Shown here in pieces: positions 1 to 47,133 of a DNA stretch of 47,133 nt. The notes beneath the pieces are model-generated. The model did not search any database and was not told where the DNA came from. It saw nothing but the letters and a program-made list of their open reading frames with translations. Position 1 is the stretch's first letter; every line of letters begins with the position of its first letter. This stretch comes from an uncultured Rhodospirillaceae bacterium (lineage in GTDB: Bacteria; Pseudomonadota; Alphaproteobacteria; UBA9219). The stretch is taken from the NCBI GenBank assembly GCA_964649675.1, contig CAZYPX010000002.1:1-47133 (forward strand), in the 5' to 3' direction. The translations under genes and the position numbers were made by a program.

Positions 1-114
1 AGGGTACTTTGTGTTTATGAGGTTTTGGTTGAGCTGAAGAGCCGACAGGTTCACCAAACGCCAAAGGCGTTTGGCGCGTAGCGGAGCGAAGTCCGAGGCC
101 GTTAGGCTGAGGAT

Positions 115-139
115 AAAAACACGCAACAAGCGTGTTTTT
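115..139. terminator. Hairpin flanked by A- and T-runs; probable bidirectional intrinsic terminator downstream of the minus-strand oxidoreductase gene
   Basis: AAAAACACGC-aacaa-GCGTGTTTTT. The arms are perfectly complementary. It lies about 100 nt past the stop of the 246..1613 gene. Confidence 0.5.
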
Positions 140-245
140 ACAATTCCGACCGGGGGCACCATAAGATTTTCAACAGACTTCTAGATCTGGCAAAGATGAA
201 GCAGGAAACGGGGCCTATGCAGACATGGCAACGGTCATATCCCGA

Positions 246-1613
246 TCACTCCTTAAAATACTCCAACCCCAGCGCCTGCATGATGGCCTCAAGCACGAAG
301 TTAAACGGCTTGTTGAAATGCGGCAGGAAATAAACGTCCGCGAAAGCCAACTCGGGCAACGTGAGCTTCTGCTGAATGGCGAGCGCCAGATAATAGATGA
401 TCTCGGTATGGCTGATCTCGCCGCGCGTACCGATCTGGGCGCCCAATAACCTCAAAGTCCTCTTGTCGAACACGAGCTTGATGCGCACTTTGATTGCGGA
501 ACCCATAAACAGCGGGCGGTCGTCGTCCTCAATATAGCTTGATCCCACATCCAGCTTCAGTTGGCGGGCATAGTCCTCGCTGATGCCCGTGCTGGCCAGC
601 TTGTTCTCGAATACGCAGATGGCGTTCGTTCCTGCGACGCTGTCGATTTTAACGTCCCAGCTGCCGTTGACGTGGCTGGCCGCCGTGATGCCGCTTTTCA
701 CGGCGTTGGTGGCCAGAGCTACGTTCACAGGTTCGCCAAGCGAGGCGTGGTTGATCGCCACGGCGTCGCCGATGGCATAGATATCCGGTAAACTGGTGCG
801 CATGTATTTGTCGACGATCAGCGCGCCGTTTCTGGTTTTGCGGGCGTTTGGCAAAAGTCCCGTGTTCGGCTTAAAGCCCACGCATTTGATGACAAGGTCG
901 GCGGGATACGCGTTTTTGTCCGTGATGACCTTGACGACTTTTGTGTTACCCTCGAAATCCACGACCTTTTCGCCCAGCGCGAGGGTCACGCCCGCCTTGC
1001 GGATGTCGTCCTCAAGCGCGGAGGAAAACTCGCGGTCGAAATAGCGCGGCAGAATGCGCGTCTCGACGTCGATCAGCGTGACCTGCTTGCCTTTCTTGTG
1101 AAAGGCCTCGGCCAGTTCGATGCCTATATAGCCTGAGCCTATCACGGCCACGGATTTTATGGCGGGATCGTCGGCCTTTTGGATCAGTTCCTGCGCATGC
1201 TGGAAAAGCTTGCAAACCTCGACGTTTTCAAGATTCTTGTGGGCTTCAGGGATGCCCGGAATATCGATGGGCCACGAGCCTGCGGCATAGAACAAGCGGT
1301 CATATGTGTCGTCAAACGTATTGCCCGATCCCAGATCCTTCACCGTAACCGTGCGCCGCATGGGATTGATGGCGACGGCTTCATGGTTCATGAAAATCTT
1401 CGCGCCTTTGGATTCCAGCTTGTGGGGCGTGCAATAGAAAAGGTCTTGCACGTCTTTGACGATGCCGCCGACGGCCAGCGCGATGCCGCATCCCAGAAAC
1501 GAGATATTGTCGTTGCGGTCATAGGCCGTGATGTCGTGCTTGCCGCTCTGGGCCAAAAGCGTGCGCAAAGCCGACGTACCGGCGTGGTTGATGCCTATGA
1601 CGACGATTTTCAT
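246..1613 (-). CDS. FAD-dependent pyridine nucleotide-disulfide oxidoreductase, NADH oxidase / CoA-disulfide reductase family
   Basis: 455 aa. N-terminal dinucleotide fold MKIVVIGINHAGTS. Single redox Cys context SFLGCGIAL, as in the Nox/Npx/CoADR family. Second Rossmann motif VAVIGSGYIGIELAE. FAD motif IYAIGDAV. Confidence 0.85.
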   Translation of the reverse strand: MKIVVIGINHAGTSALRTLLAQSGKHDITAYDRNDNISFLGCGIALAVGGIVKDVQDLFYCTPHKLESKGAKIFMNHEAVAINPMRRTVTVKDLGSGNTFDDTYDRLFYAAGSWPIDIPGIPEAHKNLENVEVCKLFQHAQELIQKADDPAIKSVAVIGSGYIGIELAEAFHKKGKQVTLIDVETRILPRYFDREFSSALEDDIRKAGVTLALGEKVVDFEGNTKVVKVITDKNAYPADLVIKCVGFKPNTGLLPNARKTRNGALIVDKYMRTSLPDIYAIGDAVAINHASLGEPVNVALATNAVKSGITAASHVNGSWDVKIDSVAGTNAICVFENKLASTGISEDYARQLKLDVGSSYIEDDDRPLFMGSAIKVRIKLVFDKRTLRLLGAQIGTRGEISHTEIIYYLALAIQQKLTLPELAFADVYFLPHFNKPFNFVLEAIMQALGLEYFKE

Positions 1614-1757
1614 GGGGACTCCAAGGTGGGATTCGTAAGTTACAATGTTGGTTAAGGTAGCGTCAACGACAGGTTAACCCACTCAAATATGTTCTTGCTG
1701 TTGATGGGCGGATGGCGTTTTCTTGCCATGGTTTAAGATTCGAAGGGTCGGTTCTTC

Positions 1758-3716
1758 ATGTGCGGGATTGTGGGCGTTGTAGGTGCGTCGGGTGCGGTGT
1801 CGGAACCGATGCTCCTTGCCATGGCCGATGGGATCAAGCATCGCGGTCCCGACGATCGCGGCGTATGGTGCGACGCGGAGCAGGGCATAGGGCTGGCTCA
1901 ACGCCGCCTGTCCATTCTTGATTTGTCGCCCGCCGGACACCAACCGATGATGTCGGCCTGCGGGCGTTATGTGATCGTCTTTAACGGCGAAATCTATAAC
2001 CATGCCGTCATCCGCAAGGAACTGGAAGACAAGGGCTACGCCCCCGCATGGCGCGGCCACTCGGATACCGAGGTCTTGCTGGCCGCGCTCATCGCGTTCG
2101 GGGCCGAAGAAACGCTGAAGCGTTGCGTGGGCATGTACGCGTTCGCGCTGTGGGACAAGCGGGAACGAACGCTCGTTATGGCGCGCGACCGCATGGGCGA
2201 AAAGCCGCTGTACTATGGCCAGGTTGGATCAAGTTTCGTTTTCGCGTCGGAACTAAAGGCTTTTTACCGCCACCCGCAATGGTATGGCGAGATCGACCGC
2301 CGTTCGCTGGCGCTGATGATGCGGCACAATTATATTCCCGCGCCGTACTCGATCTTCAAGAACGTCGCTAAACTGCCTCCGGCAACCGTTTTGTATTATG
2401 GCGGAAACGATAAAACGCCGCGTCTCAAGAAATATTGGGACGTGCGCGAAGCGGCGCTGAAAGGCCAAGCCAATCCTTTCACGGGGACGGCCGAAGAAGC
2501 CGTCAATCAAACGGAAGCCTTGCTGCGGCAAGCCTTGGAAGGCCAGATGATGGCCGACGTGCCTTTGGGCGCGTTTTTGTCGGGCGGGATCGACTCCTCG
2601 ACCATTGTCGCGCTCATGCAATCCATGAGCAGCCAGCCCGTGCGCACGTTCTCCATCGGCTTCGGCGAGAAGGACTACAACGAGGCCGTGTATGCCAAAG
2701 CCGTGGCCCAGCACCTCGGCACGCAACACACGGAGATGTACGTCACGCCCAAGGAGGCGATGGGCGTAATCCCGCTATTGCCGACGCTCTATTGCGAACC
2801 GTTTTCGGATTCCTCGCAAATCCCGACGTATATCGTGTCGGGATTGGCGCGTAAGCATGTCACGGTGTCGCTTTCGGGCGACGCGGGAGACGAACTCTTC
2901 TCGGGCTATTTGCGCTATGCGCTGGCCGATAAAATCTGGTCTCGCGTGTCGATGATGCCGCAGCCTGTGCGTCAGGCGTTCGCGAAAATGATCACGGCGG
3001 TGCCGCCGGAACATATCAACAAGGTGGCGGGATTCTTTCTGGCTGTGTTGGCTGAGCGCGTGCGTCCCAAAAACGTGGGCGACAGGGCGCATAAACTGGC
3101 GGGCGTATTGGCCCTTCCTGCGGTCGATGAGCTTTACCGCTCGTTGATTTCGCATTGGAAAGACACGGCGGAAATCGTCATCGGCGGCGATGAATATCCC
3201 ACGCCGTTGGCCGAGCCTTTCTCGGCCTTGGGCTTGAACGACCCGATCAAAAGCATGATGTGTCTCGATCAGATCGGTTATCTGCCTGACGACATTCTTG
3301 TCAAAGTCGACCGAGCCTCGATGGGCGTGAGTCTTGAATCGCGCGTACCGCTGCTTGACCATCGTATTGTCGAGTTTTCGTGGACGTTGCCGTTGTCGAT
3401 CTTGCGGTGCGGTGGGCAATCAAAATGGCCGCTCAGGCAAATACTCTACCGTCATGTGCCGCGCGAATTGGTGGAACGACCCAAGGTCGGCTTCGGCATT
3501 CCGCTCGACGCGTGGCTGCGCGGGCCGTTGAAAGACTGGGCGGAAGCCTTGCTCGACGAAACGCGCATGAAGCAGGAAGGCTTTTTCCATCCTGCGCCCA
3601 TCCGCCAAGCGTGGGCCGAACATCTTTCCGGCTCACGCAACTGGCAATATCATTTGTGGGATGTCTTGATGTTCCAGGGGTGGCTTGAGCATTACAAATC
3701 GGGCGCTATTGCATGA
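1758..3716 (+). CDS. Asparagine synthase (glutamine-hydrolysing) family amidotransferase, AsnB-like, polysaccharide-cluster associated
   Basis: 652 aa. Starts MCGI (Ntn Cys2 glutaminase domain). PP-loop motif AFLSGGIDSS. Translationally coupled to the next gene (ATGA overlap at 3713-3716). Confidence 0.9.
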   Translation: MCGIVGVVGASGAVSEPMLLAMADGIKHRGPDDRGVWCDAEQGIGLAQRRLSILDLSPAGHQPMMSACGRYVIVFNGEIYNHAVIRKELEDKGYAPAWRGHSDTEVLLAALIAFGAEETLKRCVGMYAFALWDKRERTLVMARDRMGEKPLYYGQVGSSFVFASELKAFYRHPQWYGEIDRRSLALMMRHNYIPAPYSIFKNVAKLPPATVLYYGGNDKTPRLKKYWDVREAALKGQANPFTGTAEEAVNQTEALLRQALEGQMMADVPLGAFLSGGIDSSTIVALMQSMSSQPVRTFSIGFGEKDYNEAVYAKAVAQHLGTQHTEMYVTPKEAMGVIPLLPTLYCEPFSDSSQIPTYIVSGLARKHVTVSLSGDAGDELFSGYLRYALADKIWSRVSMMPQPVRQAFAKMITAVPPEHINKVAGFFLAVLAERVRPKNVGDRAHKLAGVLALPAVDELYRSLISHWKDTAEIVIGGDEYPTPLAEPFSALGLNDPIKSMMCLDQIGYLPDDILVKVDRASMGVSLESRVPLLDHRIVEFSWTLPLSILRCGGQSKWPLRQILYRHVPRELVERPKVGFGIPLDAWLRGPLKDWAEALLDETRMKQEGFFHPAPIRQAWAEHLSGSRNWQYHLWDVLMFQGWLEHYKSGAIA

Positions 3717-4855
3717 CAGAGCGCAAACCGAAACTGATGTTTTTTGTGACGGAGGACTGGTATTTCGTCTCCCACCGTTTGCCGCTCGCTCAAACGGCTC
3801 TTGCAGCAGGTTATGATGTCAGCCTCGTCACGCGCGTGGGCGACGATGCCGATACCATCAGGGACTCGGGTATAAGGCTTTACCCTTTGGATATTCACAG
3901 GTCGGGCGGGAACCCTTTTCGCGAAACCCGAACGTTTTTGGAGCTGAAGCGGATTTATGCGCACGAAAAGCCGGATATTGTCCATCACGTGGCCATGAAG
4001 CCGGTCGTTTACGGTTCTCTGGCGGCGCGGATGGTTGGCGTCAAGGGTGTCGTGAACGCTTTGGCCGGCATGGGGTTCGTTTTTTCATCGTCGTCACGCA
4101 AGGCCCGATGGCTGAAGCCGCTTGTGCGGCGCGTGTTGAAATACGCCGTGTCGCCCTATAACGCTCGCTTGATTTTGCAAAACACCGACGATGTCCGCAT
4201 GTTCGGGGAAGAAGGCCTGATCGATCCGGCTCTGATTCGCCTGATACGCGGATCGGGCGTCGATCCCTCCTCTTATCCGGCGGTGCCGGAGAATAATGCC
4301 GGTTTGCCGTTGGTCGTTCTGCCAGCGCGGTTGCTACGCGATAAAGGGGTTCTTGAGTTTGTGGATGCGGCACGCATACTACGGCAGCGCGGCGTTGCCG
4401 CACGTTTTGCCCTTGTCGGCGAACCTGATCCGCTGAATCCCGCCTCGTTCAACGAAGAGGATATTTTGTCTTGGCAGGAGGAAGGTCTTGTCGAATGCTG
4501 GGGCTGGCGCGATGACGTGGCCGCCGTTTTCGCCCAGGCCAATATCGTATGTTTGCCCTCCTATCGCGAAGGATTGCCGAAAGCCCTTCTTGAGGCGGCG
4601 GCAAGCGGCAGGGCCATTGTTGCGACCGATGTGCCGGGATGCAGGGAAATTGTGAGAGACGGGGTGAACGGATGGCTGGTGCCGCCGCGCGACCCCGCGG
4701 CCTTGGCGGCGGCTCTCCATGAAGCGATTCGCCGTCCGGATCTTAGGTCTCTTTACGGGCGCAAGGCGCGCGCCGTTGTCGAGCGGGAGTTTTCGCTTGA
4801 ACTTGTCGGCGCGGAAACTTTGGGCATTTACGCCGAACTCACGGGCAAAATTTAA
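3713..4855 (+). CDS. Glycosyltransferase, GT-B fold, family 4-like
   Basis: 380 aa. C-terminal E-x7-E-type region SYREGLPKALLEAAASGRAIVATDVPGCREIVRDGVNGWLV. Confidence 0.85.
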   Translation: MTERKPKLMFFVTEDWYFVSHRLPLAQTALAAGYDVSLVTRVGDDADTIRDSGIRLYPLDIHRSGGNPFRETRTFLELKRIYAHEKPDIVHHVAMKPVVYGSLAARMVGVKGVVNALAGMGFVFSSSSRKARWLKPLVRRVLKYAVSPYNARLILQNTDDVRMFGEEGLIDPALIRLIRGSGVDPSSYPAVPENNAGLPLVVLPARLLRDKGVLEFVDAARILRQRGVAARFALVGEPDPLNPASFNEEDILSWQEEGLVECWGWRDDVAAVFAQANIVCLPSYREGLPKALLEAAASGRAIVATDVPGCREIVRDGVNGWLVPPRDPAALAAALHEAIRRPDLRSLYGRKARAVVEREFSLELVGAETLGIYAELTGKI

Positions 4856-5071
4856 CCATCGTTTGCGGACTGTTTGCCGATGTGCTTTTCTACAAAGCGC
4901 GCTAAAACGCTTTTTCGTGTTTTTAACCTTTTTTGCCAAACTTCCCGAATTAACGTCCTCGAAAGTAAACCTTTGCTGGCTTTTTGGCCGTCAATTTGCT
5001 AATAATTAGTTAATACGCGAAATGGAGTGGTTAATTCTCGTATTATTGCACGATAACATATAGAGTTTCCC

Positions 5072-6010
5072 ATGGCTTCCGGCATAACGATCAGCAAAAG
5101 AGAAAACGACGCCGAGGTCCTGTCGCCAAGCAACGCCCTGTGCGGCGAATCCCAAATACCGACAATCGCTGTTTCAACCGAAGAGCGGCCCGTTACGGAG
5201 GGATCGCCTTACAGTCGGCAAACGCTCTATAAACGGGCCGATGTCGCAAGGGCTTTGCGATGGTATATGGCCACGGACGTTCTGGGCCTTGTTTTGGCGT
5301 TCTTTTGCGCTTGGAGCGTTGCGCAGGCCATCAACATTCATGTGCTTGGGCGGCCCGAAGGGTTGCAAAACAGCGTTTTCGATGCCTTCCACGTGACGCA
5401 GTTCGTTTTGCTGGCCGCAGGAATAATCTTGTGGTTCGAAAACGCCGGCCACTATAGCGTGCGCACGAACGCAAGGACGGAAGCAAGGCGCGTTGCGGGC
5501 GCACTGTGTTTTGCGATGCTCGTTGACGGTTTTATCGTTTTTGCCGCTAAAGAGGATGTTTCGCGGCTATGGTTGATGCTTGGATGGATGCTTGCCGTTC
5601 CCGTCATTTTGGCTTTGCGGGAGATTTACAGGACGCTGCAGCGCCGGTTTGGGGCTTGGCAAATACGCGCCATGCTGGTTGGCAATGGTCGCGCTGCCGA
5701 GGATGCTTTAAAGGTTATCAGATCACATAAAGCCCTTGGATATGAGGTTAAAGCCCACGTGAAAGACGTCAATGAAGCTTTCGCTAAAGCTGGTGAATCG
5801 TGGGAAAATTTATGCGCCGTTTATGGGGTCGATCACATTGTGATTGCGCTTGATGGCGCGGATATGGCCAAAGCCGAGCTGCCTTTGGCCCAATTAATGC
5901 GTGAAAAAGTCCCCTTTTCCATCGCGCCGCCTTTGCGGAGGTTGGCGGCTTGCGGGGTCTTGCCGCACTATTTTTTCAATCATGATATTCTATTGATGAC
6001 GCGGGTTTAA
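5072..6010 (+). CDS. Membrane protein resembling only the N-terminal module (4 TM + Rossmann-like linker) of polyprenyl glycosylphosphotransferases; the catalytic sugar-transferase domain is absent
   Basis: 312 aa. Four hydrophobic helices, then IRAMLVGNGRAAEDALKVIRSHKALGYEVKAHV ... VDHIVIALDG, typical of the WbaP/EPS-priming-enzyme N-terminal half. The ORF stops where the C-terminal transferase domain normally begins and is followed by a strong terminator. Confidence 0.5.
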   Translation: MASGITISKRENDAEVLSPSNALCGESQIPTIAVSTEERPVTEGSPYSRQTLYKRADVARALRWYMATDVLGLVLAFFCAWSVAQAINIHVLGRPEGLQNSVFDAFHVTQFVLLAAGIILWFENAGHYSVRTNARTEARRVAGALCFAMLVDGFIVFAAKEDVSRLWLMLGWMLAVPVILALREIYRTLQRRFGAWQIRAMLVGNGRAAEDALKVIRSHKALGYEVKAHVKDVNEAFAKAGESWENLCAVYGVDHIVIALDGADMAKAELPLAQLMREKVPFSIAPPLRRLAACGVLPHYFFNHDILLMTRV

Positions 6011-6051
6011 AGAGATTTTTAGGCGCTTCTCTCTATTTAACTCTTTTAAAA

Positions 6052-6088
6052 CCCCCACGACTCCTTTACAGGGCGTGGGGGCTTTTTT
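6052..6088 (+). terminator. Rho-independent terminator
   Basis: CCCCCACG-14 nt loop-CGTGGGGG followed by CTTTTTT. Confidence 0.7.
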
Positions 6089-6099
6089 ATAGGCGAAGC

Positions 6100-6714
6100 A
6101 TGGATACCATCAAAGAGGCGTTCGATATCATTACGCATTTTGGCGATAATGGATTTCTTGTCGCCATGATAGCTGTTTCTTCCATTTATTTGCTTATGAA
6201 CGGCGCGCGCAAAACGGCGGCATACGTGGTCATTGGGCCGGTTTGCGTCGCCGCAGCGGTGCTCGTTCTTAAGCTGCTGTTCATTGGGTGCAGCCAACAG
6301 CAGGCTATGGCCGTGTATTCGCCCAGCGGGCACGCCGCCATGGCGGCAATCGTTCTGGGATCTTTGGCTGTCGTGGCTTCTTTGCCGTTGTCCGGCCTTT
6401 CCCGTCTTGTTCCATTTGCGGCCGTTTTGCCGTTGATAGCCGGAGTTTCCATCTCGCGCGTTGTTTTGGGGATGCATTCGCTCAAGGAAGTCGTGATGGG
6501 GCTTGTTTTGGGCGCCATTTTTTGTGCCGGAGGTTTTTTTCTGGTGGGGCGCGACATGCCTGCGCCCCCAAAGCCAAAGGTTTTTTATGTCTTGGTTCTG
6601 GGCGCCGGAGTGTTGTTTTTCGGCGTACATGTTCCTGTCGAGGGTTTGATCGAAAACGCTGCCGCTTTGTTGGATATCGACAGGAAGGTTTGCGTAGCGC
6701 TAGATCGCGTGTGA
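6100..6714 (+). CDS. PAP2-family (acid phosphatase / lipid phosphate phosphatase) membrane protein
   Basis: 204 aa, polytopic. PAP2 motifs SPSGHAAMA and SRVVLGMHSLKEV. Confidence 0.75.
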   Translation: MDTIKEAFDIITHFGDNGFLVAMIAVSSIYLLMNGARKTAAYVVIGPVCVAAAVLVLKLLFIGCSQQQAMAVYSPSGHAAMAAIVLGSLAVVASLPLSGLSRLVPFAAVLPLIAGVSISRVVLGMHSLKEVVMGLVLGAIFCAGGFFLVGRDMPAPPKPKVFYVLVLGAGVLFFGVHVPVEGLIENAAALLDIDRKVCVALDRV

Positions 6715-6750
6715 TGTTACGTCACGCTTACGTATTTAGGAGGAGGGCTC

Positions 6751-7872
6751 GTGCGAGTATGCCATGTTATAGAATCCGCAGGTACGGGCGCCGGACAAGT
6801 CGTGATCGATCTTACGCAGTATATGCAGGCGCAAGGCGATGATGTCACGGTGGTTGCAGGTACGCAGCGCTGCGAGGCGCATTTTGTGGACACGCTTTCC
6901 GCGATGCCGCGTGTGCGTCTGGAATTCGCCTCCATGCGTCGTAATCTGGGCCCCCATGACGTAACGGATGGCTGGAAGCTTTACAAAAAGCTGCGCGCGC
7001 TCGGCCCGTTCGACGTGATACACGCGCACAGCTCGAAAGCCGGCGCTTTGACAAGGATTGTCGGGACGCTCCTTCCCAAGGCCCGCAAGGTCTATACCGC
7101 CCACGGCTTTATCACGATGGCCCCCTCCTCACCGGTTTCTTTTCGATGGATCGAACGTTCTTTGAGTTTTTTTTGCGATGCCGTTGTCGCCGTGTCGGAA
7201 GGGGAGGGCAGGCATGCGTTGTCGTTGGGCATCCCATCGCGGAAAGTCAAGGTTATACCCAACGGCACGACGGTTGGCGCGCAAACGCCCCGCGAAAAAG
7301 CGCGCGAGGAATTGGGCATCGCGGCGGACGAGACGGCGCTTGGATTCGTCGGGCGGATGGAAAGCCAAAAAAACCCTTTATTGGCCATTGACGCATTCGC
7401 CGAGGCCGTTCGGGATTATCCGTCGTTGACATTGAACATGATCGGCGAAGGTTCTCTCATGCCTGCGGTTCGTGACTCCATCGTCCGCTATAAACTTCGG
7501 GGTAATGTGCGGCTTTTGGGGTATCGCCAAGCGCGCAGGTTGATGGCGGCGTTTGACGCCCTTTTGTGCAGCAGCGATTATGAAACATTGCCGATTTCGT
7601 TTCTGGAGGCGTTGACGGCCGGCGTGCCGATCATTACGCGTCATGTCGGCGGTGTCGAGGAGGCTATCGTGGAAGGCAGAACGGGGTTTCTGGCCAGAGG
7701 CGCCGAAGCCGCGCATTTGGCCGAAGCCATCAAAAGCTTCGGGGCTACGGACCACGAACATCGCCAAAACATGAAAGAGAGTGCTCGCCGCCATGCCCAA
7801 AACTTTACGCGTGAAAAAACGGGTTCTGCGACGCGCCATCTATATCAATCGTTGCTGGATGCGCCTTTATGA
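6751..7872 (+). CDS. Glycosyltransferase family 4-like
   Basis: 373 aa. GTG start preceded by AGGAGG. Contains HAHSSKAG and the C-terminal region DYETLPISFLEALTAGVPIITRHVGGVEEAIVEGRTGFL. Confidence 0.85.
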   Translation: MRVCHVIESAGTGAGQVVIDLTQYMQAQGDDVTVVAGTQRCEAHFVDTLSAMPRVRLEFASMRRNLGPHDVTDGWKLYKKLRALGPFDVIHAHSSKAGALTRIVGTLLPKARKVYTAHGFITMAPSSPVSFRWIERSLSFFCDAVVAVSEGEGRHALSLGIPSRKVKVIPNGTTVGAQTPREKAREELGIAADETALGFVGRMESQKNPLLAIDAFAEAVRDYPSLTLNMIGEGSLMPAVRDSIVRYKLRGNVRLLGYRQARRLMAAFDALLCSSDYETLPISFLEALTAGVPIITRHVGGVEEAIVEGRTGFLARGAEAAHLAEAIKSFGATDHEHRQNMKESARRHAQNFTREKTGSATRHLYQSLLDAPL

Positions 7873-9257
7873 TCGCAGGCGAGGCGAGGAAATTCTTCGT
7901 CGGCCGTCTCGATCAAAAGCGGGATGCCGCCTAGACGCATGCCTGTCTCTTGGTTTTTTTTGCGTCCAAAGATATCGGTGACATCTCCCCCTGGAGCGGC
8001 AAGACGGATATTTGAGCGCGACGATTCCGTCCACGCAAGCGTCAAGGCTTGCTCCTTTTTGTAACGGGGTTCGAAGCGCATCATGTGCGCGTTGCCGCCG
8101 CAAAGGCGAGCGCGCGTGGCAGCGGCCAGTTTTCGCCCCTTCAGGTTAGGCATAATGTGGCGCCACATGGCGATGGCCGGTTTTTCGCGCCCGTCGAATG
8201 TGTTCATGCCGTACACATGCTCGTCGTTGCGTGGGTCAGGGCCGCTGTCGCGCCATTCGTAAATCGCGGTGAAGGGAATGCCTTCCGCAAGGTTGACAAG
8301 GTAGAGGCGTAACTGGATGGCGGCGTGTTCTTCGAGAGAATAGTCGCGCCAGGCGAGTCGTTGCGTTGGAGAAAGCGCCGGAACAGGGTAACCCCATTCG
8401 TCCACGGCGACAGGAACGGGATGATCGGGCTGCCAAGGCTTCAGAAAGCTCCTGAGCTCAGCGTAGTCTTTCGCTACGGTTTCCGGCGGCGAAGGGCGGT
8501 AGGGATGAACGGTGAAAGCGTCAAGGCACGTCAATGGGTTTGTTTTCTCGAAAAGAGAGCGCATGAAATCGTAACGGAAAGCCCCGCCGTCTTTTACGCT
8601 TACGGCGGGGGCCATGATGCGGGCCTGAGGGACGGCCTTCTTGATGGATTCACAAACGGTCGTGATGAAATGGCCGACGATGGCTCCATCCGTTTTTGGG
8701 GGAAACCCCCCATCCGTTTCAGGCTCGTTCCAGATGAGCCACGTAAAGGCTTCCGCTCCGTAAAGGTCGCTGTAATGCTTGGCCGTGGCCGTCGCGAACG
8801 CCGCGAATCCGGAGATGCCATCGGATGTCCGGGGCGCGGCGGGTATCGTATAGCTGTAATCGCCGTAAGAGAGGGTTACGGGATCGCCGGTATAAAGCGT
8901 GTTGCCGTAAAAAAGGGTTGTGGCCATATGAACGTCGTGGGCCCGCAAGAAGGCGATCATATCGTCGTAGGAGAATGCGGGCGTCTCGTCGATATCGTCG
9001 CCTTGCTTTTCGCGGTAAAGCCTATGGTTCCATGCATGGCGCCCGCGTTGCCTTTCAACTTCGGGCCAATTAATGCCGATTCGCACATTGCGAAAGCCGA
9101 GACCGGCAAGCTTTCGTATTTCGTCTTTGGTTATGCGTTCAAGCTTGATGTTGACGGCAAGGCCTTCCCCGAAAAAGGTCTTGGCGCGCCCTGCGGCTGC
9201 AGTTTCCGTATGGAAGACGGCAAACAAGGCAAGACAAGCGAGGCAGAAGCGCCTCAT
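7845..9257 (-). CDS. Secreted glycoside hydrolase, clan GH-A (GH5-like TIM barrel), probably polysaccharide processing
   Basis: 470 aa. Signal peptide MRRFCLACLALFAVFHTETAAA. Acid/base-type motif LIWNEPE. Candidate nucleophile context VAVDEWGYP. 4-nt overlap with the upstream GT gene, so likely an operon. Confidence 0.6.
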   Translation of the reverse strand: MRRFCLACLALFAVFHTETAAAGRAKTFFGEGLAVNIKLERITKDEIRKLAGLGFRNVRIGINWPEVERQRGRHAWNHRLYREKQGDDIDETPAFSYDDMIAFLRAHDVHMATTLFYGNTLYTGDPVTLSYGDYSYTIPAAPRTSDGISGFAAFATATAKHYSDLYGAEAFTWLIWNEPETDGGFPPKTDGAIVGHFITTVCESIKKAVPQARIMAPAVSVKDGGAFRYDFMRSLFEKTNPLTCLDAFTVHPYRPSPPETVAKDYAELRSFLKPWQPDHPVPVAVDEWGYPVPALSPTQRLAWRDYSLEEHAAIQLRLYLVNLAEGIPFTAIYEWRDSGPDPRNDEHVYGMNTFDGREKPAIAMWRHIMPNLKGRKLAAATRARLCGGNAHMMRFEPRYKKEQALTLAWTESSRSNIRLAAPGGDVTDIFGRKKNQETGMRLGGIPLLIETADEEFPRLACDHKGASSND

Positions 9258-10378
9258 GACTGGATGCTCTGCGCAAGAGCAAGGTAGTGGTCTGCCATGA
9301 TGTCGATGGAAAAACGCCGATCAAGGTAATTTTGAACGGCGGCGCGGAACTTATCATCGGCAGGATTTTCGAGGGTTTCGAGGATGGCTTCGGCCAAGGC
9401 TTTGTCGTCATCGACGGGAACAAGGCTTCCAAACTGCCCGTCATCCAGAATTTCGCGCGGACCGGATGGGCAGTCGGTGCTGACAACTTTGATGCCTGCG
9501 GCCAACGCTTCGATAAGGACGTTGCCGAATCCCTCGGTCCGGGACGGCAATACGAAAACGTCGCCGTTCGCCATACATGAGACAGGGTTAGGCATATAAC
9601 CCGCCAGAACGGCATCGTTCTGGAGCCCAAGCCCATCGATCAGCTTCTGAAGCTTGGGGCGCTCTTCGCCTTCGCCGAAAAGGATAAGGCGCGAGGGTTT
9701 GGCGGCGCGGACGCGCGCAAAGGCTTTGATAAGCGTATCAAAGCCCTTTAAAGGGACGAGTCTTCCGCAACCAACGACGACCGGCAGCGTTTTGGAGGCG
9801 AGCCAAGGATGTGAAGTTGGTTCGACCGCGCGTTCTCGCAAGAGCGCAAGATCGAAACCGTTCAGGATGGTCTCAACGCGCATACGCGGCCCGACGGTAT
9901 GTTGCAGCGCGCGCCCGACCCCTGACGATACGGCTACAACGGCTTTGGCATAACGGTAGAAAAAGCCGATAAGCAGCCGTAGAAATTTTCTGCGGACGCT
10001 ATACTCCCCTAAAGCATAGGCGCTGATGTCAAAATGGATCGTGGGCACAATGTTTTTGTAGCCCGCCAACGCGCTCGCCACGATGCCGAGGAGAGACGGC
10101 TTTTCCATGACCCCGAACAGAACGGCAGGACGGGTTTGCTTCAGGTAGTGACGGAGAAATCGGATGGTTTTGAGAGGGTTTCGGGAATTAAGGCTCAACA
10201 AACGGACGCGGGGATCGATTTTCTGAACGAGGGCGTCATCCTTCAATTGCACAATAAGGTCAACAGAGATTCCCTTGGCCGCAAGCGCGTTAACCAGTTG
10301 GATCGTATAAAGTTCAGAACCATAGCCCCTTAGCAATTCAATCGCGAACACGGCTATGGGGCCTGAAAGTAATAGCAT
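9254..10378 (-). CDS. Glycosyltransferase family 4-like
   Basis: 374 aa. Contains PSRTEGFGNVLIEALAAGIKVVSTDCPSGPREILDDGQFGSLV. Confidence 0.85.
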   Translation of the reverse strand: MLLLSGPIAVFAIELLRGYGSELYTIQLVNALAAKGISVDLIVQLKDDALVQKIDPRVRLLSLNSRNPLKTIRFLRHYLKQTRPAVLFGVMEKPSLLGIVASALAGYKNIVPTIHFDISAYALGEYSVRRKFLRLLIGFFYRYAKAVVAVSSGVGRALQHTVGPRMRVETILNGFDLALLRERAVEPTSHPWLASKTLPVVVGCGRLVPLKGFDTLIKAFARVRAAKPSRLILFGEGEERPKLQKLIDGLGLQNDAVLAGYMPNPVSCMANGDVFVLPSRTEGFGNVLIEALAAGIKVVSTDCPSGPREILDDGQFGSLVPVDDDKALAEAILETLENPADDKFRAAVQNYLDRRFSIDIMADHYLALAQSIQS

Positions 10379-10396
10379 GTCGGCTTTTAACCTTTT

Positions 10397-11509
10397 TTGA
10401 CGATGAGCGTTCGTTTAATAAGCATTAAGGAACGGGCAAAGCAACAGCGTTCGCAGGCGATTTCTATGAGAATTTCGACCCCTGACAGAGATATCGTGCG
10501 CATCTACGCTTTTGCGTGGGTGCTGGGCTATCTGGCGGTTTATTTCGTGTTTCGGGGCCTGTTACCTGAAAAAGCTTTGGTCGATGCCGCGTATATTCAG
10601 GAAGTCATCCAAGGCCTCAACAAAGGCGGCGCGCCCTCGCAGGGATACGCCTTTATGGTTGAGGTCTTCAGCTTGCTCCCGCAGCCTGTCGTGATGGCTT
10701 TGGTGGGATGTCTCAATGCGTTTTTCCTTTACCGTATCGTGATGTGTCTTGGAACGTTTCGCGGCATGCTTTTGGCGCCGTTGGTTTTAGTCCCGTTCAT
10801 CGCCCTCAATCTTCAAGCGCCGACCAAGGAGACGCTTGTGGTGTTGATGGCTTTTTTGTTGTGGAAATACGCGCTCGGCGCGCGAAGTGAATCCAAATCG
10901 GTCGTTGTGATCACAGTCGTTTACGCGCTCTATGGCCTTATGGTGCGCGATTATTATCTTCTCATTCTTGGCGTTTTTCTGTGGTTTTATGTCATGATCA
11001 AATCGCCGATCTTGTTGCGAGCGGTTTATGTCCTGCCCCTTATCGCCGCAATGCTGGTTATGCCGGAAAAAGGTTATATGTTGCTCGGCAACGCGCGCAA
11101 CGAGGTGAATTTTTTGGTCGATTTCGGGAGCAGTTCGGAGGTTCGCACCTATTTTCTCAATCCGTTTCCGTCCGACAATATGGCGCATTTTATCGGCAAC
11201 TATCTTTACGCTTTTATAATGCTTAATTTCCCCTTTCTTAAGGCGATAACGGCCAAGGAAGCCGTTTTGTTCGCGAATGTGGCTGTCTATGGGGCGCTCA
11301 TGGTCGTTGGTTTGCGCCGCTTGCAGGGGCCTCAGCGCCTTTTGCCGCTTCTGTTTTTGTCACATGTCGCCGTGCTGACGATCTTCGAGCCTGACTACGG
11401 CAGCTATTTCCGTCATTTCAGCAGCGTGCTGTTTTATTTGGCGTCTCCCCTTATATATCTTGAAAGCCGTCGCGCCGAGTTTCTCCGCGCGCGCGTGGCG
11501 GAGGCCTAA
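10397..11509 (+). CDS. Polytopic inner-membrane protein; candidate polysaccharide polymerase (Wzy-like)
   Basis: 370 aa with about 9-10 hydrophobic helices, located between GT and flippase genes. No diagnostic motif recognised. Start uncertain: TTG at 10397, with ATG alternatives at 10403 and 10466. Confidence 0.4.
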   Translation: MTMSVRLISIKERAKQQRSQAISMRISTPDRDIVRIYAFAWVLGYLAVYFVFRGLLPEKALVDAAYIQEVIQGLNKGGAPSQGYAFMVEVFSLLPQPVVMALVGCLNAFFLYRIVMCLGTFRGMLLAPLVLVPFIALNLQAPTKETLVVLMAFLLWKYALGARSESKSVVVITVVYALYGLMVRDYYLLILGVFLWFYVMIKSPILLRAVYVLPLIAAMLVMPEKGYMLLGNARNEVNFLVDFGSSSEVRTYFLNPFPSDNMAHFIGNYLYAFIMLNFPFLKAITAKEAVLFANVAVYGALMVVGLRRLQGPQRLLPLLFLSHVAVLTIFEPDYGSYFRHFSSVLFYLASPLIYLESRRAEFLRARVAEA

Positions 11510-11514
11510 GGCTC

Positions 11515-12273
11515 ATGCGTTCTGACTGGCAAATTGTTTTGCGTACATGGGTGGTCAAGGCCTCATGGAGACTTCTCGCTTTGTTGGCGCGCGATACGTT
11601 TCCTGCGCGGATCGAAGGACCCTGTCTCGTTCTTGCGCCGCATCCCGACGATGAGACCTTGGGGTGTGGCGCCTCGATCGCGCAAATGCGCAAGGCGGGC
11701 CGCCGTGTGCGCGTTGTTGCGGTGACGGACGGCCGCGCATCCGAAGAAAAGGGCGGCTGGACACAGGAGTCCTTGCCCGCGCGGCGCAAGCAGGAAATGC
11801 TTGAGGCGTGTGCAAGGTTGGGCGTGCCAAAGGAAGATGTCGCTTTTCTTGGCTATCCGGACAGGGAAGCCGGAGATCACATTAGATCCATCCGTGAAGA
11901 TCTTTTAAGGGAAATACGGAGATTTCAGCCGGTTCAAGTCCTTTCTCCGGCGGGTTGCGACAGCAACGGCGATCACAGGGCTGTGGCCGCCGCCTTTGCC
12001 GAGGCCATGGCTGTCGACGGACGGCGGATGCTCGTGCATGAATACGTCATTTGGTTTGCGCCCCTTGGTTTTTTCACGCGCATGCTACCCCTGACGTTGG
12101 CGGGAAAGATGCGCCGTGTGGCGACCCGGCCAGAGCACGACGTGAAAAAGAAAGCCTTCGATGCGCACGCCTCGCAATATGGCGGTTACGAAGACGCAAG
12201 ACATATGCGTCAGAAATTGTGGTCTCGGTTCTTCAGGCCTTATGAAATGTTTATCGAAAGGCGGAAAGCGTGA
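11515..12273 (+). CDS. PIG-L / LmbE family N-acetylglucosaminyl deacetylase
   Basis: 252 aa. Hallmark VLAPHPDDETLGCG and a downstream HRA / His-rich metal site. Confidence 0.8.
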   Translation: MRSDWQIVLRTWVVKASWRLLALLARDTFPARIEGPCLVLAPHPDDETLGCGASIAQMRKAGRRVRVVAVTDGRASEEKGGWTQESLPARRKQEMLEACARLGVPKEDVAFLGYPDREAGDHIRSIREDLLREIRRFQPVQVLSPAGCDSNGDHRAVAAAFAEAMAVDGRRMLVHEYVIWFAPLGFFTRMLPLTLAGKMRRVATRPEHDVKKKAFDAHASQYGGYEDARHMRQKLWSRFFRPYEMFIERRKA

Positions 12274-13550
12274 AGAAGAAAGCGGGAATCATGAAAAAAG
12301 AGTCAGCCCGCTTTTTGGGTCAGGCGGTAAGCGTTGTGCTGCGATCCTTTTCTTTGGCGGCGAAAATGGGTTTGACGCTGTATATGGGGCGTTACTTAGG
12401 GTTGGCCGATCTTGGCGTTTATGGGCTTGTTTTCGGCGCCGTGATGATCCTCAACGGCGCGTTAGGCGTGCGGCTTGATTACATAGTCGCCCGGGATATT
12501 GTCGGACGCCAACCTCTCGATGCTCTTGGCAAGATGCGCGACCAAACCATTTTCATGCTGCTCAACTATCTTCTTTTGGCGTTTATCATGAAGATGGTTG
12601 CGTTGATGGGGACGTTTGATGTCGCGGAAGACATCCTTGTTTACATTTTCGTGCTTTCGACGGTGGAAAATTTGGCGTCGGCGGTGCACGTTAACATGAC
12701 GTCGCTTGGGCGGCCTGTTCTTGCGAATTTTCTTTATTTTATACGTTCGTCGTCATGGGTTTTTCCGGTCGTGTTGCTGGGGCTTGCTTTTCCTGACTAC
12801 CGAAATGTCGGCGTAGTCTTCAAATGCTGGATTCTCGGCGTAACGGCGAGCTTGGTTCTGGCCGTGTGGTTTTGGCGCGTGCTTCCGTGGCGTGAGACGT
12901 GGGACAAGCCTATCCACTGGGGATGGGTGAAGTCGGGGTTGCGAAAAAGCTTCTATATATGGCTCGGCACGTTGGGCTTGTCGGCTGGCATGTATGTTGA
13001 CCGTTTCATTGTAATGAAATTCCTCGGTATCGAGGCGGTGGGCGTTGCGACGTTTTATCTTTCCTTTATTTTCGCAATTCTGACATTGGTGCACAGCGGC
13101 GTTTTGTCGTTTTCCTATCCCCGCCTTATTGAAATGCACAGGCAGAGCGACACCGAAGGTTTTTGGAAAGAAGTCCGGCAGGCGGGATTGCATACGGCCA
13201 TTTTCGCGGCGGCCGTCGCGATTGGCGTCGGTTTTGGCGTTCCGATGCTGGGCCACCTTCTCGGCAGGCCCGAACTGGTGTCGGAAAGCAGAGCCTTATG
13301 GCTTATGCTTGCGGGCACATGGATCCGCGCAAACACGGAAACCCTTTATTGGGTGCTTTTTGCCCGTCATCAGGATAAATCTCTTTGGCTTGGCAATCTC
13401 CTGTTCTTGCTTCCTGCGGTTGGGTGTACGGCCGTTTTTGTCCCTGTATTTGGTCTGGAGGGCATTGGATACGGGGCGATTGTTGCCTCATTGTTCCTGC
13501 TGGTTTGGCGCGGATGGAGCGTATTGAGGCCACCTGTTCAGGCCCGATGA
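12270..13550 (+). CDS. Polysaccharide flippase-like membrane protein (MOP/Wzx superfamily)
   Basis: 426 aa with about 12 TM segments. 4-nt overlap with the preceding deacetylase gene. Call rests on topology and context. Confidence 0.6.
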   Translation: MKKKAGIMKKESARFLGQAVSVVLRSFSLAAKMGLTLYMGRYLGLADLGVYGLVFGAVMILNGALGVRLDYIVARDIVGRQPLDALGKMRDQTIFMLLNYLLLAFIMKMVALMGTFDVAEDILVYIFVLSTVENLASAVHVNMTSLGRPVLANFLYFIRSSSWVFPVVLLGLAFPDYRNVGVVFKCWILGVTASLVLAVWFWRVLPWRETWDKPIHWGWVKSGLRKSFYIWLGTLGLSAGMYVDRFIVMKFLGIEAVGVATFYLSFIFAILTLVHSGVLSFSYPRLIEMHRQSDTEGFWKEVRQAGLHTAIFAAAVAIGVGFGVPMLGHLLGRPELVSESRALWLMLAGTWIRANTETLYWVLFARHQDKSLWLGNLLFLLPAVGCTAVFVPVFGLEGIGYGAIVASLFLLVWRGWSVLRPPVQAR

Positions 13551-13713
13551 AAAAAAGTTGTTTGAAAATAATTAAGGAATGAAAGTAATAGCGTAAAAAC
13601 AGCGAAAAAGCTCGATTGCTAAAATTTAGCATAAAATGCAAAATATCTAATTATATCAATAATTAAGCGGCCATTATCCGCAAAGATGTACGCTGAAATC
13701 ATTACGAAAGATC

Positions 13714-14247
13714 GTGGTGATTTCCGTGTTAAAGCTATTTTACTTTCTTTGTTTTCTTATATTTTCTTTTCCCTTTGCTTTCTCTGCCAAGGCTCAGGTT
13801 GAGGACGGCGTGCGCATTGAGCCTGCTTTTGTGGTCCCGCTTATGCAGTGGGTGGAAAGGGAAATGGGCACGACGACGCCCATTATGCCCGAGGTTATTG
13901 CCAGCCGAAGCCAGTTTTTTAACATTCTTGGGGGTATGGCTGCCCGGGTTGCTGGTCGGCCCCAGGCTCTTTACAAAGCCGGCAAAATCTATCTGAACAG
14001 TGACCGTTGGGATCCCGAAGATCCTATGCAGGTGAGCCTTTTGGTGCACGAACTTGTGCACCACGCCCAGTACTTTTCCCGTGGGAAATGGCCTTGCTCC
14101 AACGCCAAAGAAGAGCAAGCTTATACGCTTCAAAACAAATGGCTGGAAATGAACGGCTATGCTCCGTTCGTAAACGTGGCGTGGATCAAGCGAGTCTCCA
14201 GCTGTCCTGATCTTGGGGCTACGGCACAATTGGCTCAGTCCAATTAA
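13714..14247 (+). CDS. Secreted protein with an HExxH motif (putative zinc-dependent periplasmic protein)
   Basis: 177 aa. Signal peptide ...FPFAFSAKAQ. Motif LLVHELVHHAQ. GTG start in an AT-rich leader. Confidence 0.5.
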   Translation: MVISVLKLFYFLCFLIFSFPFAFSAKAQVEDGVRIEPAFVVPLMQWVEREMGTTTPIMPEVIASRSQFFNILGGMAARVAGRPQALYKAGKIYLNSDRWDPEDPMQVSLLVHELVHHAQYFSRGKWPCSNAKEEQAYTLQNKWLEMNGYAPFVNVAWIKRVSSCPDLGATAQLAQSN

Positions 14248-14274
14248 CCTAACGTGTTCTTTTAGGCTAACCAG

Positions 14275-14310
14275 AAAGGCGCCCGATAACTCACGGACGC
14301 CTTTTTCTTC
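14275..14310 (+). terminator. Probable rho-independent terminator
   Basis: AAAGGCG-16 nt-CGCCTTT followed by TTCTTC. Confidence 0.45.
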
Positions 14311-14517
14311 GCTCCGCGTTATTACGGCGAGCAGGGGCGTTAACTATATCAAAACAGCATCACATGTTGGTTAATGCACAAATTCCTTGAGAATCAGGGT
14401 TGCGCTCCCGTGAAAACAATGAAAAGACATGGACGAAAGCTTTGCCGTTTCGTATAGGTTACAAGTCTGAGGTAGCCTGATTAAGGGGCTTGGCCGTTAT
14501 TTTTTTCGGGGGATCAT

Positions 14518-15156
14518 ATGCGTCGATTTCACAAAAGTTTATTTATCCTTGGCGTTGTTTTGTCGTTAAGCGCGCCTGTTCAGGCGGCCACGGTCGCTGA
14601 CCGAATTGTCACGGCCATCGCAAACAACGATTATGCGCAAGTGCAGACGCTTGTAAGGTCAAACCCGAACATGACGGGAGCGGCGACAGACTCGCTGCTC
14701 AAGAAGGTTCTTGGGAACGTTGTCGACAAGCCGCAGGGCGCCGCGCGCAGCATGACGACGGCGTCCGTGATCGCGCCGGGCATTACGCCGACTGACGCCA
14801 AGCCTGTTGCGGAAAATCTTCGCAAGCTTGTCAAGCTGATTGCCGACAAGCAATTGCTGATTTGCAATCCCGAAGCGCAGGCGAATGTGGGCGATGTTCA
14901 AGCGGCGATGGATCCGCGCAAGATCGAAGACGCGAAAGCTGTCGCGTCCATTCTGGATTCTGCGGAAGATATCGCCAAGACCCCGGCCATCGTGGCCGTT
15001 GATCCGAAGCTCTTCGCTGATATTGATGCACAGCGTTCGCAGTGCCAGACGGGAGACGATGCTCTTTTGGCCCAAAGCCCGGGGTTCCGTCCTCAACGTT
15101 TTCCTCACAACATAAAACCTGTTCCTCCGCCTATCAATCCGGCAAGCCCGGACTGA
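14518..15156 (+). CDS. Secreted hypothetical protein
   Basis: 212 aa. Signal peptide MRRFHKSLFILGVVLSLSAPVQAA. Pro-rich C-terminus. Confidence 0.5.
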   Translation: MRRFHKSLFILGVVLSLSAPVQAATVADRIVTAIANNDYAQVQTLVRSNPNMTGAATDSLLKKVLGNVVDKPQGAARSMTTASVIAPGITPTDAKPVAENLRKLVKLIADKQLLICNPEAQANVGDVQAAMDPRKIEDAKAVASILDSAEDIAKTPAIVAVDPKLFADIDAQRSQCQTGDDALLAQSPGFRPQRFPHNIKPVPPPINPASPD

Positions 15157-15228
15157 GGTCGGGGTAAAGTTGTCTTTCGAGGGGAAGCAGGATAGTCCTT
15201 CAACAATAGCGCGTTCAAGAATCAGGAG

Positions 15229-16557
15229 ATGCACATGAAAGTCGTAAATAGTCAGGTTAAGGGAGCCTTGTGGGGCGTATTGCTTGCGACGACGGCGCTG
15301 TCCAGCGCTTATGCTTATGGTCCCGAGGGCATGTTTGGCGGTCGTCTCAATCCCGACAATACGATTGTTCTGAGCAATCCTGTTCAAGTGGAGGCTCGTC
15401 CCATGCGGGCGCAGTCGGTCCTGCAACATCCGCGTCCCGAGTATGACCCTGTTCCCGTAACGGTGCGTTCGTTCGACGTGTACCCGTCCGTTGAGGCCGG
15501 TTATGCCTACGACTCGAATATTTTTGCCACGCGCAACGACAAGAAGGACGATCATATCATTTCCTTGCGTCCTGCTGTCAGCGCGTTTTCGAACTGGAAT
15601 CGTCATGCTTTTGCCGCCACGGCTTTCGGCGACCTGAACTTTTACACGGGCAATTCGAACGAGGACATTTCGAATTTCGTGACAGGGTTGCAAGGGCGTT
15701 ACGACATCATGAGCGAAACATGGCTGTCCGGCCGGTTGGGTTATCAGCACCTGTCCGAACCGCGTTCGTCGCCCAATGACGCCGGCGGCAGCGAGCCCAC
15801 GACGTTTAACGTCGCCAAGGGCGGCCTTACCGCCTATCGCGGCGTTGGCAAAGTGAAGGTGGAAGGCGAATACGATTTGACCCGCTTTTTCTACAACGAT
15901 ACGCCTTCGCCGGTTGGTCTCATTGACCAAAGCCTGCGTGATCGCACGTATCATGAGTTGGGCGGCAAGGTCGTGTATGACTTGACGGCCAACTTCAAGC
16001 CTTACATCAAGACGGTTTATAACTGGCGCGTTTACGACAACAACCATCCGCGCCAATCCCAAGGCTATTACGCCGTCGCCGGAACCACGGCGGATTTTGG
16101 CGGTATTACGTCGCTTGACGCTTACGTTGGTTGGATGTCGCAAGACTACGCAAACTTCGGAACGAACGAAATCAATGACGGCGTTAAATTCGGCGGCCGC
16201 TTTGAATGGAACGTTACCGGCCTGACGTCTCTTGTTCTTGAGGCGAGCCGCACAATTGAAGAAACGACGCTTGATGGCTTCAACAGCTACAAGGCCACGG
16301 GCGGTTCGGCGACCCTGACGCATGAACTGCGTCGTAATATCCTTGTTGAAGGTAACTTTGCCTTTACGCGCGACGATTACAACGGGATCGGCGAGCGCTC
16401 TGACGACAATGTCGCGGCAGGGACTGGCGTGCGTTATCTGATCAACCGCAATTTCTACACGGATCTTTTGTACGGTTGGAACAAGCGTATGGGCGACGAT
16501 TCGGCTTCCGATTACAGCCGTCATATCGTGTCCTTGCGTCTGGGTGCCCATTTATAA
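15229..16557 (+). CDS. Outer-membrane beta-barrel protein associated with polysaccharide export
   Basis: 442 aa. Signal peptide ending SSAYAYG. Alternating hydrophobic beta-strand pattern throughout. Immediately upstream of the Wza-like and Wzc-like genes. Confidence 0.6.
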   Translation: MHMKVVNSQVKGALWGVLLATTALSSAYAYGPEGMFGGRLNPDNTIVLSNPVQVEARPMRAQSVLQHPRPEYDPVPVTVRSFDVYPSVEAGYAYDSNIFATRNDKKDDHIISLRPAVSAFSNWNRHAFAATAFGDLNFYTGNSNEDISNFVTGLQGRYDIMSETWLSGRLGYQHLSEPRSSPNDAGGSEPTTFNVAKGGLTAYRGVGKVKVEGEYDLTRFFYNDTPSPVGLIDQSLRDRTYHELGGKVVYDLTANFKPYIKTVYNWRVYDNNHPRQSQGYYAVAGTTADFGGITSLDAYVGWMSQDYANFGTNEINDGVKFGGRFEWNVTGLTSLVLEASRTIEETTLDGFNSYKATGGSATLTHELRRNILVEGNFAFTRDDYNGIGERSDDNVAAGTGVRYLINRNFYTDLLYGWNKRMGDDSASDYSRHIVSLRLGAHL

Positions 16558-16607
16558 CGTTGCGGTGCGCCAATCGTCGCCCTTATAGAGGAAAAAAGGG
16601 GTAGGGT

Positions 16608-17240
16608 ATGAAGGCGAGGTTTTTGGCGGCTTTATTCGTTGGTCTCTGCGTTATTGCGGTGATGGGGACGGCGTGCGCCCAATCACCGCGTGCGCGTTAT
16701 ATGCCCCAACAGCACCAAGGCGAGTCTCCGGCTGAAGTGCCCCAACAAGGGCTTGTCGTCTTGGCGGATCCATCTTCGGTAAAAGAGTATGTTCTGGGCG
16801 TAGGCGACCGCTTGCGGCTCACGGTTTATGGAGAAGACGACCTGTCCGGCGATTACGAGGTCAACAGCACAGGTGTCGTTGCGCTTCCGTTGATCGGGAA
16901 TATTCAGGCCGCTCAATTGACGGTACGGGCGTTTGAGGACACCGTGCGCACAAAGCTGGCATCGGGTTATCTTCGCGATCCGCGCGTTAGCGTTCAGGTA
17001 TCGAACTATCGCCCGTTCTTTATTTTAGGCGAGGTGGCCAAACCGGGAAGTTATCCCTATGTCAACGGCATGAACGTATTGAACGCCGTAGCCATGGCGG
17101 GGGGCTATACTTACCGTGCCGACAAGGGGGATATAGTTATCGTTCACGCCAACGACCCTTCGAAAAAAGAGGTTAAAGCGCGCGAAGATGCCCCTGTAAT
17201 GCCTGGAGACGTTGTTCGCGTTCCGGAAAGGTTTTTTTAA
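16608..17240 (+). CDS. Polysaccharide export protein, Wza/GumB family (Poly_export + SLBB)
   Basis: 210 aa. Signal peptide. YVLGVGDRLRLTVYGEDDLSGDYEVNSTGVVALPLIGNI. C-terminal VMPGDVVRVPERFF. Confidence 0.85.
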   Translation: MKARFLAALFVGLCVIAVMGTACAQSPRARYMPQQHQGESPAEVPQQGLVVLADPSSVKEYVLGVGDRLRLTVYGEDDLSGDYEVNSTGVVALPLIGNIQAAQLTVRAFEDTVRTKLASGYLRDPRVSVQVSNYRPFFILGEVAKPGSYPYVNGMNVLNAVAMAGGYTYRADKGDIVIVHANDPSKKEVKAREDAPVMPGDVVRVPERFF

Positions 17241-17325
17241 AGTAAGCATTGTTTAACGCTTTTTTCGTTTTTTTTAAGAGGGACGGTTTATATTTTTAAG
17301 GCCATATTGAAAGGAAAACACCTCT

Positions 17326-19536
17326 ATGTCGGCATCTAAAACGCCATCTGTCATGGTGGACAACGCGGCTCTGCCGGGGCTGTCTCACGCGTCCGTGATG
17401 GATCCTTTCTTCCGCAATATGGACTTACGGGAGGCTGCGCGCCTTCTTAAAAGGCGGTTGCATCTTATCATAAGCATTACTGTCAGCGCCGCCGCTTTGG
17501 CATTGTTGATCGCTTTGCTGATGACGCCGCAATATCGCGCGCAAGGCGTCATTATGCTCGATCCCCGCCAGACCAAGATTATCGAAACCGGCCCTGTCGT
17601 GTCGGGCCTGCCGGCCGAGAACGCTGTCGTGCGTAGCGAGATGGACATTTTGGCTTCGCGCTCGATACTTGAGCGCGTCATTAAAAAACTTGATCTGGAC
17701 AAGGACGACGAGTTTTTACCCCGCAGCCTTGCGCAGGCGCTCAATCCTCTAAACTTTTTCCGTCGCTCCGTTCCTACGGAGGAGCAGGCGGCCCGCATGC
17801 GCACGGAAATAATCCAAAACATGCAAAAGCGGCTTCAAGTGGTGAATGACGGCCGTTCGTACAGCATCAACATTTCCTTCGATTCCAAAGATCCGGCAAA
17901 GGCGGCAAAAATCGTCAACACGTTGGCCGAGGAATATCTCGTAGACCAGCTTGAGACCAAATACGAGGCCACGGAGCGCGCCAACAAATGGCTCGACGAA
18001 AGGCTTTCCGCGCTTAAGGTCAAGGTGGAGGCTTCCGAGAAGGATGTTGAGAAATTCCGGCAGAAAAGCAAGCTGATCGATATTGATGGCGCAACAATAT
18101 CCGCGCGTCAGATGGAATCCATTAATTCCCAGCTGACGGCAGCGCGCGGCGAAACGTCGCAGGCCGAAGCGCGCCTGCGCAGCATTCAAAACATGTTGAA
18201 ATCAAAAGACGGCGTTAACAGCACGGCCGACGTTTTGGGATCGCCCCTGATACAGAACCTTCGCCAGCAGGAGGCCCAAATTCGCAGCCGCGAGGCGGAA
18301 ATGGCGTCGCGTTATGGCGCCCTTCATCCCAAAATGATCAATGCCCAGGCCGAAAGGCGGGAACTTCAAAACAAAATTGCTGAAGAAGTGAATAAAATCG
18401 TCCTGAGCCTCGGCAACGAAGTCGATGTCGCGCGCGCCAAGGAACGCCAGCTAGAGGCCGATTTGCGCAAGCTTGAAGAACGCGCCGGCGTTGAGATGCG
18501 GGACAGCATCACGCTTAATCAGCTGCAGCGCGAAGCGCAGGCGAATCGCACGCTGTACGAGAATTTTCTGAACCGGTTTAAACAGACCAGCGAACAGAAA
18601 GACCTTCAAACCCCTGACGCGCGCATTATTGCGCGCGCCGAGCCGCCGATAAAGGCGGCTTTTCCGGTTGTATGGCTTTTTGTCCTTGTGGGCGGCATCG
18701 TTGGCGCGGCGCTTGGCATTCTGGCGGCCTACCTCACCGAGTATTTCGATCGCGGTTTTCGCGGCGTGAGCCAACTGGAGGAAGTCAGCGGCCTTCCTGT
18801 TATCGGGATTGTGCCAAGCCTTGCCAAGGTAAGCGCTCGTTCGGTCGAGGATTACGTTATCGACAAACCTCATTCCGCCTATTCCGAGGCGCTCCGCACC
18901 GTGCGTACGGCCATCCATTTCTCGAACGTCGACAACCCTCCTAAAACAGTCATGGTCACCAGTTCGATGCCCAAGGAAGGCAAAACAAGCTTTTGTCTAT
19001 CGATGGGCCGCGCCCTGGCCAAGGGCGGCAACAAGATCCTACTTATCGACGCGGACTTGCGTCGTCCCCGCGTTGCGGACATCTTGAATCTCAACAAAAA
19101 GAATGGCGGCCTTGCTGGCCTGTTAGCCGGAAGGAAATCGCTTGAGGCCGTATTACAGCGCGACCCTGTTGTGAAAAATCTCGACATCATACCTGCCGTT
19201 GGTAAAACGGCCAACGCACAAAATCTTCTGGCCTCGCAACAAATGCGGAAGATGTTAAGTGAGCTTGCACCGAAATATGATCTAGTCATCATCGACTCGC
19301 CGCCTATTCTTGCCGTTGCCGACGCGGCCATGATTGCGCGTGTGGTCGATACGTCGATCTTTTTGGTGCGCTGGGCCACCACGCCGCGCGATACGGCAGC
19401 TCAGGCTTTGAAACAGATGTGCGCTTTTGGTTGCAGGCTTGCGGGTGTTGTGCTTACGCAAGTGGACACGAACGAGCATGCAAAATACGGTGAAGGCTAT
19501 TACCATCAAGAATATGCAGCCTACTACACCAACTAA
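17326..19536 (+). CDS. Polysaccharide co-polymerase / tyrosine autokinase (Wzc / ExoP / GumC-like)
   Basis: 736 aa. Two TM segments flank a long coiled-coil periplasmic domain. Walker A SSMPKEGKTS, A' LLIDADLRRP, Walker B DLVIIDSPP. Tyr-rich tail YGEGYYHQEYAAYYTN. Confidence 0.9.
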   Translation: MSASKTPSVMVDNAALPGLSHASVMDPFFRNMDLREAARLLKRRLHLIISITVSAAALALLIALLMTPQYRAQGVIMLDPRQTKIIETGPVVSGLPAENAVVRSEMDILASRSILERVIKKLDLDKDDEFLPRSLAQALNPLNFFRRSVPTEEQAARMRTEIIQNMQKRLQVVNDGRSYSINISFDSKDPAKAAKIVNTLAEEYLVDQLETKYEATERANKWLDERLSALKVKVEASEKDVEKFRQKSKLIDIDGATISARQMESINSQLTAARGETSQAEARLRSIQNMLKSKDGVNSTADVLGSPLIQNLRQQEAQIRSREAEMASRYGALHPKMINAQAERRELQNKIAEEVNKIVLSLGNEVDVARAKERQLEADLRKLEERAGVEMRDSITLNQLQREAQANRTLYENFLNRFKQTSEQKDLQTPDARIIARAEPPIKAAFPVVWLFVLVGGIVGAALGILAAYLTEYFDRGFRGVSQLEEVSGLPVIGIVPSLAKVSARSVEDYVIDKPHSAYSEALRTVRTAIHFSNVDNPPKTVMVTSSMPKEGKTSFCLSMGRALAKGGNKILLIDADLRRPRVADILNLNKKNGGLAGLLAGRKSLEAVLQRDPVVKNLDIIPAVGKTANAQNLLASQQMRKMLSELAPKYDLVIIDSPPILAVADAAMIARVVDTSIFLVRWATTPRDTAAQALKQMCAFGCRLAGVVLTQVDTNEHAKYGEGYYHQEYAAYYTN

Positions 19537-20290
19537 GCCGTCCGGTTTCAGCAACATACGAAAGCATGGCGCGCCGCGTTTTTTGCCGATGGTTTTGGCC
19601 GCTTTGGCGCTTTTTCTTCTTGTGCTGGCTTTGCCTGCGCTTGGAGCGCGGCTCTTTCAGTTGAAAAGCCACCATGTTCGTCAAGCCCTTTTGAATGAAG
19701 GCAGGCCCGCCGTTCAAGAGATTGATACCTATATCTTAACACGAAAACGCGCTGTTTTTCTGCGTCCGTCAGGGGAACTCATGGATGAGCTTGCCATGGC
19801 CTATATAGCGCGCGGACAGACAAATTCTGCATTAACGACCGAAAGCACCAAAGAGGCCGTTTTCTGGCAGACGAAGTCTTTAGAGCGGGCTCCTGCCAAT
19901 GCGTTCGGATGGGCGCGGTTGTCTTACCTGTCTTTCATGGGCGAAGGCGCGTCATCTTTCGCTTCGGGTGCGCTGGCGCTTTCACTGGAGACAGCCCCTT
20001 ATGAACCTGCGCTTTCCGTGATGCGTCTGAATATGGCTATGACACTTTATGACAACCTTAGCTCCGAGATCAGGGAAAGGATTCCTTCCATGATTCGCTT
20101 CGCGTGGGAGCATGACCCTGTCAAGCTGGGGGAATCCGCCGCGCAAATGCGTTATGTCAGTGTGGTTGAACAAATTTTGATGGATGATCAGGAGGCCTTG
20201 AGAATCTTTCGTGAGCTGTTGCCGATCGCGGTGGAGGGGGAGGCGGTGAAGCCCATAAGCGAAGAAACGGAAGCACATACCGCAACCTGA
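19514..20290 (+). CDS. Membrane-anchored hypothetical protein
   Basis: The track ORF starts at 19427, inside the Wzc gene. I prefer the ATG at 19514 (MQPTTPTK...). One TM segment (PMVLAALALFLLVLALPALG). The rest is helical-repeat-like. Confidence 0.45.
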   Translation: MQPTTPTKPSGFSNIRKHGAPRFLPMVLAALALFLLVLALPALGARLFQLKSHHVRQALLNEGRPAVQEIDTYILTRKRAVFLRPSGELMDELAMAYIARGQTNSALTTESTKEAVFWQTKSLERAPANAFGWARLSYLSFMGEGASSFASGALALSLETAPYEPALSVMRLNMAMTLYDNLSSEIRERIPSMIRFAWEHDPVKLGESAAQMRYVSVVEQILMDDQEALRIFRELLPIAVEGEAVKPISEETEAHTAT

Positions 20291-20584
20291 TCTTCAAAAA
20301 AAGAAAAGGCGGAACGCCCCAAAAAACAAAGAAGGCCGCATAAGACGCAGAGATCAGAGAGCGAGGATCAACCGCAAGAGGCTGACGACGAATGATTGTT
20401 GCGCCGCAGCATAGAAACAGCAAAAAGCACCCCCCAAGCAAGAAGAAGGCGCCTAGTTTGTTGATATTAAAGGGATTATTTTTTTCTTGCATGGTCAGTT
20501 AAAAGAAACGTATTTTTGCAGTGCGGAAAAGGGTCTTGTGACGCTGACCGCAACGCTTTAAAGGCGTTTCCTCCCTGAACTTTT

Positions 20585-20614
20585 AGGCCGCGGCATGTCC
20601 GCGGCCTCTTTTTA
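20585..20614 (+). terminator. Orphan rho-independent terminator (possibly the end of a small RNA)
   Basis: AGGCCGCGG-catgt-CCGCGGCCT followed by CTTTTT. No annotated plus-strand CDS ends nearby. Confidence 0.55.
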
Positions 20615-20831
20615 AAGGTTTGTCGTTGTAGGAAGGGGCGGGGAGATAGAGGGCCGTTGCGTCATGGCTCTGGGAATGCTACACCCCCTGCTGTCGTTTT
20701 CCTTTTACGAGAAACAACAGGCTAAAGCATCGACCTGCGAAAAAGCCACGGCTTGATGGGCGCATGTGAAGCTTATAGGTTTTTGGAATTTAGAGTTGGT
20801 TGCTAAAATTCCGGATATGGTCCCGAACAGT

Positions 20832-20906
20832 GGGTGCGTAGCTCAGCGGGAGAGCACTACCTTGACATGGTAGGGGTCACAGGTTCAATCCCTGTCGCAC
20901 CCACCA
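20832..20906 (+). tRNA. tRNA-Val (anticodon GAC), CCA encoded
   Basis: Hand-folded cloverleaf. Acceptor GGGTGCG/CGCACCC, D arm GCTC/GAGC, anticodon arm CTACC-TTGACAT-GGTAG, T arm ACAGG-TTCAATC-CCTGT, then ACCA. Confidence 0.9.
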
Positions 20907-20933
20907 GCTATTTCAAAGACTTAGCTGGTTAAT
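20882..20933 (+). repeat. att-like repeat copy 1 (tRNA-Val 3' half plus about 27 nt downstream)
   Basis: GGTTCAATCCCTGTCGCACCCACCAGCTATTTCAAAGACTTAGCTGGTTAAT aligns with 21287-21337. Confidence 0.7.
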
Positions 20934-21039
20934 TCAGAGAGCACTTTCGTGAACATGAGACAGAGCATGAGACAAATGATTGCTTTTGTCTCAAGGGCTT
21001 ACGCGTACTGCCTTTCTGCTGGCAGTTTCCGTCCGAAAA

Positions 21040-21260
21040 AAAGACGAGGTCGCGATTCAATTCATGTTAATGGAATTGATTGGTGGTTTCCTCATGAGAT
21101 TGTGGAAAGCTAGCGAGGCAACCACTATCGCGCAGTTTACACGGTTCGTTTTGCGGATACGGTTTACGTGTTGCATGTCTTCCAGAAGAAGTCGCCGCAC
21201 GGCACCTAAACGGCTCAATTGAATCGAGATGCCCATTAGAGGCTCAAGGCAGTACTCAAA
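21040..21260 (+). pseudogene. Decayed HigB/RelE-type (Gp49-like) toxin gene
   Basis: One frame reads ...HEIVES*RGNHYRAVYTVRFADTVYVLHVFQKKSPHGT*TAQLNRDAH*RLKAVLK, with in-frame stops at 21111, 21207 and 21237. YRAVYTV.FA..VYVLH.FQKKS is the motif I associate with this toxin family. No partner antitoxin remains. Confidence 0.5.
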
Positions 21261-21286
21261 CCTTTCAGCCAACCTCGTCGGGCCGC

Positions 21287-21337
21287 AGTTTCAATCTCTA
21301 TCACACCCACCAGCCATTCAAAGGCTAGCTGTCTAAT
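21287..21337 (+). repeat. att-like repeat copy 2 (degenerate tRNA-Val 3' end); probable left junction of the prophage
   Basis: AGTTTCAATCTCTATCACACCCACCAGCCATTCAAAGGCTAGCTGTCTAAT. About 80% identical to copy 1, including sequence beyond the tRNA. Confidence 0.65.
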
Positions 21338-21408
21338 GTTGAGAAATCGTGAGTATGGGACAGACCACGAGTCGTATGATTGTTAACGAGAAGATTTAGG
21401 CTGAAATT

Positions 21409-21933
21409 CTATAATAGTCCCAGAATGTTCAGCCGAATGGCCATTGCCTGTTCGCTTACACCAAATTCCCTTGCTAAGGCGGAAATGTGTACATCGTATA
21501 TATGTCCGGTTTTAAATTTAGCAACACGCTCTCGAACCAATTTAGAAGGCATAAGCAGGCAAGCTGCAAACTGATTTGCCTCTATCTCTTTAAGATCTGT
21601 TCCTGTTGCAGATCGTTTGTTTCTGTGACTTATGAGATGCCCACGATCAACATGCACATGTTCGCCCGGTTCAAACTGATGCCGAAGATAATAATGGGCG
21701 ATTTCGTGTGCAATTGAGAATCTTTGTCGGCTTTCTCCATCCTGTTTTCGTACAACAATGCAAGACATGTCTGGCTTGCTTATTAACATGCCTGAGACTT
21801 CTTCGTGCAAATCCATTAAATGCACCTGTAACCCAAGCCGTTTTGCTACCTCTTTAACGTCAACAGGAGGCTTTCTGATCCCCAGTGAATCAACCAATAG
21901 ACTTGCTTGAGTTCGTGCAGTCTGAATGCTCAT
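21409..21933 (-). CDS. ImmA/IrrE family zinc metallopeptidase (COG2856-like)
   Basis: 174 aa. HEIAHYYLRH (HExxH) plus downstream EIEANQFAACLLMP, the characteristic third-ligand region. Confidence 0.85.
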   Translation of the reverse strand: MSIQTARTQASLLVDSLGIRKPPVDVKEVAKRLGLQVHLMDLHEEVSGMLISKPDMSCIVVRKQDGESRQRFSIAHEIAHYYLRHQFEPGEHVHVDRGHLISHRNKRSATGTDLKEIEANQFAACLLMPSKLVRERVAKFKTGHIYDVHISALAREFGVSEQAMAIRLNILGLL

Positions 21934-21935
21934 GG

Positions 21936-22298
21936 TTATTTCTCTACGTTAATAATTTTTGTCTTTGTTGCAATTTTTTTAGCTTCCGTCCTAGAAATTC
22001 CAAGCTTGGATGCAATTTCATCTGTGATATCGGACAAATTTTGTGAACCTAAAATTGCTTTTTTCGGAAGCAAATCGACGATCTCAATTTTCAACGCGTC
22101 GATAATCTGGAATAAAGTATGGGCGTAAATCCTCTGTGTCCCTGATTCAATATTAGCTATAGAAACTCGCGACATCGGAGGATTTAGCGAACGGCCAAGT
22201 ACTTCTTGCGTTATCCCGCGCTCAGCACGCCAGCTTCGGATCTTCTGTCCGACTTCCGCATAAAATGGCTCCACCCTAGTTTTGATGATTGTAGTCAT
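21936..22298 (-). CDS. XRE-family helix-turn-helix regulator (partner of ImmA/IrrE)
   Basis: 120 aa. HTH IRSWRAERGITQEVLGRSL...SRVSIANIESG. Stop is 2 nt from the ImmA start. Confidence 0.85.
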   Translation of the reverse strand: MTTIIKTRVEPFYAEVGQKIRSWRAERGITQEVLGRSLNPPMSRVSIANIESGTQRIYAHTLFQIIDALKIEIVDLLPKKAILGSQNLSDITDEIASKLGISRTEAKKIATKTKIINVEK

Positions 22299-22378
22299 AC
22301 CCGTAGTCTAGATCGAGCTGGAATCCATTGTAAAGCTTTGGTTACGTAAGTGTCGCTTACGCTCTTTTTGTTGTCGTA

Positions 22379-22397
22379 ATTGATGCTTGACATCAAT
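22379..22397. promoter_or_regulatory. Palindromic operator overlapping a TTGACA -35-like hexamer in the divergent XRE / Cys-His gene intergenic region
   Basis: ATTGATG-cttga-CATCAAT, with TTGACA at 22387-22392 and GTATTA about 17 nt downstream. Confidence 0.4.
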
Positions 22398-22464
22398 ATA
22401 GAGGGGGTTGTATTAGCTCATTAATTCCGCCTCCGGAATTTCACAGGTCACGAAAGGAACAAGC

Positions 22465-22797
22465 ATGAAAGTAAAGAACATTAACGGCACAGCTAACAAC
22501 TCCTGCTCATGTGGGTCGTGGTTAGATCATTGGAAGAGATATAGCGGACAACCGATCCCAGCTTATTGCGCCGAAAAATCATGTATACAGAGACCCGACG
22601 TCGGGGCACACGTCCAAAAAGACAATTTTCTTGATAGCTCGTGGTATATCGTCCCGTTATGCAACGCCCATAACAGGAAATCTGCAGCTTTAGAAATCGT
22701 CGACAGTGTTAAACTAGTTCCCGCTAATGTTTCAATGACATGCGGAAGCGGGCTGTCAGCATTGGGGGCTGCGTTGATCCGTAACGCATATAGATGA
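22465..22797 (+). CDS. Small Cys/His-rich protein, putative minimal HNH (beta-beta-alpha-Me) nuclease
   Basis: 110 aa. CSCGSWLDHW ... CAEKSC-x6-GAHV-x15-YIVPLCNAHN. The spacing fits a CCCH zinc knuckle around an H...N...H/N active site. No profile search was done. Confidence 0.45.
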   Translation: MKVKNINGTANNSCSCGSWLDHWKRYSGQPIPAYCAEKSCIQRPDVGAHVQKDNFLDSSWYIVPLCNAHNRKSAALEIVDSVKLVPANVSMTCGSGLSALGAALIRNAYR

Positions 22798-22818
22798 ACG
22801 GAGTAATTTGGCATTCCA

Positions 22819-23979
22819 TTAATTGCTGAGAGGCGTTGCGCGCCCCAACGCCTCCACCGCCCCGCGCAAGTAGTCCGGCCGGAAATGCGCGTATAGCTCG
22901 GTCGTTTTCTGCACAGAATGACCCAGAACCTTGGCTATGAGGAAAAGGTCGACTCCTGCCAAGGCCATGATAGTTCCCGCCGTGTGGCGCAACGTGTGCG
23001 GCGTAACGCACGATATTTCGGCTCGTTGGCATGCATTTCGAAAGCCAGTCTTGATGTCCGTCACTGGAGCGCCACGGAAGGTAATCACATGGTTGCACGG
23101 TGGATAGGGCGGCTTTTTCTTTTTTGCTCGTTCTTCGGCCCTATGCTTTAACGCAAATTGCTCCTCGATAAGTGCGTCATAAAGCCTGTCATTTATAGGC
23201 ACAACAGCGCGACGCTTGTTAGTTTGTGCCCGTCCTTCGGGATTGAGGAAAATAATTCGGTTGGCAAAGTCGATCTGTTGCCAGCGTAAATCCAGAAGCG
23301 CTCCCTTTCTTGCACCTGTGTTTAGGGCTAGTAGCACGAACAGCTTCAAGTGAGGTTCATTGCATTCCTTGAGAAGCCGCTCAATTTCATCACGCTCAAG
23401 ATAACGAGTTTTGTTCGGCGCAGAAGGCGGCAAGACAATTTTCGGGGCTGACGTCAAACGCCCGTTGTATACCGCGTGATTAAGTGCTGCCGAAAGTACT
23501 GATAGTTCGCGACGGACTGTCCCTACTGAAATTGGCTTGTCGTTAGCAACTTTTTTGACTGTGCCATCGGATAATTTGAATTCGCGTGTTTTTCTTTTGC
23601 GCTCACGTGCATAACGCTTCAAAACCTGCGGCGTAATCGTGGATACGGTGGTGCGAGGGCCGAAGAAGTCGATGAGATATTCAATGGCAATGCCGACAAA
23701 CTCGCCGCTGGCAATTTCGAGGCCTTTTTCCTGTGCGTACCAGCGCAATGCAGACGCGATAAAGTAGCGATCAGGCGTATCTATCGGTCCAGGAGAAGAA
23801 CGTTGCTTATGCGCTCCCTCTCTTATGAAAGTGCCGATGATTTCTTCAGCTTCGTCGCGATCATAAGTGCCGCTGCTGCGTCGTTTGACGCGTCGCGTGA
23901 TCTCGTCACGCCAGTAGATATACCAGACTTTCTGATTGGGTTCTTTTCCGAGCCACGGCAAGTTTTGCTTTCGCAGCAT
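22819..23979 (-). CDS. int: Tyrosine site-specific integrase
   Basis: 386 aa. Catalytic elements ALNTGARKGALLDLRW (Arg), HTLRHTAGT (HxxR), LGHSVQKTTELYAH (His/Tyr). Oriented toward the tRNA. Confidence 0.92.
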   Translation of the reverse strand: MLRKQNLPWLGKEPNQKVWYIYWRDEITRRVKRRSSGTYDRDEAEEIIGTFIREGAHKQRSSPGPIDTPDRYFIASALRWYAQEKGLEIASGEFVGIAIEYLIDFFGPRTTVSTITPQVLKRYARERKRKTREFKLSDGTVKKVANDKPISVGTVRRELSVLSAALNHAVYNGRLTSAPKIVLPPSAPNKTRYLERDEIERLLKECNEPHLKLFVLLALNTGARKGALLDLRWQQIDFANRIIFLNPEGRAQTNKRRAVVPINDRLYDALIEEQFALKHRAEERAKKKKPPYPPCNHVITFRGAPVTDIKTGFRNACQRAEISCVTPHTLRHTAGTIMALAGVDLFLIAKVLGHSVQKTTELYAHFRPDYLRGAVEALGRATPLSN

Positions 23980-24155
23980 GGATTCAATGATCTCCTTAAA
24001 TAATCTTCAACGTCTTCAATACGGAAACGTAATTTGCTTCCTACTTTGACGAAGGCAAGTTTTCTCTGGTTGCGAAGCCGGATGACAGCTCGTGGCTCGA
24101 CCTGGAGCCGTTCGGCAACTTGTTCGACGGTCAACACAAGCGGGGTTTGATCCAT
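23823..24155 (-). CDS. Excisionase/AlpA-like helix-turn-helix protein
   Basis: N-terminus LTVEQVAERLQVEPRAVIRLRNQRKLAFVKVGSKLRFRIEDVEDYL matches the excisionase-type wHTH pattern. The ORF then runs on about 157 nt into the integrase coding region, so its true 3' end is uncertain. Confidence 0.6.
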   Translation of the reverse strand: MDQTPLVLTVEQVAERLQVEPRAVIRLRNQRKLAFVKVGSKLRFRIEDVEDYLRRSLNPCCESKTCRGSEKNPIRKSGISTGVTRSRDASNDAAAALMIATKLKKSSALS

Positions 24156-24253
24156 CCATCATCTCCCCGACCAGTTTGTACGCCACCAGCGCCACTGCTG
24201 ACGCAGGGCGCGGATGAAGCGACGCCAGATTTCGGGAAACAAGCTCATGCCGG

Positions 24254-24508
24254 TCAGGCTGCTGATTGTTTGTTGGAGCCGGAACGTTCGGATGAATGCG
24301 GAACAAGCATCGCAAGGATCGCAAAAATTTCGAGATCGATGCTTTTGCTGGCCGAGACCGCTTTATCAACGGCCTTGTCATAGGACTCGACGGCAAGGTT
24401 GGCGACTTCAAGGGCTTCATCATTGCGACCTTCGCGCACAAGCGCGAGGGTTTGCCGGACGCAATGGTGGGCCATGTCTAAATGCAGCTGGGAAACAACG
24501 GGGATCAT
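24254..24508 (-). CDS. Hypothetical small phage protein
   Basis: ORF 24254..24553. I prefer the start at MIPVVSQ. No motifs recognised. Confidence 0.3.
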   Translation of the reverse strand: MIPVVSQLHLDMAHHCVRQTLALVREGRNDEALEVANLAVESYDKAVDKAVSASKSIDLEIFAILAMLVPHSSERSGSNKQSAA

Positions 24509-24608
24509 ACAATTCTCCTTGAGATTATGGAGCGGCAAATGGCCGCTTTTCATCCCAAGAACCTATCCAAATAGGCGCGTATCTGTCAAACATCCAAATT
24601 GGATTGGT

Positions 24609-25262
24609 TTACGCACTTAAGGCATCGTCGTCCGTTGCAACGTCATCAGATGTTTCTGTATCTGATGCGGGGATAAAAGCCCAAAGCAGTTCAAAGGTCT
24701 GTTTCAAGCCTTTTGCCAGCATGGGGGAACGCACCAGAAGTATGCGGTTATGGTTGATCATCTGCGCGACTGTCGAGCCATAGACGGCTTGTAGAGGAAG
24801 TGGCGTGAAATTCGCGGGGACAATACGCGTGAATGCGGCCTCGTTCTTTTTTTGGCAGATGGATCGATAGGAAAAACCGGCTTCCTGCAGGCCATTGCTG
24901 TGCCGAATTAGCTCCGGAGAAAAGAGGCATGGCGTATCGCCACACAGGAATAAAGCTTCCGCCCCTTCTTGGCCGCGTAAATGCGCATGGATGTCCTCGA
25001 ACATCTGGGCTATAGCCGTTTCACCTTCCAGCACCACTTGATCCGCTTCCCGCAGCACAACGCCGCGCGCGCCGACAAATTCGACTTTCTCTCCAAGGAA
25101 AGAAAGCAAAGCGTTTTCCGTTTTTTGCTGAAGATTTGCCGTGGCTCCCAGTTCGAACTGACGAATGGATGTGACGGCAACCCCGGACTCTTTCGCGAGT
25201 TCGTCTTGCGAGATGTTCAAAAGCGCACGGGCGGCTCGGAGTTGATCGGCAGTGAATGTCAT
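24609..25262 (-). CDS. XRE-type HTH regulator with an uncharacterised ~150-aa C-terminal domain
   Basis: 217 aa. N-terminus LRAARALLNISQDELAKESGVAVTSIRQFELG. The C-terminal domain has no S24 peptidase motif. Confidence 0.7.
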   Translation of the reverse strand: MTFTADQLRAARALLNISQDELAKESGVAVTSIRQFELGATANLQQKTENALLSFLGEKVEFVGARGVVLREADQVVLEGETAIAQMFEDIHAHLRGQEGAEALFLCGDTPCLFSPELIRHSNGLQEAGFSYRSICQKKNEAAFTRIVPANFTPLPLQAVYGSTVAQMINHNRILLVRSPMLAKGLKQTFELLWAFIPASDTETSDDVATDDDALSA

Positions 25263-25411
25263 CGTATGGTTACCGTATTGTTAATACATAAAGTTTGACT
25301 ATTTGATACTAAAAGTCAAGATTTTAATTGATTTTCTCGCTTTTAACGTGCATTATCGTTCCTATATTCAACCGAATTTTGGTAGCCCATTTTCTTCTAC
25401 GAATGATTTTT

Positions 25412-25708
25412 ATGTGCGATTACAAAGAAATAATCCCCATCGTATGGGAGGAAATGGCCGAAGAAGAGGATCTCTTTTCCTCCAAACCACAACCCTTTGC
25501 CATACGTCTGTACACCACAATTGATAACCATCAGGTTAAGGTCCTGGAGGGCGTCATTATTAGCCGCGCCAAAGAACTCCATTGCAGTCCTGCTACCCTG
25601 TGCGCTGCTTTCATCACGGCCTATCAAATAGAGGACTTGAAGGAACTACCGGGAGATTACTTTGATGAAGCGATAGGGTTCTTGATGGATTTTAACGGCA
25701 TAAATTGA
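25412..25708 (+). CDS. Hypothetical phage protein
   Basis: 98 aa from the ATG at 25412 (MCDYKEII...). The longer track ORF begins in an AT-rich promoter-like region. Confidence 0.35.
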   Translation: MCDYKEIIPIVWEEMAEEEDLFSSKPQPFAIRLYTTIDNHQVKVLEGVIISRAKELHCSPATLCAAFITAYQIEDLKELPGDYFDEAIGFLMDFNGIN

Positions 25709-25713
25709 GAGAT

Positions 25714-26103
25714 TTAGTCAATGGCGCAAGTGAGCATATCGTCCACTTTTTCCCTGATTTCGGCTAGTTTGGGGGCTTCTTTCATCTTTCGACATTTTTT
25801 GTAGGTTCTGGTTACGACCTTGGCGAGCTTATTGACATCTACGTTTTCGCCCTCACATCGCTTAAACGTGTAAGCCATGATCTCCCGCATGAGAGCCTCA
25901 TCGATTTCGGCTTCGACGACATCATCGACCAAAGTAGAGACCCTGACCTTGTAAAATTGTGCCAATTTTTCCAGCCAAGAGAGGCTTACGTTGCGCGTTC
26001 CTTTCTCAAAGCGCTGGATCGTCTGAGCCGTGACATCGTGCGCCGTTGCGACTTGCTCCTGCGTATAACCCGCCAGTTCTCTAACGATTTTCAATCTGTT
26101 CAT
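25714..26103 (-). CDS. CI-like XRE-family repressor
   Basis: MNRLKIVRELAGYTQEQVATAHDVTAQTIQRFEKG. Alternative upstream start at 26127. Divergent from a Cro-like gene. Confidence 0.75.
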   Translation of the reverse strand: MNRLKIVRELAGYTQEQVATAHDVTAQTIQRFEKGTRNVSLSWLEKLAQFYKVRVSTLVDDVVEAEIDEALMREIMAYTFKRCEGENVDVNKLAKVVTRTYKKCRKMKEAPKLAEIREKVDDMLTCAID

Positions 26104-26131
26104 GCCTGATACCCAATGAATACCCAATCCA

Positions 26132-26197
26132 ATTCGGATGAGGCATCCTATCCGCTCTGGATGGTTAACGCAAATAGTTTCACGCCATCATCCGAAT
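26132..26197. promoter_or_regulatory. Immunity-switch intergenic region with inverted repeats (candidate operators)
   Basis: ATTCGGATGA (26132-26141) and TCATCCGAAT (26188-26197) are inverted copies. There is an internal palindrome GGATG-agg-CATCC. Confidence 0.45.
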
Positions 26198-26249
26198 AGG
26201 CCACATTAATCTTGTTTTATAAGGCCATTTGGGATAGGTACTATGAGCT

Positions 26250-26462
26250 ATGAAACTAGCCGATTACCTCACTGAGAAAAATTTGTCCTACGCCGAGTTC
26301 GCGCGGATGCTTGGTATGAACAGCACAAGCGCAGCTCTCAACGTCTCCAGATACGCCAGAGGATTGCGCCGTCCACGCCCAACTATTGCCGACAAAATTG
26401 TCGCTCTCACCAAAAGTCGCGTGAAGCACAAGGATCTCTACAGCGTGGAGATTCCCGAATGA
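26250..26462 (+). CDS. Cro-like small HTH regulator
   Basis: 70 aa. LSYAEFARMLGMNSTSAALNVSRYARG. Divergent from the repressor gene. Confidence 0.6.
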   Translation: MKLADYLTEKNLSYAEFARMLGMNSTSAALNVSRYARGLRRPRPTIADKIVALTKSRVKHKDLYSVEIPE

Positions 26463-26947
26463 CTCTCTTCGTCGGCATCGATCCGGGCCTTTCAGGCGCA
26501 GTCTCCTTTCGATCAAACGAAGAGATGACAGTGCTGGACATGCCAATCCTCGTAATCAAGAAGGCCAAGGGGGCGCGCCGCGTTCTCGACCTGACGGCTC
26601 TTGCTTACCTTATAGACGATAAAACGAAAAACAAACCGCGCGTTCATTTTTTTATCGAACGCGTTGCCTCCATGCCAAAGCAAGGAGTCGCCAGCATGTT
26701 TTCGTTTGGCGAAACGTATGGCGCGATTAAAGGGATCGTGGCTGCAAACTTTTTTCCGATGACGCTCGTCACGCCCGTGACGTGGAAGCGCAAACTCAAA
26801 GTTTCAGGCAACAAAGATGATGCGCGTTATCGGGCAAGCCAACTCATGCCGCACCATGCGCATTTTTGGTCATCCCGGCGCGACGACGGCAGGGCTGAGG
26901 CTGCGCTTATTGCCTATTACGGACAGAATTTCGGAGGAATCGCGTGA
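26459..26947 (+). CDS. RuvC-like Holliday junction resolvase (phage type)
   Basis: 162 aa. N-terminus FVGIDPGLSGA (catalytic Asp). C-terminus DDGRAEAALIAYYG (acidic pair). Confidence 0.7.
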   Translation: MTLFVGIDPGLSGAVSFRSNEEMTVLDMPILVIKKAKGARRVLDLTALAYLIDDKTKNKPRVHFFIERVASMPKQGVASMFSFGETYGAIKGIVAANFFPMTLVTPVTWKRKLKVSGNKDDARYRASQLMPHHAHFWSSRRDDGRAEAALIAYYGQNFGGIA

Positions 26948-27417
26948 TCCGTCGCAATCTCCATCCCGCAGCGCTTGATGAAATGGACATCGCGAACATC
27001 GCCGGTCTGGCCGCACCGGAACTGGCAGACTTGATCGACCTGCTCGACAAGGACGCAACGCTCCTGAAACTCCGCAAAGACAAACTCGCCTGTGCTCTTG
27101 ATCGCAAATATGGCGACATTGCCAAGCAGCAGCGGCTTGAAGCTGGCAAGGACACTGGCGTCGTTCATCTTGAAGACATGGGCTTCGATGTCGCCGCCGA
27201 AGTCGGCAAGACCGTCAAATGGGATCAAAGCAAACTAATCGCCGCGCTGGATTCTCTTCCGACTGAAACCGCCAAGCATTACGCCAAAGCCGAGTTCAAG
27301 GTTGACGAGCGCAAATACGCCGCTGCGCCTCCCGACATCCAGAAACTTCTCTCCCCCGCCCGCACGGTTGTGCCGGGCCGGGCGACCTATGTTCTTAAAC
27401 CCAAAACAAAGGAGTGA
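26944..27417 (+). CDS. Hypothetical phage protein (recombination-module associated)
   Basis: 157 aa, overlapping-stop coupling on both sides. No motif recognised. Confidence 0.5.
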   Translation: MIRRNLHPAALDEMDIANIAGLAAPELADLIDLLDKDATLLKLRKDKLACALDRKYGDIAKQQRLEAGKDTGVVHLEDMGFDVAAEVGKTVKWDQSKLIAALDSLPTETAKHYAKAEFKVDERKYAAAPPDIQKLLSPARTVVPGRATYVLKPKTKE

Positions 27418-27418
27418 T

Positions 27419-28309
27419 ATGGCAGGATTCCAGATCATTACTGCCGATCAAAGGCTTGCCGAAAAGCGCGGCATCAAGGGCTGCATTTTCGGGCGGTGGA
27501 AGATTGGCAAAACCAGCTTGCTGTGGACGCTTGATGCGGCCAGCACGCTCTTCATCGATCTTGAAGCGGGCGATCTCGCTGTTGAAGGCTGGCCGGGCGA
27601 TACCATTCGTCCGCGTACTTGGCAGGAATGCCGCGACTTTGCGGCCTATATCGGCGGCCCCAATCCAGCTTTGCGTGACAACCAGCCCTACAGCCAAGCG
27701 CATTACGATCATGTGTGCAGTCAGTTCGGCGATGCCTCGGCCCTCGACAAGTATGACACGATCTTCGTCGACAGCATCACAGTCGCCGCTCGTCTGTGCT
27801 TTCAGTGGTGCACGGGACAACCGGAGGCTGTCAGCGAAAAAACGGGCAAGCCGGATACGCGCGGCGCTTATGGATTGTTGGGCCGCGAGATGATCGGCTG
27901 GCTTACGCATCTCCAGCACACGCGCGGCAAGAACGTGTGGCTCGTCGGCATTCTCGATGAAAAGACCGATGACTTTAACCGCCGCATTTATTCCCCGCAG
28001 ATCGATGGCAGCAAGACCGGGCTTGAGTTGCCGGGCATTGTCGATCAGGTGGTGACGATGGCGGAAATCAAAGTGGATGATGGCAGCGCATACCGCGCCT
28101 TCGTTTGCCAAGCGCTCAATCCGTGGGGTTATCCGGCGGGCGACCGCAGTGGACGACTTTCCATGATCGAGGAGCCTCATCTGGGTCGGCTCATGGAGAA
28201 GATCCGGCAACCCCTTAACAAGACGGCATCGGAACGGCTGGAGTTTTGCAGGCCACAGCCGACCGATGCCGATACCCCCACACCAGCCGCAAAACCGATA
28301 CAGGAGTGA
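27419..28309 (+). CDS. RecA-fold P-loop ATPase (Sak4-like recombination ATPase)
   Basis: Start chosen at the ATG at 27419, after AAGGAG (the track ORF starts at 27302). Walker A-like CIFGRWKIGKTSL and Walker B-like TIFVDSIT. Confidence 0.7.
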   Translation: MAGFQIITADQRLAEKRGIKGCIFGRWKIGKTSLLWTLDAASTLFIDLEAGDLAVEGWPGDTIRPRTWQECRDFAAYIGGPNPALRDNQPYSQAHYDHVCSQFGDASALDKYDTIFVDSITVAARLCFQWCTGQPEAVSEKTGKPDTRGAYGLLGREMIGWLTHLQHTRGKNVWLVGILDEKTDDFNRRIYSPQIDGSKTGLELPGIVDQVVTMAEIKVDDGSAYRAFVCQALNPWGYPAGDRSGRLSMIEEPHLGRLMEKIRQPLNKTASERLEFCRPQPTDADTPTPAAKPIQE

Positions 28310-28312
28310 AAA

Positions 28313-28942
28313 ATGTATAACACACAAGGAATGGATTTCAACGACGCCGGGCAACAACAGGTCGGCGATTTAATACCAGCCAATACCATCGCCAAAGTGG
28401 TCGCCACGCTTCGTCCGGGTCGCCAGGGACAAGGTGGCTGGGTCACCAAAAGCAACAGCACGGATGCCGAATACTTGAACTTTGAGTTCACCGTTCTCGA
28501 AGGCCCATATGCCAACCGCAAGTTCTGGCAGAACATGACGATTTCCGGCGGCAAAGTCGATGAGCGTGGTCAATCCAAAGCGTGGGGCATCACAAAGGCG
28601 ACCCTTCGCGCCATGCTGGACAGCGCTTTCGGTCTTGATCCTGATGATGACAGCCCAGCCACACGCCAGAAACGCATCACACAGGATTTCGGGTCATTCA
28701 ATGGCCTGCATTTTGTCGCCAAGATCGGCATTGAAAAAGGTAAGGACAATTATCCGGACAAAAACCGCCTTGCCCTCGTGCTGACGCGCAAAAACCCGGA
28801 ATACGCATCGGTGATGTTCGGTGCACAAGCCGGTTACGGCCAGCAGCCCATGCCTGCACAGCAGCCGATGCAGCAAAATCCGGTCCCTCAACAGCAACAG
28901 ACAGGAACGCAAGGCGGAGCCATGCCCTCGTGGGCCCGCTGA
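28313..28942 (+). CDS. Phage protein, possibly DUF669-type ssDNA-binding protein
   Basis: 209 aa. It sits after a Sak4-like ATPase, as is typical for that family. Q/P-rich C-terminal tail. The assignment is from memory of context only. Confidence 0.4.
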   Translation: MYNTQGMDFNDAGQQQVGDLIPANTIAKVVATLRPGRQGQGGWVTKSNSTDAEYLNFEFTVLEGPYANRKFWQNMTISGGKVDERGQSKAWGITKATLRAMLDSAFGLDPDDDSPATRQKRITQDFGSFNGLHFVAKIGIEKGKDNYPDKNRLALVLTRKNPEYASVMFGAQAGYGQQPMPAQQPMQQNPVPQQQQTGTQGGAMPSWAR

Positions 28943-29004
28943 GCCTTTCTTCGCGGCGGGCCTGAAGCTCGCCGTTTTTCCCGATCTTTTGTTGTGGTGC
29001 GACA

Positions 29005-30699
29005 ATGCTGCTTAGGCCGCGTCAGAAAATCTTTGTCGAAAATTGCGTCAAGGCTCTGAAAGAGCGCCAGAACACGCTTGGCGTCGCGCCAACTGGCGCA
29101 GGCAAAACCATTATGCTTTCGGCGGCAACAGGAGATATCCTGCGTGACACGGGCGGTAAAGCCGCAATCCTCGCCCACCGCGATGAACTCACCTCCCAGA
29201 ATGTTCTAAAGTTCTCGCGGGTCAATCCGGGCATCACGACCTCGATTTACGACGCGAACAGTAAATCATGGCGTGGACGTGCGACATTCGCGATGGTGCC
29301 GACACTCGCTCGATCCGACAACCTCTGCATGATGCCGCCTCTTGATCTGCTCGTGATCGACGAGGCCCATCATGCAGCCGCTGAAAGCTATCGCCGGATC
29401 ATCGATAAGGCCAAAGCCAACAATCCGAACGTCCTGCTCTTCGGCCTGACTGCTACGCCCAATCGAGGAGATAAGAAAGCTCTGCGCCCGGTGTTTGACA
29501 ATGTCGGCGATCAGATCCGCCTTTCTGAACTCATCAAGTCCGGGCATCTCGTCCCCCCTCGCACGTTTGTGGTCGACGTTGGGGTGCAGGACGACCTCAA
29601 GAAGGTGCGCAAGACGGCTCTGGACTTCGACATGGCCGAAGTTGCGGAGATCATGGATCGCCCGGTCGTCACCAGTGCTGTAGTCGAACACTGGAAGGAA
29701 AAAGCCGGAAATCGAAAGACGGTCGTTTTTTGCTCTACGGTCGAGCACGCCACAAACGTGACAGAAACGTTCCGACGATCTGGCATTGAGGCTGTACTCG
29801 TCCACGGCGATATGGCCCTTTGCGATCGACGCCTGACGCTCGCCCGTTTTCAGCAAGGCAGCGCGCGCGTCATCGTCAATGTGGCAGTCCTGACGGAAGG
29901 ATGGGATTACCCGCCGACCTCCTGCGTCATCCTTCTGCGGCCCAGTTCCTATCGTTCGACCATGATTCAGATGATCGGGCGCGGCTTGCGAACGATAGAT
30001 CCCAAAGAGCATCCGCATACCATCAAGACCGACTGCATCGTGCTCGACTTCGGCACATCGACCCTGATGCATGGAAGCCTTGAGCAAGACGTTAACCTCG
30101 ATGGCAAGACTGTCGAAGGTGAAGCGCCGACGAAAACCTGTCCTGAATGCGAGGCCACAGTCCCGCTTTCCGCGCGAGAATGCGCGTTGTGCGGTTATGA
30201 GTTTGCATCCGTTTCGGAGGCGGGAGACACCGGCATTGATGTTGATCCTTCCTTGCCGCTTGAGAATTTCACGCTTACCGAGATCGACCTGCTCAAGCGG
30301 AGTAATTTCCGGTGGATCGATCTGTTCGGCGATGACGCTGCTTTGATGGCATCAGGTTTCTCGGCATGGGCTGCGATCTTCTGGCTCGGCGGCTACTGGC
30401 ATGCCGTGGGCGGTTACGAACGGGCCGTACAGCTGCTCGGCACAGGAGAACGCACGGTCATGATGGCTGTGGCCGACGACTTTCTCAACGAACACGAAAG
30501 CAGCGAAAGCGCCCACAAGACCCGCCGCTGGCTCAACGAACCTGCAAGCGAAAAGCAACTCGCCCTCCTCGGTGAAGAGGCACGGCTCGATTTTAGCATG
30601 ACCAAGTATCGCGCGTCATGCCTGTTGAACTTCCGGTTTAACAAAGGCCGTATCCGTCAACTTGTCGAGAGCGCCGTGTGTAACAGGGAGGCGGCGTGA
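29005..30699 (+). CDS. Superfamily-2 DEAD/DEAH-box helicase with a C4 zinc ribbon
   Basis: 564 aa. Motif I APTGAGKT, II VIDEAHH, III GLTATPNR, VI QMIGRGLR. Zinc ribbon CPECE...CALCG. Confidence 0.85.
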   Translation: MLLRPRQKIFVENCVKALKERQNTLGVAPTGAGKTIMLSAATGDILRDTGGKAAILAHRDELTSQNVLKFSRVNPGITTSIYDANSKSWRGRATFAMVPTLARSDNLCMMPPLDLLVIDEAHHAAAESYRRIIDKAKANNPNVLLFGLTATPNRGDKKALRPVFDNVGDQIRLSELIKSGHLVPPRTFVVDVGVQDDLKKVRKTALDFDMAEVAEIMDRPVVTSAVVEHWKEKAGNRKTVVFCSTVEHATNVTETFRRSGIEAVLVHGDMALCDRRLTLARFQQGSARVIVNVAVLTEGWDYPPTSCVILLRPSSYRSTMIQMIGRGLRTIDPKEHPHTIKTDCIVLDFGTSTLMHGSLEQDVNLDGKTVEGEAPTKTCPECEATVPLSARECALCGYEFASVSEAGDTGIDVDPSLPLENFTLTEIDLLKRSNFRWIDLFGDDAALMASGFSAWAAIFWLGGYWHAVGGYERAVQLLGTGERTVMMAVADDFLNEHESSESAHKTRRWLNEPASEKQLALLGEEARLDFSMTKYRASCLLNFRFNKGRIRQLVESAVCNREAA

Positions 30700-31724
30700 A
30701 TGTGCTCGACCTCTTTTCAGGTGTCGGCGGATTCAGCCTCGGCTTCGAAGCAGCAGGTATGCAAACCGTCGCGTTCTGTGAAATCGAGTCGTACTGCCAA
30801 ACAATCCTGCGCGAGCGATGGCCCGGCGTGCCCATCCATGACGATGTGCGAAAGCTCGACGGCGCAAAATACAGGGGAACAGCTGACGTTGTTTGCGGCG
30901 GATACCCTTGCCAGCCTTTCAGCATGGCAGGACGACGCGCTGGCGCGGAAGATGAAAGACACCTCTGGCCGGAAATGCTGCGCGTTATTCGAGGCTGCAG
31001 GCCGCGATGGGTCGTTGCCGAGAATGTTGCTGGGCATATTACGCTCGGTTTCGACGAGGTTGCCGCATCGCTGGAAGCTGAAGGCTTCACCGTCTGGCCG
31101 TTTGTACTTCCAGCTTGCGCCGTTGGCGCCCCCCACCGGCGCGACCGACTCTGGATTGTGGCTCACGCCACGGGCGAACGAAAGCAGCGAGAGACCGGAG
31201 ACGTTTTTGAAACGAATGGGCGATCGCAGCGCGAGATGTCGAGGCAGTCTGACGGCGCAAGTGTTGTGGCCCACGCCAAACGTGAGGGGCTTCACAAACG
31301 ACGGAAGCGTGACGGCGCTTGCGGCAAAATGCGACAATTTCGAAGAATTTGCGGGGATGGCCTATCGAGCTGGAATAGGCAAAAAGCGACGCCTCTGGCC
31401 GACTCCCCACGGCTTCAGTCCGGACGGCAAAAGCAACGGGCCGAGCGGAAACGAGTTAGGTCGGGCCGTCAACAAATCGCTGCGCCTGTTGCCGACGCCG
31501 ACAGTCCAGGACGCCTCCAACAATGGCGGGCCTTCCCAGCATTTCCGGAACTCCTTGCCCCTCAATGCAGCGGTTGGTGGGAGTCTGAACCCGCTGTGGG
31601 TCGAGTGGCTCATGGGATACCCCATCGGGTGGACAGGTTGCGCGCGCTCGGCAACGCCATCGTCCCGCAAATTGCGGCGATCATCGGACAAGCCATCATG
31701 ACCTATGAACAGGAGAACCCGTGA
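30696..31724 (+). CDS. DNA (cytosine-5)-methyltransferase (frame A of a dual-frame locus)
   Basis: 342 aa. Motif I DLFSGVGGFSLG, IV GGYPCQPFSMAG, VI VAENV, VIII HRRDRLWIVA, X RLRALGNAIVPQ. The central ~150 aa are low-complexity R/G/Q/E/S-rich. Confidence 0.8.
   Translation: MNVLDLFSGVGGFSLGFEAAGMQTVAFCEIESYCQTILRERWPGVPIHDDVRKLDGAKYRGTADVVCGGYPCQPFSMAGRRAGAEDERHLWPEMLRVIRGCRPRWVVAENVAGHITLGFDEVAASLEAEGFTVWPFVLPACAVGAPHRRDRLWIVAHATGERKQRETGDVFETNGRSQREMSRQSDGASVVAHAKREGLHKRRKRDGACGKMRQFRRICGDGLSSWNRQKATPLADSPRLQSGRQKQRAERKRVRSGRQQIAAPVADADSPGRLQQWRAFPAFPELLAPQCSGWWESEPAVGRVAHGIPHRVDRLRALGNAIVPQIAAIIGQAIMTYEQENP
30838..31701 (+). other. Alternative +1 frame ORF fully nested in the C5-MTase gene, with protein-like content (frame B)
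   Basis: Open from 30700 (internal ATGs at 30838 and 30844). Four recurring motifs: LWLTP, LWPTP, LWPTP, LLPTP. Ends ...SLNPLWVEWLMGYPIGWT. See findings. Confidence 0.35.
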
Positions 31725-32062
31725 AATGGTGCGCCATTTGTTATCGCGAGCAACGCGGCTTCGGCTTTATGCCTGCGCTTATCAGGCAACCGAAAAAGCC
31801 TGCGCGCAGGTTCTGCAGCATGCGCTGCCTCAACAGCTACGCAAAATTATTCAAGGAGACCGGCGGCATGATTGACATGACGGACTTTGAACGCTCGGCT
31901 ATTCAAGGCTGCCTCAGACCGCTCGCTGAATGCGTGGCGGAGATCGGTATGAACAAGCCCCTGTCAGCCTACAGCAAGGAAGATATCCTTACGCTGATCG
32001 AAGTCATTGTCACCGCCTATCAAAACGAGATGCGCAAAGGCAGCCCCGAGGTGCCGTTTTGA
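31721..32062 (+). CDS. Hypothetical phage protein with an N-terminal Cys cluster
   Basis: 113 aa. CAIC...CSMRC. Coupled to neighbouring genes. Confidence 0.5.
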   Translation: MKWCAICYREQRGFGFMPALIRQPKKPARRFCSMRCLNSYAKLFKETGGMIDMTDFERSAIQGCLRPLAECVAEIGMNKPLSAYSKEDILTLIEVIVTAYQNEMRKGSPEVPF

Positions 32063-32064
32063 GC

Positions 32065-32832
32065 ATGCTCGATTTTAATCATGGCTCTGATCGTCCTGCT
32101 GTCGACCCTCGCTCGATCCCCATTCGTGACCGGATCAACGATCTCATCGATGCGGCCTTGTTGGCCGAGCGCGAACAGCAGCCACGCCGTGATTATTTGG
32201 GCGCGTCGATGCTCGGTAATGCTTGCATACGGCGCGTCCAATACGAATATGCCGGTGCACCGAAAGACCCTGGCGCAGATTTCGATGGCAAGACACTGCG
32301 CATCTTCGATGCCGGACATCAATTCGAAGCGCTTTCGATCAAATGGCTTTGCGCCGCTGGTTTCGATCTGCGCACGCAAAAAGCGGACGGCAAGCAATTC
32401 GGATTCTCTGTCGCTAAAGGCAGGATCAAAGGCCATATCGATGGCGTCATCTTGGCGGGGCCATCGTTCCTCTCTTATCCCATGCTGTGGGAGCACAAAG
32501 CTCTCAACGACAAGAACTGGCAGGATGTCGTCAAGCGTGGGCTTGCGATTTCCAAACCGCTCTATGCCGCGCAAGTTGCCCTTTATCAGGGCTACATACC
32601 CGATCTCGCGGAAAACCCTGCCTTGTTCACGGCCCTGAACAAAGACACGGAAGAGCTTCATCACGAACTCGTCCCCTTCGATTGCGCTCTGGCCCAAAGC
32701 GTCAGCGATAAAGCCGTCAACATTCTCCAAGCCACCGATGCTGGCATTCTTCTCCCCCGTATCGCCGCCAATCCCGATTTCTACGAATGCAAATTCTGTC
32801 CCTACGCCAAGCGGTGTTGGCATGGCGCATGA
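32065..32832 (+). CDS. PD-(D/E)XK nuclease with Cas4/AddB-type Fe-S cysteines
   Basis: Start at the ATG at 32065, 2 nt after the previous stop (the track ORF starts at 31930). GHIDGV ... WEHKALN (D...ExK). One N-terminal Cys (GNACIRR) plus C-terminal CKFCPYAKRC. Confidence 0.7.
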   Translation: MLDFNHGSDRPAVDPRSIPIRDRINDLIDAALLAEREQQPRRDYLGASMLGNACIRRVQYEYAGAPKDPGADFDGKTLRIFDAGHQFEALSIKWLCAAGFDLRTQKADGKQFGFSVAKGRIKGHIDGVILAGPSFLSYPMLWEHKALNDKNWQDVVKRGLAISKPLYAAQVALYQGYIPDLAENPALFTALNKDTEELHHELVPFDCALAQSVSDKAVNILQATDAGILLPRIAANPDFYECKFCPYAKRCWHGA

Positions 32833-34984
32833 GATGGATTTCAATGATGCCCGTAAACAAGGCGACACCGACAAGCACGCCAAGATCGATGTCGTGCGCC
32901 TGAAAGAACGCATCGCAGATTGCCATCGCCAAATCCTCGATCACCTTCTGCCCAATGGCAAATACGTCGGCGAAGAATTCTATTGCGGCGATACCTACGG
33001 TGCGCCGGGCGAGAGCCTCAAGATCAGCGTGCGCAAAAACAAGATGGGCGTGGGCGAAGATTTTGCCACCGGGCAAAAGTTCGGCGACTTAATTGATCTT
33101 TGGAAGGTTGTCCGCCGCGAGGATTATCTCACCGCGATTAGAAACATCGCCGACTTTTTGAGCTTTGCGGAACGCGAACCTAAACCATCAAAATCGAAGT
33201 CAGCCAAATCTCCCGATATTGGCCCTCCTGTTGCCCAGTACAATTACACGGACGCCAAAGGCGACATTCAACTCGTTGTCTACCGGCATGAGTATGAGGA
33301 AAACGGCAAACGCAAAAAGAGCTTCCGAATTTGGAACGCGATCACCAAAAAATCAGAAGCGCCAAAGACAAACCGCCCACTCTATAACCTGCATCGCATA
33401 GCCAATGCCGAACGCGTCATTCTGACCGAGGGTGAAAAAGCTGCTGACGCCCTGATTAACAAAGACATACCGGTCACAAGTGCCTTGTGCGGATCCAACG
33501 CGCCTCCCGAAAAAACTGACTGGTCGCCATTGGCCGGAAAGCATGTGCTGATATGGCCCGATAACGATGCCCCTGGCATGTCGTTCGCCCATGCGGCCGC
33601 CAAAGCCGCGCTCGCCGCCAAAGCGGCCAGCGTCGGGATCATACCAATCCCTGAAGGCAAACCCGAAGGCTGGGACGCCGCCGATGCCGTCGGCGAAAGC
33701 ATGGACGTCCGCACATTTATCGACACGGCCAACTGCGAAACTGTCGCGCCACCTCCCAACGTCCCGCTCCCAGCCTATCCGGTGGGCGTCATCCTTGATG
33801 ACAACAGCCCTATGCCGGACGACCTGATTGCGCCACGCATCTTAACGCCGGGCGGTCTTTTCGTGCTCGGCGGTGCGCCAAAAGTCGGCAAGACGGATTT
33901 CGGCTTAAACCTGCTCGTACACATGGCGGCAGGCATTCCGTTCCTTGGAATGAAACCGCCGCGCCCGCTCAAAGTTTTCTATCTGCAAGCCGAGATTGGC
34001 TATTATTACCTGCGCGAACGGCTGAAGCAGATGAAGTTCGATCCTGACTTTCTGCCGCTCGTCCGGGAAAATCTAGTCATCACGCCGCAGGTACGCTTGA
34101 TCCTCGACGAAAAAGGCGTCGAGATGGTGCGAGATGCCATCTTGCAATTCTTTGATCCGAAGCTGCTTGATATCATTGCTATCGATCCGCTGCGCAACGT
34201 GTTCGATCCGGGCGAAAGCGGCAACGAAAACGACAACACCGCCATGCTCGCGTTCCTGCAGGATCGCGTGGAGAAACTCAGGTTTCTGGTCAATCCGGAT
34301 GCGGGCATCATTCTTGCCCACCACACGCGGAAAATTACCAAAAGGATGCTGGAGGAAGACCCGTTTCAAGCACTCAGCGGTGCCGGAAGTCTGCGCAGCT
34401 TTTACACCACCGGCGCGATCATGTTTCGGCCTGACGAGCAGCAGACCATGCGTGAGCTTATGTTCGAGCTGCGCAACGGCAAGGCCATCCCTTCAAAATA
34501 CATCGATAAAGTCGATGGAGCATGGTGCGAAGTCCCGCATCATTCGAAGCGTCTGGTCAACAAAGAGCATGGCGAGAAACTCGATAATGAGCGCCGCCGT
34601 CGCCATGACGTAATTCTTCAACTCATTTACGACGAAGGAAGGCAAGGTCGTCTCTACAGTCCCACACAGTTTTGCCAAGCCTTCGAAAACAAGGCGGGCC
34701 TCGGCGGTCGACATTCCATTCATGATCGCATTGATGTTCTGACCACCAAGGGCTTTATCAAATTCCACAAGGAAGATCTCTCCGTCAAAAGCAAGTTCGG
34801 CATGATGTGCATCGAAGGCATGGAAGTGCCCGGCTCAGAGTCAAGTGTTGACCCGCAGACGGGCGAGATCACAGACGTCCTGATCCCGTATTTACCCACT
34901 CACTTCAAGCAGCCGAGCGATGGAGCAATTCTGCCGGTCGAAAACCCCGAAATCTGGGTCTACCACGGGGAGAGCGAAGCATGA
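32822..34984 (+). CDS. Bifunctional Toprim primase / RecA-fold replicative helicase (RepA/AAA_25-like)
   Basis: Toprim motifs ILTEGEKAADAL and IWPDNDAPG. P-loop LGGAPKVGKTDF and Walker B DIIAIDPL. The start is 32822 or 32834. Confidence 0.8.
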   Translation: MAHEMDFNDARKQGDTDKHAKIDVVRLKERIADCHRQILDHLLPNGKYVGEEFYCGDTYGAPGESLKISVRKNKMGVGEDFATGQKFGDLIDLWKVVRREDYLTAIRNIADFLSFAEREPKPSKSKSAKSPDIGPPVAQYNYTDAKGDIQLVVYRHEYEENGKRKKSFRIWNAITKKSEAPKTNRPLYNLHRIANAERVILTEGEKAADALINKDIPVTSALCGSNAPPEKTDWSPLAGKHVLIWPDNDAPGMSFAHAAAKAALAAKAASVGIIPIPEGKPEGWDAADAVGESMDVRTFIDTANCETVAPPPNVPLPAYPVGVILDDNSPMPDDLIAPRILTPGGLFVLGGAPKVGKTDFGLNLLVHMAAGIPFLGMKPPRPLKVFYLQAEIGYYYLRERLKQMKFDPDFLPLVRENLVITPQVRLILDEKGVEMVRDAILQFFDPKLLDIIAIDPLRNVFDPGESGNENDNTAMLAFLQDRVEKLRFLVNPDAGIILAHHTRKITKRMLEEDPFQALSGAGSLRSFYTTGAIMFRPDEQQTMRELMFELRNGKAIPSKYIDKVDGAWCEVPHHSKRLVNKEHGEKLDNERRRRHDVILQLIYDEGRQGRLYSPTQFCQAFENKAGLGGRHSIHDRIDVLTTKGFIKFHKEDLSVKSKFGMMCIEGMEVPGSESSVDPQTGEITDVLIPYLPTHFKQPSDGAILPVENPEIWVYHGESEA

Positions 34985-35019
34985 ATTTTTCCCCCAATAA
35001 CGTATCCAAGCTGGCCGTA

Positions 35020-35208
35020 ATTCCTGGCCGAATTTTTGTGATTCCTGGCAAGAATTACGTAATTCCTGGCCTCGCGTTATTCCTGCATTCCTGGCTTTGC
35101 GTTTTTAATCAATGGGTTACACATGATTCCAGGAATTACGCGTTATTCCTGGCTGCATTCTTGGATTCTTGGAAATTCACTTTGCATTTCAAAAGGTTGT
35201 CCAGGAAT
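35020..35208. repeat. Iteron array, ATTCCTGG(C) x10 (two inverted); probable phage replication origin
   Basis: Copies at 35020, 35041, 35062, 35079, 35087, 35129(inv), 35145, 35157, 35165 and 35201(inv). The first three are spaced exactly 21 bp apart. Immediately downstream of the primase-helicase gene. Confidence 0.65.
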
Positions 35209-35360
35209 GCAGAAATCACGCCACCCCTCTCTCCCTACGGGAGAGAGAGACGCCATACGGCGTTCTCTCCTCCTACGGTCGAGGGAGTTGCGCAAGTGGT
35301 TCGGCCTGCTGCCACCAATCCATCTCCAATTTCCCAATCACAACGAAAGGAGGCTTAGCG

Positions 35361-35678
35361 ATGACAGCACCCCTGATCAAAGCGCGTGATGCAAAAATAA
35401 CCTGGAACTGTTCTCACACAGGGCGCGTCTATGACGTGCGTGTGCGAGATCGCTTCGAACCCGCCGAAGAGCGAACATGCTCAAGTGGCGCGGTGTGGTC
35501 AACATGGATGCGCGCGCAGAAAATGCCGCCCGAAGCCGTCTTCGGTGAATTGCTTCTGCGTTACGGTTTCACAACGCCTGAAGAAGCCCGCATTGCCCTT
35601 TTACAATTCTCGAAAATTGATAGCTGCACATGGGCACGCGCAATGCTCAAGGTTGGTATGTACGGAGCGCAGCCATGA
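35361..35678 (+). CDS. Hypothetical phage protein
   Basis: 105 aa from the ATG at 35361, preceded by AAAGGAGG. The longer track ORF (35169) crosses the iteron and hairpin region. Confidence 0.45.
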   Translation: MTAPLIKARDAKITWNCSHTGRVYDVRVRDRFEPAEERTCSSGAVWSTWMRAQKMPPEAVFGELLLRYGFTTPEEARIALLQFSKIDSCTWARAMLKVGMYGAQP

Positions 35679-36106
35679 ACCGCCGCAAGGTCATCACCGT
35701 TGTCGATGTCGCTGATCGTTTGGAACAGGCTGCGCACACGCTCAAGCGTTTACCCAAAATCGCTGTGCAAGGATACTTCGGTACGTGGCCGTCCATCGTA
35801 CGCGAAGCAATAGAAGCTTACGGTTGGGATGATGCTCACATCCATCCCGGCCCGCCATCACCTCGGCACATTACCGAGATGGACGAAGCATTGCGCTGGT
35901 TGATGTGGCTTGAAGTCGAGGAAGTTAAACTCGTGTGGCTGCGTGCATACGGCATACGCTGGAAATCAATTTCCAAGCTTTCCGGCTGGTCAGTGCGTAA
36001 ACTGCAGCACGACTGGCGCATTGCGCTCGTCAAAATTGCGCATCGTCTGGCTAATCCCACGGAGAAATTCGAGTTTCCGTACAAGCGAATTATCCGAAAC
36101 GGTTAA
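35675..36106 (+). CDS. Hypothetical phage protein, possible DNA-binding/regulatory role
   Basis: 143 aa from the ATG at 35675 (ATGA coupling). C-terminus WKSISKLSGWSVRKLQHDWRIALVKIA looks like a sigma-region-4/HTH element. Confidence 0.45.
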   Translation: MNRRKVITVVDVADRLEQAAHTLKRLPKIAVQGYFGTWPSIVREAIEAYGWDDAHIHPGPPSPRHITEMDEALRWLMWLEVEEVKLVWLRAYGIRWKSISKLSGWSVRKLQHDWRIALVKIAHRLANPTEKFEFPYKRIIRNG

Positions 36107-36251
36107 GGAAAAATGCGCAAAAATTGGTTAAGCGATTCAAATCATTGAAAAAAGTCGTGCGCATTTTAGTTGTGCGCACTTTACGGAGTTTTTGGCATAT
36201 TTGTTGGCATGATCGGGAGAACCACGCGCGGCTAACGGCAGACGGTCATTA

Positions 36252-36670
36252 GATACTGTCGAACACTGTTTCCACACTCAGCAATCATCGTACAAGAACA
36301 CGGCGCGATCCGCATCACAGATTGCCGACTTTCACGAACTGTCATCTGACACTGTCGAAACATATCCGCACATTCAGCAACCTGTGATCGGATGCATGCT
36401 GACAATCGATCCGAAGATTGCTCAATCTCATGAACATTCGAGTGACACTGTTCGGACATGTCGTGAGATTCAGCAATAACCGGAAAGGTTCGGCGCAAGA
36501 AACGCGCTACAGATGATCGACGCTCGTTGAACACTATCGGACACTGTTCGAACATGTGCTCACATTCAGCAATAACCGAAAAGGTTGTGAGCGGAAAAAG
36601 CAAAACAGATTGCTCGTTTCGTTGAAGACTGTCCGACACTGTCAGACCTCTCACAGTGTTGCCGCACAGC
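36252..36670. repeat. Tandem array of about 4.4 copies of a 96-bp unit
   Basis: Unit starts at 36252, 36348, 36444, 36540 and 36635 (periods 96, 96, 96, 95). Conserved ~38-nt core GAYACTGTYCGRAACAYNTNNNCACAYTCAGCAAYNAYCG. Second conserved block ACAGATTGCYC...GTTGAAnACTnTC. Confidence 0.85.
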
Positions 36671-36808
36671 CGCGCTGTTGCCTGATAATCGCGGGTCCTC
36701 CGTGGGCCTCAGCGTATGCTGGCGGCAAGAGCGCGGTACTTTTCTAGGCACAGCCCTGAAAAGCGGGAAGCCACCCAGAGGAATCCAGAAGCCACCTGAA
36801 GGAACTTT

Positions 36809-38215
36809 ATGCCCAACGTCACGTTGCCCGGCGCGGTCGAGATATGGCCAACGGACAAACTCGCGCCGTATTCGCGAAACCCGCGCACGCACAGCGCGGC
36901 ACAGGTGGCGCAATTGGCCGCGAGCATTGTGGAGTACGGCTTCACCAACCCGCTGCTCGTGGCCAGCGACGGCACGGTCATTGCAGGCCACGGGCGACTG
37001 GAAGCCGCGCGCCAGCTTGGGCTTGAGGAAGTCCCAGTGATCATTCTTGATCACCTGACTCCGGCCCAGCGTCGCGCGTATGTGATTGCCGACAACCAGC
37101 TGGCACTTCAGGCTGGATGGAACGATGAGATTTTAGCCGCAGAAATGCACGCGCTTAACGGCCTCGGGTACGACCTATCGCTGACCGGCTTTGACGAAAA
37201 GGAAATCGACCGTCTTCTCGCGCCCCTTGAAGACGAGCCTGATGATAACAGCCAAGGCGAAGGCAGCGGTGAAGATCAGGCACCCATGCCGCCAAAGCAT
37301 CCTGTCTCCCGTGAAGGCGACGTTTGGCTGCTTGGCAAACATCGTTTGCTTTGCGGAGACAGCACGGAACCGTCTGCCATCACACGATTGATGGCCGGGC
37401 AGCACGCGCACTTGCTGTTCACGTCACCGCCTTATGGCAATCAGCGCGATTACACCACCGGTGGGATCAGCGATTGGGATAAGCTGATGCAAGGCGTGTT
37501 TGCCACATTGCCGATGCGCGAGGACGGACAGGTCTTGGTCAATCTCGGCCAGATCCACAAGGACGGCGAATGGCAACCGTACTGGCAAGACTGGATCGCG
37601 TGGATGCGCGAGCAGAACTGGCGGCGCTTCGGATGGTACGTTTGGGATCAAGGGCCGGGATTACCGGGCGATTGGAACGGACGCCTTGCTCCCAGCTTTG
37701 AGTTTATCTTTCATTTCAACAAAACGCCGCGCAAGGCCAACAAGATCGTGCCCTGCAAATGGGCCGGGCACATCATGCACGAGGACGAAGGCGGTCTGCG
37801 CGAGAAAGACGGCACGGTTGGCAAATGGACGCATGCCGAAAAGCCCGTTCAGGAAAACAAGATACCCGACAACGTGATCCGCATCACGCGCCACAAGGCG
37901 CGCGGGGTTGAAACCGAACACCCTGCCGTGTTCCCCGTGCGCTTGCCAGCGTTCATCATGGAAGCCTACAGCGCCGAGAGCGAGATTGTTTATGAACCTT
38001 TCTGCGGATCAGGAACCACAATTATCGCTGGCGAACAAACAGGCCGCGCTGTTCGAGCGATGGAACTTGCACCCGCTTATGTCGACGTGGCCGTGCGCCG
38101 GTGGCGCGAGATATTCCCGAATGCGCCTCTCACGCTTGAAGGCACAGGGACAAGTTTCGAAGAGACCGCCGCCGCGCGCGGCATTGATCTGACCCAAGAA
38201 AGCAAAGCCGCATGA
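36809..38215 (+). CDS. ParB/Srx-like N-terminal domain fused to a beta-class N6-adenine/N4-cytosine DNA methyltransferase
   Basis: 468 aa. ParB-N region YSRNPRTHS...IAGHGRLEAARQLG. MTase motif IV FTSPPYGN precedes motif I FCGSGTT. Confidence 0.85.
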   Translation: MPNVTLPGAVEIWPTDKLAPYSRNPRTHSAAQVAQLAASIVEYGFTNPLLVASDGTVIAGHGRLEAARQLGLEEVPVIILDHLTPAQRRAYVIADNQLALQAGWNDEILAAEMHALNGLGYDLSLTGFDEKEIDRLLAPLEDEPDDNSQGEGSGEDQAPMPPKHPVSREGDVWLLGKHRLLCGDSTEPSAITRLMAGQHAHLLFTSPPYGNQRDYTTGGISDWDKLMQGVFATLPMREDGQVLVNLGQIHKDGEWQPYWQDWIAWMREQNWRRFGWYVWDQGPGLPGDWNGRLAPSFEFIFHFNKTPRKANKIVPCKWAGHIMHEDEGGLREKDGTVGKWTHAEKPVQENKIPDNVIRITRHKARGVETEHPAVFPVRLPAFIMEAYSAESEIVYEPFCGSGTTIIAGEQTGRAVRAMELAPAYVDVAVRRWREIFPNAPLTLEGTGTSFEETAAARGIDLTQESKAA

Positions 38216-39417
38216 CCTTGACCGTTGAGCTTTGGCCGCTCGACCGCTTGCTGCCCTATGCGGCAAATGCGAGGACGCATGACGAGGCGCAGATTGCGCA
38301 GATCGCGGCCAGCATTGCAGAGTTCGGGTTCAATGCACCTTGCCTTGTCGATGATCGCGGCATCCTTATCGCTGGTCACGGTCGGCTTCTCGGGGCAAGA
38401 AAGCTTGGTTTAACCGAAGTGCCGGTTATTTGCCTTGGCCATCTCACAGAGGCTCAAGCCCGTGCTTATCGCATTGCCGACAACCGCATTGCTGAAAACA
38501 GCCAATGGGATGAAGCCATGCTCGCCGCTGAGATGGCGCGGCTGCATGAAGAGAATGTCGATCTATCGCTCCTTGGATTTGGAGATGATGAGATCGACGA
38601 TTTATTAAACACAGACGATGGCACCGAGGGTAATACGGACGACGATGCCGTCCCTGAAATTCCTGCAGAACCTAAAACAAAGCCTGGCGATATTTACGTG
38701 CTCGGCAATCATCGTTTGCTTTGCGGCGATAGTACTGTGCTGACGAACGTCAAGAAAGTCCTCGATGGCGCACTGGCCGACATGGTCTTCACGGATCCGC
38801 CGTACAATGTCGATTATGGAAATGCGGCCAAGGACAAGATGCGCGGCAACGACCGCAGGATCATGAACGACAATCTTGGCGAAGGATTTGAGAAGTTTCT
38901 CTATGATGCTTGCGTCAATATGATCTCCGTCTGCAAGGGCGCGATTTACGTCTGCATGTCATCGAGCGAACTGCACACGTTGCAGAAAGCTTTCGTCGCG
39001 GCAGGCGGCAAATGGTCAACGTTCGTCATCTGGGCGAAAAACACATTTACGCTTGGCCGGTCGGACTATCAGCGTCAGTACGAGCCGATCCTTTACGGCT
39101 GGAAACAAGGCGCGGATCATTTCTGGTGCGGCGCGCGCGATCAGGGCGATGTTTGGTTCGTCAACAAACCAACGAAGAACGATTTGCATCCAACCATGAA
39201 ACCGGTCGAGCTTGTCGAACGGGCAATCCGCAACAGCAGTAAGAGCCGTGACATCGTTCTGGATTGCTTTGGCGGATCCGGCAGCACGCTTATCGCCTGT
39301 GAAAAGACCGGGAGGCAAGCGCGGCTAATTGAACTGGATCCCAAATACTGCGATGTGATTGTTCAGCGGTGGGAGGAGTTTACTGGTAAAAAAGCTGAGT
39401 TGGTTTCAGCGTCTTAG
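38212..39417 (+). CDS. Second ParB/Srx-like domain fused to a beta-class DNA methyltransferase (CcrM-like architecture)
   Basis: 401 aa. YAANARTHD...IAGHGRLLGARKLG. Motif IV FTDPPYNV, motif I CFGGSGSTLIA. 4-nt overlap with the upstream paralogue. Confidence 0.85.
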   Translation: MTLTVELWPLDRLLPYAANARTHDEAQIAQIAASIAEFGFNAPCLVDDRGILIAGHGRLLGARKLGLTEVPVICLGHLTEAQARAYRIADNRIAENSQWDEAMLAAEMARLHEENVDLSLLGFGDDEIDDLLNTDDGTEGNTDDDAVPEIPAEPKTKPGDIYVLGNHRLLCGDSTVLTNVKKVLDGALADMVFTDPPYNVDYGNAAKDKMRGNDRRIMNDNLGEGFEKFLYDACVNMISVCKGAIYVCMSSSELHTLQKAFVAAGGKWSTFVIWAKNTFTLGRSDYQRQYEPILYGWKQGADHFWCGARDQGDVWFVNKPTKNDLHPTMKPVELVERAIRNSSKSRDIVLDCFGGSGSTLIACEKTGRQARLIELDPKYCDVIVQRWEEFTGKKAELVSAS

Positions 39418-39923
39418 GCGCAATCGAACCAGCGCATGCATGTAAGAAGCAGGTGATTGTAATCGCCGCTTTTGGCTTCAGTCATGAAAGCTTTGATTTC
39501 ATCATCGGGCAGATAAGCCTTGCGCGCGGCGCGCTGGCAATGGCCGAGGATGGCGAAGGCATTTCCGTCTTGGCCTGAAAGATAAACGCGAACTTCCGGG
39601 TAGCGGCAACTCGGCGTTGGCGCGCGCAAACCCACATAGCGTCCGTAGCTCGATCCCGATGGATCGACGTAAAGCGTTTTGCGATCAGGCGCAGTTATTT
39701 CGATGACTTGCCGCTTATTGTTGCGGTACCCGCCTTTGCCAGCAAGCCATTCGCGGTCTTGAAGCATGGTGCTTGTGAAGGCATCGTATTCCTCTGCGCT
39801 CAGCGCCTTGGTTTTTGCGATGACAACGCGGCTGCCCAAGTCGTCTGTGTCTCTGGCAGCAGATTCAACTTCATCAAAACGAAAAGGCTTACGGGCAAAC
39901 CGTACAAAAATTTCTTCGGACAT
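39414..39923 (-). CDS. Hypothetical protein, two-part (unknown N-terminal domain plus a small-phage-protein-like C-terminal ~55 aa)
   Basis: 169 aa from the ATG at 39923, preceded by AAGGAGG. The C-terminus VYLSGQDGNAFAILGHCQRAARKAYLPDDEIKAFMTEAKSGDYNHLLLTCMRWF resembles a stand-alone small phage protein family I recall (unverified). Confidence 0.5.
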   Translation of the reverse strand: MSEEIFVRFARKPFRFDEVESAARDTDDLGSRVVIAKTKALSAEEYDAFTSTMLQDREWLAGKGGYRNNKRQVIEITAPDRKTLYVDPSGSSYGRYVGLRAPTPSCRYPEVRVYLSGQDGNAFAILGHCQRAARKAYLPDDEIKAFMTEAKSGDYNHLLLTCMRWFDCA

Positions 39924-39937
39924 AATAATAGCCTCCT

Positions 39938-40153
39938 TCACATCGTGTTCCGATGCAGTGCCATCGCAGCAGCAAAAAGCGCTTGCGCTTCGGGTAAACG
40001 TTTCTCGAAATCGAGGACTGTGCCGATAGCGAGGTTCTGGTTTTCCTGTTCCATTGCTTCATGGGCTTCTTTGGCAAGTTTTGCCGCTTCTGCAAGGCGC
40101 TCTGACAAGGCGGCAAGGTTGGCGGCGATGGCGTTTTGAATTGCGTTTTTCAT
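39938..40153 (-). CDS. Small coiled-coil hypothetical protein
   Basis: 71 aa from the ATG at 40153, preceded by AAGGAG. Ala/Glu/Leu-rich. Confidence 0.45.
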   Translation of the reverse strand: MKNAIQNAIAANLAALSERLAEAAKLAKEAHEAMEQENQNLAIGTVLDFEKRLPEAQALFAAAMALHRNTM

Positions 40154-40212
40154 TATGGGCTCCTTAAACAAATTGCTTCCAATCACATGGTCATTAACGC
40201 GCTGCTGCGCAA

Positions 40213-40246
40213 GATTATCAACTCAATTAGGGATCATCTGATTGCG
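40213..40246 (-). promoter_or_regulatory. Conserved 34-nt promoter/operator element, copy A (upstream of the 40153 transcription unit)
   Basis: GATTATCAACTCAATTAGGGATCATCTGATTGCG, compared with copy B at 41070-41103. On the minus strand it reads ...GATGATCCCT-N11-GATAATC (-10-like). Confidence 0.45.
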
Positions 40247-40286
40247 AAGAAAAGCGCCGAATGATTGTTTGATAATCATTCGGCGC
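40244..40286 (-). terminator. Rho-independent terminator of the 41028->40299 unit
   Basis: 13-bp perfect stem GCGCCGAATGATT / AATCATTCGGCGC with a 7-nt loop. Followed on the minus strand by TTTTCTTCG. Confidence 0.7.
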
Positions 40287-40298
40287 ACATGGATCATA

Positions 40299-40625
40299 TT
40301 ATTGCTTGGTTTCTTTATTATCGAGGAACGCTTCCGTCGAGTTTTGAGGAACTCGCCCAAGAAGCTCCAACATTTGAATCCACGGCACCATAACCAGACC
40401 CGTTGTGAAAGCATCCGGCAAGTTTGGCTGCCATCCTGACTTTTCGCTGCCAATCAGGCCATCATCGCTTATGCCTATCACTGTCCGGATCCGGAGATTG
40501 CCATCGCTGTTATAAAGTTTGACGGCTTGGTCAATGTCCTCAAGGGTCAGCTTATAACGAAGCAAGATAGCCTGCCCGTCACCGCTTTTGAGGTGATGCA
40601 CAGGATAACCGGTGTTATTTGTCAT
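40299..40625 (-). CDS. Hypothetical protein
   Basis: 108 aa from the ATG at 40625, preceded by AAGGAG. 11-nt overlap with the upstream gene. The longer track ORF start (40793) lies inside that gene. Confidence 0.5.
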   Translation of the reverse strand: MTNNTGYPVHHLKSGDGQAILLRYKLTLEDIDQAVKLYNSDGNLRIRTVIGISDDGLIGSEKSGWQPNLPDAFTTGLVMVPWIQMLELLGRVPQNSTEAFLDNKETKQ

Positions 40626-41028
40626 CGCTCTTCTCCTTTTCGCTGGATATTTTGTACACGCGCTTGCCGCCCTTCGGCTTTTCGGAAACGATCTGGTAAC
40701 CACGTTTCTTTCCAAGCGCGTGCGAAATGGCGGCGCGTACCGTGTGTTTCTGCCAACCCGTGGCATCCATAATCTGGTCGACCGTTGCGCCATCAGGTCG
40801 ACTTAACAGTTCGATAACTTTTGTAAGCTTCGTCTCACGCGCTGGCGCATCGTTTGTCGGCTTCATGGCCGCGACGGCGGCAAGTCCTGCCTGCATGGGT
40901 TCGGACAGTTTGCTTTCATCGATCGGTTTGCCGTTGCCTTGGGCTTTGGTTTTGATCGCGCCCTTAAGCCCGTGATTGGGCTTGGGTGCAGCAGATTTGC
41001 CGGGTTTTTTAGTTTTGGGTTTCGACAT
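40615..41028 (-). CDS. DUF3489-like protein (basic disordered N-terminus + small winged-helix-like C-terminal domain)
   Basis: 137 aa. TKLTKVIELLSRPDGATVDQIMDATGWQKHTVRAAISHALGKKRGYQIVSEK..GGKRVYKI matches my recollection of the DUF3489 signature. Confidence 0.6.
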   Translation of the reverse strand: MSKPKTKKPGKSAAPKPNHGLKGAIKTKAQGNGKPIDESKLSEPMQAGLAAVAAMKPTNDAPARETKLTKVIELLSRPDGATVDQIMDATGWQKHTVRAAISHALGKKRGYQIVSEKPKGGKRVYKISSEKEKSDDK

Positions 41029-41069
41029 GTGCGTTCTCCTTTCGTCAGGATGAACGCTTCATTCGCGCG

Positions 41070-41103
41070 GATTATCCAGTGAATAAGGGATCATCTAATG
41101 GCG
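41070..41103 (-). promoter_or_regulatory. Conserved 34-nt promoter/operator element, copy B (upstream of the 41028 unit)
   Basis: GATTATCCAGTGAATAAGGGATCATCTAATGGCG. About 26 of 34 positions identical to copy A. Further GGATCATC motifs and the palindrome GATCAT-caa-ATGATC at 41119-41136. Confidence 0.45.
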
Positions 41104-41161
41104 TTGTTCGCGCCAAACGGATCATCAAATGATCATGACGATGGGGCGCAGGAAATGATGC

Positions 41162-41722
41162 ATGGGAGTCAGTCAACGAGAGTTCGCCGCCCTGTGGGGC
41201 AAAAGTCGCGGCGCAGTGCAAAAAGCCATAGCCTCAGGGCGCATCCGGCTTGAAAGCGATGGCACCATCAACCCAGACAAAGCGCTGGCGTCCCTTGCCA
41301 CAGAAACGGATCCCGCGCAGGTGCGCACAAAGGCCTCGGCAGCGCAGAAGGTCAAAGCGGTGCCGGAAGCGGCAATCCGTGCTATCGGCGACACGCTGCG
41401 CGAGTCAGGACAGGCTAACACCGGAGGCGGCACCACATTCGTTCAGGCCCGCACGGCCAATGAGGTTCTGAAAGCGCAAGAGCGGCGCGTCAAACTGCAA
41501 AGGCTCAAGGGCGAGCTTGTCGACCGTGCTCAAGCCGTGTCGTTGATCTATCGGCTTGCGCGCCAGGAACGCGACGCATGGCAGATGTGGCCGACGCGGG
41601 TGGCAGCAGCGCTTGCTGCTGAGATCGGCGCTGACACGCATCAGGTGCAGGTTGCGCTTGAAAAACTCGTGCGCGAACACCTACAGCAGCTGGCCGATGT
41701 CAAAATCGAGCTGCGCCCATGA
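41162..41722 (+). CDS. Terminase small subunit (HTH N-terminus)
   Basis: 186 aa. N-terminus VSQREFAALWGKSRGAVQKAIASGRI. 4-nt overlap with the large terminase gene. Confidence 0.65.
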   Translation: MGVSQREFAALWGKSRGAVQKAIASGRIRLESDGTINPDKALASLATETDPAQVRTKASAAQKVKAVPEAAIRAIGDTLRESGQANTGGGTTFVQARTANEVLKAQERRVKLQRLKGELVDRAQAVSLIYRLARQERDAWQMWPTRVAAALAAEIGADTHQVQVALEKLVREHLQQLADVKIELRP

Positions 41723-43686
41723 TCGGTATCGAGGAAAGCATCGCCTCGTTCGATGGCGCGGACGAGATTTTGCGCGGCTGGGCAGACGGTCTTACGCCCG
41801 ATCCGGATCATACCGTATCGACGTGGGCTGACGAAAACCGCATCCTTTCGCCGCGAGGGGCGAATGAAGCCGGGCCTTGGCGCACAAGCCGGACGCCGTA
41901 TTTGCGCGAGATCATGGATGCCTTGTCTCCATCCTCGCCATTTCAGCGCATCGTCCTGATGAAAGGCGCGCAGCTTGGCGGATCGGAATGCGGTAACAAC
42001 TTTATCGGCTACGTCATTCATCATGCGCCCGGCCCAATGCTGGCGGTGCAGCCAACGGTCGAGCTTGCAAGGCGCTTCAGCCAGCAGCGTATCGATCCGC
42101 TGATTGAGGAAAGCGCCATCCTGCGGGAACGTGTTGCGCCGCCCCGTTCGCGGGATAGCGGCAATACGATCCTGTCGAAAGAGTTTCCGGGCGGCATTCT
42201 GGTTATGACCGGCGCAAATAGCGCGGTCGGGCTGCGCTCGATGCCCGCGCGGTATTTGTTTCTGGACGAAGTCGATGCTTACCCCGCATCCGCAGGTGAA
42301 GAAGGCGATCCGGTTGCGCTGGCCGAAGCCCGCACGCGCACCTTCGCGTGGCGGCGCAAAGTGTTCCTGTGCTCGACGCCCACGATCAAAGGAATATCAC
42401 GCATAGAGCGCGAGTTTGAGGCAAGTGATCAGCGCAAATACTTCGTGCCTTGTCCGTTCTGCGGACACAAACAGATTTTGCAGTTTGAACGGTTGCGCTG
42501 GGAGAAAGGCAAACCGGAAACTGCCGTCTATCACTGTGAGCATTGCGAAACGCGGATAGAGGAGCGTCACAAGACATCCATGCTGGAGCATGGCGAATGG
42601 CAGGCCACGGCAATTAGCGCCGATCCGCTTACTGTCGGCTTTCACATTTCAAGCCTTTACTCGCCGCACGGCTGGTTGAGCTGGGAGCGTATCGCCCGCG
42701 ATTGGGAAGCAGCACAAGGCAATGACGAGGCGATGAAGGGCTTCAAGAACAGCGTGCTGGGCGAGACGTGGGTTGAAAGTGGCGAAGCGCCGGACTGGCA
42801 GATCCTGTGCGAAAGGCGCGAGCCGTATCGATTGGGCACTGTTCCCAAGCGCGGCCTTTTCCTGACCGCAGGCGCAGACATCCAGAAAGACCGTATTGAG
42901 GTGGATGTCTGGGCATGGGGGCGTGGCCTCGAAAGCTGGCTTGTCGACCACATCGTCATACCCGGCGGTCCAGATGATACCGGCGCATGGGAAGCGCTGG
43001 CCAAATTGCTTTCGCAAACCTGGCCGCATGAAAACGGCCCGCATTTGACGATTGCCAAGCTCGCCGTCGACTCCGGCTATGAAGCACCCGCCGTCTATGC
43101 GTGGACGCGCAGAATGGGCGGCATGCAGGTCATGGCTGTCAAAGGCGCAGAAGGGTTCAATCGCGCCAGCCCTGTCACCGGCCCGACTTACGTGGACGTA
43201 AGCGAAGGCGGCCGCAAGATCCGGCGCGGCGCAAAGCTCTGGGTGGTCGCGGGATCGACCTTCAAGACGGAAACGTACCGTTTTTTGCGTCTTGCCCGGC
43301 CCACAGCAGAAGAACTTGCAAGCGGCGTTTTGTTCCCTCCCGGCACGGTGCATTTGCCCGAAGGCATCGACAGCGAGTGGATTAGGCAGCTTACGGCGGA
43401 ACAGCTTGTCACCGTCAAAACCAAACGCGGCTTCTCGAAACTGGAGTGGCAAAAGCTGCGGGAGCGGAACGAAGCCTTGGATTGCCGCGTCTACGCGCGC
43501 GCGGCCGCGTGGAATGTCGGGATAGACCGCTTCTCGGAAGCTCGCTGGAAAGAACTTGAGACGCAGGTCGCCATTGAGGAACACGAAATCACCGAAGCTT
43601 CTGCGGAAGAGCCTCGCAGCGCTGGCGTTTTGCGCCGAAAGCTGCCGTCGAAGCGGCGGACGTTTCAATCATCCTATTTAAGATAG
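41719..43686 (+). CDS. Terminase large subunit, lambda GpA family
   Basis: 655 aa. Contains MKGAQLGGSECGNN, YLFLDEVDAYP and the zinc cluster CPFCGHKQ...YHCEHCE. Size and position are typical of GpA-type terminases. Confidence 0.9.
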   Translation: MIGIEESIASFDGADEILRGWADGLTPDPDHTVSTWADENRILSPRGANEAGPWRTSRTPYLREIMDALSPSSPFQRIVLMKGAQLGGSECGNNFIGYVIHHAPGPMLAVQPTVELARRFSQQRIDPLIEESAILRERVAPPRSRDSGNTILSKEFPGGILVMTGANSAVGLRSMPARYLFLDEVDAYPASAGEEGDPVALAEARTRTFAWRRKVFLCSTPTIKGISRIEREFEASDQRKYFVPCPFCGHKQILQFERLRWEKGKPETAVYHCEHCETRIEERHKTSMLEHGEWQATAISADPLTVGFHISSLYSPHGWLSWERIARDWEAAQGNDEAMKGFKNSVLGETWVESGEAPDWQILCERREPYRLGTVPKRGLFLTAGADIQKDRIEVDVWAWGRGLESWLVDHIVIPGGPDDTGAWEALAKLLSQTWPHENGPHLTIAKLAVDSGYEAPAVYAWTRRMGGMQVMAVKGAEGFNRASPVTGPTYVDVSEGGRKIRRGAKLWVVAGSTFKTETYRFLRLARPTAEELASGVLFPPGTVHLPEGIDSEWIRQLTAEQLVTVKTKRGFSKLEWQKLRERNEALDCRVYARAAAWNVGIDRFSEARWKELETQVAIEEHEITEASAEEPRSAGVLRRKLPSKRRTFQSSYLR

Positions 43687-43690
43687 CCCC

Positions 43691-43903
43691 ATGACCCTCG
43701 ATGACATGAAAACCCGCCTTGAGGCGCTGCTCGCCGCCCGCTGGCGCGGAGTGCGCAGTATCGATGTCGAGGGTCGGCGCGTCTCTTACGCGACCGACGC
43801 CGAAATGGCCTCGGCCATCACAGACCTTGAAAAGCGCATCGCCGTTCTCGAAACCGGCAAGCCACGCCGCCGCATCCTGACGTCGGGCAGCAAAGGACTA
43901 TAG
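43691..43903 (+). CDS. Head-tail joining protein, gpW-like
   Basis: 70 aa, located between the terminase and portal genes. Pattern LEALLAARWRGVRSIDVEGRRVSYATDAEMASAITDLEKRI. Confidence 0.7.
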   Translation: MTLDDMKTRLEALLAARWRGVRSIDVEGRRVSYATDAEMASAITDLEKRIAVLETGKPRRRILTSGSKGL

Positions 43904-45400
43904 ATGGGAATGCTGACCAACATAACTCGCCGGTGGCGCGGGGCCTTTGGCTCGCTCGCGACAGGCGGGTTTGAGGCGTCGCAAGGCAATCGGCGCCTGC
44001 GCACGTTCCAGCCCTCGCGCCTTCATCTCAACTCGCTATTGGTCAATGCCGGGCCGACGATTACGGCGCGGGCGCGTTATCTCGTCCGCAACAACGGCTA
44101 TGCCACAAACGCAACCGAAAGTTGGACAGGCAATGCCGTGGGTGATGGGATCACCCCATCTAGCAAGGTCGGCAATTTACGCCTGAAGAACCGCGTCATG
44201 GAGACGTGGGGTCGCTGGACGGATTATGCCGATGCGGAAGGCCTGACGGATTTCTATGGCCTGCAGCGCCGTGCCGCGCGGGAGATGTTCATAACGGGTG
44301 AGACGTTCTTTGTCTTCCGACCCTGCTCGCCGCCGCTGGGGCTGCCGGTTCCGCTTCAGTTGCAGCTTTTGCCAACCGAAATGCTGCCGATCACCAAGAA
44401 CGAGGTGCTGGCCAATGGCAACGTCATCCGCTGCGGGATCGAGTTCGACGGCAATGGACAGCGCATCGCCTATCATTTTTACCGCCGCCATCCGGGCGAT
44501 ATGACCCAGCCGGATCTGACAAACGAAACGGTGCGCATTCCGGCTCTCAATGTCATGCACCTGATGGATGCAGGCGATGCCGGGCAATTGCGTGGCGTGT
44601 CGCGGCTGGCTCCTGCTATTGTGAAGATGTTTCTGCTCGATCAGTATGACGACGCGGAACTTGACCGCAAAAAAGTCGCGGCGATGTACGCGCTCTTCAT
44701 TACGACACCCGCACCGGCAGAACCTTTTGATACGGCTGAGGAAGAGAATGAAAACGGCGAGCGCATTATGGACGTGCAGCCCGGCCAGATTACAATGCTG
44801 GAGCCCGGCGAAGAGGTTCAGACTTCCAGCCCCGCCGATGTCGGCCAGACTTATGAGCCGTTTCAATACCGCGCCATTCTGCAGATCTCGGCGGCGACAG
44901 GCGTGCCTTACGCCTATGTCTCAGGCGACATGCTGAAAGCCAATTATTCCAACTCGCGCATGGCGCTTCTGGAGTTCCGACGGCGCGTTGGTGCCTGGCA
45001 GCACTCGGTCATGGTCTGGCAACTGTGCCGCAGGGTCTGGGAACGCTGGATGGACATGGCCGTTCTGTCAGGCGCACTGACCATCCGTAATTACGAAGCC
45101 AAGCGTGCCGAGTATCTCGCCTGTGACTGGTTGCCGCCCAAGTGGGATTGGGTCGACCCACTCAAGGATGCCAACGCCGAGATCGAGCAGATCAAAGCGG
45201 GTCTCAAGAGCCGCACGCAAGCCATCGCCGAGCGCGGCTACGACATCGCGCAGGTGGACGCAGAAATCGCAGCGGAACGCAAACGCGAAGCTGAATTAGG
45301 CATTTCGTTTCAGGAAACGCCCGCGTTGCCCGCGCCGAAACCACGCCAGCAGCAAGACAATCCGGACGCCTTGTCGGAAGAGGAAGAACAACAAGCATGA
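43904..45400 (+). CDS. Portal protein, lambda family
   Basis: 498 aa. Gene order is terminase-W-portal-protease. Acidic C-terminal tail. Confidence 0.85.
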   Translation: MGMLTNITRRWRGAFGSLATGGFEASQGNRRLRTFQPSRLHLNSLLVNAGPTITARARYLVRNNGYATNATESWTGNAVGDGITPSSKVGNLRLKNRVMETWGRWTDYADAEGLTDFYGLQRRAAREMFITGETFFVFRPCSPPLGLPVPLQLQLLPTEMLPITKNEVLANGNVIRCGIEFDGNGQRIAYHFYRRHPGDMTQPDLTNETVRIPALNVMHLMDAGDAGQLRGVSRLAPAIVKMFLLDQYDDAELDRKKVAAMYALFITTPAPAEPFDTAEEENENGERIMDVQPGQITMLEPGEEVQTSSPADVGQTYEPFQYRAILQISAATGVPYAYVSGDMLKANYSNSRMALLEFRRRVGAWQHSVMVWQLCRRVWERWMDMAVLSGALTIRNYEAKRAEYLACDWLPPKWDWVDPLKDANAEIEQIKAGLKSRTQAIAERGYDIAQVDAEIAAERKREAELGISFQETPALPAPKPRQQQDNPDALSEEEEQQA

Positions 45401-46704
45401 TGAACGATCTACCTCATATTGCCGCGCGTGTGATCGGCGCACCGTTGATGCTGGCGCGCCCCAAGCTCGACGTGTTGCTCTCGGTTTTAGGGCCGCGCCT
45501 TACAGGCGCAGCAACCGAACCACTGGCTTTTGCCGGAGATGCCACGGAAGATAAGGAAGAAATCCAAATTACACCCGAAGGCATCGCCGTTGTGCCCGTG
45601 TTTGGCACGCTTGTGACGCGATCCAGCTATTTGACGAGTGTCAGCGGCCTAACGAGTTATGCGGAAATGGAACAAGACATTGAAACAGCGTTCGCTGATC
45701 CTGCCGTTCGCGCCGTCTTGCTTGAGGTCGACTCTCCCGGCGGCGAGGTCGGCGGGCTGTTCGACCTGTGCGACAAGATCACGGCGCTCAAGGCGCAATA
45801 CGGCAAACCGCTCTGGGCCTTGGCGCATGAAAGTGCGCTATCCGCTGCCTACGCCATCGCATCCTGCGCGGATAAAATTGTCCTGACCCAAACAGCGGAA
45901 GTTGGCTCCATCGGTGTCGTCGCCGTCCACGTCGACGAAAGCGGCGCAGATGAACAAGCCGGACTTGCCTGGAACTTCATCTACGCAGGTGATCGCAAGG
46001 TGGACGGCAATCCGCATGAACCGTTATCGGATCGCGTGCGCGAAGAAATCCAGTCAGATGTCGATGGCCTCTATACCGCCTTCGTCGCGCTCGTCGCCAG
46101 AAATCGCGGCATTAACGCCGAAGCTGTTCGCGGCACTCAAGCGGGCGTTTATCGCGGCGCATCCGCGCTCGATGTTCGTTTGGCCGATGCCGTGATGAGC
46201 CGCGAGACGGCGCTCGCCGCCTTAGGCTCTTCCGTCAGTTCACGGTCATTCTCTCTCAACACCAACCGAAAGGACAAGCTTATGAATACCGATGCACCGA
46301 AGATCGAAGCGCAAACGCAGGTTGAAACGCCGCAAGTTGAACAATCAGCGGCCAATCCGGCGGCGGATCCCGCGCCAACTGCTACGCAACCAGCGGCAAA
46401 CCCCGCGCCTGAAATACCCGATAAAGCGGCAATTGAAGCGCAAGTGACGCAGAAACTGCGCGAAAACTACGCTGAAATGGCACAAATCGCTGCGCAGGCC
46501 GCAAGGCTGGGCGTAACGCTCGATGTGGCCGAGGCAATGGCCAAGGGTTTGAAACCCGACGCCATGCGCCGCGCTGTGCTCGATGAACTAGCCGCACGTT
46601 CGAACGCGACGGGGATTGTCGCGGCAACAGCACCCACAAACGCATCTGTCGACAGTCCCATCATTCGTCGCGCCCGTGCGGCGGCTGACAAGGCCAAGGC
46701 GTAA
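45397..46704 (+). CDS. S49-family (ClpP-fold) head maturation protease with a C-terminal scaffold-like region
   Basis: 435 aa. LLEVDSPGGEVGG and ESALSAAYAIAS (Ser nucleophile context). The C-terminal third is Ala/Pro/Gln-rich and helical. Confidence 0.85.
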   Translation: MMNDLPHIAARVIGAPLMLARPKLDVLLSVLGPRLTGAATEPLAFAGDATEDKEEIQITPEGIAVVPVFGTLVTRSSYLTSVSGLTSYAEMEQDIETAFADPAVRAVLLEVDSPGGEVGGLFDLCDKITALKAQYGKPLWALAHESALSAAYAIASCADKIVLTQTAEVGSIGVVAVHVDESGADEQAGLAWNFIYAGDRKVDGNPHEPLSDRVREEIQSDVDGLYTAFVALVARNRGINAEAVRGTQAGVYRGASALDVRLADAVMSRETALAALGSSVSSRSFSLNTNRKDKLMNTDAPKIEAQTQVETPQVEQSAANPAADPAPTATQPAANPAPEIPDKAAIEAQVTQKLRENYAEMAQIAAQAARLGVTLDVAEAMAKGLKPDAMRRAVLDELAARSNATGIVAATAPTNASVDSPIIRRARAAADKAKA

Positions 46705-46737
46705 TTCCAACACTCAAACCCGAAGGAGACTTAATCC

Positions 46738-47127
46738 ATGACTGCCCTCACTCAAAATCCCACGCTCGGCGATCTCGTGAAGTACGAGCTTGAGCCGCGC
46801 TACAATCGCGAGATTGTCACGCTGAAGTCCGGTGCATCGTATGCCATCGGCACGGTGCTCGGCAAAATCACGGCAACCGGCAAATACCGTGCATCCCCCG
46901 TTGCCGAAGTCGTCGGCGACGAAGGTGCGGAAAACGCCTGCGCCGTATTACTGGAAATCGCAGACGCAACAACCGCAGATGTGGTTGCCATCGTTGCCGC
47001 ACGCGGCCCCATTCTCTTCTCAAAAGATCGGCTTGCTTATGACAGCAGCGTCGATCTCGTGGCAGAGAAAGCGGCCAAGATCGCCCAGCTTGCCGCTATT
47101 GGTCTTGTCGTTCGCGATACAGCCTAA
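46738..47127 (+). CDS. Head decoration protein (gpD-like)
   Basis: 129 aa, directly after the protease/scaffold gene. Pattern LGDLVKYE...REIVTLKSGASYAIGTVLGKITATGKY. Confidence 0.6.
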   Translation: MTALTQNPTLGDLVKYELEPRYNREIVTLKSGASYAIGTVLGKITATGKYRASPVAEVVGDEGAENACAVLLEIADATTADVVAIVAARGPILFSKDRLAYDSSVDLVAEKAAKIAQLAAIGLVVRDTA

Positions 47128-47133
47128 AGCATC

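Follow-up and report, generated by a model that had tools for sequence, protein, structure and literature searches.

The C5 cytosine DNA methyltransferase locus examined here lies in a stretch of 47,133 nucleotides from an uncultured Rhodospirillaceae bacterium (contig CAZYPX010000002.1; hereafter the window), and raises the question of why two reading frames of one strand, offset by a single nucleotide, both remain open for about 1 kb. The outer frame, ORF A, has the catalytic motifs of a C5 methyltransferase; what the inner frame, ORF B, encodes, and whether it belongs to the same enzyme, is the subject of this paper. An original prediction, made from the letters of the window, offered three options: a real gene overprinted within the methylase, one enzyme read from A to B and back to A by two frameshifts, or assembly indels or a recent relic.

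In M.EcoHK31I of E. coli HK31, the alpha chain carries motifs I-VIII together with X, the beta chain carries motif IX, and both chains are needed. The beta chain is encoded wholly inside the alpha gene in a different reading frame, and deletions at its N-terminus weaken association (PMC2836561, PMC3404938, describing the primary work of Lee, Kam and Shaw 1995 and Fung et al. 2006). In the AquI type, the break in the enzyme falls after motif VIII and before the recognition region (PMC3404938); the first ORF stops shortly past motif VIII, and motif X is in the second subunit. Naturally split methylases serve as scaffolds for targeted methylation (PMC2836561).

Methods

Related loci were compared in both frames by tblastn; 80 loci were fetched out of 456 confirmed stretches, and 74 of these were distinct. 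Translations were compared with Pfam, NCBIfam, PHROG and PDB sequences, structures were predicted with AF2 and compared with Foldseek, and the coding signal was assessed with synonymous-codon shuffles and codon-phase entropies. M.EcoHK31I was compared by its published description.

Results

Layout of the locus

Both ORFs were found open exactly where the original prediction had placed them, every peptide that it had quoted is present in the translations, and the third frame is closed by 12 stops over the A/B overlap. The features, all on the + strand, are as follows.

30686..30702, +, shared initiation region: Shine-Dalgarno GGGAGG at 30686-30691, GTG of A at 30696 (or GTG at 30702), ATG of B at 30700
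30696..31724, +, ORF A (putative alpha chain), 342 aa, GTG start; C5-MTase large domain
30697-30699, +, TGA stop of the upstream helicase, within the shared A/B initiation region
30700..31701, +, ORF B (putative beta chain), up to 333 aa, ATG start; +1 frame inside A
30708-30731, +, motif I, frame A
30877..31152, +, N-terminal domain of B, B aa 60-151 (EQLTLF...TSGRKC...RWKLKASPSGRLYFQL), overprinting A motifs IV-VIII
30897-30932, +, motif IV GGYPCQPFSMAG, frame A
31014-31028, +, motif VI ENV, frame A
31134-31163, +, motif VIII HRRDRLWIVA, frame A
31153..31575, +, putative target-recognition region of B, B aa 152-292; four WPTP-type units
31156-31170 (LWLTP), 31264-31278 (LWPTP), 31393-31407 (LWPTP) and 31486-31500 (LLPTP), +, WPTP-type units of B
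31173..31577, +, putative central linker of A, A aa 160-294; rich in R, G, S, E and Q, a read-through of the recognition region of B
31585..31635, +, motif IX-like element of B, LNPLWVEWLMGYPIGWT, dual-coded with WWESEPAVGRVAHGIPHRVD of A (31575-31634)
31635-31670, +, motif X RLRALGNAIVPQ, frame A

Because the N-terminal domain of B lies over motifs IV-VIII of A, the segment 30877..31152 is dual-coding. As had been noticed, the same nucleotides encode HRRDRLWIVA in A (31134-31163) and GLWLTP in B (31153-31170), and a second shared segment reads ...GRVAHGIPHRVD in A and VEWLMGYPIGWT in B. A stretch of the frame B translation reads GFTNDGSVTALAAK. The predicted C6 run at 31129-31134 exists, and it had been described as the point where A-type motifs stop; this part does not hold, since motif VIII of A comes after the run. 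As a slip site the run was rejected, being upstream of motif VIII and not conserved. No endonuclease gene was found adjoining the locus, an orphan prophage methylase.

Frame A is a probable catalytic chain with a centre predicted to be disordered

Chain A carries motifs I (FxGxGG), IV (PCQ), VI (ENV), VIII (RxR) and X (GNxV), exceeds the cut-off of TIGR00675 (116.9 bits against 100.65) and matches phrog_363 (E 5e-85). The Pfam family PF00145 matches it with E 1e-42 over residues 1-189 only. In the AF2 model residues 1-160 and 311-340 have pLDDT >90, and the model matches M.HaeIII (1dct) and M.HhaI in Foldseek over about 163 columns.

For residues 165-306, pLDDT is about 45 and no secondary structure is predicted. 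The model thus shows A to be without a folded recognition domain: between motifs VIII and X of this chain there is neither a folded target-recognition domain nor motif IX, and the segments homologous to both are in frame B. The centre of A is not alignable among relatives. Its hydrophilic composition gave no sign of selection (hydropathy -1.22 observed, -1.18 in synonymous shuffles of B), and its lack of stops is significant in the window alone (0 observed, 5.2 expected from synonymous shuffles, P=0.0014). Stop avoidance is the sole constraint detected on the centre, which is predicted to be a disordered, read-through linker of about 135 residues.

Frame B resembles the recognition region and motif IX of a single-chain enzyme

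Frame B has no match in Pfam or NCBIfam and nothing significant in a PDB sequence search, so that of the Pfam searches proposed for the two translations only that with A returned a family. B matches phrog_1008 (E 5e-31) and has 1,473 homologous matches, all without a Pfam domain, in a family of 48,791 clusters at 50% identity. The AF2 model of B alone is poor (mean pLDDT 58.7); within it, the N-terminal domain is predicted to be helical over 79-117 and to form a hairpin over 125-139, with pLDDT up to 86. Relatives of B have 1-5 WPTP-type units per protein, with a median of 37 aa from one to the next.

The nature of B is suggested by gp71 of Mycobacterium phage IrishSherpFalk, a single chain that is colinear with A(1-155), B(254-312) and A(312-338) in one frame. 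The recognition region of B aligns to the variable region of gp71 with 67% identity over 39 aa (E 2e-12), and LNPLWVEWLMGYPIGWT of B aligns to RLNPAFPEWMMGWPTGWV in the motif IX region of gp71 (E 2e-5), which bears out the proposal that the ending of B is the element normally found before motif X. These alignments show that the centre and C-terminus of B are homologous to segments which a single-chain enzyme carries in frame, its recognition region and its motif IX. Catalytic motifs, the recognition unit LLPTPT.QD..N.GGPSQ..RNSLPLNA and the order of motifs IX and X are common to gp71 and the window; unlike the window, gp71 has everything in one frame and has no beta N-terminal domain. On the proposed chimera, built as A(1-158)+B(158-312)+A(314-342), PF00145 covers only profile positions 2-167, and it does the same on gp71. 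Since the profile stops there even on a genuine single-chain enzyme, this Pfam test cannot discriminate.

Both frames are conserved across phyla

Both frames were present in 80 of the 80 fetched loci, from at least 12 phyla, with B always in the +1 frame relative to A. A is without stops across the gene in 78/80 fetched loci and uninterrupted in all 74 distinct loci. B, whose persistence in homologues the original prediction had proposed to check, is stop-free in 74/74 distinct loci between roughly codon 60 and a point some 20 codons short of the end of A; across the 80 loci its stops are confined to the first ~60 and last ~20-30 codons. The third frame of these 80 has 5-37 stops. The GC content of the gene is 58-61% in the window and 44-68% across the 74 loci, including genes of 44-49%, and related loci are 30-60% identical in protein sequence in both frames.

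Synonymous-codon shuffles of the 74 distinct loci gave 6.0 expected stops in B and 7.5 in A, and shuffles with zero stops were rare (57/14,800 for B, 24/14,800 for A). The significant openness concerns B codons ~60-320 and the centre of A; the open state of B codons 1-59 in the window is compatible with chance (P=0.38).

Codon-phase entropies divide the gene by the frame under selection: codons 1-59 and those from 314 onwards are constrained in A alone, codons 63-158 and 295-313 in both frames, and the centre in B alone. The mean entropy of the third codon position of A is 1.26 in the N-terminal overlap versus 1.73 and 1.67 in the A-only segments, and the B residue is more conserved than that of A in 26/96 columns of this overlap versus 0 in the A-only segments. 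PTP columns have an entropy of 0.4 in B versus 1.5-3.0 in A. In the second overlap, codons for 4-fold degenerate residues of A are fixed across phyla: P299 as CCC in 64/74 loci, G302 as GGT in 60/74, V304 as GTG in 67/74 and G307 as GGG in 69/74. B is a conserved protein family under its own purifying selection inside A, which supports the first option of the original prediction, that of a real gene within the methylase gene.

Start of B

The dual start in the clade of the window is GTGAATG with a shared ribosome site, and the motif [GT]TGAATG, which pairs a weak A start with the ATG of B, is found again in the related loci L001, L002, L003, L005, L007, L044 and L072. From the spacing of the Shine-Dalgarno sequence and the conservation of this motif, we infer that B starts at ATG 30700. 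In most other loci the start of B is an internal Shine-Dalgarno and ATG at about codon 55-60 of alpha; among the internal-start loci, 31/49 have GGAG or GAGG 5-13 nt upstream of the B-frame start, against a background of ~0.09. No good internal Shine-Dalgarno for a short beta was found in the window.

Discussion

From the conservation of both frames, the selection acting on them, the alignments and structure models, the separate start of B and the comparison with known enzymes, we think it likely that two overlapping genes on one strand specify the two polypeptides of a C5 cytosine DNA methyltransferase. B appears to encode the DNA-recognition part of the enzyme, and so the enzyme is probably built from two proteins. 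Alpha would be the catalytic large domain, with motifs I-VIII, a disordered linker, a conserved W..EP.VGRVA.G.P.RVDRL segment and, closing the domain, the helices of motif X; beta would consist of an N-terminal domain of ~90 residues, then WPTP-type recognition units, then the motif IX element. Beta would be translated independently, in the clade of the window from ATG 30700 behind a Shine-Dalgarno sequence that also serves the weak GTG of alpha, and in other clades mostly from an internal Shine-Dalgarno and ATG. The two chains may associate, probably by docking of the beta N-terminal domain, into an active enzyme, an orphan methylase which would protect the phage or prophage genome by methylating it. 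The ancestor was probably a single chain, in which two compensating frameshifts produced the layout before an internal start was captured.

Two programmed ribosomal frameshifts, of +1 behind motif VIII and of -1 ahead of motif X, could give the same order of motifs in a single A-B-A enzyme, and both the colinearity of such a chimera with gp71 and the C6 run near the first junction in the window are consistent with this. However, A is open through a centre of 135-250 codons in every locus, which is needless for a frameshifted gene, and the conservation of B reaches ~90 codons upstream of where a shift could take place, with its own Shine-Dalgarno and start codon. The C6 run and its flanking codons are variable (alignment columns 145-147), no slippery heptamer was found at either junction, and in no locus is the zero frame closed downstream. 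Conserved residues of A (R149, R151, W153; W295...R311) and of B (G152, T156, P157; P298...T312) also share nucleotides at both junctions, and hence one A-B-A chain cannot hold both. We therefore regard programmed frameshifting as very improbable; of the second option of the original prediction the colinearity stands and the mechanism, with A open and no conserved slippery site, is not supported. Assembly indels, or a recently frameshifted pseudogene with frames open because its DNA is GC-rich, would fit the 58-61% GC of the gene and the chance-compatible first 59 codons of B in the window, but this third option is refuted by the sequences of the relatives, where the two-frame layout is conserved across phyla in 74 distinct loci, the 44-49% GC genes among them, with 30-60% identity in both frames and fixed codons at 4-fold degenerate residues.

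B might instead be a real protein whose job lies outside catalysis, such as regulation or the countering of restriction; A would then be the methylase by itself, with an unusual recognition domain in its centre. The low-confidence AF2 model of B alone, and B-family ORFs longer than the methylase gene with additional WPTP units, are in keeping with this, but the centre of A, predicted to be disordered, cannot be aligned and shows no constraint except stop avoidance, and B holds the segments that form the variable region and motif IX within the one frame of gp71. Furthermore, in phage records the N-terminal domain of B occurs only under methylase genes. A non-catalytic B is therefore unlikely, and we retain the two-chain enzyme as the preferred reading. 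The stand-alone protein family to which the original prediction had likened the upstream part of B does exist, but it was inside a methylase gene in every locus examined.

The nested two-chain arrangement has one earlier description, M.EcoHK31I, and is here found in many bacterial phyla. Like that enzyme, the window has B wholly within A in another frame, with motifs I-VIII and X in alpha and motif IX in beta. It differs in that the literature places the target-recognition domain of M.EcoHK31I in alpha, whereas the homologous segment of the window is in beta; the centre of alpha in the window is predicted to be disordered read-through, beta also overprints motifs IV-VIII, and the prophage methylase is an orphan to which no endonuclease gene is adjacent. 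An M.AquI-type relative, gp43/gp44 of Arthrobacter phage Andrew, is an intermediate split form: the break falls after motif VIII and before the recognition region, as in the window, and motifs IX and X are in the second subunit, as in the AquI type. The second ORF starts in the +1 frame, and its overlap with the terminal part of the first is 239 nt. Unlike the AquI type, the first ORF of the window runs on and returns to motif X, which is thus in A, and the second ORF is fully nested. Single chain, AquI-like split and fully nested pair form a graded series, in which a monomer would become an obligate heterodimer by two compensating frameshifts.

A broader proposal, for which we see the case as evenly balanced, is that the B family, for which neither Pfam nor NCBIfam has a model, supplies the beta subunit in a very widespread class of nested two-chain C5 methyltransferases, with an N-terminal domain of ~90 residues overprinting motifs IV-VIII of alpha, so that ~95 codons would encode two conserved, probably folded segments in at least 12 phyla. 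The recognition domain of the M.EcoHK31I class would then move from alpha to beta. For bacteria and phages, the locus is a strong, statistically clean example of dual coding over a long same-strand stretch, and if the proposal is true the region is among the longest and best supported of its kind in prokaryotes and their phages. In most records alpha alone is named "DNA cytosine methyltransferase", or beta is a hypothetical protein, and as a result the putative recognition subunit of a very common type of phage and prophage methylase is routinely missed. Alpha expressed alone would probably be an inactive enzyme. For engineering, the B-containing family would supply thousands of natural variants.

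Multispecific phage C5 methyltransferases of the SPR and phi3T type have several tandem recognition modules, with one specificity each. In the B family, variation in how many WPTP units are present might adjust specificity or multiply it. Some B-family ORFs run past the end of the methylase gene and have extra WPTP units. A literature search on overlapping or overprinted genes with methyltransferase, or on WPTP/LLPTP motifs, found nothing on the B family. Homologues of the nested pair are represented by phrog_363 and phrog_1008, and homologous nested pairs occur in the Paenibacillus larvae phages Diva (gp50) and Bloom (gp57), in which the inner ORF is deposited as a CDS, 'g49 internal gene'; the genome paper on these phages neither analysed the overlap nor gave it a role (PMC6070908).

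Two open reading frames in the methylase gene

In the window a C5 cytosine methyltransferase ORF (frame A) contains a second ORF (frame B), as follows:

30696..31724, + strand, frame A ORF, 342 aa, GTG start
30700..31701, + strand, frame B ORF, 333 aa, ATG start, frame A+1
31129-31134, C6 run in the window sequence
31134-31163, + strand, motif VIII of A, downstream of the C6 run

The ORF listing bears out the original prediction of two ORFs on one strand with a +1 offset, and the peptide strings quoted there are all present in the side-by-side translation. The C6 run at which A-type motifs were said to end exists, but motif VIII of A comes after it. The third frame contains 12 stops across the A/B overlap. 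In Pfam, the PF00145 match in A is confined to residues 1-189 (E 1e-42); Pfam and NCBIfam searches with B gave no match.

Conservation of the two-frame layout

When synonymous codons of A were shuffled in the window alone, about 1% of shuffles left the B frame stop-free from end to end of the gene. Over B codons 1-59 an open frame had P=0.38 and is thus unremarkable for a gene of 58-61% GC, and an A frame open across the centre had P=0.0014 when B codons were shuffled.

Searching with B brought up 1,473 homologues. Many are 35-50% identical to it over the full length, nearly all are unnamed, and none has a Pfam domain. A B-alignment scan of one genome per species confirmed 456 stretches, from which 80 loci were fetched for frame analysis; these represent Alphaproteobacteria, Bacillota, Bacteroidota, Planctomycetota, Verrucomicrobiota, Actinomycetota, Chloroflexota, Spirochaetota, Saccharibacteria, Paceibacterota and others. 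By tblastn both A and B match all 80 loci, with B always one base downstream of the A frame. In 78 of these 80 loci frame A lacks stops along the gene; stops in frame B are limited to its ~60 initial and ~20-30 final codons, and the third frame has 5-37.

For 74 distinct loci (gene GC 44-68%; 14,800 shuffles), shuffling the synonymous codons of A predicts a mean of 6.0 B-frame stops over the overlap, and shuffling those of B a mean of 7.5 A-frame stops. Zero stops occurred in 57 (B frame) and 24 (A frame) of the 14,800 shuffles; they were observed in 74/74 loci, so that B does stay open in homologues, and the earlier suggestion of assembly indels or a recent relic is excluded. At the level of sequence comparison, the evidence that both frames are open more than chance would allow is decisive.

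Selection on each frame

The 74 genes were aligned by A and entropy (H) was computed per column. At A codons 2-59 and 314-338 the third position of A is near saturation (mean H 1.73 and 1.67) and the B residue is never better conserved than the A residue. Third-position entropy drops to 1.26 across codons 63-158, which cover motifs IV-VIII, and the B residue is the more conserved in 26 of 96 columns there (e.g. B W125, L135, L139); A still keeps PCQ, ENV and the motif VIII RxR invariant. Alignable columns of the centre are B-dominated, the PTP columns having H 0.4 in B versus 1.5-3.0 in A.

Conservation extends to both frames at A codons 295-313, where third-position H is 0.69 and 4-fold degenerate residues have a single codon fixed across phyla. 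Degenerate third positions of B are in turn restricted by A residues E298, R303, V312 and R314. Judged from this dual conservation, each frame is under its own purifying selection at codons 63-158 and 295-313.

Codons fixed in frame A among the 74 genes
P299 CCC, 64/74
G302 GGT, 60/74
V304 GTG, 67/74
G307 GGG, 69/74 (25/25 in genes below 52% GC)
D313 GAC, 60/74

Identity of the two chains

AlphaFold2, run with 86 homologues, gave A a pLDDT above 90 at residues 1-160 and 311-340 and of ~45, without secondary structure, at residues 165-306. Foldseek matches to M.HaeIII and M.HhaI span no more than ~163 columns, corresponding to the large domain. The hydrophilic centre of A has a mean hydropathy of -1.22, matched by that of synonymous shuffles of B (-1.18), and by this comparison no constraint beyond the absence of stops was detected. 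The centre, predicted to be disordered, therefore reads as a linker, translated through the recognition region so that motif X and the conserved segment at the C-terminus are reached.

Among phage records, tblastn found gp71 of Mycobacterium phage IrishSherpFalk, an ordinary single-chain methylase that aligns with both frames:

gp71 residues 1-155, A 1-155, 38% identity, E 6e-44
gp71 residues 188-226, B 254-292, 67%, E 2e-12
gp71 residues 334-353, B 293-312, the motif IX-like LNP.WVEWLMG.P.GW element, E 2e-5
gp71 C-terminus, A 312-338, motif X

On this alignment, the centre of B and its C-terminus are identified with two parts of a canonical enzyme, its target-recognition region and motif IX. 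WPTP-type units in the recognition region number 1-5 across relatives and four in the window, with a median spacing of 37 residues. gp71 lacks a counterpart of the first ~90 conserved residues of B (aa 60-151), which among phage records occur only under methylase genes. Arthrobacter phage Andrew has an intermediate form: gp43 bears motifs I-VIII, and gp44, whose start overlaps the last 239 nt of gp43 in the +1 frame, has motifs IX and X together with LLPTP units.

Run against 1.84 billion representatives, the B profile matched 48,791 clusters at 50% identity, of which 35,649 reached E<=1e-10; single-chain enzymes that carry WPTP units may account for some of these clusters. Some B-family ORFs (P0299, P0311 and P0316, 468-597 aa; also P0296, P0318 and P0332) exceed a methylase gene in length, either continuing beyond GWTDLNHSETV with more WPTP units or having such units 5' of the stretch that corresponds to motif IV read out of frame. 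From these lengths, B may extend past A on either side at some loci.

A probable nested heterodimeric methylase

The best reading of both frames is a heterodimeric methylase, in which A (alpha) would supply the catalytic large domain and B (beta) the recognition units and motif IX, the N-terminal domain of beta probably serving for docking. Going by published descriptions, the architecture resembles that of M.EcoHK31I, a two-polypeptide enzyme whose alpha chain has motifs I-VIII, X and the TRD and whose beta chain has motif IX (PMC2836561; see also PMC3404938); there, association is weakened when beta is truncated at its N-terminus (PMC2836561). Unlike in M.EcoHK31I, the recognition region here is placed in beta.

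Conservation of the layout and selection in both frames make the originally proposed nested gene the right choice over a single A-B-A enzyme joined by two programmed frameshifts. Such frameshifting is unlikely: it would need neither an A frame open across the centre nor a conserved upstream B domain with its own ribosome site, and conserved A and B residues share nucleotides at both junctions, so that a single chain cannot hold both sets. A role for B apart from methylation is less likely, B being homologous to the recognition region that gp71 carries in frame. The locus thus read belongs to a known but little-recognised kind, with consequences for annotation, and is an unusually clean example of long dual coding.

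The inner ORF is already a CDS in Paenibacillus larvae phage records (Diva gp50, 'g49 internal gene'; Bloom gp56/gp57), and PHROGs has separate families for the chains (phrog_363 and phrog_1008). The P. larvae phage genome paper (PMC6070908) does not discuss the overlap, and literature searches found no analysis of the nested methylase family. At locus L085 (1041-1955; Acinetobacter phage vB_AbaM_ABMM1 gp60) frame B has no stop along essentially the full length of the methylase gene, and the N-terminal half of B resembles an ordinary protein; the annotation covers the A frame only.

Predicted translation starts of frame B

In most clades stops close B within the first ~55 codons and are followed by an ATG, GTG or TTG, the internal start lying ~29-37 codons before the TSG motif. 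A GGAG/GAGG core, often within Lys-Glu codons of A (AAGGAG), lies 5-13 nt upstream in 31 of 49 loci, against a random-position background of ~0.09, the true null being somewhat higher because the best candidate start codon per window was allowed. Loci without the core are mostly from Bacteroidota, Chlorobiota and Planctomycetota. The window and related loci L001, L002, L003, L005, L007, L044 and L072 have the 5' end [GT]TGAATG, with a weak GTG/TTG start for A and an ATG for B four bases on; in the window both starts stand behind a single Shine-Dalgarno GGGAGG ending 8 nt before the B ATG.

Genomic context and distribution

The gene lies in a prophage replication module with an integrase, Sak4-like annealing protein, helicase, Cas4-domain exonuclease and primase. 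No endonuclease was seen adjoining it in the window, and it is probably an orphan protective methylase, judging by its neighbours. Tandem DNA methyltransferase genes with a ParB-like N-terminal domain (36809-38215 and 38212-39417, + strand; phrog_498, E 6e-117 and 7e-164) bring the count to three methylase genes in ~9 kb of prophage. Overlaps of 4 nt (GTGA) at 30696-30699 and 31721-31724 place the helicase stop inside the methylase start and the methylase stop inside the start of the next ORF (phrog_21342), which suggests a translationally coupled gene chain. The 300-aa ORF at 31930-32832 (+ strand) matches the Cas4-domain exonuclease over residues 66-300 only and shares 133 nt with the 113-aa ORF before it; its true start therefore probably lies further downstream.

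Five identical nested methylase loci (L031-L035) on one 4.5 Mb chromosome of a Roseovarius MAG (OX638333.1) point to a multi-copy mobile element or repeated prophage. Another locus (L075) lies on a 2.5 kb contig of a MAG binned as the archaeon Methanoregula sp., an assignment that could reflect a binning error or an archaeal virus.
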